Positions 1 through 64,000 of a stretch of 64,000 bases of DNA are shown piece after piece. Below the pieces are notes generated by a model that was given only the letters and a program-made list of their open reading frames with translations, did not search any database and had not been told where the DNA came from. The stretch's first letter is position 1; the number at the start of each line of letters is the position of its first letter. The position numbers were made by a program, and so were the translations under genes. The DNA lies in the sequence record NC_016571.1. The stretch is one strand, 5' to 3'.

Positions 1-165
1 AACCCTGGCGCTGGTTGCACAACCGCCTACTTCGTACCTCGTTACTACGGCCCTGGTGCAGATGCTCCAGATATTTATAACTTTAACCGTGATGCTCGTT
101 TACTGGTCGTGGTGGAGTTACTGATGTATGGGGGATATAAAACCCATGCTCTAGTCGTGAGATAG
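1..165 (+). CDS. 3' end of a gene entering from outside the window (possibly frameshifted near 100, true stop perhaps 140)
   Basis: Frame 1 is open from base 1 (NPGAGCTTAYFVPRYYGPGADAPDIYNFNRDAR...) to TAG at 163-165. Phage-like NNT/NNC codon endings move to frame 3 after position ~100. Confidence 0.45.
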   Translation, partial: NPGAGCTTAYFVPRYYGPGADAPDIYNFNRDARLLVVVELLMYGGYKTHALVVR

Positions 166-169
166 TATT

Positions 170-736
170 ATGAGTGTACGCATATTAGGGATTGACCCAG
201 GGATAAGTAACCTAGGTGCCGCAGGCTTTGAAGTCGACTGTTATGAGCGTAAGCCTTTCAAACTCATATATGCAGACACCCTTCAAGGCGATTACAATGA
301 TTTCGGTATATCCAAGACTAACCCATTGCAGATTAAAGCATTGGGGTTGACTCGGGCATACGGCACGGTATTTGAGATCGTTGAACCTCATGCAGTTAGC
401 TGTGAAGATAACTTCTTAGGTCCATCTCCCTCAAGTTTCAAACGACTCATTGAAATCGTTTCATTCATTCACCTGCATAATGCCAATACAGGAGATCGCG
501 TTGGTTTTATACAAGTGCTCCCCCGGTTAGCTAAACAGATCGTTAATGCTGACTTCAGAGGGACGACCAAGGATGATGTCACCAAAGGGTTAAAAGCTTG
601 TCCCTTCATTGATTTGAATGGGTTCGATCTCGACAAGTTAACAGAGCACGCCAACGATGCAATCCTCCTTGGCCTTTATAGCTGTGTTCAGTATTATAAA
701 GAATTAGGATGGGATGTCTTTGATGGAAAGAATTAA
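170..736 (+). CDS. ruvC: RuvC-like Holliday junction resolvase
   Basis: N-terminal RILGIDPG motif, VSCED acidic motif, P+xAK(Q)IV..G..TKDDV segment and C-terminal EHANDAI..G, all typical of RuvC. Confidence 0.88.
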   Translation: MSVRILGIDPGISNLGAAGFEVDCYERKPFKLIYADTLQGDYNDFGISKTNPLQIKALGLTRAYGTVFEIVEPHAVSCEDNFLGPSPSSFKRLIEIVSFIHLHNANTGDRVGFIQVLPRLAKQIVNADFRGTTKDDVTKGLKACPFIDLNGFDLDKLTEHANDAILLGLYSCVQYYKELGWDVFDGKN

Positions 737-1373
737 AACTCTGACCGCTGAGACCCGTATACATCCGTGGGACAGAATCCCGATCGTGTTAAAAGCGATA
801 TCGGGGTTCAACTCATGCTTGACTGTATCAGTCACCAGCGCAATCTTTATCTGGGGTATCCATCAGTCAGTTACTACTGGTGTTGGAACGTGGCCAGGAA
901 TAGCCACCGCCCTGTTAATGATGATAGGTCCGATTATCATCGCATGGAACTTCGTAAACGCGAAATCCATTATAACTACAATTCTGACTCAAGATCCAGA
1001 TGGTGCTGAAGGGGACACTATCCCTAAGCAAGTTGTTGTACCCTCAGCTACTCCAATCATCACGGAGTCTGACATAGCAGTAGAACGTGAGATAGTTGGT
1101 CCTACTACAGTTATCCTACGCGCTATCGCTGGTGCATTCTCAACTCACATCATCTGCTTCTGTAGTCTGTTGTTTACTTGGACTATCCATGATGCCATGA
1201 TCAGCGGGAAACACCTTCCAAGCAACACTGAGCTGTTTATGGTTGTAGTTGGTCCGATTGTAACGTCATGGAACTTCGTACGCGCTAGCGCTACCCTGAG
1301 CACTGTAATGCAGGGTACGTCTGCTATATCGAAATGGCGTAACAAGTTATCTGGTTGGATAGCAACAAAATAA
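714..1373 (+). CDS. Integral membrane protein with internal duplication; holin candidate
   Basis: Two ~60-aa hydrophobic halves, each ending GPI...WNFV, joined by an acidic/Pro linker. Lies opposite the spanin pair. Confidence 0.55.
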   Translation: MSLMERIKTLTAETRIHPWDRIPIVLKAISGFNSCLTVSVTSAIFIWGIHQSVTTGVGTWPGIATALLMMIGPIIIAWNFVNAKSIITTILTQDPDGAEGDTIPKQVVVPSATPIITESDIAVEREIVGPTTVILRAIAGAFSTHIICFCSLLFTWTIHDAMISGKHLPSNTELFMVVVGPIVTSWNFVRASATLSTVMQGTSAISKWRNKLSGWIATK

Positions 1374-1384
1374 ACAAACATATC

Positions 1385-1414
1385 CCTCTACCCCTCCGTA
1401 AGGAAGGGTAGAGG
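1385..1414. terminator. Hairpin between convergent genes (probable bidirectional terminator)
   Basis: CCTCTACCC-cTCC gtaa GGAa-GGGTAGAGG, flanked by ACATA (1378) and TTATG (1415). Confidence 0.7.
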
Positions 1415-1428
1415 TTATGCATGCACAA

Positions 1429-1902
1429 TTACTTTTTGATACTAATGCCTGGAGGTTTGTTATCCTGAAGATTATCAATAACAGAATTGATATTCCCAGT
1501 CATTCTATCCAAAGCTTGATTCAGTCCGTTGATTTGGTCATTGGCAGCATCCAGCTCCTTGGTAGTAGCAATCAACAAGAGTCTGGTTTCTAGGTAACAA
1601 CCTTTGAAATCATCCTGAGTTAAACAGAAGTTGTTACCAAGGTAGTAATCCAACTTACCTATGTTGCTTTCCCGGTACTTCCAGTCCTTACTATAAACGT
1701 TAGCAGGGACATCAGTGAGACTATTTTTTAGGCTGGCTAGCTGGGTTCGGTACAGGTCCAGTTTTGCTAGCTCGGTTTTCATCTCTACGTACGTCCCGCC
1801 CTCCGTTATCTTCGGTTGGCTGTTGCACGCGACGAGCATAAATGTCAGCAATAGTAAGATTAGAGTTTTTGTCATACCCATACTTACCGTAAAGATCTTC
1901 AT
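1429..1902 (-). CDS. Outer-membrane lipoprotein spanin (o-spanin, Rz1-like)
   Basis: Hydrophobic stretch plus lipobox LVAC, then helical/coiled-coil segments. Its 5' end overlaps the i-spanin in another frame. Start is ATG 1902, or 1881/1875; the longer track ORF begins upstream and is unlikely. Confidence 0.75.
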   Translation of the reverse strand: MKIFTVSMGMTKTLILLLLTFMLVACNSQPKITEGGTYVEMKTELAKLDLYRTQLASLKNSLTDVPANVYSKDWKYRESNIGKLDYYLGNNFCLTQDDFKGCYLETRLLLIATTKELDAANDQINGLNQALDRMTGNINSVIDNLQDNKPPGISIKK

Positions 1903-2161
1903 AATCGGCTTCTCGTTTCTGTTGGTTCTGTTGAGTCGCGTTCTGTAAATTAGCAGCCCACTCTCGTTGATCCGCAGCAACCTTACCAATGTTCTCCGAA
2001 GCAGCACTAATCCGATCTACAGCAACGGACAGTTTCTCAACGGTGTCTTTGTTAAGAGTGTTGTCGGGTTTAAAGAATAACCAGCCAGCAAGCAACAGAA
2101 GTAACAGCCACATGGCTATTGTCTGGAGTCCGGCAATTCGTACTTTCCATTTGTCATCCAT
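1721..2161 (-). CDS. Inner-membrane spanin (i-spanin, Rz-like)
   Basis: Single N-terminal TM (IAMWLLLLLLAGWLFF) followed by an Ala/Gln-rich coiled coil; overlaps the lipoprotein gene. Confidence 0.72.
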   Translation of the reverse strand: MDDKWKVRIAGLQTIAMWLLLLLLAGWLFFKPDNTLNKDTVEKLSVAVDRISAASENIGKVAADQREWAANLQNATQQNQQKREADYEDLYGKYGYDKNSNLTIADIYARRVQQPTEDNGGRDVRRDENRASKTGPVPNPASQPKK

Positions 2162-2162
2162 A

Positions 2163-3389
2163 CTAAGCCTTCCTAAGTTCTACACCATGAATCTTAAACG
2201 TGTATCCCCTTTGCAGTCTACCAACATTACCAGGGTTAGTTGCATCATTCAAGATGATCTGTCCACCCTTGGTCCCGTCAGTCATGAAAGGATAGAAACG
2301 ATAGATTCGTAGGTCATGGTTAATCAGACGTTGCTTGATCCCGTAAGATTTCAAATAGGGAACAGGGAACATCCCGTTTTCCAGCAACACCGGATGTTGG
2401 AAACGATCCTCGGTGTGCAGGACATTTGGATAGCGGAAGGTAGTTAATGGAACTACATCCACCCCCAAACTTGGGTTGTCAATAAGTACGATGAAACTAT
2501 TGTGAGAGAGCAAAGCTTCTTTCTTATAGTTATCAAACTTAGTGAGATTAGTCAACTTAGGAGTTCTGGTGTAATGACGATAGTTAAGGAAGTGATGACA
2601 TACGTCAAAGGCCGTCAGATCAATCGTAAGACGATCATCGGCAGTACGTGATACAATCTCCGGGTCTACGAGTAACTGCCCGTTAACAACGACGTACGCT
2701 GTCTTAGAGGAGATGTTCTCATCTAACTTGTATTCCCATAACTTACCAGATGTGGTTTCCGTTTCAATAAGTTTATCTTTATCAAAAGGAATGGTTTTAA
2801 CCTTGCCCAGTTTCTGGAAGTTCAGAGCCCCGATTCTGATATCGTTACGATTAGCGATATAGTCGGTACCAGCACCTAACAGATAAACGCCATCACTTCT
2901 GCCAACAGAACGAACGAACACACCGTTAACAGTAAACAGTGAATAATCATTAATTTTGTTATAGTCGATATTTTGATAGCGATAATGAGAAACACGGATA
3001 TCTGGAGCCGAGTCCGCAAGCAGAGCGTCTTGCCTATCTTTTGCAAGGTTTAGATCTGCTGGATAATGGAAATAACCATAGGTGAAAATACGCTCGAGTT
3101 TGACATAGCTGTATTTATCACCCGGTGTTATGTCGGACGGCTTAAGGTTATTTCCGTTCTGAGTTTGCAACCACTGTTCAATATCGTACTGTGGGACTTC
3201 AGCGAATTCAAGTCTGTAATCTTCGAGTGAGATTGTGACATCCGAATTAAACATTTCATCACGAACTGTTATATAAAGGATATCAAACATCTTCTCAAGA
3301 TCAGCAACACTATAACCTTTGATATCCACAGGGTGGTATCCAGGTCTGTAGTTCTTGTATCGCCCCGTTGAGTATTTGTATGTGTACAT
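2163..3389 (-). CDS. Hypothetical protein, probably virion structural (phiKZ-like)
   Basis: About 408-aa ORF. ATG 3389 has an AAAAGG SD; the track start at 3455 is TTG. Sits next to the tail module. Confidence 0.6.
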   Translation of the reverse strand: MYTYKYSTGRYKNYRPGYHPVDIKGYSVADLEKMFDILYITVRDEMFNSDVTISLEDYRLEFAEVPQYDIEQWLQTQNGNNLKPSDITPGDKYSYVKLERIFTYGYFHYPADLNLAKDRQDALLADSAPDIRVSHYRYQNIDYNKINDYSLFTVNGVFVRSVGRSDGVYLLGAGTDYIANRNDIRIGALNFQKLGKVKTIPFDKDKLIETETTSGKLWEYKLDENISSKTAYVVVNGQLLVDPEIVSRTADDRLTIDLTAFDVCHHFLNYRHYTRTPKLTNLTKFDNYKKEALLSHNSFIVLIDNPSLGVDVVPLTTFRYPNVLHTEDRFQHPVLLENGMFPVPYLKSYGIKQRLINHDLRIYRFYPFMTDGTKGGQIILNDATNPGNVGRLQRGYTFKIHGVELRKA

Positions 3390-3456
3390 ATAACAAAACC
3401 TTTTCAGAGGAATATAATTGATGCCAAATGATTCAAGATTGAAGGTATCTGGCAAA

Positions 3457-4185
3457 ATGACTTATCCTTGGAACCCGTTCCAAGATGTACCCGGTGGTCA
3501 TGTTGATCCAGAACCAGCTCACGTCCAGGGTGGCTCAGATGGTGTTATTATCGTACCTCGTGCTGGTCCATTCTTCTCTCGTGATTTTAAAATCAAGTTA
3601 GCTGACTCCGGTCGTGAACTTAAAATGGAAGCAGGTGAATATGGGTTCTTATTCCCATTCGGCGCATTCATTCAAAAGTACAACCGTTTAGCTTACGGTG
3701 CATTGCACGTTAAAGGTGTAACAGGTCCTACTGACTTCATCATTGAGTACGACACCATCGGTGGTGATTTTGTACTGGATGACATAGCTTATGCACAGGC
3801 TGTAGCTAACACCTTAACAGCACCACGTACGATTGACTGGTCTCAGTTGACTAACCTGCCTTCGGTATGGCCTTCTGACCCACACGAACAACCAGCATCA
3901 GATACCATGAACTATGGTGACTTGATTGTCTGGATGAAGTCTTATCTGGATGCTATTACAGCCACCGATATGAACTTCAACTTTAAGACTGCATTTGAGG
4001 CACACGTTAAAGAAGGTCTTCAGAAAGCCCACAAAGGTAAACTGGAAGATCTGGGTATTAACAACCTTAAAGACTGGCCAATGGCTACTGATGACGATAT
4101 TCAAGGTGACTCTACCGAAATCATCGTCAACATGCATGTCTTGAAAGAAGCTATCCGTGGATTTGCTCGTGGTGACTGGCGCTAA
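3457..4185 (+). CDS. Baseplate/tail-fibre anchor protein (short paralog of the fibre N-terminal domain)
   Basis: ATG 3457 with GAAGGT SD. IIVPRAGPFF and WSQLTNLPSVWPSDPH motifs match the N-termini of the two following genes. Confidence 0.65.
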   Translation: MTYPWNPFQDVPGGHVDPEPAHVQGGSDGVIIVPRAGPFFSRDFKIKLADSGRELKMEAGEYGFLFPFGAFIQKYNRLAYGALHVKGVTGPTDFIIEYDTIGGDFVLDDIAYAQAVANTLTAPRTIDWSQLTNLPSVWPSDPHEQPASDTMNYGDLIVWMKSYLDAITATDMNFNFKTAFEAHVKEGLQKAHKGKLEDLGINNLKDWPMATDDDIQGDSTEIIVNMHVLKEAIRGFARGDWR

Positions 4186-4195
4186 ATCATAAACT

Positions 4196-4225
4196 CTTAA
4201 CCGGAATCTTCGGGTTCCGGTTAAG
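4196..4225 (+). promoter_or_regulatory. Intercistronic c(UUCG)g hairpin
   Basis: CTTAACCGGAATC ttcg GGTTCCGGTTAAG, 13-bp stem, no U-tract. Confidence 0.6.
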
Positions 4226-4243
4226 TAACTCAAGGTTACTCTA

Positions 4244-7200
4244 ATGATCAAAGAAGATATTCCTCTTTATAAGTTAGACCTTACAGGTACTGACAAGTAT
4301 AACAGAGTTGACCACGAATATGGATACCGAAGAGAAGTAAAGAACAACAACATCGTAATCCCTCCTAAAGGTCCTTTCTACCAGAAGTCATTTAAGATGT
4401 ATGGTAAAGATGGTCAACCTTTAACTATGGATAAGGATTGGGAGTTCTACGGGATCATGGGTAAGTTAACCCAGTTCACCGGTAAACCCGTTGGCCTCTT
4501 TATTCGTATCCTTGATGACTCAATTACCGAATGGTATTGGGATTATCAAGTAGTGGGTAACTTTAATAAGATCACCAATGAAATCCTCAATATGCTTCAC
4601 AGCATTTATGAAGATGACCGTTTTGTTCATTGGGATAATATCGAAAACAAACCACTGTGGTTCATTCCTGAAATCCACCAACATGATCTTGCTTATGAGA
4701 TCTACGGATTTACTGACCTGGTTAAAGAACTGAGTCGTATTTCCGAAATGGAAGTGACGATGTTGCGTGCTGACGCAATCATCATTAAACAGTTGCAGGA
4801 TAACCTGGACTATTACATCGAAGGCTTCAAGAAGGTACTCAAAGATCTGATTGACAGTCACGATCGTAATAAGAAAGATGCTCACGGTGTACGTAAACAA
4901 CACATCGGTCTTGACCTGGTCGATAACTTCGCTACAGCGACTCTAGAGGAAACTCTGGACGGGTTACGTGATGATCTTCACATTACCCCTTATAACGCTG
5001 CACGTGCCGCAGAAGCTGCCGCAGGTCGAAATGAGCGACTGTTCCCATCAGGTTCTTTACCTATCCTGCGTTATGGGTCTGATACATTTATACCTCCAAC
5101 TATCATGGGTAGCTTTGAAGGTTTAGGTGGGATAACCTCACGTTGTGGCGCCATTGTTGAAAACGACGGTACATTGCTTATTCTTAAGCACCGTAACAAT
5201 GGTAAAATCCGTGGCCTGTATTTCACACGCTGTTCTAACTGGCAATCGGGCACTCCTAACTATGAGTTTACCTCTTATGTCTATCAGCACCCAACTGCCA
5301 CGGCAGCAGGTGCAGTATTAGATAGCATCATCGGTGGGTCTAACCAATATGTGATGGTTGTGGGTGACTCTAAGAAGAACCTGTGGTGGTGGGCAGAAAC
5401 TCACGGTACCTTTAACCCAGATGCACACGTCTTGATTCCATTCACAGGACAGTGGACGTCGGCTGATATGGATCCGGCAGCTAACACCCCTGCTGACATT
5501 TATAACTATCAAGGTTTGGCTTCTGTTTGTGCTGACGCTAACTATAAAGAACGTTGGTGTATTGTTCAAGGTTACCCGCTGAATAAAATCTGTGAACGTT
5601 TCCGTCAAGGTGTCATTCCCGATTACGATACGTTAGGAACTTTGGCTTGGGGCGGCGGTGCTGTTATCAATGGTGGGTTCAGTATCAACGTTGTCACCGG
5701 TAATACCATTCAACGCGTCCCTATTGATTACACCCATCCGGTATTTGGTAAGTTCAATGATAACTTCTGGACTCCACATTGGCCAGAAATAGTCGTTGAG
5801 GGTAATGTAAGAAAGATTAAATCTTATTACGCGAATTACCAACCCATGGCAAGATCCGTCCAGACGTATAACTCACCTCGTGCTTTCTGGGGTAAATTGA
5901 GCGGGTCTGGTTATGGTCTTCGAATTGATGCGTATTCCCGTGAATTTACTTTTAGTGGGGTGAACGTCGGCAGGGTAATGTCGATGAAAGCCAAAGTCGA
6001 GTTCGTGGATGTTAACGGTACTTTGACAGCTAAAATTACATCTGTTCCAGGTCAGGATAAGTTATGGACGATTAACCCTGAGGATACCACGGCGACACAA
6101 CTTGAGTGGATTGATTATATCAAGAACTGCACCACCCAGCTTCAATATGTTTCTCAAGATCAGACAGGTCTTGTTCAAATTGGTAGTGGGGTTGGATTTG
6201 GATTGTCAGGTACTGGTAACGTTTCATTCCCTCCAGCATACTCGGCCTTTAAAGCCAGGTTTATGGAATCGGGCGATGACCTCCTGACCCAGGATTATGA
6301 TTCAGCCAACATTACTTACTTCCATCGTTCGTATCGTGAAAACGAACTTAACCCTATAGGTATGGGTTCAATGTTTGCCTCTCAACGTTTCATCGTTGGA
6401 GACTACAAAAACCCAATGACCGCAGGGATAATGGTTCGCCAGTTGAAAGTTGGTAATAACCGACCTGATGGGTATCTGGAATGGTTCTATCGTCCAGTCA
6501 ACTACATGAACACCAACTATGACCACGTCCCGCCTACTCAAGTGTCGACCTTCAACGGCAATGCGATGAAGCACTACCCATTTGTTTCTGATGGGGGGAT
6601 TGTTCAGGGCCTTGGGTTCCAAATGCCGTTGATGATGCAACTTCCTACACCCGGTGCCCCGATTACCAGAAATCAGGAATTACTCAAGTATATCTGTGGA
6701 GCCAGTTCCGGTAGTCGGTTAATGGGCATCACTGATTACAATGAACTTCCAGCAGGCTATCCGGCTGTTCCCATGACGGACTATAAGTTGGTGTGGGAGA
6801 TCACGTCAACCATGTCTGGTAAGTCACCAGTATTCAGCCCGGTTAGTGTGGTCGACATCAGATCACTCATTGGCGCAAATGGATCAGTAGCCAATATGTT
6901 TAAAGCAGCTGGTTACACTCAAGCTGAAATAGACATGACCTGGGTTATGGTCAGAGTTATCAGTCCATCTGGTCAAATGCACGCCATCTGGAAAGTATTC
7001 CGTGTCAAAGCAGATACGATGGAAATCGAATCAGGTGTGTTGGTTACTACCCTAACTGTATCGGGATATACCGCTCCAGCTCCTGGCGTCGTCTATGGGA
7101 CGTATTCTGGTGTTGCAGCAACTCAGCTCTCGCAGGTTCATAAAACCATCAGCGAAGCAAATGCTGTCGGTGTGATTTACACCCTGCCTAAATATGACAG

Positions 7201-7984
7201 GGCCGTGGGTAACACTCCGGGCTATGGTTGGTGTGTGCCGTTCAAGAAACGTCAAACTCCTATCGATGCAGATACTTATACTGTACAGATCGTTCCCGAT
7301 TGTCGTTGGCAGTCGCCAGGTGGACAGACCATGTCACCTAGTACCGTTGAGATTTCTGCCGATGGTCGTACCATCCTTAACCATACCCGTGTCAACACAC
7401 CTGAATGGGGTGCTGATAGCGGTGATACACCAATGCCTTATTACGGTCGTGGTTACGCTGGTCAAGGTCAAAACATTTTCGAAGGGGCAGCAATATCGTG
7501 TTCTGTTAACAGTTACACGACTAACGTGTTCCAAGAAATCTTCCGTGGTCAGTATGAATCACAAATGGTAGTGGGAATGAGTAACATCCTTATCCCGCAA
7601 TATACCATTTATTTCAGTGAGATGAGGAATATCCTACTAGCTGGTAAAATGTATGATATCCCTGCGACATATATCGATTTGTTGGTTCAGGATCCAGCTC
7701 CTCAGAATAAGACGTATTACGTTTACCTTACTTATTCTGGTGGTAAAGCTGAGTACTCTACTTCAACAGAGATTAGACCAGAAACAGCCGCGCAATCTAT
7801 GATTGCTAAAGTTCTTTGTGGACCTACTCAGATCGATAACATTCTCCCGTATAACCGATTCTCTATGGATGGTGCTTCGATTAGTGCAGTCCGTCAGGGT
7901 TCGAGCATTCTTGCTTCCTCTGGCTCATTGTACGAAATTGGTAACACAGATAACATCTTGCTTGATAGTGATTTTATCCCGTAA
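4244..7984 (+). CDS. Tail fibre / baseplate-associated virion protein (phiKZ gp131-like family)
   Basis: 1246 aa with the fibre motif DAHGVRKQHIGLDLVDNFATAT, a PPTIMGSFEGLGG block and a C-terminal IDL..DPAPQNKTYYVYL domain. Confidence 0.7.
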   Translation: MIKEDIPLYKLDLTGTDKYNRVDHEYGYRREVKNNNIVIPPKGPFYQKSFKMYGKDGQPLTMDKDWEFYGIMGKLTQFTGKPVGLFIRILDDSITEWYWDYQVVGNFNKITNEILNMLHSIYEDDRFVHWDNIENKPLWFIPEIHQHDLAYEIYGFTDLVKELSRISEMEVTMLRADAIIIKQLQDNLDYYIEGFKKVLKDLIDSHDRNKKDAHGVRKQHIGLDLVDNFATATLEETLDGLRDDLHITPYNAARAAEAAAGRNERLFPSGSLPILRYGSDTFIPPTIMGSFEGLGGITSRCGAIVENDGTLLILKHRNNGKIRGLYFTRCSNWQSGTPNYEFTSYVYQHPTATAAGAVLDSIIGGSNQYVMVVGDSKKNLWWWAETHGTFNPDAHVLIPFTGQWTSADMDPAANTPADIYNYQGLASVCADANYKERWCIVQGYPLNKICERFRQGVIPDYDTLGTLAWGGGAVINGGFSINVVTGNTIQRVPIDYTHPVFGKFNDNFWTPHWPEIVVEGNVRKIKSYYANYQPMARSVQTYNSPRAFWGKLSGSGYGLRIDAYSREFTFSGVNVGRVMSMKAKVEFVDVNGTLTAKITSVPGQDKLWTINPEDTTATQLEWIDYIKNCTTQLQYVSQDQTGLVQIGSGVGFGLSGTGNVSFPPAYSAFKARFMESGDDLLTQDYDSANITYFHRSYRENELNPIGMGSMFASQRFIVGDYKNPMTAGIMVRQLKVGNNRPDGYLEWFYRPVNYMNTNYDHVPPTQVSTFNGNAMKHYPFVSDGGIVQGLGFQMPLMMQLPTPGAPITRNQELLKYICGASSGSRLMGITDYNELPAGYPAVPMTDYKLVWEITSTMSGKSPVFSPVSVVDIRSLIGANGSVANMFKAAGYTQAEIDMTWVMVRVISPSGQMHAIWKVFRVKADTMEIESGVLVTTLTVSGYTAPAPGVVYGTYSGVAATQLSQVHKTISEANAVGVIYTLPKYDRAVGNTPGYGWCVPFKKRQTPIDADTYTVQIVPDCRWQSPGGQTMSPSTVEISADGRTILNHTRVNTPEWGADSGDTPMPYYGRGYAGQGQNIFEGAAISCSVNSYTTNVFQEIFRGQYESQMVVGMSNILIPQYTIYFSEMRNILLAGKMYDIPATYIDLLVQDPAPQNKTYYVYLTYSGGKAEYSTSTEIRPETAAQSMIAKVLCGPTQIDNILPYNRFSMDGASISAVRQGSSILASSGSLYEIGNTDNILLDSDFIP

Positions 7985-7994
7985 TAACTAAACA

Positions 7995-8032
7995 AAACTA
8001 GTGGGGCGATCTTTTGATCGTTCCATTAGTTT
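7995..8032 (+). promoter_or_regulatory. Intercistronic hairpin
   Basis: AAACTAGTGGGGCGATC tttt GATCGTTCCATTAGTTT, 17 bp with three G-U pairs on the + strand. Confidence 0.6.
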
Positions 8033-8047
8033 ATTATCGAGGTTTAG

Positions 8048-11000
8048 ATGAAAGATATTGAAATTATCGACATCGACTATTCTGCCACGGACCCTCTTTA
8101 TAAGAAAGAGGATGATGTTGAAATCGCAAAAATCTCTGGGCCTTTTATAGTGCCTGAAGAAGGCCCTATTTATCAAGACTCCGTAAGGGTCATCGGGAAT
8201 AGCGGTTTAGATTTAATCCCTGGTACGGATTTCGAATGTGTCGAACCAGTAACTGACTTAACCCAAGTCACTGGCAAAGCTGTACACTTATATGTAGAGC
8301 TGAAAGACCATATCGTTGCTTCTGGTGGTAAAGTTAAACTGATCTACCAGCGTGTCGGTAAGCCGGTTATTTCAGTTAAGACACTTCTGAAGATGTTGGA
8401 AGAAATGGTAATTGAAGGGAAATCCATTGACTGGGAAACACAGGTCACTGGTAAACCTTTAACATATCCTCCAGCGTGGCACAGTCACGATATTCAGAAC
8501 AGTAAAGAGCTGGTAGGTTTTGGTGGTTTGGTAGAGCTATTCTCTCGTCTCACTTGGGAACATAAAGAGAGTGGTGAAAAGATGAAGGAACTCATCGAAG
8601 AACTCCAGACCAAAGTGTACGACCGCCTTAACTACATTCAAAAACTGAAGTGGGGTGCCATCATGGCCCACATCAGAAACTATAAAAACCCACACGGTGT
8701 TGTTCCAGCTAACGTTGATGCAGGTAACATTGCTAACAACGCAACTGCAACTCCACAGCAGGATTTGGAAGGTACTCGTACCGACCTATACTCAACGCCT
8801 AAAGGTTTCCGTCAGGCAATTGAGAACGCTGAACCGGTATCTGAAGAATACATCGCTCAGAACGAATTACCATTTGGTTATTATGGTTCTGGGATTTACC
8901 TCCCTCCTCCAATCACAGGTTCGTTTGAAGGTCTGGGTGGTGACGTAGAAAACTCAGCATTCTGTTTGGAAGGTAACGGTTGGTTAGTTGGGTTAATCCG
9001 TGCTTACGATGGTCGTGTTAAAAACCTGTACTATGTTTACAACATGGACTTCAGAGACACTAACCAGACTCGTAGCCCTTGGCTGAACACCTACGCCAAA
9101 TATGATCACCCGGTAACTGGACCAGAACCCACGGATCCAAACGCGCCACCTAAAAAGAATATCAACTTTATTATATCGGGTTCTAACGACTCTGTTATAA
9201 TGGTAGGTTCTCAGGACTCAGGCACCGGCATGGTTGATAATCCTGATAAGTGGTGGATTGGGGTTTCTAACTCAACGTTTGACCCAAACAGCCATACGTT
9301 GAAACCTTTGAACATGGCTGCTATTATGGCCGCTTGTCCTCAGAAGAATCTTACTCCAGGGCATACCACAGTTTCCCATGTAGGTGATTGGGTTTACTTA
9401 TTAGTGGGTCAGGACTCTTTCGAAGGTGACAGTTTAGCTCCGGGCACCGACTATCTTAATTCGCCATCTAACTATCAGGTAAGGATGTTTAGGGTCCCTT
9501 ATAAGGACTTGCTGGATACATCTAAGTTGACTATTAATTTTGTTCCGGTCAATGTAACCTTTGATAACGCGGATCGTCTTCATCGTACTAACCAGGTTGC
9601 TTTCTTCCCAGCCCAGATTAAACGCCCTACTGGCGGCGATCCATATGAAATCACGGGTACCGTTGTCAACTTCACAGCCAAGGTTAGAAACGCATACCTT
9701 AACCGTAAGCTTCAGTTCTTTATTGTTCCTAATCCCAACAATACGAGAATGGCCAAGATGAAAGTCTTGTGCATGCCTTATCAGATATATTACGATCCGG
9801 TACTTGAAGCGTCACGTGGTTTCCAAGCTAACGTCATGATGAGTTACGATTGGGATGTGGCTGCCAACACTATGTCTCTCGACAGTCATTGGATTAAACC
9901 TACCTACGACTCATTAACGGGAAATGTGGTTAACCCTACTCAGGTCCATAACGATTATATCGAAAGTGGTTACTGGGCATGGCACGCTTCTCGATTTGCG
10001 AACGTAGCTGGTTCCTGGGTTCCTGGTTTCGGATTTGTGTCAATGGGTTCTTCTCAGGCTGGTGTTCCTCCGTTTACCTTTGCTTTATCAAGGATAAACA
10101 GGGGCGATGATCCAGCTCAAGACTACGACCATTTCTCTAACTTGCCGATTAACTGGAGTGATAGCGCTGGGGTATTCAACAGCCGTCAGGCTATATTCAG
10201 GATGCGTTCTCCGTTTGGTGTTGCAGGTTTCCCTCGTCACTACAGTCAGTTGTATGCAATGACCGATGGAGTACGTCAATGGCCAATTGAGATATTCTCG
10301 GCTGAGAACGAGGACCAACGTCAACAAACCTTCTACCGTATAACTGAAGGCGGCGCTGATGATAACTATATCTACCGTGACTCATTGAAGTCCAAGTACA
10401 TCCCTACACAAATTAGAGGTCGTAAGACTAACTCTAGTTTTGGCGTGGTAAAAGGACTTAACTACAATGTGGGTTACGTTAACCGCCCTAGACGAGCTAA
10501 CGCCACATCCAGAGGTACTGGATTGATCAGTTGGAAACGACTAAAGGTCCATACTAATCCGGGCGCCCCTTATGAGTTTGGTCAAACAACCAACTATGAT
10601 GGTAATGTGGTAGCTTCAGTTCAAGAGCCGGACGGAAGTCTGTTGGTTAACCTTGATGTAGACTATACCCTGGATCCAGTTGCAAGAACCATATACTGTA
10701 AAGCAAATAAGCTTAAGCAGGTTCGTCTACCTCGTTCATTCTGGGTGGATATGGTCATGCAGGCGCTAGGATCTCATGCCAATGAGCTGATTGATATCGC
10801 CACTAGCTTCTTCATTAACAGAGAGCCTGGAAATAACGCAGATCAAGCTACATCAATGTGGCAGTGTACCTACCATGTTAAATCATCTCCTAGTCGTACA
10901 AGGATGATTATTGGCACCTTTACCTGGGATGTTGCCAGTACGGGTGGTGATGGGATTCGTGTACTGCGTCCAGTCGGGATGAGTTATCCATTTAACGCTA

Positions 11001-11872
11001 AAGCCACAGGTCTCGAAGGTAACTTACTTCGTCCTGGTTCTGCTGATAACACAGTAGTGAATGGACACCATGCTGTCAATGCAGATGGTTCATGGGGTTA
11101 TGTCGAACTTAACTCAGGGCTTGAAGTTAAAGCACAGAACATCCAGATCTTGGACTTTGATGCCGAAGGCCCAAAAGCAAGGGAACAGATTTGGGGACCT
11201 GGTGTAAGAATAGCCACGCCTGGTAACGCCAGCTCAATGAGAGTCTGTTATAGATTCAGGTCTGGTGCTGTTGCCGAAGCTAGCGTGATGTGGGTAAGTG
11301 GTCAGGCATTTAACGCCGAATACAACAACATTGTCTTTGCTAACAAGGACTACGGTTGGATGTACGGTGTAGCTCCACAGATATCAGGTGGTGCGATGGA
11401 TCTCCTATACCCATGGTCCGGAACATACAGAGATCAGCCAACACCTGGCGACTTCTATGTAATGAACGGTGCTACTTACGTTGAGGGCAACTGGTCGATA
11501 TTCATTAACGCTGATGTCCTTGTGACCTTTAATGGTTACAGCATGACAGCTAAGATGACTAACTGGGATCTCCGCGATCTTACCGATGTGTACAGGAGTC
11601 AGATATTCTATATCTACTGCTTCGCCAATGGTTCTGTTGCGGAATATGAGATAACTAAAATCCTTAGACACCATAACTCTAATGGAATTTTAGTTGCCAC
11701 AGTGAGAACGAACGAGCTGGGTATTTTCAGTATTACCCACCGTCAGAGTTTCACTATTAGTGGTTTCCCATTAACCCGTTTACCTGACATGGGTGTTCCA
11801 GTATCCTCTGGTGCTCTTACTGAGCAAGGTACTTATCGATTCTTGAAACGTACTGATCTGTATCAAAACTAA
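8048..11872 (+). CDS. Tail fibre / baseplate-associated virion protein, paralog of 4244-7984
   Basis: 1274 aa with NPHGVVPANVDAGNIANNATAT, PPPITGSFEGLGG and a similar C-terminal domain. Confidence 0.7.
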   Translation: MKDIEIIDIDYSATDPLYKKEDDVEIAKISGPFIVPEEGPIYQDSVRVIGNSGLDLIPGTDFECVEPVTDLTQVTGKAVHLYVELKDHIVASGGKVKLIYQRVGKPVISVKTLLKMLEEMVIEGKSIDWETQVTGKPLTYPPAWHSHDIQNSKELVGFGGLVELFSRLTWEHKESGEKMKELIEELQTKVYDRLNYIQKLKWGAIMAHIRNYKNPHGVVPANVDAGNIANNATATPQQDLEGTRTDLYSTPKGFRQAIENAEPVSEEYIAQNELPFGYYGSGIYLPPPITGSFEGLGGDVENSAFCLEGNGWLVGLIRAYDGRVKNLYYVYNMDFRDTNQTRSPWLNTYAKYDHPVTGPEPTDPNAPPKKNINFIISGSNDSVIMVGSQDSGTGMVDNPDKWWIGVSNSTFDPNSHTLKPLNMAAIMAACPQKNLTPGHTTVSHVGDWVYLLVGQDSFEGDSLAPGTDYLNSPSNYQVRMFRVPYKDLLDTSKLTINFVPVNVTFDNADRLHRTNQVAFFPAQIKRPTGGDPYEITGTVVNFTAKVRNAYLNRKLQFFIVPNPNNTRMAKMKVLCMPYQIYYDPVLEASRGFQANVMMSYDWDVAANTMSLDSHWIKPTYDSLTGNVVNPTQVHNDYIESGYWAWHASRFANVAGSWVPGFGFVSMGSSQAGVPPFTFALSRINRGDDPAQDYDHFSNLPINWSDSAGVFNSRQAIFRMRSPFGVAGFPRHYSQLYAMTDGVRQWPIEIFSAENEDQRQQTFYRITEGGADDNYIYRDSLKSKYIPTQIRGRKTNSSFGVVKGLNYNVGYVNRPRRANATSRGTGLISWKRLKVHTNPGAPYEFGQTTNYDGNVVASVQEPDGSLLVNLDVDYTLDPVARTIYCKANKLKQVRLPRSFWVDMVMQALGSHANELIDIATSFFINREPGNNADQATSMWQCTYHVKSSPSRTRMIIGTFTWDVASTGGDGIRVLRPVGMSYPFNAKATGLEGNLLRPGSADNTVVNGHHAVNADGSWGYVELNSGLEVKAQNIQILDFDAEGPKAREQIWGPGVRIATPGNASSMRVCYRFRSGAVAEASVMWVSGQAFNAEYNNIVFANKDYGWMYGVAPQISGGAMDLLYPWSGTYRDQPTPGDFYVMNGATYVEGNWSIFINADVLVTFNGYSMTAKMTNWDLRDLTDVYRSQIFYIYCFANGSVAEYEITKILRHHNSNGILVATVRTNELGIFSITHRQSFTISGFPLTRLPDMGVPVSSGALTEQGTYRFLKRTDLYQN

Positions 11873-11874
11873 AA

Positions 11875-11901
11875 AGAGATGGGGACTTCGGTCCCCTCTC
11901 T
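11875..11901 (+). promoter_or_regulatory. Intercistronic c(UUCG)g hairpin
   Basis: AGAGA-t-GGGGAC ttcg GTCCCC-TCTCT immediately upstream of the AGGAG SD. Confidence 0.6.
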
Positions 11902-11916
11902 AAACAGGAGCAATCC

Positions 11917-14900
11917 ATGTATGTAGATCCTAATAAACCTCTTCCGCCTGCCGATACAAAGGAAGACTATCTTGGATCCGTTCTTAATGCTGTTATCGAT
12001 ATCAGTAATAAAAGAACAGAAACGCAAGGTACTCCAGAAGAGTATGAGGAGAAGATAGCCGATCAGCAATGGGAAGCTGATCAAAAGTTGGATGCCTTTT
12101 CTAAATGGGCTGATGACACTCTACTTGCCCACACTAATAAGAAAGGTGCGGTTCATGGAGAGACAAAGGCTTCGGTTGGTCTTAATCTAAAAGACAACTG
12201 GCGCATGGCTACTATTCCTGAGCATGAAGCTGGTCAAGCTAAGAACTTGTTCTGCCACCCATTCGGTTCGAAGAAACTAATCGAAGCACGTTTGGTTATC
12301 GATCCTAAGCGTTATATTCGTTCTCGCATTATTCCTATCGCTTCTGGCGGTCAGCTGGGTAACGTACCGCAATGGCCATTCAGTTGGGAAGAGGGTGAAA
12401 TCACTCAGTCCCTGGATGACCCGTTAGAGTTCTACGGTGAAACTCCGTGGCAGTTCTCTACCGATAACGGTGTGTTCCTTATTCCAGCACTGAACGGTGC
12501 AGATATCCTGACGCAGCACGTTGCTGACCCAGGTCGTCCTAAGCGCGCTGTAACGCCATTTGGCGGGACTAATATTCGTGTCTATAATAAGACCTTGGAT
12601 ATACGTCGTAGTCGTCCCTCTCTGCTGCGTGGGGAGAGTAGCGATGAACCAAGTAACTCTTTGATTAAAGGTTCCGCTCACCTGTTTGACAGGCACACAG
12701 CGTTCTATTGTGAGACTGACTACATTGGCGCCCGTGCATTTAACAAAGGTCGCTTACCGTTTGACGTTCTGACTAACAATGGCGTTACCAAGACAAACTG
12801 GGCCGGGATTCTGGAATCTCGTGAAGACATGTTGTACAACATCAATACAACCATGTTTAACGGAAACCTATCTGGCTGGGGTGACGACATTTACCTCATC
12901 TTTGAAATCGGAATGTGGCAATTCAGTCAGACCGGTTTAGATTCCAAAAATGGTTCAGGTCGTCCTGCTGAAACTATTGCTTCTTTAGGTACTAAGGTTG
13001 AGACATTAACCTTCACAGTTCCTGGTAACGGTAAATTCCGTATCCTGAAGCGCGCTGGTAAGTTGGACGCTATTGCAGTTAAGTTCCGTGATATACTGAA
13101 CTATAATGCAGCAGATAAAGATTTGCTGTGGAACCAGTTTAACCATGCTCACTTTACTCACGTAGCCTTTACTTGGCGTAACCGTTTGAAAGGTGACTTC
13201 GCTCTCCGTGTTCCTGTTGGTTTCAGTAGTAAAGATGGTGCTTATTACACCAACTACTATATGGACATCAACTGTCTGATTAAAGAGAACATGGCGACTA
13301 AGTCAGCCACTGTGGTATTCAATACTCTTCGTGAAGTGGATACGAACATTCAGACATTGAACGCTAACTTCCAGGTTACTGCCACAGGTCGTTTCGTTCA
13401 ATACGCCTATAACGTCAAAGGTGATATCTTCCACCCATTGGTGTTTAACGGGACGTTTGAATCTCAAGGTGGTCACGTCAAGGCGTACACGTTCTATAAC
13501 CGTCAGTATGTCGGTTACTATGAACACAACGTTGATGGAGTAGGTACTTGGATCGCTAATGGCGATAACATCAAACCTACCTTGGTTAAGTACAACTACA
13601 GCCAGATCTCCAACCTGAACCAAGATGGGATGTACGGTGACCACTTACGCCATATCCCTGTGAAAGCAAATACTGACGGGACAACCGACTATCTGGTTTA
13701 CAGTCGTGACTGGCGACATCAGTATCGGTGGTGCGTGGTTAATGTTAAGACGGACACCGCTCCTGAAATGCTGACCAGTACAGGTCACCACTTAGGTCCA
13801 TGGCGTAATAAGGTTGAATGGATTAAACCAAGTCAATCAGCGTTACCTTCATTCTTAATTTCCAATGAAGAGAACTCGACTGTCTTTGATACCAGTGCTC
13901 TGGTGTTTAACACACAGAACGCATTCAAAGGCTTCGCTCGGTTTGGTGTTGATGTTTCCAATGCCGCTAATCCAGTTCAGCCTATGGACGAGGTTGATAT
14001 CGATGACCCAATCCTGACTTGGATTGCTAATAATGGTGGTCGTTGGTCTAAAAGTCACAAACAGATGTTCTATTTCAAGAACAGACTGTTCTGGGTTTCT
14101 CAGACTACCGATGTGAGTGAAGTTAAAGCAGATGGTACCGACACGTATTACGGTTGGATCGCTGACTGCTATCTGGACGTCGTAGGTGACAAACGCATTA
14201 TTAAAGTCAGTGGTGCTCTTGCTGACAAAGGTGTTGCTAAGCCACTCAAGGTAAACCTCAAAACCAGTCTTGCTGTTAAGTCTTCGGAAGTAACAGGTTG
14301 GGATGCTTTTGATTCAACAGACGTTTACACGATGCTGATGAGTCAGACGGGTTCCAGAACAAGTTACCTGGTTATGATGAACCTCGCTCCATTTAACAAC
14401 TTCTACTTCGAATTCAAACTGGATATCGATACCGCACTAGCAACAACATCATTCGCTCCATTGAGCACAGGTGCTGTGGATCCAGTGTTCCCTTACGACC
14501 CTACCAATGGGTTCCAGGTAGATTACGACGCAATTACAGGTTACGGTAAGATCGCACCACACCGCTTCCACGTAAACTTCCAGACACCAGTTATGCTGAA
14601 GAAAGCCATGTGGGCATTCAGAAAGACACCTGGTCACTACGGACTGTTTTCACAATCAATCGGGTTTACTGTCGCTGAAGGTGGAGTCATGAACTCTATC
14701 GAAGGGACGCCTATTTATCCCGTTGGTTCTGTCGTAACTATTGGTGGATCTAACGTGGTTGTTAAATCACCAATCAGTGCCGCACAGTCTCAGTTCGGTG
14801 GAGACGAGGAACTACTGATTAAGCAATACGGTAGCTCTGATCCTTCTTTGACCTCTCCTGATGGTCTGACTCTTTACGGAGTTAAGAACAACTACGGGTT

Positions 14901-17058
14901 AGAGACTCAGCCTAACTCAGGTATCAGCCCTTGTGGTTTCTTGAGGAACAACAAGTTCTATCATTATGACCCTAACGGCTGGCGTCATGCTCTCTTACCA
15001 GTAATTGATGGTAAGCGTATGAGCTTCTATGGGTACGGTAACTCGTTCCCTGCCTTCTTAGGTGTCAATGGTTCCGGTGTTCCTGTTAACCGATTCTTCC
15101 TGCAAGCTCAGGCCACGATTATTCAGTGGGCTACTTCAGAAGGTCGTGTTATCTATATCGGTTCCGGTGCAAACATTAACATTGTGATCAGTGGGGAAAC
15201 CCAGAGTTACGCCGGTGGTGGGACGTACACAATACCTGCTAAGTACACAGGTGCTGTGGATATCCAGATTACTGGTCTGATTACTCTGAAGTGGATGCCT
15301 GGTTTCGGTAACCTGAAACAAATCGGTAACACTGTCACTAGACTGGACTTCTCTGAGTCAACACAGTTTACAATTACTTCTCCATTGCCTTCACGCATTA
15401 CTTCACTGCGTGGAACATTCAGAAATGCTAAAGGTGCTCAATACCCGAACATCGAGTCATGGGATACCAAGAACATTACTGACATGGCTGAGTGTTTCCA
15501 AGGGGCAACTGTCTTCAATGGTAACTTGACTAACTGGAACACGTCCGCTGTTACGACCATGGAAGGGATGTTCGATGGCGCTGCTGCGTTTAACCAGGCA
15601 ATCGGTAAATGGAACGTACAACGTGTTGAGACCATGGGTAAAATGTTCAGAGGGGCGACTGGGTTTAAAGCCGACCTTTCTACCTGGAACATTACCCGTT
15701 GTGCTGTATTCGCAGAGATGTTTAAAGGCGCATCCAACTTCAACGGGAACATCAGTACTTGGAACGTTCTGACCTGTTATGACTTTACCAGTATGTTTGA
15801 AGATACCAACCTCTTCAACGGCGATATCTCTAAATGGATTATTACCGGAGCTACACGCTTCAGTAAGATGTTCAAGAATGCGAAAGCATTTAACGGAGCT
15901 ATCAACATCTGGGATATGTCTTCAGCCATTTACATGGATGAGATGTTCAGCGGAGCTAGTGCGTTTAACAGAACTCTGGCTAACTGGAATACCAGTAAAG
16001 TCATCACGACTCGTGAGATGTTCTACAACGCCACCAACTTCGGTAAAGATGCTGCCTTCGTACTGAGTGCTTGGGATATGCGTCTGAACCTTGACTTGAC
16101 CAGAATGTTCGCTAATAGCGGATTCAACTGTAAGGTCGATGGTTGGAGCTTCGGTAAAGATGCGAGTCTGTACGAAATGTTCCTGGGAACCAAAACGTTC
16201 AACCAAGACATCTCTTCTTGGGATGTGGGTAACGTTGATGACTTCTCTGGGATGTTCAAACAGAGCACTGCATTTAAAACCATCATCTCCAATTGGGTAC
16301 TGGCTTCTGTTAGCAAAATGTCTGGTATGTTTACAGCATCGAGCTTCAGTGGAGACCTTATCGATTGGAATATCAGTTCCACTAAAGACATCATGATGGA
16401 CGGTGTGTTTGCTGATGCTCCATTCTTTAACGGAGCAGGTATCGCTACATGGAACACATCTAAAGTAACCACCATGGCAAGAATGTTTGCCAATGCTGTA
16501 ATCTTTAACCGTGACATTACGGGTTGGGATACCAGCAAGGTAACCACGTTCTTTGAAATGTTCCTCAATGCGAAGGCATTCAACCAAGCTATCGGTGTTT
16601 GGGATGTTTCTTCAGGTACTATCTTCCGCAACATGTTACGATTAGCAATTACCTTTGATCAGGATCTTGATAATTGGAACATGAGTAATGCTACAGACAT
16701 TTCTGATATATTCAGAGAAGCTGCTGCGTTTAACGGTAAAGTGGGTGCTTGGGATACATCTAATGTCATCGCGATGAACGGTACATTTGTATCCTGTCCT
16801 AAGTTCAATCAGGACATATCTGGATGGAACGTGTCTAAAGTTGAAAACTTCGTTGGTATGTTTGGTTCGACACTTGTGTTTAACCAGGATATCAGTGGGT
16901 GGAATACTTCATCTGCTACAACCATGGAAGGCATGTTCAATGCTGCAAAAGCATTCAACCAAGACCTGTCTGGTTGGAATGTTGCTAACGTAACTAACCA
17001 CACTAACTTCGATGTGGGTGCTACAGCATGGGTACTTCCAAGACCTAACTTCGTGTAA
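11917..17058 (+). CDS. Tail fibre protein with C-terminal DUF285/BspA-like repeat domain
   Basis: 1713 aa. N-terminal fibre motif GAVHGETKASVGLNLKDN; the C-terminal ~550 aa are 25-aa repeats FNxxIxxW(N/D)xSxVxxMxxMF. Confidence 0.75.
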   Translation: MYVDPNKPLPPADTKEDYLGSVLNAVIDISNKRTETQGTPEEYEEKIADQQWEADQKLDAFSKWADDTLLAHTNKKGAVHGETKASVGLNLKDNWRMATIPEHEAGQAKNLFCHPFGSKKLIEARLVIDPKRYIRSRIIPIASGGQLGNVPQWPFSWEEGEITQSLDDPLEFYGETPWQFSTDNGVFLIPALNGADILTQHVADPGRPKRAVTPFGGTNIRVYNKTLDIRRSRPSLLRGESSDEPSNSLIKGSAHLFDRHTAFYCETDYIGARAFNKGRLPFDVLTNNGVTKTNWAGILESREDMLYNINTTMFNGNLSGWGDDIYLIFEIGMWQFSQTGLDSKNGSGRPAETIASLGTKVETLTFTVPGNGKFRILKRAGKLDAIAVKFRDILNYNAADKDLLWNQFNHAHFTHVAFTWRNRLKGDFALRVPVGFSSKDGAYYTNYYMDINCLIKENMATKSATVVFNTLREVDTNIQTLNANFQVTATGRFVQYAYNVKGDIFHPLVFNGTFESQGGHVKAYTFYNRQYVGYYEHNVDGVGTWIANGDNIKPTLVKYNYSQISNLNQDGMYGDHLRHIPVKANTDGTTDYLVYSRDWRHQYRWCVVNVKTDTAPEMLTSTGHHLGPWRNKVEWIKPSQSALPSFLISNEENSTVFDTSALVFNTQNAFKGFARFGVDVSNAANPVQPMDEVDIDDPILTWIANNGGRWSKSHKQMFYFKNRLFWVSQTTDVSEVKADGTDTYYGWIADCYLDVVGDKRIIKVSGALADKGVAKPLKVNLKTSLAVKSSEVTGWDAFDSTDVYTMLMSQTGSRTSYLVMMNLAPFNNFYFEFKLDIDTALATTSFAPLSTGAVDPVFPYDPTNGFQVDYDAITGYGKIAPHRFHVNFQTPVMLKKAMWAFRKTPGHYGLFSQSIGFTVAEGGVMNSIEGTPIYPVGSVVTIGGSNVVVKSPISAAQSQFGGDEELLIKQYGSSDPSLTSPDGLTLYGVKNNYGLETQPNSGISPCGFLRNNKFYHYDPNGWRHALLPVIDGKRMSFYGYGNSFPAFLGVNGSGVPVNRFFLQAQATIIQWATSEGRVIYIGSGANINIVISGETQSYAGGGTYTIPAKYTGAVDIQITGLITLKWMPGFGNLKQIGNTVTRLDFSESTQFTITSPLPSRITSLRGTFRNAKGAQYPNIESWDTKNITDMAECFQGATVFNGNLTNWNTSAVTTMEGMFDGAAAFNQAIGKWNVQRVETMGKMFRGATGFKADLSTWNITRCAVFAEMFKGASNFNGNISTWNVLTCYDFTSMFEDTNLFNGDISKWIITGATRFSKMFKNAKAFNGAINIWDMSSAIYMDEMFSGASAFNRTLANWNTSKVITTREMFYNATNFGKDAAFVLSAWDMRLNLDLTRMFANSGFNCKVDGWSFGKDASLYEMFLGTKTFNQDISSWDVGNVDDFSGMFKQSTAFKTIISNWVLASVSKMSGMFTASSFSGDLIDWNISSTKDIMMDGVFADAPFFNGAGIATWNTSKVTTMARMFANAVIFNRDITGWDTSKVTTFFEMFLNAKAFNQAIGVWDVSSGTIFRNMLRLAITFDQDLDNWNMSNATDISDIFREAAAFNGKVGAWDTSNVIAMNGTFVSCPKFNQDISGWNVSKVENFVGMFGSTLVFNQDISGWNTSSATTMEGMFNAAKAFNQDLSGWNVANVTNHTNFDVGATAWVLPRPNFV
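15394..17010 (+). repeat. About 21 tandem DUF285/BspA-type ~25-aa coding repeats
   Basis: Counted 21 W-anchored repeats from WDTKNITDMAECF to WNVANVTNHTNF. Confidence 0.85.
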
Positions 17059-17068
17059 ACGACATATA

Positions 17069-17100
17069 CTCCCTACCCTTCCTTGCGGAGGGGTAGGGGG
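17069..17100. terminator. Hairpin between convergent genes (probable bidirectional terminator)
   Basis: CTCCCTACCCTTCC ttgc GGAGGGGTAGGGGG, flanked by ACATA (17062) and TTATG (17102). Confidence 0.7.
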
Positions 17101-17115
17101 GTTATGCTTATGTTA

Positions 17116-18096
17116 TTATGCTGACGGGGTATCTGTTTTACTACCACCAGACTGAACACCACCATGTCGGTGACCGAGGTAACGAATGTTGTCAATGGTC
17201 CAGCCACCTTCAACGCTACCTGCTCCACCAAACTGACTGAATGCTCCTTGAATACCGACGTTACCTTGTACGGTGTAGTTACCCAGTTGGTTATAGTTCC
17301 CTTCGTGAGTAACATTGCCCTTCATATAGATTTCAGGAGAAACCAAAGAGGTCTTCTGAGTTTCCATGCTGATGGACTTATCAGCTTTCAAGCTAAGATC
17401 AGTACATTGGATATCGATCTTATCTTTACCCTTCAGTAACATATTCTTTTCACAAGAAAGGGTGATATCTTTCTTTTCAATATTAATGAAAGACTTCTCA
17501 TCATTAATGAAACTTAAAGCATGCGCCATAGAGTTCAGAGATAAGATATTATTCTCACCATCCACAATACTGAACTTCCCTTCACCTGTATTCAATTCGA
17601 ATGCATATGAAGTAGGCTCCCCATTCCCCTGTCCAGTTAAGAGCTGAATCTTCTTCTGGTGAGTGGAGAGTAAAAGCATGTAATAGTTTTCAGGTGTAAC
17701 TGGTGTGTTCTCATCTACGTTAGGTGACGCAGAGAAAGCCCAGATTATCGTCTCAAGACGCAGAGTCCCATCCATACCAAAGTAAGTCCATAAATACTTG
17801 CTCGTACCTTGGAACTTGTAGACGACTACCTTACTACCTTTACGAACATCCGGAGCTGTTACACGGTTAGTGTTTAAAGCCATCCATTTAGCAGGTACGG
17901 TGTTACTCTGTAAAGAACTACTGGATTGAGTATCACCTGTAGGTGTCAGCGTCGAGGTATTTTTAGTTTCTACCGTCGTCGTTACTTCACCATCGGATTC
18001 TGGGAACAAACCCTTGATATGGATTTGTACCTCATCAGTGTCAACGTCCTTGTCCATAGCGACAACGCCGACACCGTAGCATTCTAACACATTCAT
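17116..18096 (-). CDS. Baseplate central spike protein (gpV/gp5-like)
   Basis: N-terminal OB-like region (GVGVVAMDKD; APDVRKGSKVVVY), beta-helix-like repeats and C-terminal RYLGHRHGGVQSGGSKTDTP with the HxH tip motif (17164-17172). Confidence 0.8.
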   Translation of the reverse strand: MNVLECYGVGVVAMDKDVDTDEVQIHIKGLFPESDGEVTTTVETKNTSTLTPTGDTQSSSSLQSNTVPAKWMALNTNRVTAPDVRKGSKVVVYKFQGTSKYLWTYFGMDGTLRLETIIWAFSASPNVDENTPVTPENYYMLLLSTHQKKIQLLTGQGNGEPTSYAFELNTGEGKFSIVDGENNILSLNSMAHALSFINDEKSFINIEKKDITLSCEKNMLLKGKDKIDIQCTDLSLKADKSISMETQKTSLVSPEIYMKGNVTHEGNYNQLGNYTVQGNVGIQGAFSQFGGAGSVEGGWTIDNIRYLGHRHGGVQSGGSKTDTPSA

Positions 18097-18116
18097 ATTA
18101 GACCCTTGAGGTTATC

Positions 18117-20594
18117 ATGTTAGTTAAACTGATTCTAAAGAATTACATTCCCTTAGCTAAAAAGAATGTGACTTATATCGAACTGAACACCAAAGATGTG
18201 TTTAACATCATCCTTGGTCGAAATGGGTTTGGTAAAACTTCTCTGATGAGACAGCTTACTGTATATCCACCAGATAACGCAGACTATATGCAAGGTGGTT
18301 ATAAAGAAAGTCATCATGTCATTGGTAAGAATAATTACATCCTGAAATCGACAACAGGGAAGTCTTCAGAGCACCACTTTATCCATAACGGTAAGGAGCT
18401 TAATGAAGGTAACACATTATTGGTTCAACGTGAGTTAGTTAAGATTCACTTTGGTGTTACACCAGCAATCAATAATGTCATTACTGGATTAGATGTTCGT
18501 GACTTATTCACGACCTTATCTACAGCTCGCCGTAAAGACTTCCTGATGGCTGTTAACCCAAATGACACCTCTTATGCTCTTAAGGTATTTGAACGTCTTA
18601 AAAGCAATCTGAACTCGATTAAAGGTGGGTTGAAAACTCAGCGTCAGCGTTTAGTCGTAGAGGAAGGTCGTTTATCTCAGTTAGCAGCAATGGACTCTGA
18701 TAAGCTGAACGAAGAGATTCGTGTACTGGATGACCAGATTAAGAATGCACTTCTTATTCATGGTGAGTTGTCTAATATCCAGCATGAAGATATCGTAGAC
18801 CTCCGTACTGAGATTGGTAACATCCTTTCTTTCTTAATTGGTGCTAACCATTCTGTTAAACATGGTCGTCATCAGTTATTGAGAATGAAGGAACAGTGTG
18901 AAGGAACGTTCGAGTATTATAAGAGTCGTGAAATTCGTTACTCAACCACTTTGACGGAATTGACAAGTCAGTTATCTGGCCTTGACCTGGGTAATAATAA
19001 CCTGGACAGTTATCGTCAACGTTTGGCTGTTAACCAAACAGCTATCGAGCTGAATACAGCTGAACTGGAAACACTCCAAAACCGATTTGACAAACACCCA
19101 ATATTTAACGAGATCATGGGTGATGAGAAATTCTACCACATTGCTGAAGAACTGATCTCTTCACTGCATTCGGTCAACCGTGCTCGTGATGCGGATATTA
19201 CTTCGTCTCGTTATGCTGCCAAAGTAGCAGAACTGAACGAGATCAAAATAGAACGAGATAACAAAAAGAATCAGGCTACTGAGATTCGTCATACATTGGC
19301 TCATTTCAATAAAGCTGATCTGATCAACTGTCCTAAGTGTGAAACTAAGTTTAAACTAGGGTTCGAGAACATCGACCTTAATAAACTTAATCATGATCTT
19401 GAAACCATTGAGACTCGTCTTAATGAATTACAAGAACGTTATCGTCTCGTGAATGATTACGTAGATGCTAACGAAGGGTGGTATGAGTCCATGATGGGAT
19501 TATCCCGTTATGCTCGTCGTACTGAATATCCAGCATTCATTACTAAGATCATTGGTGAATACCGTGTGGGTAAAACGGACATCTCCGTGTTGATTGATCT
19601 TATTCGTTCAACGGTAGCCATAGCAGATGTCAAGAAAACGCTTGCGGTCCTTGAAGAAGAAAATAAGAATGTCGAGACACAGATCAAGTTTCTGGAAAGC
19701 TCAAACGTCGAACTGTTGTTTAAAAGGGCGGCATGGGTCGAGCGTGAACTGGCTTCAGTTCAGAATTCTTCCCGAAGAGTCCTTAAACAAATCGAAGGAA
19801 TCGACGACCAACTTGGAACCATCATTCTCGATGCCCAAAAGAGAGATCGACTTGGTTACTTGATGGAAGAGTTAGAAGGGAAAGTTATTAACAATGGTAA
19901 GAATAAAATTCGTATGCGTGTTGCGGATGTTATTACTGAATTGACTCCTCGTAAGAGTCAGCTTATTAGTAACCTTATTCGTGCTGAATCCCTGAACTCA
20001 GTAATCCAATCTATCAAAGACAACATTGCAGACCTGGAACGTCGTGAGAAACACACTGCTTTATTAATGGACGGATTATCACCGACTAAAGGCATCATCG
20101 GTTATCTGATGAATGACTTCTTGAAATCGGTAGTTGCTAACGTTAATGCGATCATTCAACCTATCTGGACTAACCGTTTATCTGTGCTGAACTGCTCAAC
20201 CAGTAAGAGCGACGAAGATGTAGACTTGAGCTATAACTTCCCGCTTATCTCTGGTGCAAGCGATAAGACCAGTAAAGATATTGCAGAAGGTTCCGGTGGT
20301 GAGCGTGAGATCATTAACTTTGCATTCCGTTTAGTGCTTCGTCGTTACTTAGGTGACCGTTGTTCTATCCCATTAATGATGGATGAAGTGGGTGTTGCTT
20401 TTGATGAGCTACACAAAGGACGTTTCTCAGCATACATCGCTGAACAGTTACGTCTGGATAAATTACCGCAAACCTTTATGATTTCTCACAACTATAAAGA
20501 GTATGCGAGTCATGCCGATGCGAACATCATTGCGTTGAACACCGATGGTATTCGTGTTGGGTTCGAAGTCAATAAGAAATCTGTAATCAAATAA
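18117..20594 (+). CDS. sbcC: SbcC/Rad50-like SMC ATPase
   Basis: Walker A GRNGFGKT, long coiled coils, CPKC zinc hook, signature SGGERE, Walker B MMDEV and ISH switch. Confidence 0.85.
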   Translation: MLVKLILKNYIPLAKKNVTYIELNTKDVFNIILGRNGFGKTSLMRQLTVYPPDNADYMQGGYKESHHVIGKNNYILKSTTGKSSEHHFIHNGKELNEGNTLLVQRELVKIHFGVTPAINNVITGLDVRDLFTTLSTARRKDFLMAVNPNDTSYALKVFERLKSNLNSIKGGLKTQRQRLVVEEGRLSQLAAMDSDKLNEEIRVLDDQIKNALLIHGELSNIQHEDIVDLRTEIGNILSFLIGANHSVKHGRHQLLRMKEQCEGTFEYYKSREIRYSTTLTELTSQLSGLDLGNNNLDSYRQRLAVNQTAIELNTAELETLQNRFDKHPIFNEIMGDEKFYHIAEELISSLHSVNRARDADITSSRYAAKVAELNEIKIERDNKKNQATEIRHTLAHFNKADLINCPKCETKFKLGFENIDLNKLNHDLETIETRLNELQERYRLVNDYVDANEGWYESMMGLSRYARRTEYPAFITKIIGEYRVGKTDISVLIDLIRSTVAIADVKKTLAVLEEENKNVETQIKFLESSNVELLFKRAAWVERELASVQNSSRRVLKQIEGIDDQLGTIILDAQKRDRLGYLMEELEGKVINNGKNKIRMRVADVITELTPRKSQLISNLIRAESLNSVIQSIKDNIADLERREKHTALLMDGLSPTKGIIGYLMNDFLKSVVANVNAIIQPIWTNRLSVLNCSTSKSDEDVDLSYNFPLISGASDKTSKDIAEGSGGEREIINFAFRLVLRRYLGDRCSIPLMMDEVGVAFDELHKGRFSAYIAEQLRLDKLPQTFMISHNYKEYASHADANIIALNTDGIRVGFEVNKKSVIK

Positions 20595-20598
20595 CAAC

Positions 20599-20612
20599 GG
20601 GGCTTCGGCCCC
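20599..20612 (+). promoter_or_regulatory. Small c(UUCG)g hairpin
   Basis: GGGGC ttcg GCCCC between sbcC and the next SD. Confidence 0.45.
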
Positions 20613-20626
20613 ATTAAGGAAGAGTG

Positions 20627-21145
20627 ATGCAAAAGTTATTCCCTATCGCTAACAGAAATACCCGCCATCTGTTTATCGATCCACTGTTGAGTAAACCAAG
20701 CTTCGTTGCAGGTGAAGGTTATGTTAGTGGGGAAATGACCAGCTTTATTAAACCAGGTAAAGTTCCTAACCTGGCTGAGCTGTGCCGACCTGAAGATGTG
20801 AAGTTCACAGTAACAGAAGAACCCGATCCAACTACTATGGGTATCAGTGAGATCATGTTCGGCATGTATGACGAAAATAAGGAATGGCGCGTTGTATCCG
20901 TTACCGATCTCGATATTCCATTTGTTGCTGACGGCCCTGCTCGTTCGACAATCGATGGGTGCATGGCAGTCCAACATCCGTTCAAAGAAAAGGGTATGGT
21001 AAATATTCCAATCAGTCTTCTATATGAACGTGGGACTCGTGCGCTGACATTTAAAGAAGTTCCAAATGTCGGTTATGACTCTGGTGTTCCACAAATTCTG
21101 GGCATTAAACTGAACCTGGATTGGCGTGACGCTAAGATCGTTTAA
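20627..21145 (+). CDS. Hypothetical protein, paralog family A
   Basis: ATG 20627 after an AAGGA SD; similar to 28695-29307 and 25669-26106. Confidence 0.7.
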   Translation: MQKLFPIANRNTRHLFIDPLLSKPSFVAGEGYVSGEMTSFIKPGKVPNLAELCRPEDVKFTVTEEPDPTTMGISEIMFGMYDENKEWRVVSVTDLDIPFVADGPARSTIDGCMAVQHPFKEKGMVNIPISLLYERGTRALTFKEVPNVGYDSGVPQILGIKLNLDWRDAKIV

Positions 21146-21154
21146 TACATATCG

Positions 21155-21190
21155 ATTAAACTTCCTAGGATGATCCCTGGGAGGTTTAAT
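21155..21190 (+). terminator. Hairpin terminator
   Basis: ATTAAACTTCCTAGG atgatc CCTGGGAGGTTTAAT directly after the stop, preceded by ACATA. Confidence 0.55.
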
Positions 21191-21295
21191 CCTTGCGGTA
21201 AGGTGATTCATCGATAAAAATCAATCTTTTGTTAAAACACTCTTTATACGTCGCGAAAGCGGTGTGTAAAAAGTAGACCGCCAGTATATTTTAAG

Positions 21296-21317
21296 CAGAT
21301 ATTATCTTTATGTCTAA
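21296..21317 (+). promoter_or_regulatory. Putative phage promoter motif, copy 1
   Basis: CAGATATTATC-tttat-GTCTAA, matching copies at 34643, 39130 and 45446. Confidence 0.55.
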
Positions 21318-21368
21318 GCGATAGAAATATTTACTGCTCCGATCAATTTACTTATAGGTACTACACAC

Positions 21369-22136
21369 ATGAACAGGTTTATCTTAACCATCTTTCTCTT
21401 AATGGCGAGTACTCTGGTTTACGGGTCCGTAGGTGCTAATCCTGACGACTATACCAGAACAGTTGTAATGAAGCGTTTCGATGCAGTCAAGCATGACTTC
21501 TATGAAGCGTCCAAAGCAACAGGAATGGATATGGGTGATCTTGTTGCCATTGCCAGTATTGAATCAACATTAAATAAGACCGCCAAGAATAAAGCTCCCG
21601 GAACGTCCAGTGGACTATTGGGTTACACCAATGGTACTTGGCAATCGGACCGCAAAGCTTATCATAAAGATCTTGGTCTCTCAGCTAATGTTAGTAAAGG
21701 TAACGTCAGAGCCAATTTACTGATTGGTGGAAAAAGCTTAGTCGAAACAGAAAGATTTCTCATAGAAAATTCGCATTTGACTGTAGAGACAGTCAGAAAA
21801 GGCGACCTTTATATGAGTCATTTCTTAGGAACTACAGGAGCACTCCGCGTCATTAACTCGAATAGTTACACGCCGATGTCTAAACTCGTTAGTATTTCTA
21901 AGGCCAATCGAGTCCACTTTGTCAAGCCAAATGGTCAGGTGCGTACAGCACGTGAGTTCCGCTTGTACATGGACATGTTGGTGAAACGTGAACGCGCTTT
22001 TTACGCAGAGGAGATCCAGAAATATCAACTGGCTAAACTTACCGAACAACTTCCTTCTTCTGTAGCGGACTCCATCAATGACGTCATGTCAATCGCTACC
22101 AATAACACATCCAAGTATGTAGGTTGGTCGCTGTAA
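21369..22136 (+). CDS. SLT-family lytic transglycosylase with N-terminal signal peptide (endolysin candidate)
   Basis: Signal-like MNRFILTIFLLMASTLVYG; catalytic AIASIES; SSGLLGYTNGTW and YMSHFLG motifs. Confidence 0.8.
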   Translation: MNRFILTIFLLMASTLVYGSVGANPDDYTRTVVMKRFDAVKHDFYEASKATGMDMGDLVAIASIESTLNKTAKNKAPGTSSGLLGYTNGTWQSDRKAYHKDLGLSANVSKGNVRANLLIGGKSLVETERFLIENSHLTVETVRKGDLYMSHFLGTTGALRVINSNSYTPMSKLVSISKANRVHFVKPNGQVRTAREFRLYMDMLVKRERAFYAEEIQKYQLAKLTEQLPSSVADSINDVMSIATNNTSKYVGWSL

Positions 22137-22203
22137 AAACTTAATATCTACGCACTGTGTGATGTTGTGAGAGGAACAATTTTTCATAAAGAGGTTAGCT
22201 CAT

Positions 22204-22467
22204 ATGAGCATTAGACAAATTAACTGCACTTTCGACAGGAATGGTATTTTATCTCCGGTTGCTAGTTCGGGTCCAAACACAACAGTCGCATTAGTCAATA
22301 TCCAGGGAGACCAGGTTACTGGTAAGACTGGAACAATCAGTTACGCTGGTAGTGTTCGAGCATTCTTGACATTTGACCATCTCGGTTTACGAGTTGAATC
22401 ATACACGTTAACGGTGCAAGACTATGCGACTCAGGTTTCTGTTGAAAATATCGTACGCGTTATTTAA
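22204..22467 (+). CDS. Hypothetical protein (87 aa, beta-rich)
   Basis: ORF with GAGG SD. Confidence 0.65.
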   Translation: MSIRQINCTFDRNGILSPVASSGPNTTVALVNIQGDQVTGKTGTISYAGSVRAFLTFDHLGLRVESYTLTVQDYATQVSVENIVRVI

Positions 22468-22476
22468 TATCAAAAC

Positions 22477-22510
22477 TTAACTTGGGATGGGTAACTCCGT
22501 CCCAAGTTAA
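22477..22510 (+). terminator. Hairpin terminator/processing site
   Basis: TTAACTTGGGATGG gtaact CCGTCCCAAGTTAA, then TATG at 22513. Confidence 0.55.
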
Positions 22511-22532
22511 CCTATGCTGTTCGTGAGGTATA

Positions 22533-22910
22533 ATGGAGAAACGTAATAAACCTGCATCTATTTTCATTGAACATCCGAAAGGATTTAGAATGGATATTTT
22601 TGTTGACTTCACTGGAGATAGTACACTAACAGAAAGAGAAACAATAGCAAGAATTGCAAGAGTCGAAACGTGCCTGAGTAAAAATGGAATGGGTGTCGTA
22701 AAGGACTCATTTAATATCATGTTCGATTCGTATTACATGCTCATGACTGCGATCAAAGAGCGATACATTGAAGATATTACATTGCCTAATTTCGATACCT
22801 TTACCAAAGAAGATATTGAAGAAGCAATAGTCTTCCTTATTAAATCAGATAAAGCTTGTTCCTTATTCGATGAGATATTCGATGACGACCAGGCAGCAAT
22901 CGTACACTAA
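22533..22910 (+). CDS. Hypothetical protein
   Basis: 125-aa ORF with GAGGT SD. Confidence 0.7.
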   Translation: MEKRNKPASIFIEHPKGFRMDIFVDFTGDSTLTERETIARIARVETCLSKNGMGVVKDSFNIMFDSYYMLMTAIKERYIEDITLPNFDTFTKEDIEEAIVFLIKSDKACSLFDEIFDDDQAAIVH

Positions 22911-22925
22911 CCATAGAGAAATAGA

Positions 22926-23675
22926 ATGCAAACTTTTGAAACGGTATTGTTCCACGAGAAGGATTGGAAAATAACGCTGGTCACTGAAAGAACGCCAGTG
23001 GATAAAGTAACCTCCTTCTTCAAAGTTCATTTCGTTGCAGGTGATGTCCCCCGTGTGGCTAAACGCTGTTGGTCTTATGACGGCTATCTCCACACAAAGA
23101 AAGTTTTTGCTGATCACGTAACACACCCACGTCGTTACACCCCTTTCGATATGCATTGGAAGTTAGATCGTGACTACGGGGAAGATTTCAAAGAGATGAT
23201 GGTTAGTCTAATTGAGAACCCGTTCCTCATGGCTAAGATTTGCGAACACAACCGCAAGACCAAACATCAACCCCATCTATTAAAAGGACACACTTACGTT
23301 AATAAGGAAATGGACGAACATCTCTTTGACGTATTCGATGAGCCTGACGTGGGTATTAAGCTGTGGTTTAAACTGAAGTCCGAGAAAGCCAAAGCTAAGT
23401 TAGAAGGATGCATCCAGTTCGATGGTGAGAATTGTGAATTGGATATTGACCGCTTCTTTGAAAGTCAGACGCCTCTTCTGAATCCTACTGCTGTTCAGAA
23501 TGCAGTAATGGGTTCGATTGTTGATGTCATGGCTCGTGCTCATCCTGATGAGCTTGATCGTAAAGATATCGTGGCAGAGATTGTCAAGTGGTTTGAAGAA
23601 AGCCGCTTCGGTCTCAATTTCTTATTAAATAAACTGAATAAGGAATACCCTGTACGCACTGCGACAAAATGTTAA
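22926..23675 (+). CDS. Hypothetical protein
   Basis: 249-aa ORF in the operon with the ligase. Confidence 0.7.
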   Translation: MQTFETVLFHEKDWKITLVTERTPVDKVTSFFKVHFVAGDVPRVAKRCWSYDGYLHTKKVFADHVTHPRRYTPFDMHWKLDRDYGEDFKEMMVSLIENPFLMAKICEHNRKTKHQPHLLKGHTYVNKEMDEHLFDVFDEPDVGIKLWFKLKSEKAKAKLEGCIQFDGENCELDIDRFFESQTPLLNPTAVQNAVMGSIVDVMARAHPDELDRKDIVAEIVKWFEESRFGLNFLLNKLNKEYPVRTATKC

Positions 23676-23685
23676 AGGAGACGTA

Positions 23686-25659
23686 ATGTCTAATAAGGTA
23701 AAACGCTTGCTCGAGTTACAGGCTCAGATTAAGTATCATGACTACATGTACTTTGATCAGGATAAGCCGGTGATCTCTGATGCCAAGTATGACGAGATGG
23801 TTGCTGAATATCAGGAACTCCTCGAAGAACACCCTGAATTTGATCCAGCGAAACATACTGTAGGATTTGTGGCTCCAGATCCCTCAATGGAAACCGTTAT
23901 GATTGTCGAGCCGATGCTATCAATTGGCAAACGCAAGACTAAAGCCGATTTCCAGAAATGGATTACTCAGAATGTTTCAACCGATGCGATCTACGAAGAC
24001 AAGCTGGATGGGATGGCTCTGCGCATCGTTTACCATTATGGTGAGCTTATGTGCATCCATACTCGTGGTAATGGAACTGTGGGAGCAGTTCTAAGTCATC
24101 GCCGTCATTTGCTGTTGAATGTCCCTGACTATATTGCCGAAGATAAGGAAGAACCCGTAACTGAGTATACTGGGGAAGCGTTATGCATGTATGCTGATTT
24201 TGAAGCGTATGCAAAACGCCATGAGTTAGATATTAAAGATATCGATACTCGTTCCACGGTGTCTGGGTTAATGAAACGTCAGAAGTCTTCAGATCGTGAT
24301 GATCTTCCTATTTACTTCAAGTGTTATAACGCGAGCAGCAATGTTCGTAATCGTTACGGGTTTTATACCCAGCTACGTCAACACTTTATCGCTTCAGGTT
24401 TCGACTTACCTAAGTTGTTGTCACCAACCGCTGTAGAAGCTCTCCTGGACCTTCCAAGCAAACCAATCGATACTTATCCTGTCGACGGTATTGTGGCTAA
24501 GGACGACGATTTGAGGAGCTGGGATAAGGAACAGGATGCGCAGTACTATTCTTATGCAATCTGTTACAAATATCCAACCTTGGCTCTGCAAAGTAAAGTC
24601 ACGGGTATTGATTGGTCTATCGCTAATAGTGGTGAGTTGATTGGTACATTGATGTACGAGCCTGTTGACTATGACGGAACTAAATTGTCCCGTTGTAAGT
24701 TAGACTATGCTGCAAGCTATTTCGAGAAAGGCTTGCGTATCAACTCCATTATCAGCGTAACGAAATCAAATGAAATTGTACCCAAGCTTGTGTCTTTGGT
24801 TGAGCCTGGCACTGGTCTCAAGCTTTCATATCCTGAGTTCTGTCCATTCTGTAATAAACCTGTTCGTATGGATGATGACAATAAGGTTGCTTTCTGCGTA
24901 AACCCTGACTGTGAAGGTCAGTTGTTGAAACAGTTAACCCGCCTGTCTGAAATCGATGCGTTCGATATTAAAGGTTTGGGTCCCAAACGTATTCAAGCAT
25001 TGTTAGACCATGGATTCTTATCCAATCCGTCTGACCTGTTTGAGTTAACCGAAGAAGACCTTATCAATGCAGGAATTGATCTTGCCACATCAGGTTCCAT
25101 AATGGAACAGATTGGTAAACTGGATGACAAAGACATCAGCCGTTGGCTGGTTGCTTTAGCTATCCCTGAGTTAGGTGTTGGTCGTGCTATTGACATCTCT
25201 AACTTAGCTGCAACGAACGGAATGAATGATGGATTGAAGTTCAGTAACCTGGATGATTTCATTCGTATCATGACTGACGGCATGTTCCTTAAGAATACGT
25301 TTGGATTGGATGGATTGGTTATCGGAATGCATATCAAAACGCATGAAGAAGAGATCCGTAAATTCCTATCCCACTATACGTTTAACAAGGAACGCACGGG
25401 CATCGCTCAGGGAGTCCCTGTATCGATCTCTGGCGGTTGGCCGGTGCTTACACGGGGATTATTAGCGGAAGGTCTTGCTAACGCCGGATACGTGCTCTCA
25501 GACACTGTCTCGCAGTCAGCCAAGGTGTTACTCACCGGAACTAAACCTAGTCCTGGTAAGATAGCCAAAGCTAATCGCTGGGGTATTCCGATTATTAACA
25601 TTACGTCGGTATATGACATTGCAACCATTGCCGTATTGATTGCTAATGCAAATAAATAA
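23686..25659 (+). CDS. ligA: NAD-dependent DNA ligase
   Basis: YHDYMYF..VISDAKYD (Ia), adenylation EDKLDG, TRGNG, DGIVAK, YKYP, CPFC..C..C zinc finger, HhH region and a C-terminal BRCT-like domain. Confidence 0.92.
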   Translation: MSNKVKRLLELQAQIKYHDYMYFDQDKPVISDAKYDEMVAEYQELLEEHPEFDPAKHTVGFVAPDPSMETVMIVEPMLSIGKRKTKADFQKWITQNVSTDAIYEDKLDGMALRIVYHYGELMCIHTRGNGTVGAVLSHRRHLLLNVPDYIAEDKEEPVTEYTGEALCMYADFEAYAKRHELDIKDIDTRSTVSGLMKRQKSSDRDDLPIYFKCYNASSNVRNRYGFYTQLRQHFIASGFDLPKLLSPTAVEALLDLPSKPIDTYPVDGIVAKDDDLRSWDKEQDAQYYSYAICYKYPTLALQSKVTGIDWSIANSGELIGTLMYEPVDYDGTKLSRCKLDYAASYFEKGLRINSIISVTKSNEIVPKLVSLVEPGTGLKLSYPEFCPFCNKPVRMDDDNKVAFCVNPDCEGQLLKQLTRLSEIDAFDIKGLGPKRIQALLDHGFLSNPSDLFELTEEDLINAGIDLATSGSIMEQIGKLDDKDISRWLVALAIPELGVGRAIDISNLAATNGMNDGLKFSNLDDFIRIMTDGMFLKNTFGLDGLVIGMHIKTHEEEIRKFLSHYTFNKERTGIAQGVPVSISGGWPVLTRGLLAEGLANAGYVLSDTVSQSAKVLLTGTKPSPGKIAKANRWGIPIINITSVYDIATIAVLIANANK

Positions 25660-25668
25660 GGTGGGCAA

Positions 25669-26106
25669 GTGATCTATCCAACCTGTAACCCAAGAACTGA
25701 ACCATATCTCATTAAGGGGGTGGCCCCAGTTCAGCAAAACGGACATGAACTCTGTTTCTTTAAACCTGGCATTATTAACAACGCCAAAGAACTATTCATT
25801 GCTCCGTATGTCCCGGACTTTGAAGACATCACTATTGACTCTGAATCTCTAACCCCTGTCAGATTACTGATGGAAGGTATCGACCCCAATGGTAATAGTG
25901 TACGGTTCTTTGCTGGTAAGGAAGATGATAAAACGCATTGTTCTTATTTGTTAGGTAACCTAGAATTCGAGTATGAAGTGGTTCTCACTCATACCGACAA
26001 ATCAGATACTCTTTCTATAGAGTTAAAGGTAAAGAACTGGACCTCAACTGGAACACTTAAAGCGTTGAGTGTGATCGGTGTGGCTATCGCCGCAAAGCTT
26101 AAGTAA
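25669..26106 (+). CDS. Hypothetical protein, probable paralog family A
   Basis: GTG start with AAGGTGG SD; FFKPGIINNAKELF aligns with FIKPGKVPNLAELC of 20627. Confidence 0.6.
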   Translation: MIYPTCNPRTEPYLIKGVAPVQQNGHELCFFKPGIINNAKELFIAPYVPDFEDITIDSESLTPVRLLMEGIDPNGNSVRFFAGKEDDKTHCSYLLGNLEFEYEVVLTHTDKSDTLSIELKVKNWTSTGTLKALSVIGVAIAAKLK

Positions 26107-26121
26107 CAAGCAAATTAAATA

Positions 26122-26151
26122 AGAACTCTACCCGTCATTGGGTAGAGTTCT
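26122..26151 (+). terminator. Hairpin terminator
   Basis: AGAACTCTACCC gtcatt GGGTAGAGTTCT followed by a T-rich tract. Confidence 0.75.
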
Positions 26152-26177
26152 ATTCTTTCTTTTATTAAGGAGTTTTT

Positions 26178-26486
26178 ATGTTCCGTAAACATTTGGTTAT
26201 CATCCGTGGTCAATATGCTGGCATCGCTCATGGTGCTCAGAAAGTTATTGATAAAATGCAGGGACAGGACGATATCTTTCTGATTGAAGAATCAGACCAG
26301 TGTTTCACCGTAGTTGCAGGTGACGAAGATTTCAACCGCTTCGCTAAGATGTTCATGGGTGAATGGCAGGTCAGTGTTGTTAAGACTGGTCAGTTACCTG
26401 ATTACACGAACGTTCTGGTGTTCGGTAAGGTCATGGACGGCGCTCTGCAACAACGCGCTCAAGACATCGCTAAGAAAATGTTCTAA
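26178..26486 (+). CDS. Hypothetical protein
   Basis: 102 aa, AAGGAG SD. Confidence 0.75.
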   Translation: MFRKHLVIIRGQYAGIAHGAQKVIDKMQGQDDIFLIEESDQCFTVVAGDEDFNRFAKMFMGEWQVSVVKTGQLPDYTNVLVFGKVMDGALQQRAQDIAKKMF

Positions 26487-26495
26487 GGGGTAATC

Positions 26496-27116
26496 ATGGA
26501 AAAACATTACGATTTACAGCGTCGTGGTAATGACGGTTGGATTCTTAATCGTGGTGACCATCAGATCCAAATCTTCCGTCTTCGTGAAGAAATCCAGATA
26601 GGTCCTCATTTTAAGAAGGAACTCTGCGGGGTAGCTTTCCGATATCAAGATTCATCAAAGAACGATCCACAGGAATCTATAACCCTTAGTCTGAAAACAA
26701 TCGATCCGGAACATGATAATACAGATCACTCCCTTATTTATATGACCAGGAAGATATTAGAGCAGGTTCACCTGGGAACCTTTGGTCAGGAATGTTCACG
26801 TTTAAATGAGCGCACTGAGTTTCTGGAATATATCCTGAAGTTCTTGGGCGAAGATCCAAACGTCTATATCGACCGACCTATTCGTATCCCCATTGATACC
26901 CCTATTGGTAAACAGTGGTTGGTAAATTTGGAGGATGAACGATACTACGCAACTCGTAGTTATAGTCCAAGTGACGATTTATATACCACGACCATCCATC
27001 TGACAAATACGAAGTTTCAAATTGGTTCAGGTAAGTATAAAAACCAATCCATGACCTTCATGAGTAAAACTGCCGTCCCGCTGGACATTAATGCGGTAGT
27101 TCTGGTGTTTAAATAA
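26496..27116 (+). CDS. Hypothetical protein
   Basis: 206 aa, AAGGGG SD. Confidence 0.7.
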   Translation: MEKHYDLQRRGNDGWILNRGDHQIQIFRLREEIQIGPHFKKELCGVAFRYQDSSKNDPQESITLSLKTIDPEHDNTDHSLIYMTRKILEQVHLGTFGQECSRLNERTEFLEYILKFLGEDPNVYIDRPIRIPIDTPIGKQWLVNLEDERYYATRSYSPSDDLYTTTIHLTNTKFQIGSGKYKNQSMTFMSKTAVPLDINAVVLVFK

Positions 27117-27123
27117 TTAGGAT

Positions 27124-27149
27124 CCTCTGAGGGCAAGTGCCCTCAGAGG
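27124..27149 (+). terminator. Hairpin
   Basis: CCTCTGAGGGC aagt GCCCTCAGAGG, perfect 11 bp. Confidence 0.55.
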
Positions 27150-27176
27150 TCCATTAAACTAAAGGAGTTTTATTTC

Positions 27177-27944
27177 ATGGGTGTTTTAAGAAAATTTGAT
27201 CCAGAATTAGACCAATACTTCAGTAACGATGATCCCAAATATGTTATTAGGGATTTAATATATGAATCTGAGTTAGGGAAGACCAGAGTACAATGGACCA
27301 GGGGTTTGAATACGGTAAATGCCCCATATTACGATCAAGATGGAAACCAGGTTAAATTAATCGGCGACGATTCAATCAACATTAGTGTCGTGGGGCCTGG
27401 CTCTAGTATCATGTACGCCCAGTATCCAAGTGATGATTTGGATCCAAGTATCCCCACCTTGGAATCGGTGATTAACAAAGCGTATGAGTACCTAGTTCTT
27501 AGAACAGTACAGCCCCAACCTATATCCGAATCTGATCCAGATATCGAATGGATGGCCGGTTTAACTGTGGAGAACTTACTCCTGATGATAGACGATCTTC
27601 AAATTAACATATCTGATTTTTCCACAAAGAACCCGGTCATAATCATGGGGCCCAAATGGAGACCAGTTAAAGAGTGTGGATTAAACCACTCTAAAGAGTA
27701 TTATGCTTATAATAAGGACGGATCCAATAGATACTCAGTTAGAATGAACGTCACTGATGGGTTTATAAATTATTATGTATCACAGTACAAAGAAGTGACA
27801 ATCAAGCATGGTGATTGGGTTGTCGGTGTTATTTATGAACCGACAGAGACTAAAATTCATAAAGTTCCTCTTGCCGAGGCTCATGCCATCACCACAAAGC
27901 AAATAGGAATTTTATTTAATGATGATGTTGAACAAGTGTCTTAA
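27177..27944 (+). CDS. Hypothetical protein
   Basis: 255 aa, AAGGAG SD. Confidence 0.7.
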   Translation: MGVLRKFDPELDQYFSNDDPKYVIRDLIYESELGKTRVQWTRGLNTVNAPYYDQDGNQVKLIGDDSINISVVGPGSSIMYAQYPSDDLDPSIPTLESVINKAYEYLVLRTVQPQPISESDPDIEWMAGLTVENLLLMIDDLQINISDFSTKNPVIIMGPKWRPVKECGLNHSKEYYAYNKDGSNRYSVRMNVTDGFINYYVSQYKEVTIKHGDWVVGVIYEPTETKIHKVPLAEAHAITTKQIGILFNDDVEQVS

Positions 27945-27955
27945 CTAATATAAAA

Positions 27956-27977
27956 GAGAGGTCCGTTTGGACCTCTC
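27956..27977 (+). terminator. Hairpin terminator
   Basis: GAGAGGTCC gttt GGACCTCTC followed by TATGTTTGTTT. Confidence 0.65.
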
Positions 27978-28051
27978 CTCTATGTTTGTTTGAAAAAATA
28001 GGGTTCTACCTATAATAAGGTAGATAATGTTTATTAATCTGGAGATTTCTT

Positions 28052-28087
28052 ATGAAGAGTGAACTTCCCTGTTCCTCAGTAATTTAA
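28052..28087 (+). CDS. Putative 11-aa leader ORF (MKSELPCSSVI)
   Basis: GGAG SD at 28041; its TAA overlaps the TAAGGAGG SD of RNase H. Confidence 0.3.
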   Translation: MKSELPCSSVI

Positions 28088-28094
28088 GGAGGGG

Positions 28095-28640
28095 ATGATG
28101 GATTGGCATATTTATACTGATGGTTCACGTATTGGTGATTCGACCACTGATGGTGGACCTGGCGGATGGGCATGGGTCTGTACCTATGGCGATATCCGAG
28201 CCGAAGATAGCTGTGGGTTCTTCAAGACCACGAACAACCGTATGGAGATATTGGCTGTAGTAGAAGCTCTTTCTCAATTACAGGAAAGTTCGTCTGTCAA
28301 GATTTATACCGACAGCCAATACACAATTGATGGTGCTACAAAGTGGGTATGGGGCTGGATCAAAAATGGATGGCAGAGAAAGACCCAATCTGGTGGTTTA
28401 GAAGATGTTAAGAACTGTGACCTGTTCAAACGTCTTCATGAACTTACCCGCTTTCACAAAGTCGAATTTATCAAGGTTAAAGCTCACTCCGGTATTCCTG
28501 ATAACGAACGCTGTGATGTGTTAGCTAAATCTGCTGCCGCTAACCCTACCAAAATCGATGAGGGATTCACTCCTCGTCCTGCTGGTGAGAAGACAGGCGG
28601 TTATCGACCTTGGGGTGGTAAACCTCACTGGAAACGTTAA
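28095..28640 (+). CDS. rnhA: Ribonuclease HI
   Basis: IYTDGS, GPGGWA, TTNNRMEI.AV, YTDSQY, W..NGW, VKN.DL, KVKAHSG...NERCD.LA motifs. Confidence 0.95.
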   Translation: MMDWHIYTDGSRIGDSTTDGGPGGWAWVCTYGDIRAEDSCGFFKTTNNRMEILAVVEALSQLQESSSVKIYTDSQYTIDGATKWVWGWIKNGWQRKTQSGGLEDVKNCDLFKRLHELTRFHKVEFIKVKAHSGIPDNERCDVLAKSAAANPTKIDEGFTPRPAGEKTGGYRPWGGKPHWKR

Positions 28641-28646
28641 ACTAAT

Positions 28647-28666
28647 CCCACTATTTCGGTAGTGGG
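28647..28666 (+). terminator. Rho-independent terminator
   Basis: CCCACTAT ttcg GTAGTGGG followed by TTTTCTTTC. Confidence 0.75.
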
Positions 28667-28694
28667 TTTTCTTTCTTATATAAGGTAGAAACAA

Positions 28695-29307
28695 ATGTAC
28701 GAACAAGTTCGGTTGATCCCTGTATTCAACTCAACTACTGAGGATGTATTTGTTCCAACAATGGATTATCCTCCGTTCGAGTTTACTTACGGTAACAACG
28801 ATATCCTGGAGCGTCCCGATCTATTTTTCAAGTTACCTGAAAGTTGATGCCAATATCAACCTGCGTCATTTGGTATCCCTTGGTTCTGAGAAATGGGGCG
28901 TCAATGATCATATTGATTTGAGCCGTCTTTACATCAAAGGTGTTCTGATCAAAGTAACCAACGGTGATAAAGAAGAAGTATTGGAGCTGGATGGTCTGTT
29001 CGGCGTTGCTGGCACTGGTTTCCTCCCAGCTATCCATTCAAGTCATCAGGTGCGCAGAGCTTATCTGAGTATGAAGCATCTTGCAGCACGTTGTTTCAAA
29101 CGTCCTGACCGTTATCCCCCAACGATCTTCGGTAATGAAGAAGCTCCTAACATCACCTTCGAGTTAGGTCTCTGTTATGATGATCAACAGGGTGTTGTTG
29201 AGACCACCATTCACTCTGCAATGAGTAGCGTCAAGTCAGCTACCGTTAAAGTGATCGGATACATTCTGGATATTGAACACAAGTCTACGGACCTGAACCT
29301 TATTTAA
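28695..29307 (+). pseudogene. Family A gene split by a +1 frameshift in a T5 run (28824-28828); 203 aa if repaired
   Basis: ATG 28695 (AAGGT SD) encodes MYEQVRLIPVFNSTTEDVFVPTMDYPPF... and stops at 28847. The +1 frame continues FSSYLKVDANINL... to 29307. Both halves align with 20627-21145. Confidence 0.65.
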
Positions 29308-29344
29308 TCCGCCATTTTATGTCATCTATTGTTGAGGTCTCAAC

Positions 29345-31777
29345 ATGCAACTTGTAACTTGTGCGTTCCCTGGAACTGGTAAGTCTACCATTTCTAACAA
29401 CGCAGAACAATACGGGCTTATCAAAGCGCACGTCTATTATGATGACAGAGAAGGCGTTTGTGTCAGTCTCTTAAACTCTGATAAAGTTCCCGTATTTGAC
29501 TCGGACAGTTCAATCTTTCCGAAAGAAAACTTTCCGAGCAATTATGTAGAACACATCAAGGGACTCCTTCGAGATTTCCCCGAATGTGTTATCATGGTAT
29601 CAAGCCACGACAATGTCCGTGAGGCATTACGTGAAGCTGGTATCGACTATATCCTTGTTTATCCACAACGTGAACTCAAGGGTGATTACCTCGAACGCTA
29701 TGAAGGCCGTGGGTCTCCAGAACCGTTCATTAAACTGATGGATGATAAATGGAATGATTTCATTGACTCTTGTGAGTCGGATCCTTCCACATCCAAACGT
29801 GTACTATCCGAAGGGGAATATCTCGTGGATAAAATTGAAGAGTTGAAGAAGTTTTGGCCTGCTAAGAAAGTAGACGGGAATGAAGCTTTCCCAACTGCTG
29901 TCATTTCAGGTACCGAGTCAATTGGCGATATCGTCAGTGATGGTGAAGGTAATGCAGTAGCTGTCTGGGGTCAGAATGGTCTGGAACCATTACCTGCTGA
30001 TGACGGTGTTACCACTGGTGATGTCATCATCGACGGTGAAACTGGGCAGGTAGTTGGTACAGTAACTGAGGTTGAAGTAGAAGCCGAAGCTAAACCTGGC
30101 CAACCTGGTGTTACTGTAGAAGTAGAAACTGAAGTTCAGCCAGCTCCTGGCGTTTCTGCGGAACAAGTAGTTGAAGCAGTTGTAGCCGCTACTCCGTGCG
30201 AACCAGACAACGTTGATGTTGAAGTTAAACAAGACGGTACTGTTGTGGTGGAAGCTTCTGAAGTTATGCCTGCGGGCGAAGCTTCTGAAGTTGTTGCGGA
30301 AGTTGTTGGTGCTCAAGCTGATGCTCCAGAAACTGTAGTTGTTCAGCCTGCTGATGTAGTTGTTGAAGCAGAAGGTAGTTTTAACCCAACTGCTGCGATC
30401 TTCGCTGCTGCTCTGGGTGATAACCCTGCTCCTGAACCAACTGTGGCTCCTGGTCCTGCCATTGTTGATCTGGCAGAACTGAATGGTCCTGATACTCAGG
30501 TAGTCGTTGCTGCTGAAGAACCAACTGTAGCTGCCGTTGTCGTTGATGACGGTACTCTGACCTCCGAGGTTGTTAGCGTTCAGGCTGATCCTTCTGTTGC
30601 TCCTGTTTCTGGCGAAGTCATTGTTGACGGCCAAGAAGACGCAGGCGGTGAAGTGACTGTTGACGTCGATCCTAAAACCGGCGTAGTTGAAGTTGAAACC
30701 GCAGAAGGTACTGTTACTGTGACCCAAGAAGAAGTTAAAGTTGACGGTGCTGACATCGTTGTTACTGGTGCAGTTGAAGGCGACGACCTTGTTCAGACCG
30801 ATGCTGATCGTGCTGACCTGATTGAGCTGAAGCTGGACATGCAGAACGATATCGATGCTATCGAGCCTATCGTAGCTATGGGTAAAACGGAAGAGCATGC
30901 TGGTAATGAAGCATTTGCAGCCGGTTCCGAAATCTTAAACAAAGCAGCTGCTGAAGCCAAAGCAACTTACGGCATCGAAATGGAACCTACCCTAGCAGGT
31001 CTGGAAGGTTTCCTGGAAGGATTGAAAGGTGCAGTGGGTAAAATTACTGCCGCTCTGAAATCCAAGCCAACTAAACAGGATCTCTCTATCGTTAAGAAAT
31101 ATCTTTACGAGAATGAGAAAGCTGCTGCGGTTTATTCCAGTGCTGATTGGCAAGGTAAGCAAACCTTCATCGAAGGCGGTAACGTCACTGTACAAACCCC
31201 TGCTTTGCTGAGTAATGCTACCACTCCTTCTGAAGTGGCTGGTGTGGTAAACTCCATGTTGAAGAATGCTGAAGATGCTTTCAGTAAACATGTTAAGAAC
31301 GAAACTGAACGTCTTAAAGCCGGTGTGAAAGCTTTCAACGCTATTCGCAACCTGGGTAAAGATGCTCCGGTATCAGAGCTTGAAAAGCATCTACCTATCA
31401 AACCAGAAAAACTGACCTCGGGCGTAGCAGACGCTGGTCTGGATAAAGTAGAAGTTGGTTTGTCTGGCAAAGAGCTTCCAGTTCTGACTGCTGACAAAGT
31501 AAAAGAAGTTGTTAAGATCATGGATACCATTACTGATACGCTGGTTAAGTTTATCCGTATGGAAGAAAGCACTTTCGATCTCTATCCTGGTGATGAAGTC
31601 GAACGTTCTGCCTTTATCGAAGCGCATGAAAATACCGGTGCTGTTAAAGAACTGCTCAGCGTGATCGAGTACCGTTCAAGCCCAGTGTCCTTCACTGCTA
31701 TCGACAAAGCACTCCATGAAAAACTGCTTCCAATTGCACAGTTCTTGGAAAGCTGGATCCTCAAATCAGTTAAATAA
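29345..31777 (+). CDS. Internal head protein (phiKZ-type, protease-processed) with N-terminal P-loop NTPase and acidic linker
   Basis: AFPGTGKST Walker A; ~330-aa V/E/A/P/D-rich linker; G-x-E motifs; C-terminal domain paralogous to the next gene. Confidence 0.65.
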   Translation: MQLVTCAFPGTGKSTISNNAEQYGLIKAHVYYDDREGVCVSLLNSDKVPVFDSDSSIFPKENFPSNYVEHIKGLLRDFPECVIMVSSHDNVREALREAGIDYILVYPQRELKGDYLERYEGRGSPEPFIKLMDDKWNDFIDSCESDPSTSKRVLSEGEYLVDKIEELKKFWPAKKVDGNEAFPTAVISGTESIGDIVSDGEGNAVAVWGQNGLEPLPADDGVTTGDVIIDGETGQVVGTVTEVEVEAEAKPGQPGVTVEVETEVQPAPGVSAEQVVEAVVAATPCEPDNVDVEVKQDGTVVVEASEVMPAGEASEVVAEVVGAQADAPETVVVQPADVVVEAEGSFNPTAAIFAAALGDNPAPEPTVAPGPAIVDLAELNGPDTQVVVAAEEPTVAAVVVDDGTLTSEVVSVQADPSVAPVSGEVIVDGQEDAGGEVTVDVDPKTGVVEVETAEGTVTVTQEEVKVDGADIVVTGAVEGDDLVQTDADRADLIELKLDMQNDIDAIEPIVAMGKTEEHAGNEAFAAGSEILNKAAAEAKATYGIEMEPTLAGLEGFLEGLKGAVGKITAALKSKPTKQDLSIVKKYLYENEKAAAVYSSADWQGKQTFIEGGNVTVQTPALLSNATTPSEVAGVVNSMLKNAEDAFSKHVKNETERLKAGVKAFNAIRNLGKDAPVSELEKHLPIKPEKLTSGVADAGLDKVEVGLSGKELPVLTADKVKEVVKIMDTITDTLVKFIRMEESTFDLYPGDEVERSAFIEAHENTGAVKELLSVIEYRSSPVSFTAIDKALHEKLLPIAQFLESWILKSVK

Positions 31778-31787
31778 GGTAAACGTA

Positions 31788-33059
31788 ATGGAACTGAAAA
31801 ACATCGCTGACATCAAGAAAAAGATGCAGGGTGATATCGGAACCCTTACCAAAGTGATCTCCGCCTGTTCGCAGGCGGATACCCGCTCTGGTATGGAAGG
31901 CTATGAAGATGGCGGTAAAGTATTTACTGACGCCGCTAATCACTTCAAAACCCAATATGGTGTTTCCGTAGAACCTACCTTGGCTGGTATGGAATCTCTG
32001 GTTACTCAGCTGGCCACTGGTCTGAAGAAGATCGAAGATAAAGAAACTTCCGATGCTATTCTGACCCACATGTTAGTTGGGACTGAATCACGTAAGGCTG
32101 ATTTAGTATTGGCTCAAATACGTGGTACAAGTGATCTTCACGTCCTGACCTCGATGATCTCTAACCGTCAGGATGGTATCGACGGGATGGAAGATGGTGG
32201 TACTCACTTCGGCCACATGGTTTCTACCATTAAAGAACACTACGGTGTTGAAGTGGAACCCACGTTGTCCGGTCTGGAAAGTTTTAGCTCTGTTCTTAAA
32301 TCAGCAATCGGGAGCATTACTAACCTGATGAAAGGTAAGAATAAAGCAGAGAAAGCTCGTCTGATCAAACGTAACTTCGCTCAAGCAGAAGAAGCTGTTA
32401 AGCAATACGCTTCAGCTGAATGGCTGGGTAAGCGAGAGTACGTCGAAGATAAGACCGTTAAAGTCAAAACCCCGGCGGTCTTCAAAGATGTTAAGAACAT
32501 CTCCGATCTGATGGGTGTTGTCAATGGTATTCAGAAAGATGTTGATTCTGCGTTGGCCAAACATACGGCGGTTATCAATCAGCGCTTGACCGCTGGCCTG
32601 AAAGTATTCAATCAGTACGACAACAAAGATCCTGGTGATAAGGAAATTACAAAAGAGCTCGATGGTCTGGTAATTACCCCTCCTTATCTTAAAGGCGGTG
32701 TTGACGACTCCAAGCTGAAAGAAGTTAAACTCGGGACTTCTCCTGTTGAACTTCCGACGCTGGATGAAGCAGGTGTTAAATCCGCTGTGTCTGCTTTGGG
32801 TAAATTAATCGCTGGTATCCACACTCTGTGGGCGAAACTAGAAACCATAGATAGTAAGCTTCTGTATGAAGAGGATATCTATCAGTCCGATTTCTGGAAT
32901 AAAATGACTTCCGGTAAAGGTTTCGGTCAACTGTGGGATGCGGTCACTTATGACGCTGCCCGTGAAGTGAAAGAGATCGGGTTTGCCTACGACGACGTGG
33001 TACTCACCATTGCTCAGTTCATCGAAGGTTGGATGCTGGCTTCCATCAAGCACAACTAA
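31788..33059 (+). CDS. Internal head protein (phiKZ-type), paralog of the preceding C-terminal domain
   Basis: ATG 31788 with AAGGT SD; SGMEGY, AGMESL, DGMEDG and SGLESF motifs; ends IAQFIEGWMLASIK versus IAQFLESWILKSVK. Confidence 0.7.
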   Translation: MELKNIADIKKKMQGDIGTLTKVISACSQADTRSGMEGYEDGGKVFTDAANHFKTQYGVSVEPTLAGMESLVTQLATGLKKIEDKETSDAILTHMLVGTESRKADLVLAQIRGTSDLHVLTSMISNRQDGIDGMEDGGTHFGHMVSTIKEHYGVEVEPTLSGLESFSSVLKSAIGSITNLMKGKNKAEKARLIKRNFAQAEEAVKQYASAEWLGKREYVEDKTVKVKTPAVFKDVKNISDLMGVVNGIQKDVDSALAKHTAVINQRLTAGLKVFNQYDNKDPGDKEITKELDGLVITPPYLKGGVDDSKLKEVKLGTSPVELPTLDEAGVKSAVSALGKLIAGIHTLWAKLETIDSKLLYEEDIYQSDFWNKMTSGKGFGQLWDAVTYDAAREVKEIGFAYDDVVLTIAQFIEGWMLASIKHN

Positions 33060-33078
33060 GTAAATCTGTAACTAATCT

Positions 33079-33102
33079 GGGTATAGGCTAACCCCTATAC
33101 CC
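33079..33102 (+). terminator. Hairpin terminator
   Basis: GGGTATAGG ctaacc CCTATACCC followed by ATTTT. Confidence 0.65.
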
Positions 33103-33191
33103 ATTTTGCTGTCTGTTGAAATTTTGCCACCTGCTTTAGCCGGACCAATAACGGTACCCGCAAAGCACACGCATATATAAGGAAGTAGTAA

Positions 33192-34427
33192 ATGGCCCGT
33201 AGTTCTGACATTCGTATTTTCATCGCTAAGAAATTCCCTACTCTCCCAATGGGTCTCATCTACGTTGAACTCCATTCATTAATTACTACAATGGAATCAG
33301 CCAAAGACGCAGAAGGTTACAAACCTGAGTACGGCACCACTTTCCAAAATGAATGGGTCAAAGATACCGTTCATATTAAACCAGGTAATAAAGTTGCTTT
33401 TGTATCCAGTAAGGTTTCCTTTACTGAGAAGTCCATTTATCAGTTCCTGGAAGAACTGTCAGTTATCAGACATATTGACATGACTGGGGATATGACATTC
33501 CTGGACATGTATGGCGTTGTGCCGCTAGATGACGTGAAAGATATAATGTCACCTGCCGAAGTTGCAGGACTCAATGCTGAGGTCTACGCTACGCTTATGA
33601 AGCGTTGGTATAACCGTCATCGTGATGGGGCTAGCAATGCAACTATAATTCAACGTCGCTTGCGGAATGTTGATGCACATATTGAAGTGATGTTGGATAA
33701 GTTTGTCTTCCATCAAGACCAACGCAAGATGAGTTTCGATGTGAAGTATGTCGGTAAGACAGAACCTCATATCTTCTTGGTACCTGACTATGCATTTGAC
33801 ATTAAAGATACCAGCAGTAAGAAGTTCCGACTTTATCACCGTGATGTTGAAAAATACGTCACTGCTGGAAACATTAATTTTGGTGATGCGGTAACTAAGA
33901 TATCTGAATTTACTGGTGGCGAGAATAAGCATATTGCTCATGCGCTCCAGGCGATCATCGGGGAGGTGATTGGATGTGTGGCTAGTGGCAACACCGATAT
34001 CTTTGTTGTCGAGGGTTATCATCACGATTACACAATCAAAGCGGCGTGGGTATCTACTCCCCACAAAACTACAATCACCTTTAGTGTAAGACCTCGTAAA
34101 CCGGCAGACCCGACTCATGTGGGAATCAATATCACTAGTGAGTTGAACCAGCTTATTGTTAGTATGAACAAATACGCGGGAGAATTCGAGCAGGCTCATG
34201 TTTCATATGTCGGGGGTTTGCTGGATGTAGCTACCAATGGCGCATTCCTATCTCAGTACGCGAATAAGCTCCCACCGGTATTATCCGACTATACCGCAGA
34301 GGTTGTTCAACCTAGTGATCTTACCGAGCATTTGGTAATTACACCCGCTGTCAAGAAAATACATGACCCTCGTCGCTATAACCTTCGATTCGTGACTCAA
34401 GGGACGCGTAAGCTAATCCCTAGGTAG
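33192..34427 (+). CDS. Hypothetical protein (possibly extends to 34572 via a +1 frameshift)
   Basis: 411-aa ORF with AAGGA SD; the +1 frame is open 34417-34572 with phage-like codons. Confidence 0.7.
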   Translation: MARSSDIRIFIAKKFPTLPMGLIYVELHSLITTMESAKDAEGYKPEYGTTFQNEWVKDTVHIKPGNKVAFVSSKVSFTEKSIYQFLEELSVIRHIDMTGDMTFLDMYGVVPLDDVKDIMSPAEVAGLNAEVYATLMKRWYNRHRDGASNATIIQRRLRNVDAHIEVMLDKFVFHQDQRKMSFDVKYVGKTEPHIFLVPDYAFDIKDTSSKKFRLYHRDVEKYVTAGNINFGDAVTKISEFTGGENKHIAHALQAIIGEVIGCVASGNTDIFVVEGYHHDYTIKAAWVSTPHKTTITFSVRPRKPADPTHVGINITSELNQLIVSMNKYAGEFEQAHVSYVGGLLDVATNGAFLSQYANKLPPVLSDYTAEVVQPSDLTEHLVITPAVKKIHDPRRYNLRFVTQGTRKLIPR

Positions 34428-34577
34428 CGTTGATCCAAAAGAACTCACTCAGATGAAGACGATATCTGATATGATGGCCGATGTCGATGATGGTCGTGTC
34501 GTGAGTTGGGAGAGTATCAAAAATCCTAAACAAACTGTTTGGTCTCGTTTAACCGGATTCTTCAAGAAATAACATAC

Positions 34578-34605
34578 CCCTACTCTCCTTAACCGGAGAG
34601 TAGGG
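34578..34605 (+). terminator. Hairpin terminator
   Basis: CCCTACTCTCC ttaacc GGAGAGTAGGG flanked by ACATA and TTATG. Confidence 0.7.
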
Positions 34606-34642
34606 AGTTATGATTTGTTTTTCATTTGTATTTAAAGTGAAA

Positions 34643-34664
34643 CAGATATTATCAAATTGTATAA
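34643..34664 (+). promoter_or_regulatory. Putative phage promoter motif, copy 2
   Basis: CAGATATTATC-aaatt-GTATAA in an AT-rich intergenic region. Confidence 0.6.
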
Positions 34665-34693
34665 ACGTTTATATTAATATAGAGGATTTACTT

Positions 34694-35455
34694 ATGAAAA
34701 CTATTGACCGTAATGCATTTACTCAAACTACAATCGAAGCTATCGGTTATTATGTTTACTCTCTGATCGATCCACGTAACGGCGAAACTTTCTACGTCGG
34801 TAAAGGTGTAGGTAACCGCGTATTCATGCATGTTCAGGATTCCCTGAAAACTCCGCACTCTACTGACAAGCTCGACCGTATTCGTGAGATCCACGATGAG
34901 GGTTATGAAGTAACTCATTTGATTATCCGTCACGGCATGACCGAAGATCAGGCATTTGAAGTAGAGGCCGCTATTATCGACATGACACCAAATCTAACTA
35001 ACTTAGTTAAAGGTCATGGTTCTATTCGCGGCCCTAAGTCTATCAAGCAGATCAACGAAATGTACGATGCTGAAATCGCCGACATCGATGGTCTGAAAGT
35101 TCTGATGATTAAAATCAATAATAGTTACGGCAAAATGGATCCTATTGATGCGACCTGTTTCTCCTGGAAGATCTCCGCAGAGAAAATGATGAAAGCTGAT
35201 GTTATCCTGGGTGTTGCTAATGGGATCATCCGTACTGTATTAGAACCTCGTGGTTGGAATTTCTCTAACCCAATCCAACATGGTGAGATGTGGGAACATT
35301 ATGGATTCGACCACATGGACCAAGAACAGCGTAAGCGTAAAGTAATCAAAGCTATACCTGCCGACATTCTTTTACATGAACGTTTGATAGGTAAAGCTAT
35401 ACCTGCTGAATACTCCATGAAGGGTTCTCAGCAAGCACTTCGTTATAACTACTAA
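34694..35455 (+). CDS. GIY-YIG nuclease (LEM-3-like bacterial family)
   Basis: YYVYSLIDPRNGETFYVGKG.GNR.F.H, catalytic EVEAAII and C-terminal GSQQALRY. ATG 34694 with AGAGGA SD. Confidence 0.8.
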   Translation: MKTIDRNAFTQTTIEAIGYYVYSLIDPRNGETFYVGKGVGNRVFMHVQDSLKTPHSTDKLDRIREIHDEGYEVTHLIIRHGMTEDQAFEVEAAIIDMTPNLTNLVKGHGSIRGPKSIKQINEMYDAEIADIDGLKVLMIKINNSYGKMDPIDATCFSWKISAEKMMKADVILGVANGIIRTVLEPRGWNFSNPIQHGEMWEHYGFDHMDQEQRKRKVIKAIPADILLHERLIGKAIPAEYSMKGSQQALRYNY

Positions 35456-35472
35456 CATAGAGGAAAGTAGAA

Positions 35473-35829
35473 ATGGCTAAATATAACGCACCGTCAGTAA
35501 TACTGGCAAAAGAACTTATTGCTTCTCGTTTAAGTTTCGTCTTGATTCAAAAGCTAAAGACAACCACTCGAGGTGTACTCGCTACACGCATCGGTATGAG
35601 CCGTCACATGGTTAACCGATTAGCCCGTGGTGTTAGCAAGAATGTTTCACTGGACGCCATGCTGTTGGTTGCAGAGCGTTTAAACGTTAAATATAAAGTA
35701 TCAATGGAATGGTCTGGTAAAGGACTGCCCGCCGTAACGGTAGAGTTAGTTGATCTTTACCCTGGACTGAAGAAACCCGTCACTAAAGTCCCTAAACACC
35801 AATCCGATAATGAATTCTACATAGGTTAG
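35473..35829 (+). CDS. XRE/HTH_37-like helix-turn-helix protein
   Basis: LATRIGMSRHMVNRLARGVSKNVSLDAMLLVAERL. Confidence 0.75.
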   Translation: MAKYNAPSVILAKELIASRLSFVLIQKLKTTTRGVLATRIGMSRHMVNRLARGVSKNVSLDAMLLVAERLNVKYKVSMEWSGKGLPAVTVELVDLYPGLKKPVTKVPKHQSDNEFYIG

Positions 35830-35834
35830 TCCCA

Positions 35835-36113
35835 ATGCCTCCTAAGAACGTCACTGATGTACCAGAAACAATTAAGCGTGCCATCTATGCTCCTATTTAT
35901 GAGGAGATGAGCCAACTGAAAAGAGCCACTACTCAGAAAGAGTTAGCTAGCACTTTCGGTGTAAGCCAAACCACCATAGGTAGTATTCTCAATGGTGGGA
36001 TCCAGCACGTCAGTCTCAATAAGCTGATTCCTATCGCAACCCAGATGGGAATTGAAATGTCAATCACTACTTCTGCAAGCGGTGTTGATAAAGTAACCAA
36101 AATAACTAGGTGA
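35835..36113 (+). CDS. XRE/HTH_37-like helix-turn-helix protein
   Basis: TQKELASTFGVSQTTIGSILNGGIQHVSLNKLIPIATQMG. Confidence 0.8.
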   Translation: MPPKNVTDVPETIKRAIYAPIYEEMSQLKRATTQKELASTFGVSQTTIGSILNGGIQHVSLNKLIPIATQMGIEMSITTSASGVDKVTKITR

Positions 36114-36119
36114 GTTATT

Positions 36120-36587
36120 ATGAAAGATAACAACGGTGTTGAGTATTATAATCCATCTGGGGTGGATGTCTGGTTTGCCCGTTACGAATTAAAAGCACCT
36201 GGAGATCCAACCCCCATGTTCTTTGATATCTGGGGAGCTGGTTTAGCCAACCCTAGTAGTAAACCCAGCATGCTGGAAACGCCCCTGGTAGATATAGTAG
36301 ATGATATTCCAATGACTGTTATCGATTGTTTTGGGATATTCACAGAAGCAGAAAGGGAAGCGCATAAGGCATGGTTAGTACCCAATCTAACTCCGCAATT
36401 CGCTCCTATTCCTTTTGTTCTTCGTGAGCCTACTGATTCATTAGGAATGAGTAAAGTAGTCTGTACTCCCGTTCAGTACGGTGAGAAGAACTATCTTAGT
36501 TATAAACCAGTGGGTGATGATTACATCCTCCAAGAAGGAGAACGGTTCGTAAAACCTAAGAACCCTTCTTTCCCAACTAAATTCTGA
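36120..36587 (+). CDS. Hypothetical protein
   Basis: 155-aa ORF in operon. Confidence 0.7.
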   Translation: MKDNNGVEYYNPSGVDVWFARYELKAPGDPTPMFFDIWGAGLANPSSKPSMLETPLVDIVDDIPMTVIDCFGIFTEAEREAHKAWLVPNLTPQFAPIPFVLREPTDSLGMSKVVCTPVQYGEKNYLSYKPVGDDYILQEGERFVKPKNPSFPTKF

Positions 36588-36594
36588 GGTAATA

Positions 36595-37572
36595 ATGAGC
36601 AAGCAGATTTGGAACCACAGTCCTTTCGTCCACAGTGAGTGGGTGGAGTTTACCGGACTACGTTTTAAGAACCCGTACATGCTCCGTCTTAAAGATGGTC
36701 GTGAACTACCAGGCTATCCCAATGCAGGTGCTTGGGCAGTTGAGTATAATGCCTGGATCGAGGATAGTGAGGTAACTCACATCATGCCTTTACCCGATAA
36801 CTATCCTGGGCTGGGTCGCCAAATGCCCGGTGGTTTCAGGATTGCTCGTGACATCGAGTATTTCGGTAAGCGCTATCCTGTTTGGTGCGGAACCAAAGAT
36901 GGGTTTGTCAGAGAAAACCAAATCCCTAAAGGAAAGGAAATTCTCCCAATCCGTATCATGGCTTACCGCGATAAGAAAGATACCACCAAGAAGGTTCATC
37001 TCTTCGTTACCCAGGGTTTGTTAGTTGATATTCATCCTTCTAATGTATCTCTGGAGTCAATGCAGAAATATACCGAAGTCCCTGGATTCTGGCCCGATGA
37101 CGACGTTCAGGTATTGTCGTGTGACGAACTGGTACACTGTATCAACAATGCAGCTGTGTACAAACAGTTAGAGTCCACAGAACCATTAGTCCCAGAGATC
37201 ACTAAGTATCTCCGCGAGGTTATTGGTTTGACTCCTCAACGATATCTTCCATTATTCGGGTTTGTGGTAACTCAGTGGAAAAAGGATAAGGAAGATTTCT
37301 GCCGTCAATTAGAAATGGGAATGATCGTCCAAGATAAAGTCAAAGACCGCATGGAGCAATGGCGTATCCTGGAGAAACCCAAGCTTACTAAGACTGCCCG
37401 CGCCAAGTTAATTAACTTAAGTCGTGGTCCTGAGGTAGATAAAACCTTCACCATTGAAATGTTGGAAATATCTAACTTCCTTAAGAACCCTCTCATTCTT
37501 CCTCCGGTCAAGTGGGAAGGAGCGAGTCGAGTATTCAATCCAGCTCATTATTTGAACTCACCTGGCCAATAA
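36595..37572 (+). CDS. Hypothetical protein
   Basis: 325 aa, GAGGT SD. Confidence 0.75.
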   Translation: MSKQIWNHSPFVHSEWVEFTGLRFKNPYMLRLKDGRELPGYPNAGAWAVEYNAWIEDSEVTHIMPLPDNYPGLGRQMPGGFRIARDIEYFGKRYPVWCGTKDGFVRENQIPKGKEILPIRIMAYRDKKDTTKKVHLFVTQGLLVDIHPSNVSLESMQKYTEVPGFWPDDDVQVLSCDELVHCINNAAVYKQLESTEPLVPEITKYLREVIGLTPQRYLPLFGFVVTQWKKDKEDFCRQLEMGMIVQDKVKDRMEQWRILEKPKLTKTARAKLINLSRGPEVDKTFTIEMLEISNFLKNPLILPPVKWEGASRVFNPAHYLNSPGQ

Positions 37573-37580
37573 GGAATCGC

Positions 37581-37934
37581 ATGAGCATAACTAAAATAAG
37601 ATCGGGTGTCCGTGTCTCTGGGTCTTTAAAAACCCTTGATATGGATACCAGTATTTTAGCGCTAATAAAAACACGGCTGAGAAGACTGTACTCTGAAGCT
37701 GACCAGTCGGTCTTTGCCTACATCATCAATCCATTAGTGACCACCAGAGCCAATCAGTTATCGGACGATAAGTTCCGCGCTCGTGTTAAGAGTGAATTAC
37801 TGAAGCACGCCCAAATGGTGTTCCCTGATCGTAATTATACCGAGGTTAGTGATTACTCGGTGTTGTATAATGCGATTGTTGATTTCATTAAGGAGCGCAA
37901 CGATAAGATCAGCGCCTACCAAAGGAATAAATGA
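37581..37934 (+). CDS. Hypothetical protein
   Basis: ATG 37581 with AAGGA SD; the track start at 37512 is an upstream GTG. Confidence 0.65.
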   Translation: MSITKIRSGVRVSGSLKTLDMDTSILALIKTRLRRLYSEADQSVFAYIINPLVTTRANQLSDDKFRARVKSELLKHAQMVFPDRNYTEVSDYSVLYNAIVDFIKERNDKISAYQRNK

Positions 37935-38185
37935 TGGAAATAAACTTATATGTTGCTATGGGGTTAGTATTCTTGGTTGGCTCGGTACTTCTTATTAGTG
38001 AGGTAGTGTTTAGCTATACCCATTACGCTCGAGTGGAGCCGAGGATGTCATACGAAGAGGATGTCCGTTATTCGCGCATTCTTAAAGAGATGTTGTTCCG
38101 GCGAATATTAATTATTGGCATTGCAGTTAGTGTGAGTGAAGCACTCCTCATCGCTATGCAATTAGCCAACGTCTTTTATAAATAG
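37931..38185 (+). CDS. Small two-TM membrane protein
   Basis: Two hydrophobic helices; ATGA overlap with the previous stop. Confidence 0.7.
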   Translation: MMEINLYVAMGLVFLVGSVLLISEVVFSYTHYARVEPRMSYEEDVRYSRILKEMLFRRILIIGIAVSVSEALLIAMQLANVFYK

Positions 38186-38194
38186 AGGGAATTT

Positions 38195-38440
38195 GTGCTC
38201 AATCTCATTTTAGCTTTTTCCATGGTTGCGGCAGTAGTTATGTTTGTAGCTGTGCTTGTGATGGAATCTATTTTCCTTGCAAGAGATCTCGGTCGACGTA
38301 TTAAGAATATCCCAGAGTCAGTTCGCTCTTTCCACCGTGCTTGGTTAATCAAGACGTTCCTTGTAAGGATGGGTGGTATGGGTGTTATCTTATTCCTGAT
38401 TGAATCAGTAGGTTGGACTTATATTTATCAAACATTATAG
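38195..38440 (+). CDS. Small two-TM membrane protein
   Basis: GTG start with GAGGGA SD; same layout as 37931. Confidence 0.7.
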   Translation: MLNLILAFSMVAAVVMFVAVLVMESIFLARDLGRRIKNIPESVRSFHRAWLIKTFLVRMGGMGVILFLIESVGWTYIYQTL

Positions 38441-38448
38441 AGAGCGCT

Positions 38449-39054
38449 ATGAGTAAATACCCAAGTATCGAAGCTGCATTGGTGGATGGACCCGGATCTA
38501 TGACCGGTAGCATTAACGAAGCATTCAGTGTTGGTGTGATGCGTGAGATCGGTGATTCTATCGATGGCGGATTAACCAGTTGGCTGAATGAAGTTGGTGT
38601 ACCTCGTCGTTTTCACTTTGCTTTCAAGGTGAAACGTCTGAAGAGTTTAATGGTGGATGATGTTAGCACCCACTCATTCCTCTCTTTACTTAAAGAAACC
38701 TTCAAGCTTCAATACGGGGATTGGATCTCCCTTATTCACATTGATCCGCCAGAGAAGTATAACTCTTCTCATTTACAGAAATTCCTGATGTTTACCGTCT
38801 ACAGTGCATTACTTGAAGATCTTAAAGATCATCATGCAGCGTTCAAGTCTACGCTGGTGTACCTCGATGATATTGAACATCATGTAAATCTGTTTAATCG
38901 TGTTCTTTCTAACTTACCTGATGCGACTATCATTGATGAAGTTATTATCAGCCAGGAGGTTGTACGGAGAGCAGCTAGAACACTTATCGATAAAGGCGTT
39001 ATGCAATTAACCTGGGATACAATTGAATATCGTCAAGGTATTATACTGAGCTAA
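38449..39054 (+). CDS. Hypothetical protein
   Basis: ATG 38449 (MSKYPSIE...); the track start is TTG. Confidence 0.7.
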   Translation: MSKYPSIEAALVDGPGSMTGSINEAFSVGVMREIGDSIDGGLTSWLNEVGVPRRFHFAFKVKRLKSLMVDDVSTHSFLSLLKETFKLQYGDWISLIHIDPPEKYNSSHLQKFLMFTVYSALLEDLKDHHAAFKSTLVYLDDIEHHVNLFNRVLSNLPDATIIDEVIISQEVVRRAARTLIDKGVMQLTWDTIEYRQGIILS

Positions 39055-39059
39055 CATAC

Positions 39060-39097
39060 GAGAACCTACCCGTAATGGGTAGGTTCTCTATTATGTT
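39060..39097. repeat. 38-bp element (terminator hairpin plus flank), exact inverted copy at 54282-54319
   Basis: GAGAACCTACCC gtaat GGGTAGGTTCTC TATTATGTT. Confidence 0.85.
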
Positions 39098-39129
39098 GTT
39101 TGTTTTTCTTTTCGGTATAAATTTACAGG

Positions 39130-39151
39130 CAGATATTATCCTAGTGTATAA
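39130..39151 (+). promoter_or_regulatory. Putative phage promoter motif, copy 3
   Basis: CAGATATTATC-ctagt-GTATAA, 25 nt upstream of ATG 39177. Confidence 0.6.
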
Positions 39152-39176
39152 CCGCAAACATTTAACCTGGAGATAA

Positions 39177-40181
39177 ATGATGGATAAGAAAATTGGGTAC
39201 ATTACCAAACCAGTCATGCCCGTAGCAAACTGGGAAGAAGAATTGAAACACTTTGGTATTTTAAGTGACTGTGTCACCGTTGCGGAATTGGAAAGCATCA
39301 AACCAATTCGTAGTGATTACGATTCCTGGATCTTCAATGTTCCGACCGAACTCATGGAGCGTATCAATGCACGTATCCTTGAAATGGGAATCACCCGCGA
39401 AGAAGCTGAAACCATAGTTGGTAAAATGGTTGCTTGGGTTCAGTATTCATCCAGTACAGGTGCGGTGTATGAATTGGACTCTGTTCCCAAAATGAAGTTA
39501 TCTCCCGAGTTTTCTTGGGCAGACTTCAAACCTAATCCAAATCTACATCGTATTAATGCGGACGCTTCTGATGTCGAAATCAAAGGTGTTCATTTGAAAT
39601 CGTCACGTCCAACGGCTCGTGACAAGGTCATGGTTATGTTAGCCACTTTGTCAGAACTCGAATTACAAGACGACTTCCCAGGTGTGGAACATGATGTCTT
39701 GGAATATGTGGCTTATTGGGGCAATGATGATTATGTCATGGGTGCTGATATGGGGAAATACCTCGAGTCGGTCACCATAGATGGTAAAGCAGTGCATCCT
39801 CGTCACTACATCTACTGCAAACCACAGAAAGCTGTTATCTGGTTGGGTTACGAATTACTTCGTGGTAACCGCCCACAGGTGGTTCTGAAACATGATCCAG
39901 AAAACGACCTCCGTGAGTTCATTGGTTTGCCTGACGACCATCCGCTGAAGAAAGGGGTACTTGCCTTAGCCCGCGAGAACCGTGTAACAGGTAAAACACT
40001 TTACCGTGAAGTTGCCTTATCTGGTGGCTTCCCACTAGGTCGGTCTTTTGCCGAACCATGTACTGAACAATTTGTTGATGACCGACCTGAAACCATCAAA
40101 GGTAACAGTCGCCAGCGCATCGTCGATAATGGTAAACATAAATGGCCAGCTGCCAAAACTCGGAAAGGACATCGCAAATGA
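39177..40181 (+). CDS. Hypothetical protein with basic C-terminal WP...KGHRK tail
   Basis: 334 aa, GGAG SD. Confidence 0.75.
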   Translation: MMDKKIGYITKPVMPVANWEEELKHFGILSDCVTVAELESIKPIRSDYDSWIFNVPTELMERINARILEMGITREEAETIVGKMVAWVQYSSSTGAVYELDSVPKMKLSPEFSWADFKPNPNLHRINADASDVEIKGVHLKSSRPTARDKVMVMLATLSELELQDDFPGVEHDVLEYVAYWGNDDYVMGADMGKYLESVTIDGKAVHPRHYIYCKPQKAVIWLGYELLRGNRPQVVLKHDPENDLREFIGLPDDHPLKKGVLALARENRVTGKTLYREVALSGGFPLGRSFAEPCTEQFVDDRPETIKGNSRQRIVDNGKHKWPAAKTRKGHRK

Positions 40182-40435
40182 AAGACACAATCAACACTTT
40201 AACCCATGCGGCATTATTGGCAGTGGGTAAGAAAATGAGAGAGCAGGGTATCTCTGGGGGACTTATTTCAGATATACACTTCAGTCACCTCAGAAGACAA
40301 CAGCCTATCTTTGACCAACCGCGCGGTATTGATCTCCCCACCAATGACGGGTTCCAAGAGAAACGAAATCGTCAAGTACGTCAGGGTAAGAAATCTGCCT
40401 GGCCAGTTCCTCGTGGGAAGGGGCATCGTTATTAA
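40178..40435 (+). CDS. Hypothetical protein with basic C-terminal WP...KGHRY tail
   Basis: ATGA overlap, AAAGGA SD; 85 aa. Confidence 0.7.
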   Translation: MKDTINTLTHAALLAVGKKMREQGISGGLISDIHFSHLRRQQPIFDQPRGIDLPTNDGFQEKRNRQVRQGKKSAWPVPRGKGHRY

Positions 40436-40581
40436 TGAAATATGCTTTGGAGTACATAAGTAAGAAACGTGCGACACAACGGTGGTATCAGTCTCCGGAG
40501 TTTAGCGTGTTTCTTATTATATTAATCGCTACGGTCATTTCTCTGGCCGTAACTTATTTTGTCTATCGAGGACAGCCGTAA
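40435..40581 (+). CDS. 48-aa single-TM membrane protein (below the ORF-track cutoff)
   Basis: MKYALEYISKKRATQRWYQSPEFSVFLIILIATVISLAVTYFVYRGQP, with TAATG overlaps at both ends. Confidence 0.75.
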   Translation: MKYALEYISKKRATQRWYQSPEFSVFLIILIATVISLAVTYFVYRGQP

Positions 40582-40904
40582 TGAAGTTGACAGGTCCAAA
40601 GGTGAAGGCAGATTTAATCAAAGGAATTATTATTTTGATTATCTGTTTGTTTTCCGTAATCATCGGGTTCACCTACATAGGTTATAAAGAAGAACATCGC
40701 CGTATCGAAAAAGGTGTTAATATTTTAACTGGAATGGGGTACAACAAAACCGAAATCATCAAAGGCAAAGCAGTGTGCCCTAAAGGTGAATACGGACGCT
40801 GGTATCACGCTGTCAATAAAGACGGTAAAGAAGAACGCGGTGTACTGTGTGTAACCGGGGACACTGGATTACCATACACCATCCCTGCTCCTAAGGATAA
40901 ATAA
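40581..40904 (+). CDS. Membrane-anchored protein with two-Cys periplasmic domain
   Basis: N-terminal TM, then MGY...C...GVLC. Confidence 0.7.
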   Translation: MKLTGPKVKADLIKGIIILIICLFSVIIGFTYIGYKEEHRRIEKGVNILTGMGYNKTEIIKGKAVCPKGEYGRWYHAVNKDGKEERGVLCVTGDTGLPYTIPAPKDK

Positions 40905-41141
40905 ATGCAATCTGAATTACTCATTTTAATTCTGTCTCAGGTCACCCTTACCGGGATTGTACTCATCCTGGCTGTTCTGGAGGTGGCTAAAATGTATCAC
41001 CGTATGTTCTATGCTGGAGAGGATGCTCGTAAAGCTAAGAGTGCCGTGGATAACTGTAAACACCAGCTCTGGACCATCATGGGTATCTACATGGTCCTGA
41101 CTGTGGTCCAGTTCTACAAATCGGGCATTCCTATTTTCTAA
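40905..41141 (+). CDS. Small two-TM membrane protein
   Basis: Two hydrophobic helices, AAGGA SD. Confidence 0.7.
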   Translation: MQSELLILILSQVTLTGIVLILAVLEVAKMYHRMFYAGEDARKAKSAVDNCKHQLWTIMGIYMVLTVVQFYKSGIPIF

Positions 41142-41153
41142 CCAGAGGTAACT

Positions 41154-41825
41154 ATGACACAGTTAGTTGAAGGACCAAACTTCGCATATTCAAATTGCGG
41201 AATTGATATGGTTATTCCTTTCCACCCAAGGGTATACCATCTCGTTGATAAGATCCACCTTAATACGTGGGCTGCAATCTTTTCGGTAGCATTATATAAC
41301 GTTGCCCATGAAGGTGAAGAACAAATCAACGAACGCAGTTTTATTCAGGATTCTATTATGCATCTTGAATTCGGATATGAACGACATACGGTCGCTGCTG
41401 ACATCGCTCAGTATCTTGCCAATACTCGTGACTTGTTAAAGATGTATTACATGCAGTGCGTCAATGACTATGTAATCAAAGCCATGAATATTGATAAGAC
41501 CAAATCCTCTACTCAATCTGGGGACTATACAGTAAGGAAGATTATTCATTACTGGCTGCGTACTGAGCTGAGTCATTTATGTGGAAAATCAACCCACCAT
41601 ACTACCTGGAGTACGGTATCTGATTTGTTCAAAGATCATGGTGTGTTGCTCCCAGCTATCTGGCTGGAAACATTTGGGTTATATGCTGAAGAACCAATTA
41701 GTCCGTTCGCCCAACTTGCGGCTGCTTCAATGAACGGTGATGATGTTACGACTATTGATGTCAGGGTGACTAACACTGATACCGGTGTTCATTTCGAAAC
41801 CATGGACAATGGTAGTTCTGAATAA
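41154..41825 (+). CDS. Hypothetical protein
   Basis: 223 aa, GAGGT SD. Confidence 0.75.
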   Translation: MTQLVEGPNFAYSNCGIDMVIPFHPRVYHLVDKIHLNTWAAIFSVALYNVAHEGEEQINERSFIQDSIMHLEFGYERHTVAADIAQYLANTRDLLKMYYMQCVNDYVIKAMNIDKTKSSTQSGDYTVRKIIHYWLRTELSHLCGKSTHHTTWSTVSDLFKDHGVLLPAIWLETFGLYAEEPISPFAQLAAASMNGDDVTTIDVRVTNTDTGVHFETMDNGSSE

Positions 41826-41847
41826 TAGTTCGATTTCAGGAGCTTTA

Positions 41848-42186
41848 ATGGCGACAATTCAATTTAAAGATGTAGATTTCTTTGGTCTAAAGTTGTTGGA
41901 TAAAGAGAACTGCCGTTTCTGTGTTAGATCCGGTAAAGCCTTTATGTATATTAATAATCAACGTTTTGATTTTGAAGATACTCCGGCAACAACAGAAATC
42001 ACTAAGTTCGGTTTAGACTTTGAAGCAGTAAACATGGACACCAGTAAAGATGTCACTGTTGAAGGCTTCATTTTCTTCTGGCAAAAAGAATCCTTTTATG
42101 CCGCCGCAATTATTGACCTTAAACGTAAACACCCACCTATCGTTATCCGGGCCGGTGATGCTTTAAAGGAAATAGAAAATGAATGA
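41848..42186 (+). CDS. Hypothetical protein
   Basis: ATG 41848 with CAGGAG SD. Confidence 0.7.
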   Translation: MATIQFKDVDFFGLKLLDKENCRFCVRSGKAFMYINNQRFDFEDTPATTEITKFGLDFEAVNMDTSKDVTVEGFIFFWQKESFYAAAIIDLKRKHPPIVIRAGDALKEIENE

Positions 42187-42646
42187 CATGAAGAAAACCG
42201 AAGATGGGTATTACCAGTTGAGTGTCGGCGGACTTGATATAGAAAATGACAATGGTCGTATCTATCTCTCGCCAGGCGACTTTGATGACGATACTTATCC
42301 TGTTGACCATAAAGAATTGGCGATGGCTCAACAAGTAAGTAACCTGACTGCTGAGAACTATCAGAAGTTACGTGATGCGACTACTTACGAAGAACGTCTT
42401 GTCATTATCGAAGATGTTGCTACCTACAACCGCAGTAAGTTCAAATCCCTATCTAAACGTCGTAAGAAAATCTTTATAAAAGGATTTACGCATTACGACA
42501 TCAGAACGGGTGATTTGATTCACTATAATAACCGTGGATCCATCTGGGTATTCCCAGCTCCAATAACTCACACCTTCGTGGAGAAGACCGGTATACCGTT
42601 CGAGAACATGATGGGTGCCTGGGTTAGCGAGTTGATGCATCCATAA
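42179..42646 (+). CDS. Hypothetical protein; N-terminus reminiscent of prohead-protease folds
   Basis: DGYYQLSVGGLDIENDNGRIY; AAGGA SD. Confidence 0.65.
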   Translation: MNDMKKTEDGYYQLSVGGLDIENDNGRIYLSPGDFDDDTYPVDHKELAMAQQVSNLTAENYQKLRDATTYEERLVIIEDVATYNRSKFKSLSKRRKKIFIKGFTHYDIRTGDLIHYNNRGSIWVFPAPITHTFVEKTGIPFENMMGAWVSELMHP

Positions 42647-42700
42647 TACGTTTCAATCAACTGGAGTAATGCTCCGAAATATAACCACCAAGAGGTAATT

Positions 42701-43153
42701 ATGTTTAAAGCAATTTGGAAAGGCGTTAAGTGGTTCTTCAAGCAACCGGATGATTCCAAACTTCCGGTACGCGGAAAACCGATGTTCTCCCAACCAGGTC
42801 AGGTTCCTCGTGTAGGAACTAACATCCCAGTCAACCGTAATGTTGAAGGACGGTTGGTTGCTGGTGAGAAAGAACAAGGGATTATGAGCTCTTATGCTCA
42901 AATGGTTGCTCTGACCAATTCTGACACGCAAGCTATTGAGCTGGCTCAGTCTAAACGTTTTGGTCCGCATGCATTAACCGAAGCTGAAATCGAGTACGTA
43001 CTGGAGAACTCCGATATCGCTCACCAAAAGGACAAAGTTATTAAGGCAATCAACCTGGCACTGAACTTCCAATATGCCCGCTATACCACGGTCATTGACG
43101 AAGCCATTGCAAAGATTGATGCCGTTATCGAGCAGCCTTCTGTAGATAAATAA
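42701..43153 (+). CDS. Hypothetical protein
   Basis: 150 aa, GAGGT SD; amphipathic N-terminus MFKAIWKGVKWFFK. Confidence 0.75.
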   Translation: MFKAIWKGVKWFFKQPDDSKLPVRGKPMFSQPGQVPRVGTNIPVNRNVEGRLVAGEKEQGIMSSYAQMVALTNSDTQAIELAQSKRFGPHALTEAEIEYVLENSDIAHQKDKVIKAINLALNFQYARYTTVIDEAIAKIDAVIEQPSVDK

Positions 43154-43179
43154 CTTTCCAGTTTTAAAGCACTAAAATC

Positions 43180-43210
43180 AGGATAGGGTGGTGAAATACC
43201 ACTCTATCTT
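43180..43210 (+). terminator. Rho-independent terminator
   Basis: AGGATAGGGTGGT gaaat ACCACTCTATCTT followed by TTTCCC...TTCTTTTT. Confidence 0.7.
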
Positions 43211-43249
43211 TTTCCCACCTATTCTTTTTAATTTGTAAGGATTAGTGTA

Positions 43250-44686
43250 ATGACTAAGAAAGTAAAGAACAGTTCTCAGCCCGGTAGCCTGAATAAAGCG
43301 CTCCCTGAGAAAGCAAAGAAGGCCGTTGATACCATCGTTGACGATATTAAAAAGGCTGATGGCGAACTGGACAACAGCCAAGACTCGTTTGGGTTTGGTG
43401 GTATTACGGTTGAAGCTAAACCAGCTAAGCCATTCGAAGCGACCGTCGTTGAGCCTGTGAATATCCCGCAGCGGTTTTCCAAATATGGCCGTCGTGTTGA
43501 CATAACCAGAAAGCCAGAACTTATCGTGGGTGGTAAGGAAATCGAGCTGGTTGTATTAAAACCGGAAGAGTATCCGCGTGCTCTCAGCAGTACGTTCTAT
43601 AACCACGATAAAGACAATATCCTGGTTGCTCCTCGTGATACATCCAAGCACTCTGTAGCACATCCAGGTTGCACTCTCGAGCGTAAAGACTTAAAGGTTT
43701 ATAAGGCCATTGTCAATGGTACTGAAATCTTTATGACCGCAGGTTCTTCTCTGATCGTTAAGGAAACTGTCGTCAAAAATGGCTGCTCTGACCCGTGGGA
43801 TCTTGAAGAAGGATTTAATTCCACTTCTATCAAAGATCAAGACCCAGTCCTGGTTCTTATTGGTTCGGAATTAACCACCAGTTTATTGAACGTCAACGGG
43901 TATAACTTGTTGAACAACTCTTCTCTGGAGTCCAAGACAACATACCTGATGAATTCTCGTGTGATTGCGTCCCGTCTCCACTCTGAAGAGACGATTGACC
44001 TGGATAGCACCAACCTGAACTCCAGCGTTATCTCTGGAACTAAATGGTTGCGTTCTTCTAAGTCTGACTTGGCGTTACTTAACCTCGGGGGTATCCGACA
44101 TATTACTCTCGAGCGGGTTTCTACACGCGGTGATGGTTCGTTCTCTCTGACGACGTGGGCTAATAAAGACCGCTTATCTTTGCGCATTGCCGATATCACA
44201 CTGACAGAATTCAATATGAACTTCTCGTCTGATGATCTGCCGCTGGATAAGAACACCGGACCTGATACGGTAATCAACATTAACCGTCGCGTAGACTATG
44301 GTTACTTCTCGGGGATTATCCACGTTCCATTCATCCGTATCAATAAGTTTGATATGCTGGTTGGTGATAACGTGTTTACTGGTAAAGAGCTGAATCCGAC
44401 TTCCTTCCCTCAAGAAGAGAAGAAAGAAGAACTACTGCCAAATCCGAGCCCGTACGGTTATACTCCTCCTCTGTATCGCCCTGCCCCTTACTCTATGGGT
44501 GGAGCGCGTATGGATGATACCTGGAACAAAGCACGGAAGATCATTTCGTTCCAGGCTGCTGGTCATAACTATTCTGGTAAACAGAACCCACTGGGAACAC
44601 TGGGGGAATCATTGGTTGACACATTAGTCGATCAGATTCGTTCCCGTAACAAACTGTATATTGAACTGTTTTCATTTGTAAAGTAA
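43250..44686 (+). CDS. Hypothetical protein with central S/N/L-rich repeat-like region
   Basis: 478 aa, AAGGA SD. Confidence 0.75.
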   Translation: MTKKVKNSSQPGSLNKALPEKAKKAVDTIVDDIKKADGELDNSQDSFGFGGITVEAKPAKPFEATVVEPVNIPQRFSKYGRRVDITRKPELIVGGKEIELVVLKPEEYPRALSSTFYNHDKDNILVAPRDTSKHSVAHPGCTLERKDLKVYKAIVNGTEIFMTAGSSLIVKETVVKNGCSDPWDLEEGFNSTSIKDQDPVLVLIGSELTTSLLNVNGYNLLNNSSLESKTTYLMNSRVIASRLHSEETIDLDSTNLNSSVISGTKWLRSSKSDLALLNLGGIRHITLERVSTRGDGSFSLTTWANKDRLSLRIADITLTEFNMNFSSDDLPLDKNTGPDTVININRRVDYGYFSGIIHVPFIRINKFDMLVGDNVFTGKELNPTSFPQEEKKEELLPNPSPYGYTPPLYRPAPYSMGGARMDDTWNKARKIISFQAAGHNYSGKQNPLGTLGESLVDTLVDQIRSRNKLYIELFSFVK

Positions 44687-44698
44687 GAGAGGTGCATT

Positions 44699-45379
44699 AT
44701 GGAGGCTATTAACAAATTAGTCGCTGAGGAGCTGACTAAGCTAATGCATAGCTTCGGCAACCTGTTCATACATGTTTCGGGTGAGGGTAAGATTGACTTC
44801 CTCCAGAAAGATGGGCCAGGTTGGTTAGGGATGATTAAGTACGTAGTCTCTGGGGATATCGGGTGTATGAAACCTTATAAGGGTTACGACACCTGCGCAC
44901 TTGATCAAGCGATTGATTATCTGCTTAACCTGGAATACGCTCCTCACTTAAACTCATCCGCTAACGAAGAGTTTCTGCCTGATGATGAAACATGGAAGAA
45001 ATTCATCATGGACATTAAGGAAGAATGTTCTTATCAGGGACATCCAAAGCCGAAGTATAAGTTCGAGCTGTTAGGTGGTGATGACGGTAAAACTGTCGTG
45101 ACTACTGTCACACTTGAACCTATCTGCAATGAGTTCATTGTGGGTGAATACAAGGCAAGTCAGAAAGCTGAATTCATCGGAGAGATCGATGATTACGACC
45201 AGCCGAAGATTAATGGGTGTTGGGTGAAGGTTGGTGATAAGATTATCGATATTGAACTCGATAAACTGATTCATTTCCGCCACCGTAAATATCAGCCTCG
45301 TAAAGGGGACTATCTCCTGCACGATGAGAGTAAAGGTGTTTACATCATCCTTCCTCAAGCAGACTACTCAATCCACTAA
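44699..45379 (+). CDS. Hypothetical protein
   Basis: 226 aa, GAGGTG SD. Confidence 0.75.
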   Translation: MEAINKLVAEELTKLMHSFGNLFIHVSGEGKIDFLQKDGPGWLGMIKYVVSGDIGCMKPYKGYDTCALDQAIDYLLNLEYAPHLNSSANEEFLPDDETWKKFIMDIKEECSYQGHPKPKYKFELLGGDDGKTVVTTVTLEPICNEFIVGEYKASQKAEFIGEIDDYDQPKINGCWVKVGDKIIDIELDKLIHFRHRKYQPRKGDYLLHDESKGVYIILPQADYSIH

Positions 45380-45386
45380 CGCATAC

Positions 45387-45414
45387 GGTAAGAGGGGCTT
45401 CGGCTCCTCTTACC
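45387..45414 (+). terminator. c(UUCG)g hairpin terminator
   Basis: GGTAAGAGGGGC ttcg GCTCCTCTTACC then TATGTTTT; preceded by GCATA. Confidence 0.75.
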
Positions 45415-45445
45415 TATGTTTTCATTTGAATTATTTTTTAGCTCT

Positions 45446-45464
45446 ACATTATTAGAGTGTATAA
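45446..45464 (+). promoter_or_regulatory. Putative phage promoter motif, copy 4 (degenerate)
   Basis: ACATTATT-agagt-GTATAA; shares the upstream TTCATTTG at identical spacing with copy 2. Confidence 0.5.
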
Positions 45465-45500
45465 CTGATACAATTTTACTTACTTATAGAGAAAGGAATT

Positions 45501-45878
45501 ATGAATAATTGGACCCCGACCAAAATGGTTTCTGCATTAGCTGATGAAGAACATAAGCTGTATCCCCATCATTTAATTACTGCTGCACAAAACACGACCG
45601 TGGTTAATCCTATCGTCGATCATGCATTCTTCTACAACATCTCTAATCCGCCAGCGTCAGAAATGGAAAATCACTCTGTGGTGGCCAAACGTATGGCTGA
45701 GATTGAAGAACAGTTGACTGGATTTACTCCCGATGATAAAGTTCGGACATTATCAGACTTGCGTGATTTCTTCTACAAGCGTCTGTGTCGTGCTCAGCAT
45801 TCTGGCATCCAAGCTGCGGTAGTAGAATGTCGTAACCTGTTACAAGCAACTCGTTTAGTTGAAACTTCACTGCTGTAA
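45501..45878 (+). CDS. Hypothetical protein
   Basis: 125 aa, AAGGA SD. Confidence 0.75.
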   Translation: MNNWTPTKMVSALADEEHKLYPHHLITAAQNTTVVNPIVDHAFFYNISNPPASEMENHSVVAKRMAEIEEQLTGFTPDDKVRTLSDLRDFFYKRLCRAQHSGIQAAVVECRNLLQATRLVETSLL

Positions 45879-45919
45879 TTCGTAGTACCCTAACCCACCC
45901 TTATATAGAGAGATTAAAT

Positions 45920-47053
45920 ATGAACACTTTCAATTCCCAACGTTGTGACTACATCGAAGTTCTGAACTCTTATCTGATCGAAGCAAACTCTGAAGAGACA
46001 GAGTACGATGTAGATGCAATCCGTGTTCGTCTCAACTTCTGCCAGCAACTGACTGGCGAACAGTTCATGTTGAACAAAGATTATTTACTGAATACCCACC
46101 CAGCTCTGCTGTGCAAAGGTCTGATGGGTGTTCTTCTTCCAAACCTGCCAGGTACCGCTGTAAACCCACGTATCACCACATACGGTTGTGGGGTCGATAT
46201 TGACGGTGACTTCAATATCCACGGTGATTTGGTTATTGGGGTTGATAAAGCATTTGAGGCCAATAATCATATCTCTGCCAGAATTCAAGCGCTGGACCTT
46301 CTGTTTAATTCAGATGCACAGTTTACCGGTTATCCTTTATACCCTAGTGATTGCGCTCCACGTATGTCAATGTACGGTGGAAACAGAATGACTGGTGAAA
46401 GTGAGCGTCGTGACCCACGTGACATTTTCCATAAAGGTTTCGATGTTTCAGAACTGAACCTCGGTGGTGATTTGGTTAACTTGTTTACTCACGTTCCGAA
46501 CCCATTCCCTAAAACAGATATTGTCGGAATGATTGCTCGTAAACATCCTGAGCTTGCTCAAACACGCATGCATCTGGATATGGAGATGCCAATCAGCGAT
46601 GGCACTAAGAACGTCATGGATGCCGTTGTAGCACGTCATTACATGTCTGAGTTCTCCCAGGCCATCGAAGAAGCTGTTGCCCTTCCTGGCCTTGATAAAG
46701 AAATCAAGACTGGGCTCTCCTTAGTGAGCGAAGTGATCAATAAACATTTCTCCGGTCTTGCCATGGACAAAGAGATCCCGAATGAACCAATCTCTATGGT
46801 TCAGATGTGTTCCTTGAAACATCATCCTTCTGTTGTTAACGAACAATATCGTTCAAAGGCGTTCCTCAACGTTATGCCTGCTGAACATGCTGAGAAGTTA
46901 ATGAAGAACATGCAAGTCATGCTGAACCTCATGAGTGAGCAAGATGACCCTGAGTATTACGAATCAGTCAAAACGGAAATTAAGCGTCTCCGTTATATCG
47001 CTGAAGGGGCAATCAAGTCTCATCGTGACGTAAACAGCAAATGGGTTGATTGA
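45920..47053 (+). CDS. Hypothetical protein
   Basis: 377 aa, phage-like codon usage. Confidence 0.75.
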   Translation: MNTFNSQRCDYIEVLNSYLIEANSEETEYDVDAIRVRLNFCQQLTGEQFMLNKDYLLNTHPALLCKGLMGVLLPNLPGTAVNPRITTYGCGVDIDGDFNIHGDLVIGVDKAFEANNHISARIQALDLLFNSDAQFTGYPLYPSDCAPRMSMYGGNRMTGESERRDPRDIFHKGFDVSELNLGGDLVNLFTHVPNPFPKTDIVGMIARKHPELAQTRMHLDMEMPISDGTKNVMDAVVARHYMSEFSQAIEEAVALPGLDKEIKTGLSLVSEVINKHFSGLAMDKEIPNEPISMVQMCSLKHHPSVVNEQYRSKAFLNVMPAEHAEKLMKNMQVMLNLMSEQDDPEYYESVKTEIKRLRYIAEGAIKSHRDVNSKWVD

Positions 47054-47091
47054 TTCAACCCACTTAACCATTTAGTACAGAGGAAAGTAAA

Positions 47092-47895
47092 ATGAACAAC
47101 AACTTTAACTATTATCACAATTCTGGGTTTGGTACGCTTTACATGAACGAAATGTTTGGTCGCTCATCTATCGGTACCAGTCGTCTTCTCGACTGTGTTA
47201 ATATTATCACCAGTGGGATACACAAAACAGTTACTGATAACTTCAACGTTATTGTGAGTACAATGGGTCGTCCCGAGGCTGTTGCTATTTTCCTCAACAA
47301 CTTGGAAAGGGCCACTGACCGTGACCGACTCACGTATATTGAACAATCAGTGGCTCATCTTCGTGGTGAGGGCGTTCTCAGAAAAGAGGAGTCTAAATGG
47401 GGTGCGGATCTCTTTGAGGGGGATTACATGGAGAACTTGGCTAAGTCTCCTAAACTGGTCTCCATGTTAGCGCTGGTAACAATAAGTCGTACCATAACAG
47501 ATCCTAACAACCCAGTTATTAAACTCCGTATCAAACTGGCCGAAGACTACAACAACGGCAACAAGGTTCATTTGAATCCAGTAGACGATCAACGTGATAA
47601 GCTAACCAGTCTGAAAACCATTCTTAAAGAGGGTGGTCGTAATACTCGTATGCGGAAAGCCACAATAACAGCTCGTTGGATTGAGGTCATTAAGATTTAT
47701 GTTGACCTGAAGAAAGAGATGTTGAAGAACTCATTGGAAAAGACCATCTGGTTGAAAGATGAGAAAGCGAAAATCGATTCTGATCCTAAACTTCGTGCTG
47801 GTGTACGAGACCTGGTCGACGATATTGAAGATCTGATCCGGTTCACTGATGAACTCCCAGAAGAAGTGTTAGAAGTATTCCGTAAAGCAATCTAA
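47092..47895 (+). CDS. Hypothetical protein
   Basis: 267 aa, GAGGA SD. Confidence 0.75.
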   Translation: MNNNFNYYHNSGFGTLYMNEMFGRSSIGTSRLLDCVNIITSGIHKTVTDNFNVIVSTMGRPEAVAIFLNNLERATDRDRLTYIEQSVAHLRGEGVLRKEESKWGADLFEGDYMENLAKSPKLVSMLALVTISRTITDPNNPVIKLRIKLAEDYNNGNKVHLNPVDDQRDKLTSLKTILKEGGRNTRMRKATITARWIEVIKIYVDLKKEMLKNSLEKTIWLKDEKAKIDSDPKLRAGVRDLVDDIEDLIRFTDELPEEVLEVFRKAI

Positions 47896-47953
47896 CATTA
47901 CTTCACTCCCAATAACTCGTAAACAATTAAACCCATTAATTAAGGATTTAACC

Positions 47954-48391
47954 ATGACTAAGATTAAAGCATCCACTCCAGACGTCGCTCCTAACAACCC
48001 GTTCAAAGATGTATTCGGTCCAGCAGCGGCAGAGCGCAAACAACTGATCAATAAGATCAAAGGTATCCACGCTAAACGTAATGAACTGCGTGGCGTGTCT
48101 GGCACCAAAGAGCAGTGGAATGCTCTCACTAAAGAAATGCACTCTGTTCAGAACCGCATTAATGAACTGAACGTTCAACTGGGTATTGAGGTGAAAGTGT
48201 TCCCCGCTCCGGTGGATAAGAAACACTTCAATGAACAGAAAACTGGACGCTTGCGCACAGATCGTAAGCAAGGCGAATTCAAACATTACAAGGGTCGTCC
48301 ACAAGGTGGATTCAAACGTGGCGAGGCTATTGTAGTCGGTGCAGAAACTTCAGCTGACAAATCTCGGGTCACTGGTAATCTGAAGGACTAA
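47954..48391 (+). CDS. Hypothetical basic coiled-coil protein
   Basis: 145 aa, AAGGA SD. Confidence 0.75.
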   Translation: MTKIKASTPDVAPNNPFKDVFGPAAAERKQLINKIKGIHAKRNELRGVSGTKEQWNALTKEMHSVQNRINELNVQLGIEVKVFPAPVDKKHFNEQKTGRLRTDRKQGEFKHYKGRPQGGFKRGEAIVVGAETSADKSRVTGNLKD

Positions 48392-48397
48392 CAGGTA

Positions 48398-48415
48398 GGG
48401 GGAGGAAACTCCCCT
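48398..48415 (+). terminator. GAAA-loop hairpin terminator
   Basis: GGGGGAG gaaa CTCCCCT followed by ATTATTTTGTTT. Confidence 0.65.
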
Positions 48416-48490
48416 ATTATTTTGTTTGATCAAAGGGCGGTTAATCACTTCCCTTTTATGAAACAAACCTAACAATATAGAGAGGTCATT

Positions 48491-48925
48491 ATGTTCCAGA
48501 TTCGTAAGGTTCAAATTAGTAAAGACGGAACTGCAATGTCCGTCCCTGGTCGTAACTTAGCCGAGATCGTTACTATCTTGGTTACTATCAATAACCACAT
48601 CCAAGCCTGGTCAACCGAATTCAGTCATGACTTCGATGTTAGGATCAGTACTGGGTTTGAGTGGAACGAGAAGATTGAAAACAAGTTCTCTCGTAAAGCT
48701 CCCGTCAGGTACATTCGTATTTGGGGTAAGTATCCAGATGACCTAACTCAGGGTTATCGTACTGTTATCGGCATTGAACTGGAAACGCACACCGGAAGGA
48801 AACACCTGGTCATGTTTAACGACCTGCAATTCCCAGAAGTACGTGATACCATCGAAAAGCTGTATAAACGTTTTCATAGCGAGTTGATGAAAAATGACAT
48901 TGAACGAGCACAAGAAAGAAGTTGA
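48491..48925 (+). CDS. Hypothetical protein
   Basis: 144 aa, GAGGT SD. Confidence 0.75.
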   Translation: MFQIRKVQISKDGTAMSVPGRNLAEIVTILVTINNHIQAWSTEFSHDFDVRISTGFEWNEKIENKFSRKAPVRYIRIWGKYPDDLTQGYRTVIGIELETHTGRKHLVMFNDLQFPEVRDTIEKLYKRFHSELMKNDIERAQERS

Positions 48926-49109
48926 GGCTTTGCTAGCTCATGCTAAACGTTACGGTGATTACCAAGGTATTACCGAACATGAACAGCTTCTCTCTGACTT
49001 AGAGAAGTTAACTGAATCCGAATATGCTTCTTATATCAAAGTAAGAAAAATGTTCGGGGCTAACAGTGTCAAACCTATAGTAAGGATTCCCAATGCCAAT
49101 GGCACTTAG
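48894..49109 (+). CDS. Hypothetical protein
   Basis: 71 aa, short overlap chain with neighbours. Confidence 0.6.
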   Translation: MTLNEHKKEVEALLAHAKRYGDYQGITEHEQLLSDLEKLTESEYASYIKVRKMFGANSVKPIVRIPNANGT

Positions 49110-49296
49110 CAGAAAAGAGGTTGTTCTTATTCTTCGTCATAAATCCAAGACGTCCAAGAATAGAACAATGTCTCAAATGTTTGATTTGGAAGCAAACCGA
49201 ATTGAACGTATGGATGACAAAGAGTTCGAAGCATTTGCTAAGGACTTTGTCGGTAAGCAAAATCAAACCACTGTAACTAAAAGGACAACACGATGA
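49093..49296 (+). CDS. Hypothetical protein
   Basis: 67 aa, AAGGA SD. Confidence 0.6.
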   Translation: MPMALSRKEVVLILRHKSKTSKNRTMSQMFDLEANRIERMDDKEFEAFAKDFVGKQNQTTVTKRTTR

Positions 49297-49652
49297 AACA
49301 TGTTCGCTATCTGGATCAGGATTTAGGTACTCCTCTTCCACCTGCTCCAAAGGAAGATTGTTGGGATGCGCTTTTCAAAGGTGGGTTGTCTAAGGCTAAG
49401 AAGATCGATCTCTTCTATAAGCTCCAATCTCAGAAAGAAGCTTCTGAAGGTAATACCCGTCCGACTAACACAATTGAACGTCGTTTGATTGCCAAGCTGT
49501 TTAGTCGTAAGGCTCAAGCCATATGGATGAACTGTACTCTGCGTATCTATGATTACAGAAATGCTAATCTTCGTCCATCAGAAGTTGACATCCGTATTAT
49601 CAACAAGTTATTTGATAATCACGGGGCAATGATCAAGGCTGGTACCATCTAA
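49293..49652 (+). CDS. Hypothetical protein
   Basis: 119 aa, ATGA overlap, AAAGGA SD. Confidence 0.7.
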   Translation: MKHVRYLDQDLGTPLPPAPKEDCWDALFKGGLSKAKKIDLFYKLQSQKEASEGNTRPTNTIERRLIAKLFSRKAQAIWMNCTLRIYDYRNANLRPSEVDIRIINKLFDNHGAMIKAGTI

Positions 49653-49705
49653 CTCCGTATTACCGTAGTACCTCATTAACCATTTTAACCAAGAAGGAAA
49701 ATATC

Positions 49706-50335
49706 ATGGCTGCTAACAAGAAATCCCCACGTAAGAAAGGTTCTGCAACTCGTCGTCGTTCTGTACACATCACCAACGTGATGAACCATGCAATCAACCG
49801 CTTTTACATGATGGGCGATATGAACCATGATCCCATGTCGTTTCACACTAGTGAAATCAACATGTATTTGAAAGGACTTGACCTTTCTATCGCTTTGCAA
49901 GAATTGACCAAATTCTTTTACGCTGAACGTCGTGAATGGATTCTTGGTGTTTACCACTTCTTTAAAGTGGACGGGAGCATTCAAGTTGTTCCTACGGAAG
50001 TCATCATTCAGGACGCACTGCTGAATGAAGTAGCCGATGCAGTAGAGGGTCATATTAAGACTCTGAAAGAATCTATCATCGATGTTGATGATGACCACAC
50101 CGAGGAGAACTACTTCTTCTACGGGTACTACATCAACTTCGGTAACGGGTTAAATATGCCCGCTATGGAAGAGGATATCATCCAGGCATTCTTTAAAGTT
50201 AACAATGACCTGAGTGATGTTAAACCAGAAGTGTGCGAGTGTAACGCTGAGAAAGTTCTTCGTGCCATTGCAGGTGAGAAATTCTCCCTGACCAACTCCA
50301 ACGCTTTAGTAAGCACAATGAAAGAGGTTGTATAA
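49706..50335 (+). CDS. Hypothetical protein with basic N-terminal tail
   Basis: MAANKKSPRKKGSATRRRS...; AAGGA SD. Confidence 0.75.
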   Translation: MAANKKSPRKKGSATRRRSVHITNVMNHAINRFYMMGDMNHDPMSFHTSEINMYLKGLDLSIALQELTKFFYAERREWILGVYHFFKVDGSIQVVPTEVIIQDALLNEVADAVEGHIKTLKESIIDVDDDHTEENYFFYGYYINFGNGLNMPAMEEDIIQAFFKVNNDLSDVKPEVCECNAEKVLRAIAGEKFSLTNSNALVSTMKEVV

Positions 50336-50673
50336 TGAGCAAGATGAAACTGGTATTCACCGCATACGAAGAACGCTGGGATAACTTCACTGTTGATGTC
50401 GTAATCAAAGCCACTCTGAATGGCGTTGAGTTGGACGCTACTTCTTTACCTATGTCGCACAAGCGTGCGACTACTGAAGTGGTTAACCGGGCTGCTATGA
50501 GCCAAATTCAAGACATCGTGGAACAATCCATCAAACGTCTGGGAATGCAGCCCTCTGATTATGACCGTAATCTGACTGACATGTTGAAACAGTTCGAAGT
50601 GTTCTTACACCAGGACTTCCGTGATCAATGTTCAGAATACGAAATCCCTTTCAAACATTTACTTGCCGCTTAA
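50335..50673 (+). CDS. Hypothetical protein (paralog of next gene)
   Basis: TAATG overlap; KLVFT...KATLNG. Confidence 0.7.
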   Translation: MSKMKLVFTAYEERWDNFTVDVVIKATLNGVELDATSLPMSHKRATTEVVNRAAMSQIQDIVEQSIKRLGMQPSDYDRNLTDMLKQFEVFLHQDFRDQCSEYEIPFKHLLAA

Positions 50674-50690
50674 CTTAGAAGGAAAGCGAA

Positions 50691-51041
50691 ATGAAACAGA
50701 CTCTTATCTTTACTGACTTCATCGAAAACATCGAACCTAATCGTTACAGTGTCGAAATGCTGGCTACTCTCAACGGTCACGTGTTAAAGTTCCTTTCTCC
50801 GTATAACGCTGCTGATATCACCAAAGAGAAGAAGGATCAGATCTTCCGTGTAGGTCTGAACACTATCTTGTCTAACGCCATTGCTCATCAGCGCCTTACT
50901 GACGACACTGTGCCTTCGCCGGTTAATATGGCGATGCTGGATAAGTTTGGTATGTTCGATATCAAACAAACCGTTACTTTCAATAACGATCTGAATAAAG
51001 CCGGTCGTGATACTTCTATCCTGTTGGAAGGGATCTGGTAA
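50691..51041 (+). CDS. Hypothetical protein (paralog of previous gene)
   Basis: QTLIFT...LATLNG; AAGGA SD. Confidence 0.7.
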   Translation: MKQTLIFTDFIENIEPNRYSVEMLATLNGHVLKFLSPYNAADITKEKKDQIFRVGLNTILSNAIAHQRLTDDTVPSPVNMAMLDKFGMFDIKQTVTFNNDLNKAGRDTSILLEGIW

Positions 51042-51451
51042 TGGAAACTCGTGAATATCATTTACCTGGTGAATTTGATCTGCGTGTTCCTGGTGTAGAC
51101 AAACGTCAAATTTCTTATGTTATTGGGAAGATCGTCGCCATTCTCATAGAGATGGATAAAGCCGTAGAACAGAGGGCGTTTGGTGTATTTGAGCTTGTCC
51201 TTGATTTACTCCCGATCAAACCTACCCGAATCTATGGGTCGGCTCCTGTTAAATCGATAAGGGTCACTCTTAAGGAATCTGGGGATGGTAAGCGACTCGT
51301 GATTCTACTCGGAGTCCTGAATTGTGTTAACGTCAGAACGGAAGATTATTTCTACGTTGAAGATCTAAAGGCAATCAGGGGCAAACTGATCCGTCATAAT
51401 TTCAAATTAGAACGTGAACTTATGCTGGAGAAGGGGGACGAGGGGAGATAA
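51041..51451 (+). CDS. Hypothetical protein
   Basis: 136 aa, TAATG overlap. Confidence 0.7.
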   Translation: METREYHLPGEFDLRVPGVDKRQISYVIGKIVAILIEMDKAVEQRAFGVFELVLDLLPIKPTRIYGSAPVKSIRVTLKESGDGKRLVILLGVLNCVNVRTEDYFYVEDLKAIRGKLIRHNFKLERELMLEKGDEGR

Positions 51452-51452
51452 C

Positions 51453-52274
51453 ATGTTTGATTTCTTCAGACCTAAACCGATAAGTAAAAAGAAGCTCTTT
51501 GAGATTCATCATGGAACAACACGTTCCGTGATTCTCTTTCATAAGTGGGCAATTAAAATTCCTCACTTGAAATCATATAAGGGGTTCCTTAAGGGACTCC
51601 TTGCTAATATGACTGAACGGTCCATTTGGCATTGTTGTCCTAACTACTTTCTTCCGGTCATCTGGTCTATGCCATTGGGTCTGGTAGTGGTTATGCCGCG
51701 TGTCAAAGCAACCAAACAGGTTACTTGGTATTTACATGCGTTCATGGCCGATTTATTTCATGCTAACAACGATGATAACGATGAAGCCCTTAATGCAAGG
51801 CGGTATTGCGAATACATCCCAAGTAATGTGGCGATGTATAAAGGTAAACCCGTTTGTATTGATTATGGTACCTATATTCACCCCGACGTCACGGAAAAGG
51901 AACTAGACGGGGAGATGTATTATTTAAAGTTAAAGACCAGAAACCTCGTAGAGGAAAAGTTTGGTCCTCAGGACTGGAGTCATTATGGAAACCAAGAAAA
52001 TATTCTCGTTGTACAAGAATCCGCTGAGGTATGTTTGGAGCTATTGGATATTCCAACATTTACCGCTAATGTGGAAAGTAAGGATCGCAAACTTCCACAT
52101 GGATTACTGGCAATGGAAAAGGCAAACGAAGGATCGGTTATTCGGGTCTCTCGGCGTGGTAGTGCTCCAGGAAGTGAATCCCTGGGGGACAATAACGTTA
52201 TCCCACGGAACGTTCCGACTCAGAGACGTCCGATACCGGTTGAAGCGATCCAAACTACCGTGGTACTCAACTAA
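51453..52274 (+). CDS. Protein-kinase-like fold protein with altered catalytic loop
   Basis: GTTRSV...WAIKIP (beta3 Lys), ANMTE (alphaC Glu), VVVMPRV, EYIPSN loop, V.IDYG. ATG 51453 with GGGGAG SD. Confidence 0.6.
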   Translation: MFDFFRPKPISKKKLFEIHHGTTRSVILFHKWAIKIPHLKSYKGFLKGLLANMTERSIWHCCPNYFLPVIWSMPLGLVVVMPRVKATKQVTWYLHAFMADLFHANNDDNDEALNARRYCEYIPSNVAMYKGKPVCIDYGTYIHPDVTEKELDGEMYYLKLKTRNLVEEKFGPQDWSHYGNQENILVVQESAEVCLELLDIPTFTANVESKDRKLPHGLLAMEKANEGSVIRVSRRGSAPGSESLGDNNVIPRNVPTQRRPIPVEAIQTTVVLN

Positions 52275-52452
52275 GACCGCTGTCGGTACGCAGTGTACGG
52301 ATGAGGAGGCTCATCCCATAAAGTTATCTGGTCACAATCAGTTAGCTAAGTTCCTGAATGAGCAGTTAAGAACTGTGGCTAATCAGAAACAACATCAAGA
52401 GCTGAAAGCTCAAATCGTAAATCACAAATTCAAGGAATACAATCATGACTAA
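51985..52452 (+). CDS. Hypothetical protein overlapping the kinase-like gene's 3' end
   Basis: ATG 51985 with GGAG SD; fills the otherwise empty 52275-52444; its stop overlaps the next start. Confidence 0.55.
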   Translation: METKKIFSLYKNPLRYVWSYWIFQHLPLMWKVRIANFHMDYWQWKRQTKDRLFGSLGVVVLQEVNPWGTITLSHGTFRLRDVRYRLKRSKLPWYSTKTAVGTQCTDEEAHPIKLSGHNQLAKFLNEQLRTVANQKQHQELKAQIVNHKFKEYNHD

Positions 52453-53185
52453 GCAACGTAAAACAGTTTACATCACCCACGCTTCTGCACCACACGAGGA
52501 TCGACTCATCATTAAACTGAGTTCATCAGAAGCTGCTGTTCAGGGATCCTGTAAAGCATCAGAAATCTTCCCTACCATCAAATCACTGGTAGCGGAACTG
52601 TTTGCCGAAGACTGGAAGGTCGCTAATCAGATTAACCGCATGGACCGTGAAGAGTTTGCATCCAAATACCACCTCGGATTCACTCCCACGGTACGTCCAG
52701 AATTCAAAGACGACTTCCTTGTTCCTCGCCCTCTGCGTATTCTGGCCGAACTCATTGATGCTCTGCAAAATAAAGAAGACCGCCAAGAAGGCGTGGCAGC
52801 TGTTGTTGAAGCATTGGCCGGTGAAGCCAAAGAAGATGACAACCCAATTTCCGATGTCATTGAAAAGATGTTCGACACTCGTGATTTTGCATGGGCTGTT
52901 GCAGCACAGGGACAGTGCAAAGCGAGTGGTAAAGCGTGGGGCGCAGAATACGAATTACGCTTCACTCATGCTGTAGGTAACTGGTATGTAGAAGGTTATG
53001 TGGGTACCATGAAAATGCGAATTTTCAAAACTCACTCTACCATCCAGATTTATCTGACCACTATGGACTGCAATCAGTTCGATATGTCTCGTTGCGATGT
53101 CAACCTGAGCGTTCATGATAAGTTCGGGTTCCGTGATTGGATCAAAGCACTGGCTAAACGTCAAGCTCCTAAACAGGAAGGCTAA
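52445..53185 (+). CDS. Hypothetical protein
   Basis: 246 aa, AAGGA SD. Confidence 0.75.
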   Translation: MTKQRKTVYITHASAPHEDRLIIKLSSSEAAVQGSCKASEIFPTIKSLVAELFAEDWKVANQINRMDREEFASKYHLGFTPTVRPEFKDDFLVPRPLRILAELIDALQNKEDRQEGVAAVVEALAGEAKEDDNPISDVIEKMFDTRDFAWAVAAQGQCKASGKAWGAEYELRFTHAVGNWYVEGYVGTMKMRIFKTHSTIQIYLTTMDCNQFDMSRCDVNLSVHDKFGFRDWIKALAKRQAPKQEG

Positions 53186-53415
53186 TGAAAGAAGCTTTAA
53201 TAATAATTCTCATGGTTGTGGTAGCGTTAGTGCTACCCACCATTACCGCCTTCTATGTCCACACACTGTTTGAAGAGTTAAACATTATGGATCTCTTTAT
53301 GCTCTGGCTTGGGTGTGTTGTGATGTTCTCCGTAATCACCATTGGCATATTAGACGCAGTGTCCCCCACGTTAGTTCGTGGGGAATTCTCTAACAGAAAT
53401 CATCGGGGTGTATAA
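53185..53415 (+). CDS. Small two-TM membrane protein
   Basis: Two hydrophobic helices, TAATG overlap. Confidence 0.7.
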   Translation: MKEALIIILMVVVALVLPTITAFYVHTLFEELNIMDLFMLWLGCVVMFSVITIGILDAVSPTLVRGEFSNRNHRGV

Positions 53416-53900
53416 TGATTAAAGAAATCTCTACGTGGTTGATTGATCCTATTGATAATAACTGTGGGATCACGTTAACCGATGCTCAAATAACAGCATT
53501 ATCTATTTGGTTGACATTGGCTTATAATGACCCTCATGTGAAACCTTTGTGGTTTGCTCGCTGTGGTGAGTTTGCAACGCGTGATGGTCACACCATCAAG
53601 CTGAAGGGCATGGATGGCTGCATGTCTATGGATACGGTAATTAAGTTCCTGAAATCTATCAACTCTATCTGTGGCGGACCACTACATCACGAATATAATC
53701 GTGATGGGCTCTACTCAGTTAAAGTGATAGATGAAATTCTGGGTTACTACGATAGCCGTGATCGTAGTTGTTCGTCCATTGGCTTACGCTATACCGATGA
53801 CATGAAGGTTTGGTACGGGGTCAAAGCTAAAGTCTCTCAGGGTGCTGAACTAACATCCGTTAATTACAAGTTCGACAATTTGACTTTAGGTCAATTCTAA
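53415..53900 (+). CDS. Hypothetical protein
   Basis: 161 aa, TAATG overlap. Confidence 0.7.
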   Translation: MIKEISTWLIDPIDNNCGITLTDAQITALSIWLTLAYNDPHVKPLWFARCGEFATRDGHTIKLKGMDGCMSMDTVIKFLKSINSICGGPLHHEYNRDGLYSVKVIDEILGYYDSRDRSCSSIGLRYTDDMKVWYGVKAKVSQGAELTSVNYKFDNLTLGQF

Positions 53901-53931
53901 TTTAACCATTCTCCTATAGAGGTAGTAACAA

Positions 53932-54282
53932 ATGAAACGTGCGGTGATTCTCGTTGTAGCTATTAGTATGATTCTTACAGGTTGTTTTATGGAACCAAAC
54001 TCTACTAATACTGAGATCAGTGCTGGCAGTCATTATTTAAAAGGTCAGGTAATAGCCCTAGAAGCGTGTTACAGCAACGCGACTGACGTAGGGTCTACTT
54101 GTGTGGGTGTTGTCGATAACAACGGTCAGAAGCGCGCTGGTCGCGTTATGGGTGATATACGGATAGGTTCAAACGTCTATAAAGAATGTACCATCAGTGA
54201 AAGGGGTAATACCTGTTCCAATGTTTGGAAAACCTCTGTGGGAGAAGGTTATTTGAAGGGCGGTGAAATAGTTAACTTGTAA
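53932..54282 (+). CDS. Lipoprotein with four additional cysteines
   Basis: MKRAVILVVAISMILTGC lipobox; GAGGT SD. Confidence 0.8.
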   Translation: MKRAVILVVAISMILTGCFMEPNSTNTEISAGSHYLKGQVIALEACYSNATDVGSTCVGVVDNNGQKRAGRVMGDIRIGSNVYKECTISERGNTCSNVWKTSVGEGYLKGGEIVNL

Positions 54283-54319
54283 ACATAATAGAGAACCTAC
54301 CCATTACGGGTAGGTTCTC
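54282..54319. repeat. 38-bp inverted copy of 39060-39097; bidirectional terminator between convergent genes
   Basis: AACATAATAGAGAACCTACCC attac GGGTAGGTTCTC. Confidence 0.85.
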
Positions 54320-54345
54320 TAGTTTATAATCTATTCATTTTTTTT

Positions 54346-55869
54346 TTATGAGTCAATACCGACCTGTATTATCACATCTTGAGCAGGTCCGTTGTTCTCA
54401 CTCTCTTTAAAATTCAGTTGAGCGAGGTATGCGAGGAACCCTGTCGTGGGTATGTTAAACAATCCCATGGTCCTTATCCTGTATGGATCGCTCCACGGAA
54501 CATCGAGGAATACTGTTGCACCACTCGATGTATTAATGCTCCCAGAACCCGTTATCGGAGTTGGGCTTCCGTTCTTCGTTCTCTTCTGGTTTACAGTAAT
54601 CTGTAAAGAAGCAGACGTTGCACCCTTAGGAACATTGGCTGGGGTTACTACTGTACTCAATGGCTCAGGGGTGAAATTAACCACCACAGGGTTAAGGGTA
54701 TATTCCTTATTACCGGATTTAACCTTGAACACCACGCTGATTTTACCACCTGCAAATTTAGAGGAATAATCAAACGCATATACCCCTGAAGCAGGTGTAA
54801 CGGGATTCAGCCGTGTAGCAATGGAATCATAAACGTTTGTGTTCCCACTGACTACAGGTGTTGTCACAGCGGAAACAAATGTGACATCAGTAGCAGGAAC
54901 CCCATCTTGATCTACGATGGTTATCTTTCGTTCACCTACGGTGAACGTGTTCAGGCTTCCAGATTCTAATGTCGCTGATAATGTTCTCACAACTTGCTTA
55001 GCGATGTTGTAAGTAATGGTGGATGTTAGATTCCAAGTAACCCCTAGAACGGTATACTCGTAACTAAAAGTGACTTCTCTAGAAACAGCTTCGACGGAAT
55101 CATTAATCACCTCCCAAGCTCCAGTCTCTGGGGTAAAGTTAATATACTCGTCTGAAGCAGTTATGTTTTTAGCAGAAGCAGTTACGTTGGTTCCATTGTA
55201 GTTAGTTAAGACTAATGGGAAAGCTCCAGTATCCCCTAGTTTAACATCTATGGAAGATGGTGTTGCTGTTAAAACGGGCGGTAGTACAAATGTGTAAACA
55301 ACGGTTAATTGAGCATCGTAATAATTGAACTTCAGATTCCCACTGATACTCTCACCGGGATTAGGGTTAAAGTCAGGAGAGATTTTAAACTTAAGTTCTG
55401 ACGCGGTTTTGCCAGTGATATTAATGATACCGGAAGAATCGACTATTCCTAAGTCAAGACTATTGAGGTCTATTCTTTCCGTACCGTTCCAAAGAGTAAA
55501 CGGAATGGTGTATTCAACTGCTTTATCAAATCTCTCTATGGGTTCGGTAGAATCCATTTTAAAATCTGGCGGAGAAACCTCAACCTCTATACTGAGCGTT
55601 GATATGTCTTCACCCTCGACACCTTCCTCATGCCCGTCATATCCAAATGGGACCACTATCGTGTTGGTGCCAGTCGCGATACCCTTTATATGAAGATCTA
55701 TGTGTTTACCATCTTCGTTTATATCACCACCCGCGCCTTCGACGAGATCTTTGAAATCGACTTGGTCGTTGAGTGTCATAGTCTTATCTACAGCGTTCTT
55801 ACCCTCAAACAAAGCAGTAACTTGGAACATTACTGTTTGCCCTTGCAACAATGTTACTTTATTAGCCAT
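54346..55869 (-). CDS. Ig-like domain structural/surface protein
   Basis: 507 aa, T/V/G/P-rich beta-strands; DQDGVPAT and SGVYAF Big-1-like motifs; GAGGA SD. Confidence 0.65.
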   Translation of the reverse strand: MANKVTLLQGQTVMFQVTALFEGKNAVDKTMTLNDQVDFKDLVEGAGGDINEDGKHIDLHIKGIATGTNTIVVPFGYDGHEEGVEGEDISTLSIEVEVSPPDFKMDSTEPIERFDKAVEYTIPFTLWNGTERIDLNSLDLGIVDSSGIINITGKTASELKFKISPDFNPNPGESISGNLKFNYYDAQLTVVYTFVLPPVLTATPSSIDVKLGDTGAFPLVLTNYNGTNVTASAKNITASDEYINFTPETGAWEVINDSVEAVSREVTFSYEYTVLGVTWNLTSTITYNIAKQVVRTLSATLESGSLNTFTVGERKITIVDQDGVPATDVTFVSAVTTPVVSGNTNVYDSIATRLNPVTPASGVYAFDYSSKFAGGKISVVFKVKSGNKEYTLNPVVVNFTPEPLSTVVTPANVPKGATSASLQITVNQKRTKNGSPTPITGSGSINTSSGATVFLDVPWSDPYRIRTMGLFNIPTTGFLAYLAQLNFKESENNGPAQDVIIQVGIDS

Positions 55870-55933
55870 GGCGATTTCCTCGTTATGACTCCTGTGATAT
55901 ATCTCCGAAATAATGGGGACATAAAATCCTAAT

Positions 55934-55963
55934 AGGAGTATCTCCCAGATGGGAGATACTCCT
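55934..55963. terminator. Perfect 13-bp hairpin between - strand genes
   Basis: AGGAGTATCTCCC agat GGGAGATACTCCT. Confidence 0.65.
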
Positions 55964-55971
55964 TAGTTATA

Positions 55972-56664
55972 TTACTGTACGAACTGAACGTCGAAGCGAT
56001 TAGTCGGAATTGACCCATCGTTAATGTTGGTGTTCAGAACAACATCTGCACGCAGGGTGTAATCAACACCATCGTGATTACCAACTACCAGCAGTTTAGC
56101 GGTTGCCGTAACAACTTCAGTAGTGGATGATGCGATAGATTTAAACGCAAAGTTACCTTCACCAACCACACCGCTGAACTCAAACTTATCCATAATTGCA
56201 TCTGGATCGACACTAACGCCGGTGATGGTGTTGGATATATCGTTCTCAGCTTCGCCTTCACCTTTAACAACTTTAAAGGTCAGAGGTTTACTTTCCCAAA
56301 GATCCATGGTAAGTGGAGTGGTAACATCGATCAAGCGAGCCAGAGGGGCGGCTGCGGTGATCGTAAGTGCTATGGTCTTCGTACTTTTACCATAGCCTTC
56401 CACATCGGAGTTAACCCCAGCATCAGCATATTTGAATACCACTGTTGCTTCTTGGGTACCTTCCAGTACACCAGTAAGTGGTACGTCAACAACACCAGCA
56501 CCGCCATCAACGAGAGCACCGATAGTAACCAGACCCTTGAGGTCAGAAGCATCGGAATCAACACTGATCTTATTCAGGGCAAATGTTTTCCCTTCAAAGG
56601 TAGGTTTGATTTGAAGAGATGCAACTGCTCCCACTTCCAATGTAAAGTCTTTGTCGGCCATCAT
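55972..56664 (-). CDS. Two-module Ig-like protein
   Basis: 230 aa; N-module like 54346-55869, C-module like the end of 56698-59517; CAGGAG SD. Confidence 0.65.
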   Translation of the reverse strand: MMADKDFTLEVGAVASLQIKPTFEGKTFALNKISVDSDASDLKGLVTIGALVDGGAGVVDVPLTGVLEGTQEATVVFKYADAGVNSDVEGYGKSTKTIALTITAAAPLARLIDVTTPLTMDLWESKPLTFKVVKGEGEAENDISNTITGVSVDPDAIMDKFEFSGVVGEGNFAFKSIASSTTEVVTATAKLLVVGNHDGVDYTLRADVVLNTNINDGSIPTNRFDVQFVQ

Positions 56665-56674
56665 TTTCTCCTGT

Positions 56675-56692
56675 TAGGGACCGAAGTCCCTA
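56675..56692 (-). promoter_or_regulatory. Intercistronic c(UUCG)g hairpin on the - strand
   Basis: The - strand reads TAGGGAC ttcg GTCCCTA, just upstream of the SD. Confidence 0.6.
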
Positions 56693-56697
56693 TTGTT

Positions 56698-59517
56698 TTA
56701 AAGGAACTCAATATTAAAACGAGTAGTAGGAATACCACCCGAGTTAGGACGAGTACTCAATTTCACCTCTGCGGGGAGATCGAATACATTACCTTCATGT
56801 GTAACCTTGAACATCAGTGAAGCATAGTTAACCTGCCATTTAACCGGGTCGGCTTTAACAGATTTGAAGCCCCATGATGTATCAGAGATTTTCACAAACT
56901 CAAACTGCTGTGAAATTTCAGATGCGTTAACACAAGTAATCTCAGTCAGTTCAGAGGTAATATCTTGGTCACCTGCTTTAATACTAAATACTAAAGGCGC
57001 GGTATCCCAAAGGTCCATCTCATAACTTCCAGTCAATCCTTCTAAATGAGGACCGGTGGAGTTACCGATGGTGTACTTAATCTGAACGTTATCAGACCAC
57101 TTCATCGCCTGTTCTGGAATACGGAAGGAGAATCTGAATTCACCAGTTGCGGTAGTCTCAGGGTCCTTCTTAATAGTCCAGGTACCATCAGGCGAAACAT
57201 CAATATAGTCGTTAGGTGTTACCGACCACTCAACGGTAGCGTCTGTCAGGTCAAGACCAGGAGTCATCCTGGAAGTCACTTTAACAGGAACCTTACCGCT
57301 GTCGCCATTAACCCCAGTGATTTCACCAATCACTTCAACAGTCGGTGATGGGTTAGTCGTTTGGTGAGAAACTTTCACATCGAAGCTAACAGTACGTTCA
57401 TGATAGGTAATCGTAAAGTTAGTGATTCTCGTGTTCATCCCCTGGTCAGGAACCCACAAGGATTTAATCGTGAACCCACCTTCGATATTCTTAACAATCT
57501 CCACTTCATCCGGTTTGTTTGTCGTAACAACTAAACCATCGGAAAACATACTGATTGTATCTGTCTCTGATGTCAGTTTAAGGGTGATGTCAACCTGGTC
57601 TCCGGTTTTAACGTAAACCTGAGGAATAACATCGTCTACAGTTAAACTACCCAAACAAACTACTGACGTTTTGACTTCTACACGGTCTTCACCAATAACA
57701 CCTGTTGGGCTTCCGCCATCACGATAGAAGTTGAAAGTAATATCACCGTAGCGGTTATTCTGGAGACCTTCTACAACTACGTCATAGCTTCCATTGTCCC
57801 CAGGACCCTGACCGACAATGCTAACATGACTAGGGACTGTTGAAGTTGGCTCATCAAGATGGATAGGAATGTCAGTTCCTTCACCATTTATCGTTGGGTA
57901 GAAATTAAGCGTTTTCTGCTCACCCACTCTGAGGTTAACCTTGCTATTCCCAATCACATCAAAGTTGACAGGAGGAATAACATTAACCTGACACATCACG
58001 TCGACCCATTGGACGATATTGCCTGTGGTGTTCCAGTCCTCATCAATGGTGAATTTGAATTGTCCCGATTCCCCAACATTGCTGGACTTAATTGTCCCAA
58101 CGTAAGTACCAGGCGCTCCTTCTTTAGGAACAAACTGAGTAATGATCTCAACACCCGGACCAGATTGTTGGAGAACCAACTCACCAACTACCGGCGCTGA
58201 AGAATTATTCAGTCGTTCTTGTTTAAGAGTAACTTCTACCTGGGTATCTTTATCTACGGTAATCGCGAGTGGTGTGACAGTAGATATGACCGCTTTACCT
58301 GGAGCACTGTAAGTCAGTGTATTCAAGGTGGTTTTGAAAGCACCCAAACTTACTTTAGGAGCAACAGTAAGTTCACATGCTACAGGACCTAAATCGACAG
58401 TCCAGTAATAACGACCAGGCGTACCCTCTACAGGGAAGAAGTTCCCACTGTCGCCCTGATTGGTACCAAACAGTGGCGTGACCTGAGCGTTTAATGAGCC
58501 GTCGTAGAGAAGACCAGAAACAGGAACATTATCCTGATCGACTACATCAAACTGAATGGTGTTCTTCTTAGAAGATTCCAGCTCAGTTGATCCGACAACC
58601 TTAGCAGTGAGGGTAATGGCTTTAACGTATTCGAATTCAAAACTGAACGGAACAGTTGGGTAAATAGATGCAGTACTGTCGTTGTTGTAAGTTCCACTGA
58701 CAGTAACTTTACCAACCTCACCAGTTGATTTAATACCGAAGCTATATGTACCAGGAGTTTCAGTATTGGTTATTTGCTGACCTAACGTCGCAGGACCTTC
58801 GAAACCAGTAATTCTAACTGTTCCCACAGCTGGGGAATTAGGATCACTCGAGATTGCTTTGGTTAAGGCAAGAGTGATATCAGTTACTTCATTCAGCACT
58901 GCTGGAGCTGAATTTGGTACTGGAGTTGCAACAACCAAGGTCCCAGGGTTATTAAAGACCATATCGTCCAGGACGTAGGAATCTGTCTTATCTGGAACGG
59001 TAACGGTGAGAGTTACCGTTATCGTACCGGTTGTTTCACCAGGAGTTACTACAATGTAGTAACGGCCAGGAGTGTTAGGGTCCTGGTATATCCCACTGCC
59101 GTAAGATGTTACGACCGATCCAGTTCTTGGGTTCGTCACAAGCTTGAAATCAACTTTAGTGGCGCCGATAACTGGATCACCATTACCATCTTTCAGAGTA
59201 AAGTAAAGCTGTACGCGCTCAAAGGGAGTAAGGTCTCCAGTTGTTTCCAACTCGTAGGTTAGGACGTACGTTTCGATATGCTTATGGGTTAATGATAAAG
59301 GAACAACAACACGATGCTTTCCTTTATATGTAAAAGTTAGGTTCGGTGTATAAACAGTATCCTGTTCCACATCACCGGTAAAGGAATACGTAATCGTATC
59401 CTCACCGATGTCGGAAATCTGGACCCCTGGGGTGGGGTCCAGTGTTATTACCATTTCAGGATCTTTGTTAGATATCACCGTACCATTAACACTAGCGGCT
59501 TGCTTAAGTGTTTTCAT
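56698..59517 (-). CDS. Multi-Ig-like domain structural/surface protein
   Basis: 939 aa with repeated PG(R/T)Y motifs and DxxGxPVxG Big-1-like starts; AAGGA SD. Confidence 0.65.
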   Translation of the reverse strand: MKTLKQAASVNGTVISNKDPEMVITLDPTPGVQISDIGEDTITYSFTGDVEQDTVYTPNLTFTYKGKHRVVVPLSLTHKHIETYVLTYELETTGDLTPFERVQLYFTLKDGNGDPVIGATKVDFKLVTNPRTGSVVTSYGSGIYQDPNTPGRYYIVVTPGETTGTITVTLTVTVPDKTDSYVLDDMVFNNPGTLVVATPVPNSAPAVLNEVTDITLALTKAISSDPNSPAVGTVRITGFEGPATLGQQITNTETPGTYSFGIKSTGEVGKVTVSGTYNNDSTASIYPTVPFSFEFEYVKAITLTAKVVGSTELESSKKNTIQFDVVDQDNVPVSGLLYDGSLNAQVTPLFGTNQGDSGNFFPVEGTPGRYYWTVDLGPVACELTVAPKVSLGAFKTTLNTLTYSAPGKAVISTVTPLAITVDKDTQVEVTLKQERLNNSSAPVVGELVLQQSGPGVEIITQFVPKEGAPGTYVGTIKSSNVGESGQFKFTIDEDWNTTGNIVQWVDVMCQVNVIPPVNFDVIGNSKVNLRVGEQKTLNFYPTINGEGTDIPIHLDEPTSTVPSHVSIVGQGPGDNGSYDVVVEGLQNNRYGDITFNFYRDGGSPTGVIGEDRVEVKTSVVCLGSLTVDDVIPQVYVKTGDQVDITLKLTSETDTISMFSDGLVVTTNKPDEVEIVKNIEGGFTIKSLWVPDQGMNTRITNFTITYHERTVSFDVKVSHQTTNPSPTVEVIGEITGVNGDSGKVPVKVTSRMTPGLDLTDATVEWSVTPNDYIDVSPDGTWTIKKDPETTATGEFRFSFRIPEQAMKWSDNVQIKYTIGNSTGPHLEGLTGSYEMDLWDTAPLVFSIKAGDQDITSELTEITCVNASEISQQFEFVKISDTSWGFKSVKADPVKWQVNYASLMFKVTHEGNVFDLPAEVKLSTRPNSGGIPTTRFNIEFL

Positions 59518-59536
59518 GGTGACGATTTAATCCTTA

Positions 59537-62500
59537 TTAACTTGGGAGGACGGAACTCTGAGTTAAGGTTAAAGGATGGTCCTTATCGCCTTCACCAGAA
59601 GTTTGGAATCCTTCCGAGAGTACCAGAGCAACTGATGTACTTTGTTGTGTCACTGTTAATGGACGATTCACCACTTGCGCGGCATTAGTACCAATCTTCA
59701 TGCTATAATCAATAGAGGTTTGAACGACAGTTTCATCGAATACTTCCCCTTTGAATCTAACTTTGAAGCTCGTTGGGGTTAGAGAATTAGGAACCATTTC
59801 GATAGCTGCATTATCTTTAACAGTTACCGATACGACTCCATTATTATTGGTAGTTGAATTATCCAGAGTTAATGGGGAAGAGCCATAACGCATGTCAGCG
59901 TGAATTTCAATCTCATCACCAAAGACACCGGTGATGGCTGTTTCGGTCTGATTAACGTTAGTGGTGTTAGCGGTAAACGTAGTGATAGGGATGGTCAACA
60001 CTGCGTAATCCACACCTTCCACTGAACCCGTTGCACCCGTTCTGGTGAAGGATATGATATTTGGGATAGCTACTGAGTTGCCTGGCTGTATTGGGCAGTC
60101 GTATAACTTAGTGTCACCCATGAAGTTCACACCTTCAATGGATTTGATATTGCCAGCCACCAGAATTTCCTTAACGGTAAATCCAGGGTTGCTAGATATC
60201 TTCTCACCTCTGTACCAGCCACTGACATTTATCCTTGCTGTTCCGCCTGCGGCCACAGTAACGTCACCACGAGGTGTGCCCGGGTTCATCAATTTAAGAA
60301 TGAACTCGGCACCGTCGTATTCAGCAATATTAAAGGTACCCGATGCATTACGAACAACACTATCGCCAGTGAGCTGATAAGTGAAGTCGGTAAGAACGGA
60401 AGTAGCCGGAATCTCAGTCGAGGAAGTGATTAACCAACCCGCATCTTTCTGAACAACATGGTCATTAGGAACAACCTTCAGATTAGTTACACGGCTAGTA
60501 AGATCAGTGGTTCCTTCCATTACTTTAAATGGAGGGGTGGTTCCAAAATCCCAAACTTTAACGCCCACAGGTGCATCAGTTACAGTAAGGTTATACTCTC
60601 TAACGACTGGAGCGGTTACTGTGAATGGATACTTCCAATTACCCTCATCAGTAATCGTCCCTGTGATCACTGCGTTCCCACTTGTCACCAGATCAAGGAT
60701 GATCCCGTAATATCCATTCTCATCCAATGCCAGTAACCCGGCGTTACTACCACCTGTTACAGTAATTCCACTGAGAGTCCCATTAGGGAACGTATACGGT
60801 GCTTCCACCCCATAGCGTTTCTGATCAAGTTTGAACTTGACCGTTACCTGATGGTTTTCATCTGCGGTGTAAGAAGGTGCATCTAACGTAGGTGTGACTG
60901 GAGATTTAGGTACGACAATGGTCGTATCCAATGACACTCTACCGCCTGAGTTTGGAGAGGTAACGGCACCTTTCAAGTTTAAGGTGTCTCCAGTATGCCC
61001 TGCGGTAAATTTCAATATCAGTCCATCAGCATCGTCAGGGTCATTAATGACACTATAACCTTCAGAAGCAATCATCGCATTACCATTACTCGGAGCCGGT
61101 ATAAGTTTAGGGTTATACACTACAGGTGTTGTTAATGCGGTAGAACCAACCCGTAGTTTGAACTTAAGCTCATTCTGAGTTGCCGGTGTGGCAGTAACTG
61201 TTTCAGATGTTACAGCTATCCCTAAATTTCCTGATGTGGCATAAACCCAGAAGTTAGAGTCGGTAGCTGGAGGCGGTGATGGTGTCCAATCCTTACTACC
61301 TTCAGGGGTACTATAGTACGCTCTAATCGGGTTGAAATACCCCTCAGTCCCTCCGAGGGTTGGTCTGGTGATTCTACCCCATACAGTGGTTCCTGTTCCA
61401 CCCACCCATTCCCAGGCTATGTTACCATTGGTGTTACCGGTCGCCTGACCAAAAATACTGTACATCGTAAGTTTGGTGTCTTCTAGCGGGATTCTAACAC
61501 CGTTAAGAATTGCGTAGACTATCGCTGCCGGACCAGTCCTTGATCCGCTCCTCATGTATGTAACTTCGTTTTGCCGACCAGTGAAACACCAACCAACGTT
61601 ATACATGCTGAGATAGTCACCGTTAATGAATCCAAGATCGGATGACCTGGTAACAACATCTTTACCTTCAACTGTTCCCGGAGTACCCTTAACCTTATAC
61701 TTAACACCAGTGAGTGTTAAAGGCGTTGCCTGCTTATTAGGTGATGCATGAGTAGCTCTAGCCCTAAGCGTTATTGTCAGTGTTTTATTATCTTCGGAGG
61801 CTTCTTGTTTAACTAAGGTAGTGTATCCACCCAAGGTTCCGCCAAGATCTGACAATTCAACTTTATCTGCGGCAGGTTTGCCTTTATATATAGGATAAAC
61901 TATAAAGGTTGTATCCTGAGCGATGGAGGCTCCGATCACCTCAGTAGGTTTAATGATTTCTAAAGTGACCCCATTCCAAGCAGCCAACTTAAAGGTAGCA
62001 GTTACCTGAGAGGTGAACTCTTTACCATCAACCTCAAAGGTCAGGTTAAATGTGGTCTTAACGTCACGAGCCGTTGTTTCGGCTGTTTCAACATACCACA
62101 GTTTTCCACCTTCGGTATCCGCAGTGATGTAAGTGTTAGGGACCATCTCAACTTTCTTGAGTTTGTCACTAGCATCTTCGCCGGCTGCGTTGGTGATGGT
62201 AAATGGTAATTCATCACCAGACTGCCAGATAGAAGTGGAGATAGGTTTGTCGGTGTAAACCAGATCTTTAATCAGGTTAGGTTGAACAGTAACATTGATA
62301 TCCATGGTGTCAGATTTACCGCCATAAGTGACAGTCATCTTAACAGGATAGCTCGTTTCCTGAAGAACCTCTTTGATTATCTTACACGTTACATCGGTAT
62401 CAGTTAAGAAACCTTTGCGCTCCAGGATATCGGCCGGAGCAAACGTATAAGTGATCCCAGTTGTAGCTGGTTTCAGTTCAGCGCCATTCCAGGTCAACTG

Positions 62501-64000
62501 GATAGGGATGTTAACGTCTTTGGTTTCAACCCCAGTGACATCTTGAGATTCAGGTGTTACTGCAAGAACATCATCCCATACCTCAACTTCTGGTAACCAC
62601 GCATCCCAGTTTAGATGTTTGGTATTGGCAGGGTAGCCCCAGTTATTGGCGGCTTTAACCGCAATAGACGGGTGGTGGGTACCGACTGTCTTACCAACGA
62701 TATTGATACGGCGGCCTTCACTGAGACCATATGGCATTACTTCATAAAGAACACCACCATCCGCTCCATTGGAGTTGGATGGATCTGGAGGACTGAGTGT
62801 GTCACTAGTAGCATCTTTGCCGCGATCAGTAATGACCACATTCAACATGCTGTTCTGACCAACCTTAAGTCTGAGTTTCTCCCAACGATCGACAGAGTTC
62901 GCATGAGGGCTCATCTTGAAGGCAACACCATCCCAGGCCGGAAGGTTGAATGTACCTGTTCCACTGTAGTCAGTATTGACACCGTCCACCACTAACTTAA
63001 AGTTAAATGTAACCTGAGTGGATTTAGGTGCAGTGTCAGCATAAAGAACAGCCCATGCCTTTTTGTTCACAGCAGGGGAGGTATCTGGTTTAACATAATC
63101 GTTAGCCGTTACCTTAAGTTCCGTTATCTGGGAAGTTACATCTGTTCCAGCCAACGTCACTGTAAACGGAGGAACATCACCCATCTGCCACATCGCTACC
63201 GTAATTGGGTTGTCAGTGATGACAGGAACAATCTTACTTGCTCTGAGCTTAAACTCAACAACCTGAGTCTCCCCAATCGGATACTGAACTTTCATGGAAA
63301 CACTAACGTCTCCAAGTTCACCCATACCTTTAGCATTAAAGCTATAAGTACCGTCTTCCGTTTCCTTAACAGGAGAGGTGTCGGTGGTGAAGCCTTTACC
63401 TGTAACAGTAAGTTCGGTAATTTCAATGGCGTTAATAGGAGTGGTGACTGCTCCCTGTTCCTGGGTTAACTTAAAGATAACCTTAGTCACAGAGTTGTTA
63501 AAGTAGTTGATCTTATTATCAGTAGGTGTTGCTACAAATGGGGAAGCTTCAACAATAACTGGAGTAAAGGTTCCCGGTACTGAAGCGTAACCCGTACCTT
63601 CACCATTCTTACCTTGTTTTGGTGAGACCATTCCAACTATTTCAAATCGGAATTTCTTATACGGCATCACAGGTAGGTCGATTTGGACCACACCTTGCTG
63701 GTTAGCAGTATGCCCACCAAAGGTAATGTCTTCACCAATTTTAGCGTCAGTTGCTACATCATAGAGACGTCCAACAAGACCATCGGACTTAGCCCCATTA
63801 ACAGTCCACAGAGGACCTTCCCCATAAGTAGGTTGAGACAGTTTCAATCTCAAGGATTGCGCTACGTTAGGAGTTATAGGGTCAAGCAATTCCATTGGAA
63901 TAGAAGAAGGGGTTAATGCAAATACAGTAACACCACCTGCTATACCAATACTCGGATTATCGTCTACCGCGTAAGTGGCTTTCCATAAGAAACCAACATC
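59537..64000 (-). CDS. Very large multi-Ig-like/adhesin-like protein, 5'-truncated by the window edge
   Basis: The frame stays open for 35 codons upstream of ATG 63895 to base 64000 (DVGFLWKATYAVDD...), so the true start lies outside. Three W-x2-G-x3-PF modules. Confidence 0.7.
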   Translation of the reverse strand, partial: DVGFLWKATYAVDDNPSIGIAGGVTVFALTPSSIPMELLDPITPNVAQSLRLKLSQPTYGEGPLWTVNGAKSDGLVGRLYDVATDAKIGEDITFGGHTANQQGVVQIDLPVMPYKKFRFEIVGMVSPKQGKNGEGTGYASVPGTFTPVIVEASPFVATPTDNKINYFNNSVTKVIFKLTQEQGAVTTPINAIEITELTVTGKGFTTDTSPVKETEDGTYSFNAKGMGELGDVSVSMKVQYPIGETQVVEFKLRASKIVPVITDNPITVAMWQMGDVPPFTVTLAGTDVTSQITELKVTANDYVKPDTSPAVNKKAWAVLYADTAPKSTQVTFNFKLVVDGVNTDYSGTGTFNLPAWDGVAFKMSPHANSVDRWEKLRLKVGQNSMLNVVITDRGKDATSDTLSPPDPSNSNGADGGVLYEVMPYGLSEGRRINIVGKTVGTHHPSIAVKAANNWGYPANTKHLNWDAWLPEVEVWDDVLAVTPESQDVTGVETKDVNIPIQLTWNGAELKPATTGITYTFAPADILERKGFLTDTDVTCKIIKEVLQETSYPVKMTVTYGGKSDTMDINVTVQPNLIKDLVYTDKPISTSIWQSGDELPFTITNAAGEDASDKLKKVEMVPNTYITADTEGGKLWYVETAETTARDVKTTFNLTFEVDGKEFTSQVTATFKLAAWNGVTLEIIKPTEVIGASIAQDTTFIVYPIYKGKPAADKVELSDLGGTLGGYTTLVKQEASEDNKTLTITLRARATHASPNKQATPLTLTGVKYKVKGTPGTVEGKDVVTRSSDLGFINGDYLSMYNVGWCFTGRQNEVTYMRSGSRTGPAAIVYAILNGVRIPLEDTKLTMYSIFGQATGNTNGNIAWEWVGGTGTTVWGRITRPTLGGTEGYFNPIRAYYSTPEGSKDWTPSPPPATDSNFWVYATSGNLGIAVTSETVTATPATQNELKFKLRVGSTALTTPVVYNPKLIPAPSNGNAMIASEGYSVINDPDDADGLILKFTAGHTGDTLNLKGAVTSPNSGGRVSLDTTIVVPKSPVTPTLDAPSYTADENHQVTVKFKLDQKRYGVEAPYTFPNGTLSGITVTGGSNAGLLALDENGYYGIILDLVTSGNAVITGTITDEGNWKYPFTVTAPVVREYNLTVTDAPVGVKVWDFGTTPPFKVMEGTTDLTSRVTNLKVVPNDHVVQKDAGWLITSSTEIPATSVLTDFTYQLTGDSVVRNASGTFNIAEYDGAEFILKLMNPGTPRGDVTVAAGGTARINVSGWYRGEKISSNPGFTVKEILVAGNIKSIEGVNFMGDTKLYDCPIQPGNSVAIPNIISFTRTGATGSVEGVDYAVLTIPITTFTANTTNVNQTETAITGVFGDEIEIHADMRYGSSPLTLDNSTTNNNGVVSVTVKDNAAIEMVPNSLTPTSFKVRFKGEVFDETVVQTSIDYSMKIGTNAAQVVNRPLTVTQQSTSVALVLSEGFQTSGEGDKDHPLTLTQSSVLPS

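What the first reader, a model, noticed from the sequence alone, without database searches (positions are those of the whole stretch)
15060..17058. DUF285/BspA-like repeat solenoid grafted onto the end of a phage tail fibre
Seen: the protein first completes the family's C-terminal domain (VIDGKRMSFYGYGNSFPAFLG, matching SMDGASISAVRQGSSILASSG and TISGFPLTRLPDMGVPVSSG at the true ends of its two paralogs). It then continues past ~15100 into a short beta domain and ~21 repeats of FNxxIxxWxxSxVxxMxxMF, capped by PRPNFV. Established: these repeats occur mainly in bacterial surface proteins (Mollicutes DUF285, BspA-like) and some large viruses, where they form variable binding surfaces. Inference: a receptor-binding module of LRR-like type, possibly binding a protein receptor, a host surface adhesin or eukaryotic mucosa, unlike the usual beta-helix or knob fibre tips.
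Basis: partly seen in the sequence, partly recalled or inferred. Interest (0 to 1): 0.7.

Follow-up and report, generated by a model that had tools for sequence, protein, structure and literature searches.

The report
Repeat solenoid on jumbo-phage baseplate protein
The last 650 residues of a 1713-residue protein of Pseudomonas jumbo phage OBP really are a 21-unit DUF285/PARCEL (leucine-rich-repeat-like) solenoid, but this is the normal, old architecture of that gene in the whole OBP-like phage group rather than a special graft, and its presumed role as a host-binding tip is still untested.

Summary
The window is Pseudomonas phage OBP (JN627160, bases 124001-188000). The finding lies in OBP_145, an intact 1713-aa ORF (window 11917-17058).

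**Confirmed**
- Residues 1179-1704 are about 21 tandem 25-residue DUF285/PARCEL repeats (PF03382, E 3.5e-155).
- AlphaFold2 predicts a confident LRR-like solenoid.
- A roughly 118-aa beta linker precedes the repeats.

**Not supported: a special graft**
- The same body + linker + repeat protein sits in the same gene slot in Kc263, AH04, pEt-SU, N1M2 and LAh10.
- It recurs in 36 of 40 related protein clusters, always with the same junction.
- The three closest relatives (73-79% identical) all carry it.
- The slot is nevertheless modular. Five Aeromonas phages and three metagenomic relatives stop at the junction, one relative carries an unrelated 684-aa module, and EL, Miami and Joad share only the first ~140 residues.

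**Relation to gp143/gp144**
- Sequence profiles link gp145 to them only at residues 19-142.
- The quoted C-terminal motif match is not significant.
- The predicted fold of the 1060-aa body does resemble that family.

**Best reading (inferred)**
A baseplate-attached peripheral protein with a variable, distal ligand-binding solenoid. Presence in the virion and binding are unproven. Interest is moderate.

The parts
11917..17058 (+). OBP_145 (gp145), intact 1713-aa ORF; GenBank AEV89582.1 'hypothetical protein'
   Evidence: 100% match to JN627160.1 135917-141058
11881..11910 (+). Small GC hairpin (11881-11896) followed by an AGGAG ribosome-binding site (11906-11910), 6 nt upstream of the ATG
   Evidence: read directly from the sequence
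11971..12342 (+). N-terminal anchor segment, residues 19-142. It is helical at 18-73, followed by a conserved His/Gly-rich motif. This is the only part with sequence homology to gp143/gp144, and it is shared with the slot-3 proteins of EL, Miami, Joad, Goslar and phiKp24
   Evidence: hhalign E 1.8e-7 and 2.5e-8; tblastn found 78 phage records; PHROG tail families
12343..15096 (+). Beta-rich body, residues 143-1060. The predicted fold resembles tandem beta-propellers. It ends at a conserved junction where module-less orthologues stop
   Evidence: AF2 pLDDT 76.6, pTM 0.72; Foldseek versus PDB finds DDB1-type multi-propellers, E about 5e-8 with low TM; Foldseek versus BFVD finds Joad gp99/gp100 and other jumbo-phage virion structural proteins, E 1e-14 to 7e-21; junction
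15097..15450 (+). Linker, residues 1061-1178. It is predicted beta-stranded, specific to this clade, and always travels with the repeats
   Evidence: 36-83% identical in all repeat-bearing orthologues; no phmmer hit in 120 bacterial DUF285 proteins; low-confidence strands in the model
15451..17028 (+). DUF285/PARCEL repeat array, residues 1179-1704: 20 full units plus 1 partial unit of about 25 aa, predicted as an LRR-like solenoid
   Evidence: (pLDDT mostly above 90)
17029..17058 (+). Nine-residue C-terminal tail (ends in PRPNFV) plus the stop codon
   Evidence: the tail is retained in orthologues (BLAST alignments reach their last residues)
17069..17100 (.). 14-bp GC-rich hairpin between the convergent genes gp145 and gp146; likely a bidirectional terminator
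4244..7984 (+). gp143 (1246 aa), slot-1 protein, 'putative virion structural protein'
   Evidence: full-length paralogue of gp144 (hhalign E 5e-70)
8048..11872 (+). gp144 (1274 aa), slot-2 protein, 'putative virion structural protein'
17116..18096 (-). gp146, baseplate assembly protein (phrog_3216, E 1e-101), convergent neighbour

Best explanation
gp145 is the third of three tandem, distantly related large proteins (gp143, gp144, gp145). They are encoded between virion-structural genes and the baseplate-assembly gene of OBP-like jumbo phages.

It has four parts:
- A helical N-terminal segment (about residues 19-142) shared with gp143/gp144 and with the same-slot proteins of many related jumbo phages. 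It most likely docks the protein on the baseplate periphery.
- A roughly 900-residue beta-propeller-like body.
- A conserved junction followed by a clade-specific beta linker.
- A solenoid of about 21 DUF285/PARCEL units with an LRR-like fold. This most likely forms the outermost, monomeric ligand-binding surface, acting as a host-cell adhesin or receptor-binding part.

Within the solenoid, periodic hydrophobic positions build the core and periodic exposed positions vary.

Shown:
- the domain anatomy;
- conservation of the fusion across the clade;
- variable array length;
- loss or replacement of the module at one fixed junction;
- periodic placement of substitutions.

Inferred:
- presence in the virion;
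- attachment through the N-terminal segment;
- binding of a host surface molecule.
For: - **Identity and context:**
- **Repeats:**
- **Solenoid model:** pLDDT 82.7 overall and above 90 across most of the array. It gives local 3Di matches to LRR ectodomains.
- **Synteny:** the same slot, with gp141-gp147 order conserved, in Kc263, AH04, pEt-SU, N1M2, LAh10, PS1, Miami, EL and Joad.
- **Conserved fusion:** the junction is the same in 36 of the 40 related clusters.
- **Modularity:** array length varies from about 15 to about 45 units. PS1-type phages and P0141, P0145 and P0146 stop 7-9 residues after the junction. P0160 carries an unrelated 684-aa module there.
- **N-terminal segment:** homologous to gp143/gp144. 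It recurs in 78 phage records, some annotated as minor tail, short tail fibre or tail fibre proteins.
- **Body fold:** matches proteins annotated as virion structural in Joad, CBB, SEGD1, Kwan and Derbicus.
- **Divergence pattern:** in the three closest relatives the repeats are the most diverged region (61-76% identity against 72-79% for the body). Substitutions concentrate at repeat registers 17, 20, 21 and 3, while W4 and F22 never change.
- **Expression signals:** a good ribosome-binding site and a terminator hairpin.
- **No export signal:** no signal peptide or lipobox is visible at the N-terminus, unlike bacterial PARCEL lipoproteins (PMC2996958).
- **Analogy only:** in phiKZ, paralogous fibre proteins share N-terminal segments that form a helical bundle on the baseplate periphery (PMC13250141). 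Two DUF285 proteins are packaged in Aureococcus virus particles (PMC7507832).
Against: - The OBP GenBank record calls gp143 and gp144 'putative virion structural protein' but gp145 only 'hypothetical protein'. The OBP proteome paper (PMC3264338) is not held, so gp145 may not have been detected in particles.
- The shallow RisingSun lysate proteome lists none of the three slot proteins.
- The body is predicted as globular and propeller-like, not as a classical trimeric fibre shaft. 'Tail fibre' is therefore loose wording.
- No solved structure or functional study of any DUF285 domain was found.
- No sequence link to phiKZ fibre proteins was found.
- The extra divergence of the repeats over the body is modest, and it is absent in phage Survivor (50% versus 53%).
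Confidence: 0.55

Rival explanations
1. The protein is in the virion but is not the primary receptor binder. In this reading the solenoid is an accessory adhesin for weak, reversible attachment to abundant surface or matrix polymers (capsule, exopolysaccharide, biofilm matrix), or simply a spacer. The receptor-specific step would be carried out by gp143/gp144 or by other proteins.
For: - Natural relatives do without the module altogether: PS1-type Aeromonas phages and P0141, P0145 and P0146. It is therefore dispensable in some lineages.
- The array is long and its length is plastic, about 15 to 45 units, as expected for an avidity or reach element.
- Its divergence is only moderately above that of the body.
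- Other relatives carry several further DUF285 loci (3-8 places per record in N1M2, D3 and LAh10).
Against: - The module is kept, with the same junction, over deep divergence (30-50% identity) and across hosts from six or more genera.
- Substitutions are periodic on presumably exposed registers, which points to a specific binding face.
Confidence: 0.25
2. The protein is not a virion component. It would act inside or on the infected cell, for example by binding a host protein or modifying the cell surface, and would only happen to sit in the structural gene block.
For: - gp145 lacks the 'virion structural' label that its neighbours carry in the OBP record.
- LRR-like solenoids are generic protein-binding scaffolds.
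- No proteomic evidence was found for any orthologue.
Against: - The N-terminal segment is shared with proteins annotated as tail, tail fibre or virion structural.
- The body's fold matches virion structural proteins.
- The position between structural genes and the baseplate gene is fixed in every relative examined.
- C-terminal module exchange at a fixed junction is the hallmark of adsorption proteins.
Confidence: 0.12
3. One reading: a recent, OBP-specific graft of a bacterial surface-protein module onto a fibre that relatives carry without it.
For: - Bacterial surface proteins, mostly Bacteroidota and Planctomycetota with sorting, cadherin or PKD domains, are the nearest non-phage relatives of the repeats at 30-42% identity.
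- A few relatives lack the module.
Against: - All three closest relatives and 36 of the 40 related clusters have it at the same junction.
- The linker is clade-specific.
- The DNA repeats are only 61-74% alike and Tandem Repeats Finder is silent, so the array is old.
- GC content of the region equals that of its surroundings.
Confidence: 0.03

Closest known systems
DUF285 / PARCEL repeat proteins (Pfam PF03382; TIGR02167; Roske et al. 2010, PMC2996958)
   Same: Tandem 25-residue amphipathic repeats with invariant aromatic core positions. Scores lie far above both curated thresholds. Long antisense ORFs lie in the repeat DNA, as that paper notes for many PARCELs. The family occurs in bacteria, protists, giant viruses and many phages.
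   Different: There is no signal peptide, lipobox or sorting domain. The array sits at the C-terminus of a 1060-aa phage structural-type body behind a clade-specific linker. The family itself has no assigned function and no solved structure.
[quoted passage not shown]
   Same: Same gene slot, same body, same junction, same linker and the same kind of array.
   Different: Body identity is 35-57%. Arrays range from about 15 to about 45 units. None has been studied functionally in the papers held.
OBP gp143/gp144 family (phrog_3573) and the same-slot proteins of EL (ORF114-116), Joad (gp99-101) and Miami (056-058)
   Same: Tandem arrangement, shared N-terminal segment, and similar predicted whole-body fold.
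   Different: gp145 lacks the first ~150 residues of gp143/gp144. It has no detectable sequence similarity beyond residue ~209 or at the C-terminus. It alone carries the repeat module.
phiKZ tail-fibre paralogues gp131/133/134/135 (PMC13250141)
   Same: A set of adjacent paralogues that share N-terminal segments, differ in their C-terminal parts, and include a beta-propeller domain thought to bind the host. This offers a plausible architectural analogy.
   Different: No sequence or PDB match was found. The analogy rests on the paper's description, not on a test here.
Canonical leucine-rich-repeat ectodomains (plant receptor kinases, Toll-like receptors, LGR4/5)
   Same: Local solenoid geometry, with Foldseek probability 0.9-1.0 and E about 1e-5.
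   Different: Global TM is only 0.12-0.18 and identity 7-11%. No LRR Pfam model matches. Similarity is at the level of fold class, not family.

Membership tests
DUF285 / PARCEL (PF03382, TIGR02167) | Match to the curated profiles above their thresholds | tested here: met
   PF03382 scores 508 bits against 25. TIGR02167 scores 95.4 bits against 30.
DUF285 / PARCEL (PF03382, TIGR02167) | Tandem array of ~25-residue amphipathic units with conserved hydrophobic core and variable hydrophilic positions | tested here: met
   There are 21 units, 17 of them exactly 25 aa. Among those 17, W at register 4 occurs in 17/17, F at 22 in 16/17, F at 16 in 15/17 and M at 15 in 13/17. Registers 13 and 17 are the most variable.
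DUF285 / PARCEL (PF03382, TIGR02167) | Dyad symmetry of the coding DNA / overlapping antisense ORFs (PMC2996958) | tested here: inconclusive
   Antisense ORFs of 221 and 203 aa lie inside the array. The inverted-repeat scan found only two weak 18-19-nt pairs.
Mbov_0838-type PARCEL surface lipoprotein (NF045896) | Score above the curated cut-off | tested here: not met
   326 bits against a cut-off of 500. No lipobox is visible at the N-terminus.
Other Pfam LRR families (including the LRR family of Tannerella BspA, recalled from memory) | Match to a Pfam LRR model other than DUF285 | tested here: not met
   Only PF03382 is reported at E <= 0.01. The NCBI product name 'BspA family' on orthologues is a naming convention, not evidence of that family.
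Phage tail fibre / receptor-binding protein | Encoded within the tail/baseplate gene block | tested here: met
   The gene lies between gp141-144 (virion structural) and gp146 (baseplate assembly). The order is conserved in nine phages.
Phage tail fibre / receptor-binding protein | Conserved N-terminal attachment part with exchangeable distal C-terminal part | tested here: met
   The N-terminal segment is shared. At one fixed junction the C-terminal module is DUF285, absent, or an unrelated 684-aa module.
Phage tail fibre / receptor-binding protein | Elongated trimeric shaft (coiled coil, beta-helix or triple beta-spiral) | tested here: not met
   Only residues 18-73 are helical. The body is predicted as globular and propeller-like, and the tip as a single-chain solenoid. 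Oligomeric state could not be modelled.
Phage tail fibre / receptor-binding protein | Physical presence in the virion | not testable with these tools
   The OBP proteome paper is not held. The GenBank product is 'hypothetical protein'. No proteomic data for orthologues were found.
Phage tail fibre / receptor-binding protein | Binds a host surface receptor | not testable with these tools
   No data. No paper in the library links DUF285 to phage adsorption.
gp143/gp144 family (phrog_3573) | Sequence-profile match over the body | tested here: not met
   gp145 has no phrog_3573 hit. hhalign aligns only residues 19-142, or up to 209. The C-terminal comparison gives P about 0.09.
gp143/gp144 family (phrog_3573) | Same overall fold | tested here: met
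   Foldseek of the body model gives E 7e-21 and 4e-18 against Joad gp99 and gp100, and E 1e-16 against a 1246-aa entry. TM is 0.36-0.39 over about 1200 columns. This compares predicted models with predicted models.

The most novel reading that the evidence does not exclude
The DUF285/PARCEL solenoid would be a previously unrecognised class of phage receptor-binding domain. It would be a single-chain, LRR-like array mounted on a beta-propeller body of a jumbo-phage baseplate protein, tunable in length from about 15 to 45 turns and swappable at a fixed junction. That would also give the first functional and structural handle on a 'domain of unknown function' that fills thousands of bacterial surface proteins, 115 phage records and some giant-virus genomes.
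Probability: 0.35. Interest if true: 0.6.

Novelty: new member of a known kind. Interest (0 to 1): 0.4.

Why it matters
**Adsorption of jumbo phages.** How nucleus-forming jumbo phages of the EL/OBP branch adsorb is poorly known. This gene trio is a conserved candidate for their peripheral baseplate or fibre apparatus. Slot 3 is the variable member.

**A family without function or structure.** DUF285/PARCEL is abundant, yet no function is assigned and I found no solved structure for it. A phage protein in which it sits at the likely host-contact end would be a convenient system for learning what such solenoids bind.

**Annotation.** OBP_145 and several orthologues are still labelled 'hypothetical'. 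They can be annotated as a baseplate-associated PARCEL-repeat protein. The natural variants without the module, or with a different one, define the domain boundary precisely.

Tried and rejected
- **BLASTP of gp145 against gp143/gp144.** Only a 70-120-aa N-terminal match was found. The 'paralogue' idea looked wrong until the fold search.
I tested it with sliced profiles and it is not significant.
- **The beta linker as a standard DUF285 N-cap.** I suspected it might come with bacterial modules, but phmmer against 120 bacterial DUF285 proteins found nothing. I dropped the idea.
- **Solved structures.** Three sequence or profile searches with the body or the gp143 family and two with the repeats found no relative. 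No sequence link to phiKZ fibre proteins could be made.
- **P0160's alternative 684-aa module.** It has no Pfam, PHROG or PDB match.
- **The gene downstream of P0145.** It did not match OBP gp146, so I used that locus only to show that no repeat ORF follows on the same strand.
- **Virion evidence.** The OBP proteome paper is not held. Papers on ZPAH34, N1M2, AerS_266, RisingSun and phiKp24 say nothing on this protein.
- **DNA-level repeats.** Tandem Repeats Finder found no 75-nt array and the copies are 61-74% alike. I therefore rejected recent expansion or slippage-driven variation.
Full report
**Where we are**

The 5142-bp ORF matches Pseudomonas phage OBP (JN627160.1, 135917-141058) at 100%. 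The window therefore covers bases 124001-188000 of this 285-kb jumbo phage of P. fluorescens. The ORF is OBP_145, annotated 'hypothetical protein'.

Its upstream neighbours gp141-gp144 are annotated 'putative virion structural protein'. Its convergent downstream neighbour gp146 is a baseplate assembly protein (phrog_3216, E 1e-101). PHROGs already holds the protein as phrog_17273.

The gene is intact: one ORF of 1713 codons. It has an AGGAG ribosome-binding site 6 nt before the ATG and a 14-bp GC-rich hairpin after the stop.

- Pfam DUF285 (PF03382) matches at E 3.5e-155, 508 bits against a cut-off of 25.
- NCBIfam TIGR02167, now named 'PARCEL repeat-containing surface protein', also passes its cut-off.
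- Anchoring on the invariant tryptophan gives 20 full units of 24-29 residues, 17 of them exactly 25, plus one partial unit. They span residues 1179-1704 and are followed by a nine-residue tail.
- Among the 17 canonical units, W at register 4 is present in 17, F at 22 in 16, F at 16 in 15, and M at 15 and N at 23 in 13 each. Registers 13 and 17 are the most variable.
- AlphaFold2 on residues 1041-1713, with 30 DUF285 proteins as alignment, gives pLDDT 82.7 and pTM 0.77. Most of the array is above 90.
- Foldseek against the PDB returns only LRR ectodomains (plant receptor kinases, Toll-like receptors, LGR4/5, SHOC2). Probabilities are near 1, but TM is 0.12-0.18 and identity 7-11%. The array is LRR-like in local geometry and matches no solved protein closely.
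- Neither the sequence nor a 31-sequence profile finds any PDB chain. I found no solved DUF285 structure.
- The ~118 residues between body and array are predicted as strands, at low confidence.

**It is not a special graft**

tblastn of the first 1060 residues and of the last 653 residues against 50,697 phage records finds both halves contiguous in the following phages:
- Kosakonia Kc263, Erwinia AH04, Klebsiella N1M2, Serratia Sureiya and Yubaba;
- Shewanella SXP01, Pantoea Survivor, Edwardsiella pEt-SU;
- Aeromonas LAh10, D3, D6, D9 and AhC3_1.

In the five of these whose annotated neighbourhoods I fetched (Kc263, AH04, pEt-SU, N1M2, LAh10), the orthologue sits in the same slot of the same gene order and is 1689 to 2311 aa long.

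In the 5.8-billion-protein collection the body occurs in 41 clusters, one of which is OBP's own protein. Of the 40 relatives:
- 36 carry linker plus repeats, with the junction at the same point;
- three end at the junction;
- one carries an unrelated C-terminal module.

The three closest relatives (73-79% identical) all carry linker plus repeats. The repeat DNA copies are only 61-74% alike, Tandem Repeats Finder finds no array, and GC content is unremarkable. The fusion is old.

That criterion is essentially met.

**The slot is nevertheless modular**

- Aeromonas phage PS1 has a 1174-aa orthologue that ends at the junction. Seven Aeromonas records have the body but no DUF285 hit anywhere: PS1, PS2, AVP1, ACP1 and pAEv1810, counting RefSeq copies.
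- Three metagenomic relatives (P0141, P0145, P0146; 54-55% identical) stop 7-9 residues after the junction, with a real stop codon. In one of them the next gene is on the opposite strand.
- P0160 continues from the same junction into an unrelated, non-repetitive 684-aa module with no Pfam, PHROG or PDB match.
- Array length ranges from about 15 to about 45 units.
- Further out, EL ORF116 (956 aa), Miami_058 (1071 aa) and Joad gp101 occupy the same slot but share only the first ~140 residues.

A conserved attachment end combined with exchange of distal parts at fixed junctions is how phage adsorption proteins evolve.

**Relation to gp143 and gp144**

gp143 and gp144 are full-length paralogues of each other (hhalign E 5e-70).

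Sequence profiles link gp145 to them only at residues 19-142, extending to 209 with a deeper alignment (E 2e-7 to 2.5e-8). gp145 lacks their first ~150 residues.

Sliced C-terminal profiles give P about 0.09 over 6-8 columns, against 3.7e-18 for gp143 versus gp144. That stretch of the model is also below pLDDT 50.

The AlphaFold2 model of residues 1-1060 (pLDDT 76.6, pTM 0.72; helices 18-73, then about 850 residues of strands) behaves differently:
- Against the PDB it resembles multi-propeller proteins such as DDB1, with E about 5e-8 but low TM.
- Against predicted viral structures it matches, after its own orthologues, the 1168- and 1172-aa 'putative virion structural proteins' of Joad (E 7e-21 and 4e-18). 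These are Joad gp99 and gp100, the slot-1 and slot-2 proteins.
- It also matches a 1246-aa entry of the same length as gp143 (E 1e-16), and structural proteins of CBB, SEGD1, Kwan and Derbicus.

The body is therefore a remote paralogue at fold level, and it is complete before the linker starts.

**Signs of a binding surface**

Against the three closest relatives, identity is:
- 78-82% in the N-terminal segment;
- 72-79% in the body;
- 65-84% in the linker;
- 61-76% in the repeats.

Differences in the repeats pile up at registers 20 (75% of sites), 21 (61%), 17 (59%) and 3 (53%). Registers 4 and 22 never change. More distant relatives mostly show the same ordering, for example N1M2 at 54% for the body against 32% for the C-terminal part. 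Survivor does not, at 50% against 53%. This fits a fixed core with a variable exposed stripe, but the effect is moderate.

**What is not known**

I found no evidence that gp145 is in the particle. The OBP proteome paper is not held, and the record's wording sets gp145 apart from its neighbours. Papers on relatives are silent.

No paper in the library connects DUF285 with phage adsorption. The nearest precedent is that two DUF285 proteins are packaged in Aureococcus virus particles.

The family description (PARCEL, PMC2996958) treats these repeats as variable amphipathic surface modules spread by horizontal transfer. It notes antisense ORFs in the coding DNA, and such ORFs are present here.

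The phiKZ atlas (PMC13250141) describes adjacent fibre paralogues that share N-terminal segments forming a helical bundle on the baseplate periphery. This is an attractive analogy for gp143-145, but no sequence link was found.

**Verdict**

Most likely (about 0.55), gp145 is a baseplate-attached peripheral protein whose PARCEL solenoid is the distal host-binding part. An accessory, non-specific adhesin role (0.25) and a non-virion role (0.12) remain open. A recent OBP-specific graft is very unlikely (0.03).

The feature is a member of a known repeat family, in a published genome, with orthologues already labelled as such. The open question is function. Interest is moderate.

No gene in this region is broken, and I built no repaired or consensus sequence.

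Noticed in passing
window 15922-16587 (-) and 16023-16634 (-): Two long antisense ORFs (221 and 203 aa) lie entirely inside the repeat-coding DNA. Their translation is also roughly 25-residue periodic. The PARCEL paper reports such opposite-strand ORFs as a common property of these repeats. They are probably a by-product, not genes.
   Followed up: partly
L010:10994-13045 (metagenomic contig SRR31860671_85667; protein P0160): An orthologue of gp145 carries, from the same junction onward, an unrelated non-repetitive 684-aa C-terminal module with no Pfam, PHROG or PDB match. It is an orphan candidate binding module.
   Followed up: partly
L006:16989-19469 (Aeromonas phage LAh10_53): [quoted passage not shown] This is probably a mislabel carried over from the neighbouring gene.
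   Followed up: no
protein P0152: A 1708-aa orthologue is recorded by NCBI under Salmonella enterica on a 267-kb contig. This suggests an OBP-like jumbo phage genome sitting in a bacterial assembly.
   Followed up: no
Vibrio phages vB_pir03, C-ZP2022 and vB_VpaM_sm033 (PMC7765460): These jumbo phages have 34-35 separate DUF285 matches per genome. One is a 19-kb ORF annotated as PARCEL. The module is much more expanded there than in OBP, which has a single locus.
   Followed up: no
L002:14116-14700 (-) (Kosakonia phage Kc263): Kc263 has an extra 194-aa gene between the gp145 orthologue and the baseplate gene. It is absent in OBP, AH04 and pEt-SU.
   Followed up: no
window 17069-17100: A strong 14-bp GC-rich hairpin lies between the convergent genes gp145 and gp146. 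No clear T-run follows on the + strand. It is a likely bidirectional terminator.
   Followed up: partly

Follow-up and report, generated by a model that had tools for sequence, protein, structure and literature searches.

A P-loop kinase-fold domain fused in front of a candidate head-protein precursor in Pseudomonas phage OBP

The gp161 protein of Pseudomonas phage OBP combines three parts in one reading frame: a kinase-fold domain (aa 1-172), a 309-aa acidic linker and a C-terminal domain. From comparisons of its sequence we tentatively read it as a polyprotein precursor of the phage head that would be loaded into the prohead and cut by the head protease, an explanation that is quite possible, if short of probable. 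Computation establishes how the domains are arranged, that the N-terminal one has a kinase fold, that the fusion and three candidate cleavage sites are conserved, and that an extended cleavage motif is associated with virion proteins. An earlier note on this DNA had described the same arrangement and proposed that the propeptide carries a nucleotide-binding enzyme into the prohead as cargo; its observation is confirmed and its interpretation is partly supported. The heads of giant phiKZ-like phages contain dozens of packed proteins, many of which are ejected.

Results

The window analysed here is a 64,000-nucleotide stretch of record NC_016571.1. Its open reading frame 29345-31777 (+ strand) is 100% identical to OBP_161 (JN627160, coordinates 153345-155777), which encodes 810 aa and carries the product name "hypothetical protein" in the deposited record. 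The frame is uninterrupted over its whole length, in agreement with the earlier claim that no internal stop splits the parts. Nor does a Shine-Dalgarno-start separate them: a scan of in-frame starts near the domain borders found none plausible, the sole candidate being a weak GTG at codon 564, and the idea of a separate C-domain product made from an internal translation start was dropped. An assembly join between the domains, which the note had named as a hazard, is excluded by the recurrence of the fusion: it is present in 10 phage genomes or contigs independent of one another, and 22 of the 43 cluster representatives have it.

Two terminator-like hairpins bracket gp161 and its neighbors, and a late-type promoter-like motif precedes the gene (Table 1). 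Motifs of the form [TG]TTATG lie upstream of 12 of 30 OBP virion genes versus 14 of 143 other genes (P 2e-4), a difference that is weak evidence for any single gene. A sigma-70 promoter scan gave fewer matches than shuffled sequence and was uninformative. The gene is surrounded by a conserved block for DNA metabolism (SbcC, ligase, RNase H, HTH regulators), not by a head-gene cluster.

Table 1. Features of the gp161 region, in window positions. A slash marks a predicted cut.
Feature	Position	Strand	Remarks
Terminator-like hairpin	28647..28666	+	After RNase H gene OBP_158; upstream edge of gp159/160-gp161-gp162 unit
Promoter-like motif ATTTTATG, late/virion-type [T/G]TTATG	29314..29321	+	24-28 nt 5' of gp161 start codon
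P-loop kinase-fold domain, aa 1-172	29345..29860	+	phrog_4182 match, invariant residues, AF2 model, fold searches
Conserved short linear element, aa 182-217	29888..29995	+	F-P-T-A-V-I-S-G-T-E/S-I-G-D ... N-G-L-E-P-L-P; conserved in orthologs
Predicted cut 1, after E191 (GTE)	29909-29917	+	Within aa 182-217 element
Acidic low-complexity linker, aa 192-481	29918..30787	+	V/A/E/G/D/T/P-rich
Pro-region module, aa 482-554	30788..31006	+	Helical hairpin (AF2), two conserved G-x-E sites
Predicted cut 2, A-G-N-E/A-F, after E522	30902-30910	+	Pro-region module
Predicted cut 3, E-P-T-L-A-G-L-E/G-F, after E554	30998-31006	+	Pro-region module
Predicted mature C-terminal domain, aa 555-810, 27.8 kDa, mostly helical	31007..31777	+	Stop codon follows; AF2 pLDDT 93.8
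OBP_162, 423 aa, paralog of gp161 pro-module and C-domain	31788..33059	+	Pro-module duplicated; G-x-E at aa 35, 67, 133, 162
Terminator-like hairpin	33078..33103	+	After OBP_162; downstream edge of gp159/160-gp161-gp162 unit

Judged by its structure model, the N-terminal part of gp161 is a real P-loop kinase-fold domain. The Walker A sequence AFPGTGKST, already recognized in the earlier reading, lies at aa 7-15 and falls within an [A/G]xxxxGK[S/T] pattern conserved across the kinase-domain alignment, which also reveals conservation of D52-S-D54-S-S after strand 2, of S86/H88/R92 and of the lid-like R118/R122. We take the acidic motif after strand 2 to resemble the D-x-D of shikimate and gluconate kinases. 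The phrog_4182 profile matches aa 3-167 (E 9.3e-52). The AF2 model (pLDDT 91) retrieves many kinases with probability 1.0 in Foldseek, and VIA aligns it with AK6/hCINAP, gluconate, shikimate and polynucleotide kinases (Z 8.0-9.6, 137-148 aligned residues); Walker A thus sits in a five-stranded parallel-sheet kinase fold with a lid. Pfam and NCBIfam contain no model that exceeds threshold for any part of gp161, and a PDB sequence search gave no significant match to a solved structure for any part. The 'B domain'/protein A matches from that search are meaningless, being repeated tag sequences that match one helix.

Every fusion keeps the catalytic-type residues without change, and on the strength of this conservation the kinase, whose domain has its only OBP copy in gp161, looks functional. 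Depositors have named orthologs 'kinase' or 'polynucleotide kinase'. The latter label, given to the Kc263 ortholog, is unproven, because gp161 does not match the polynucleotide kinase family model (T4 Pnk / bacterial Pnkp; Pfam AAA_33), lacks a phosphatase domain, and has the Clostridium thermocellum polynucleotide kinase as just one of many tied fold matches (VIA Z 8.0). Our leading guess for the phosphate acceptor is the 5'-OH of a nucleic acid, or a nucleotide, since stand-alone copies of the kinase directly follow the NAD-dependent DNA ligase gene.

The six G-x-E triplets listed in the earlier note, GNE178 (29876), GTE189 (29909), GLE212 (29978), GQE429 (30629), GNE520 (30902) and GLE552 (30998), are all present. 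The virion proteins of OBP show no enrichment of bare G-x-E (ratio 1.23), and therefore the list alone is not significant. As candidate cut sites, the triplets at 189, 520 and 552 hold up through conservation, and those at 178, 189, 520 and 552 fit an extended motif, G-x-E-[S/G/A]-[F/L/I/M]; GLE212 and GQE429 are probably not cut, because Pro follows the former and the latter lies in an unconserved stretch. The extended motif was defined after gp161, gp162 and some internal head proteins had been seen; matches in other virion proteins are independent. It occurs 30 times in the 26,788 aa of virion-annotated OBP proteins versus 9 times in 61,062 aa of other proteins, a 7.6x higher density, and the 9 copies equal the shuffle expectation. 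At least two copies are found in 9 of 52 virion proteins versus 0 of 246 others, and gp161 and gp162 are the only OBP proteins without virion annotation that have as many. Shuffling gives gp161, with four copies (178, 189, 520, 552), a mean expectation of 0.25 (P = 2.5e-4), and assigns P 0.007 to the two copies of gp162. Only G is strongly enriched at the first motif position, the virion:other counts being 30:9 for G, 8:6 for A and 8:7 for S, with other residues near or below parity. Carriers of the motif include the major capsid protein, the portal, the PF12699 internal head proteins gp109-113 and gp262, and a virion RNA polymerase subunit.

The phiKZ-type prohead protease that the cleavage idea presupposes is encoded by OBP: gp283 matches phrog_3014, 'head maturation protease' (E 7.7e-75), and carries the extended motif in its C-terminal tail. 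PF03420, the T4 gp21 protease model, has no match in OBP. The sites ending in E191, E522 and E554 are conserved across 10 orthologs, those of the pro-module in 8-10 of the 10, and in nearly all of the 43 family representatives the last one lies immediately before the conserved domain; stand-alone C-domain members have a G-x-E site at about residue 70. As in S80 substrates, [S/A/G]-x-E in gp161 is N-terminal to the mature domain and in head-protein context, with the reservation that the motif was partly defined on the query.

The first conserved site belongs to a short element (aa 182-217) similar to the leaders with which OBP internal head proteins begin. Its I-S-G-T-E-S hexapeptide recurs at aa 10-15 of the internal head protein gp112, and some orthologs have the element in repeated form. 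N-terminal G-x-E leaders are found in 7 of 52 OBP virion proteins versus 3 of 248 others, and the leader-like site logic extends to phages AH04, Survivor and N1M2. The low-complexity stretch described earlier is borne out by composition: aa 173-481 are V 22%, A 13%, E 12%, G 10%, D 8%, T 8% and P 7%, with a net charge of -58, and aa 192-481 include 4 Lys and no Arg. Linkers range in length from about 40 to >400 aa among orthologs and are otherwise unalignable; that of gp161 contains many additional [S/A/G]-x-E triplets.

The paralogy of the C-terminal part with the next gene was correctly seen: gp161 aa 482-810 and OBP_162 share 31% identity (E 2e-41), and in the C-domain tree OBP_162 is sister to an OBP-type fusion. 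The claim that this part is an internal head protein fares worse. Neither gp161 nor gp162 matches PF12699 (phiKZ_IP), which a six-frame scan of the whole OBP genome places only at record positions 91.4-96.2 kb, 237 kb and 71 kb. In hhalign the C-domain family scores 70% (E 4e-5) with OBP PF12699 proteins over only ~70 columns, corresponding to the two-site pro-module; by this comparison the cleavage module is all that they share. A weak ESM Atlas lead connects the C-domain to PF12699 (score 0.82). Fold searches with the C-domain (Foldseek against PDB, VIA wide) returned only generic helical hairpins (Z <= 7.2). Matches in BFVD are to jumbo-phage (phiKZ-like) proteins, several of them named virion structural protein. 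With the C-domain as query, IMG/VR yielded no relatives and a word-based protein search just two.

Fusions occur in at least 10 phage genomes, and the C-domains of the family representatives have diverged to 26-47% identity. The kinase also exists as a separate gene, which the earlier note had thought worth checking: it stands free in Aeromonas phages PS1 and PS2, where it starts 1-2 nt after the ligase gene, and in T4-like phages. In PS2 the C-domain has a gene of its own.

Discussion

The C-terminal half of gp161 (aa 482-810) has the design of a phiKZ-type head-protein precursor, namely a mature domain behind a pro-region of ~70 aa that has two G-x-E sites, and we infer from it the loading, cutting, retention and ejection of the gp161 parts. 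One could envision that this half brings the entire polypeptide into the prohead, where gp283 would cut after E191, E522 and E554, and probably after other linker Glu residues. The products would be a folded P-loop kinase of 21.6 kDa (aa 1-191), the acidic linker, which would probably be broken down, a peptide of 3 kDa and the 27.8-kDa mature C-domain. The kinase might then stay in the head, because a folded domain of this mass, unlike small propeptide fragments, should be too large to get out through the shell, and it might be ejected together with the DNA when the phage infects.

Several observations point to such a polyprotein: the association of the motif with virion and head proteins, the conservation of the sites, the leader-like element, the late-type TTTATG motif at -28 (29316-29321), the remote similarity to PF12699 in hhalign and, weakly, in the ESM Atlas, the BFVD fold matches to virion structural proteins and a kinase domain that looks functional. 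Others point away from it. The gene lies in a DNA-metabolism block, the C-domain fails PF12699, the extended motif was defined with gp161 and gp162 in view, and the propeptide would far exceed the about 254 aa to which known ones in the phiKZ-like group extend. In the deposited record 53 OBP proteins are labelled virion, and gp161 and gp162 are each a 'hypothetical protein'. The study behind the OBP annotation (Cornelissen et al. 2012) reportedly included virion mass spectrometry; tryptic peptides of the Lys-rich C-domain should be readily seen by this method. No virion mass spectrometry is reported in the paper on the relative ZPAH34, and the N1M2 paper never mentions mass spectrometry. The kinase is free-standing in PS1, PS2 and T4-like phages, and therefore its basic job needs no capsid.

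An alternative view is that gp161 never enters the head and acts inside the cell as a nucleic-acid or nucleotide kinase of the replication-repair block, its C-domain being a localisation or interaction module and its G-x-E sites owing their conservation to something other than proteolysis. The synteny that all relatives preserve with the genes for DNA ligase, RNase H and SbcC, the near-contact of kinase and ligase genes in PS1 and PS2, the names under which orthologs were deposited and the missing virion label all fit an intracellular enzyme. We nevertheless consider it unlikely, for it leaves unexplained why, outside the annotated virion proteins, gp161 and gp162 are the sole carriers of at least two motif copies, why the pro-region of stand-alone C-domain proteins is like that of head proteins and has its site near residue 70, why a leader-like element follows the kinase domain, and why the C-domain fold matches virion structural proteins. 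An accident of gene loss, in which a kinase gene and a head-protein gene lost the genes that had separated them and were joined with no functional coupling of the two parts, would suit the coexistence of split, kinase-only and C-domain-only states in one syntenic block of Aeromonas jumbo phages. It is hard to reconcile with the retention of the fusion in 22 of 43 representatives despite the divergence of the C-domains, with a conserved site-bearing element exactly at the junction, and with at least six changes of the label 'fused' on the C-domain tree, part of which are due to tandem duplicates such as gp162. Such an accident strikes us as quite improbable.

Loading and cutting might also take place without delivery. 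The kinase and linker would then be a propeptide that is disposable or serves during assembly, whether as a bulky acidic spacer, by filling the prohead core like a scaffold or by acting in the cytoplasm ahead of loading, and would end up degraded or expelled. Acidic propeptides are common in the phiKZ-like phage group, the highly variable linker length is what a spacer would be expected to show, and the abundance of [S/A/G]-x-E triplets in the linker is in keeping with this fate. Propeptides of phiKZ, SPN3US and T4 are normally cut at several places and exit the head (PMC10052503). Strictly conserved catalytic-type residues, however, argue for an active enzyme and not a filler, the position of E191 right behind the folded domain suggests release of that domain intact, and a folded 21.6-kDa domain should not pass the capsid pores. 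On these grounds we rate a discarded kinase as rather improbable.

Returning to the prohead-loaded polyprotein, it is tempting to speculate on a general arrangement, somewhat unlikely as a whole, in which the capsids of OBP-like jumbo phages receive a P-loop kinase because it is tethered, by way of an acidic linker, in front of an internal head-protein precursor; the head protease would free it at leader-like G-x-E sites, and it would be injected with the genome to act at the very start of infection. Possible early roles are the healing of 5'-OH ends together with the phage ligase, or the countering of a host nuclease defence. We know of no propeptide of the phiKZ-like group that holds a folded enzyme, and this kinase would be the first one known inside the propeptide of a phiKZ-type head protein. 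It would mean that an enzyme can be loaded by fusion upstream of an existing head-protein precursor if flanked by leader-like protease sites, and foreign proteins could perhaps be put into jumbo-phage capsids by the same design rule. Independently of the fate of gp161, the analysis yields a candidate rule for the OBP protease (G-x-E, then a small residue, then a hydrophobic one) which flags gp161, gp162 and perhaps gp116 and gp120 as unannotated candidate head proteins, and it draws attention to phrog_4182 as a widespread, uncharacterised phage kinase family tied to DNA ligase genes.

The closest counterparts of the kinase domain are stand-alone phrog_4182 proteins such as Acj133p029 of Acinetobacter phage 133 and PS2_0143 of Aeromonas phage PS2. 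They are 46-56% identical to it over the whole domain and keep its conserved residues; unlike gp161, they are free proteins of 150-190 aa without linker, G-x-E module or C-domain. With the AK-like P-loop kinases (AK6/hCINAP, gluconate and shikimate kinases, C. thermocellum and fungal polynucleotide/RNA kinases) gp161 has in common the fold, Walker A and the acidic motif after strand 2, and no single family stands out among its fold matches. T4 Pnk has a phosphatase domain, whereas gp161 has none.

For the processing, the nearest model is provided by the head and ejection proteins of phiKZ, 201phi2-1 and SPN3US and their S80 protease (phiKZ gp175, SPN3US gp245), whose family is represented in OBP by gp283. 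Auto-cleavage of the protease tail together with N-terminal propeptides is the known pattern in phiKZ and SPN3US (PMC5694885, PMC10052503). Motifs in these phages, as in OBP, have Glu as their last residue and a small one two positions earlier, and several sites per propeptide precede the conserved mature domain, as in gp161. Short leaders have a parallel too: phiKZ gp93 is cut at SLE-13 (PMC5694885), and OBP gp110-112 have G-x-E at residues 12-14. The first motif position is Ala in SPN3US (PMC5694885), whereas OBP seems to prefer Gly. Known propeptides of the phiKZ-like group reach only about 254 aa, the longest of SPN3US (PMC10052503), whereas the part removed from gp161 would measure 554 aa and, unlike those propeptides, contains a folded conserved kinase domain. 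Internal head proteins of the phiKZ type belong to PF12699, of which the gp161 C-domain is not a member.

In concept, the predicted cargo is reminiscent of Alt and the internal proteins of T4, which are loaded into the prohead, trimmed after Glu by gp21 and injected with the DNA. The likeness lies in a packaged enzyme, trimming at Glu and delivery, and involves no sequence relationship to gp161. Each T4 cargo protein has a short N-terminal capsid-targeting peptide, whereas the OBP enzyme would ride on the N-terminus of a head protein by way of a 300-aa tether.

Architecture of the gp161 fusion protein

OBP_161, deposited as 'hypothetical protein' in the 284,757-bp genome of the phiKZ-related jumbo Pseudomonas phage OBP (JN627160), runs for 810 codons without interruption. 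An earlier note had described its product, gp161, as an NTPase and an acidic linker fused in front of an internal head protein, and its parts are borne out: the Walker A sequence AFPGTGKST lies at aa 7-15; the linker comprises 309 aa (aa 173-481; V 22%, A 13%, E 12%, G 10%) with a net charge of -58, aa 192-481 containing four Lys and no Arg; and aa 482-810 are paralogous to the product of the next gene, gp162 (31% identity, E 2e-41). All six G-x-E triplets were found at exactly the nucleotides reported, and no plausible internal start occurs near the domain borders. The fusion is not an assembly artefact, since it recurs in Pantoea phage Survivor, Erwinia AH04, Serratia Yubaba, Edwardsiella pEt-SU, Shewanella SXP01, Klebsiella N1M2, Kosakonia Kc263 and Aeromonas LAh10, and in a 172-kb metagenomic contig. 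Depositors named the orthologs inconsistently; we found no family match backing 'protease', 'kinase' or 'polynucleotide kinase'.

Features of OBP and its relatives (window positions unless a record or locus is named; OBP record coordinate = window coordinate + 124,000)
Feature	Position	Remark
OBP_161	29345-31777	kinase-linker-C-domain fusion
G-x-E triplets of gp161	29876, 29909, 29978, 30629, 30902, 30998	aa 178, 189, 212, 429, 520, 552
gp162 aa 1-165	31788-32290	two pro-modules
OBP_160	28750-29307	small gene directly upstream of gp161
Hairpins bounding gp159/160, gp161, gp162	28647-28666, 33078-33103	terminator-like
Hairpins followed directly by (T/G)TTATG or CTATG	27956-27977, 34578-34605	terminator-like
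Same pairing	record 92.6-96.3 kb	between gp109 and gp113
OBP_197	51453-52274	273 aa, 'hypothetical'
OBP_116	G000:C1:98464-99303	'hypothetical', motif at aa 21
OBP_120	G000:C1:103170-103808	'hypothetical', motif at aa 51
gp283	G000:C1:267472-268323	head maturation protease, outside window
Survivor ortholog	L002 4001-6337	named 'protease'
AH04 ortholog	L003 4001-6151	named 'kinase'
Kc263 ortholog	L020 3001-4674	named 'polynucleotide kinase'
OBP_160 counterpart	L014:7352-7987	precedes fusion
PS2_0143	L031 1032-1538	separate kinase gene
PS1_0146	L013 5001-5507	separate kinase gene

The only family match of the N-terminal domain is PHROG 4182 (function unknown; E 9e-52); Pfam, NCBIfam and PDB sequence searches gave nothing significant. 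Stand-alone homologs of about 150-190 aa exist in many phages, the T4-like Acinetobacter phage 133 among them, the closest being 46-56% identical; OBP itself has the single copy in gp161. Conserved residues are G12/K13 of the P-loop, D52 with S53-D54-S55-S56, P64/N66/Y67, S86/H88/R92 and K112/R118/R122. The D-S-D after strand 2 is reminiscent of the D-x-D found in shikimate and gluconate kinases. A confident AlphaFold2 model built from the homolog alignment (pLDDT 91) resembles many P-loop kinases about equally: AK6/hCINAP (Z 9.6, 144 aligned residues, rmsd 3.4), gluconate kinase (8.7), fungal tRNA-ligase kinase (8.7), shikimate kinase (8.6) and Clostridium thermocellum polynucleotide kinase (8.0). 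Conserved residues and model thus uphold the P-loop NTPase; as modelled, the domain has a kinase fold and its conserved residues form an active-site-like constellation, though neither a specific family nor a substrate can be assigned to it.

The C-terminal domain (C-domain) belongs to a family of which a profile search, run on 1.84 billion representatives, found only 43 members. Kinase fusions make up 22 of them, the C-domain always coming last, and most of the non-fused members stand alone, with lengths of about 310-360 aa. Its model (pLDDT 93.8) is mostly helical, and fold searches found no PDB counterpart. In a viral fold library it matches its own family first and then proteins of other phiKZ-like jumbo phages (E 1e-7 to 5e-3, with low TM scores), several of them named 'virion structural protein' (Noxifer, Psa21, PhiEaH1, 201phi2-1). 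A Pfam search gave neither gp161 nor gp162 a match to PF12699, the phiKZ-type internal head protein family, whose OBP genes lie elsewhere (gp109-112, gp262, gp089). Profile-profile comparison of the C-domain family with these proteins yielded 70% probability and E 4e-5 over about 70 columns only, comprising two G-x-E sites with a helix between them and then a Lys-rich helix. 'Internal head protein' is reasonable as a functional label; the searches do not establish membership of PF12699. In gp162, two tandem copies of a roughly 95-aa pro-module (G-M-E-...-Y-G-V-x-V-E-P-T-L-x-G-x-E-S) place four candidate cut sites ahead of the mature domain.

A probable cleavage motif in OBP virion proteins

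Bare G-x-E is not enriched in OBP virion proteins (virion/non-virion ratio 1.23). The extended motif G-x-E-[S/G/A]-[F/L/I/M], chosen after inspection of gp161, gp162 and some internal head proteins, occurs 30 times in the 26,788 residues of the 52 proteins labelled as virion by the depositors (at least two copies in nine), as against 9 times, the shuffle expectation, in the 61,062 residues of 246 others (at least two copies in none). There are four copies in the 810 residues of gp161 (shuffle mean 0.25, P 2.5e-4) and two in gp162 (P 0.007; 447 residues in the longest ORF, 423 annotated). Other carriers are gp089 and gp109-113. Hits independent of the choice of motif are those in the major capsid protein (aa 40, 88), portal (aa 175, 217), virion RNA polymerase subunit gp278 (aa 14), gp009, gp102, gp262, gp265 and the head maturation protease gp283 (phrog_3014, E 8e-75). 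The C-terminal tail of gp283 has two G-x-E-[SA]-[FL] motifs (aa 204, 249), which fit the C-terminal auto-cleavage reported for its SPN3US homolog gp245.

The proteases of phiKZ, 201phi2-1 and SPN3US cleave [S/A/G]-x-E or A-x-E behind the Glu, remove N-terminal head propeptides of 20-254 aa by several cuts and are themselves auto-cleaved C-terminally (PMC5694885, PMC10052503). The distribution of the extended motif among OBP virion proteins agrees with this known cleavage. When the first residue was varied, virion:other counts were 30:9 for G, 8:6 for A and 8:7 for S, the rest being near parity or below; from these counts, the OBP protease seems to prefer Gly. SPN3US uses A-x-E and phiKZ S/A/G-x-E, whereas the OBP motif favours Gly, and head protease specificity appears to have drifted among jumbo-phage lineages. 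OBP_116 and OBP_120, each with one extended motif close to its N-terminus and located in the head-gene cluster, are candidate unannotated substrates. OBP_197 has G-S-E-S-L-G-D near its C-terminus (aa 240), similar to the S-G-T-E-S-I-G-D element of gp161.

When ten fusion orthologs are aligned, their linkers of about 40 to 330 aa give essentially no alignment apart from three elements. Directly behind the kinase lie one or two copies of F-P-T-A-(V/I)-I-S-G-(T/N)-E-S-I-G-D ... N-G-L-E-P-L-P; the second element is A-G-x-E-(A/G)-(F/Y)-x-D-G. The third, E-P-T-L-A-G-(L/M)-E-(G/S)-F, is present in all ten and immediately precedes the conserved domain in nearly all 43 representatives, at about residue 70 in stand-alone proteins, a typical propeptide size. 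The first element is similar to the N-terminal leaders of OBP internal head proteins, such as M-S-F-K-D-L-F-S-G-I-S-G-T-E-S of gp112. Of 52 virion proteins, 7 have such a leader, defined by G-x-E-[SGA] within residues 6-26, as against 3 of 248 others (P 2.6e-4), and PF12699 proteins of AH04, Survivor and N1M2 follow the same logic of leader and site. With its leader-like element and conserved sites, gp161 beyond residue 175 has the appearance of an entire head-protein precursor to which a kinase has been added in front. The six sites proposed earlier fare unequally: 189, 520 and 552 are conserved and well supported; 178 fits the extended motif and is conserved in close relatives only; 212, with Pro directly after the triplet, and 429 are unlikely to be cut.

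Gene neighbourhood and split states

The conserved block around the fusion comprises, in this order, SbcC, transglycosylase, NAD-dependent DNA ligase, RNase H, the fusion, gp162 or a gp163-like gene, and HTH regulators; the setting is one of DNA metabolism rather than a cluster of head genes. Within the terminator-bounded unit of gp161, OBP_160 has no family match; its counterpart in a relative is 24% identical (E 1e-12). TTTATG stands 24-28 nt 5' of the gp161 start. In OBP, [T/G]TTATG precedes 40% of virion genes and 10% of others (P 2e-4), a mild hint of late expression for this one gene. The pairing of hairpin and hexamer or CTATG recurs and has the look of 'terminator plus late promoter' punctuation.

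The earlier note had proposed checking whether the NTPase is a separate gene in relatives, and in some it is: in Aeromonas phage PS2 it is 51% identical and lies directly behind the ligase gene, with the C-domain protein encoded separately 7.5 kb downstream. Within this block PS1 carries the kinase alone; by tblastn, ZPAH34 and pAEv1810 have the C-domain without the kinase. These split states indicate that kinase and C-domain are independent modules. The PS2 and PS1 kinase genes start 1-2 nt past the ligase stop, which suggests that kinase and ligase are coupled in translation or function. On the C-domain tree (root unknown), fused members are scattered among unfused ones, with at least six changes. 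There, gp162 is sister to an OBP-type fusion; judged by this position, it is a recent tandem duplicate of a gp161-type C-terminal half.

Possible fate of the kinase

Most economically, gp161 and gp162 can be read as substrates of the OBP head protease that had escaped annotation. Cuts after E191, E522 and E554 would yield a 21.6-kDa kinase, a 33-kDa acidic linker (with numerous additional [S/A/G]-x-E triplets), a 3-kDa peptide and a 27.8-kDa mature domain. Entry of gp161 into the prohead and its cutting are probable in our estimate. Should both occur, retention or ejection of the kinase would be favoured, with slightly less assurance. Because the full cargo model needs both steps, it is tentative, at somewhat under an even chance. 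The main evidence against it is that the deposited record gives neither gp161 nor gp162 a virion label. The gene neighbourhood and free-standing homologs also show that the enzyme can work outside the capsid. Our literature search found no experiment on a member of the family.

If gp161 is indeed a protease substrate, the scheme would work like that of the head and ejection proteins with propeptides in phiKZ and SPN3US; in concept it would also resemble T4 Alt and the internal proteins of T4. It would differ from the phiKZ and SPN3US cases in that the removed part amounts to 554 aa, where the longest known has about 254 aa, and contains a conserved folded enzyme, and in that the predicted release site is an N-terminal leader copied to an internal position; these differences are read entirely from sequence.
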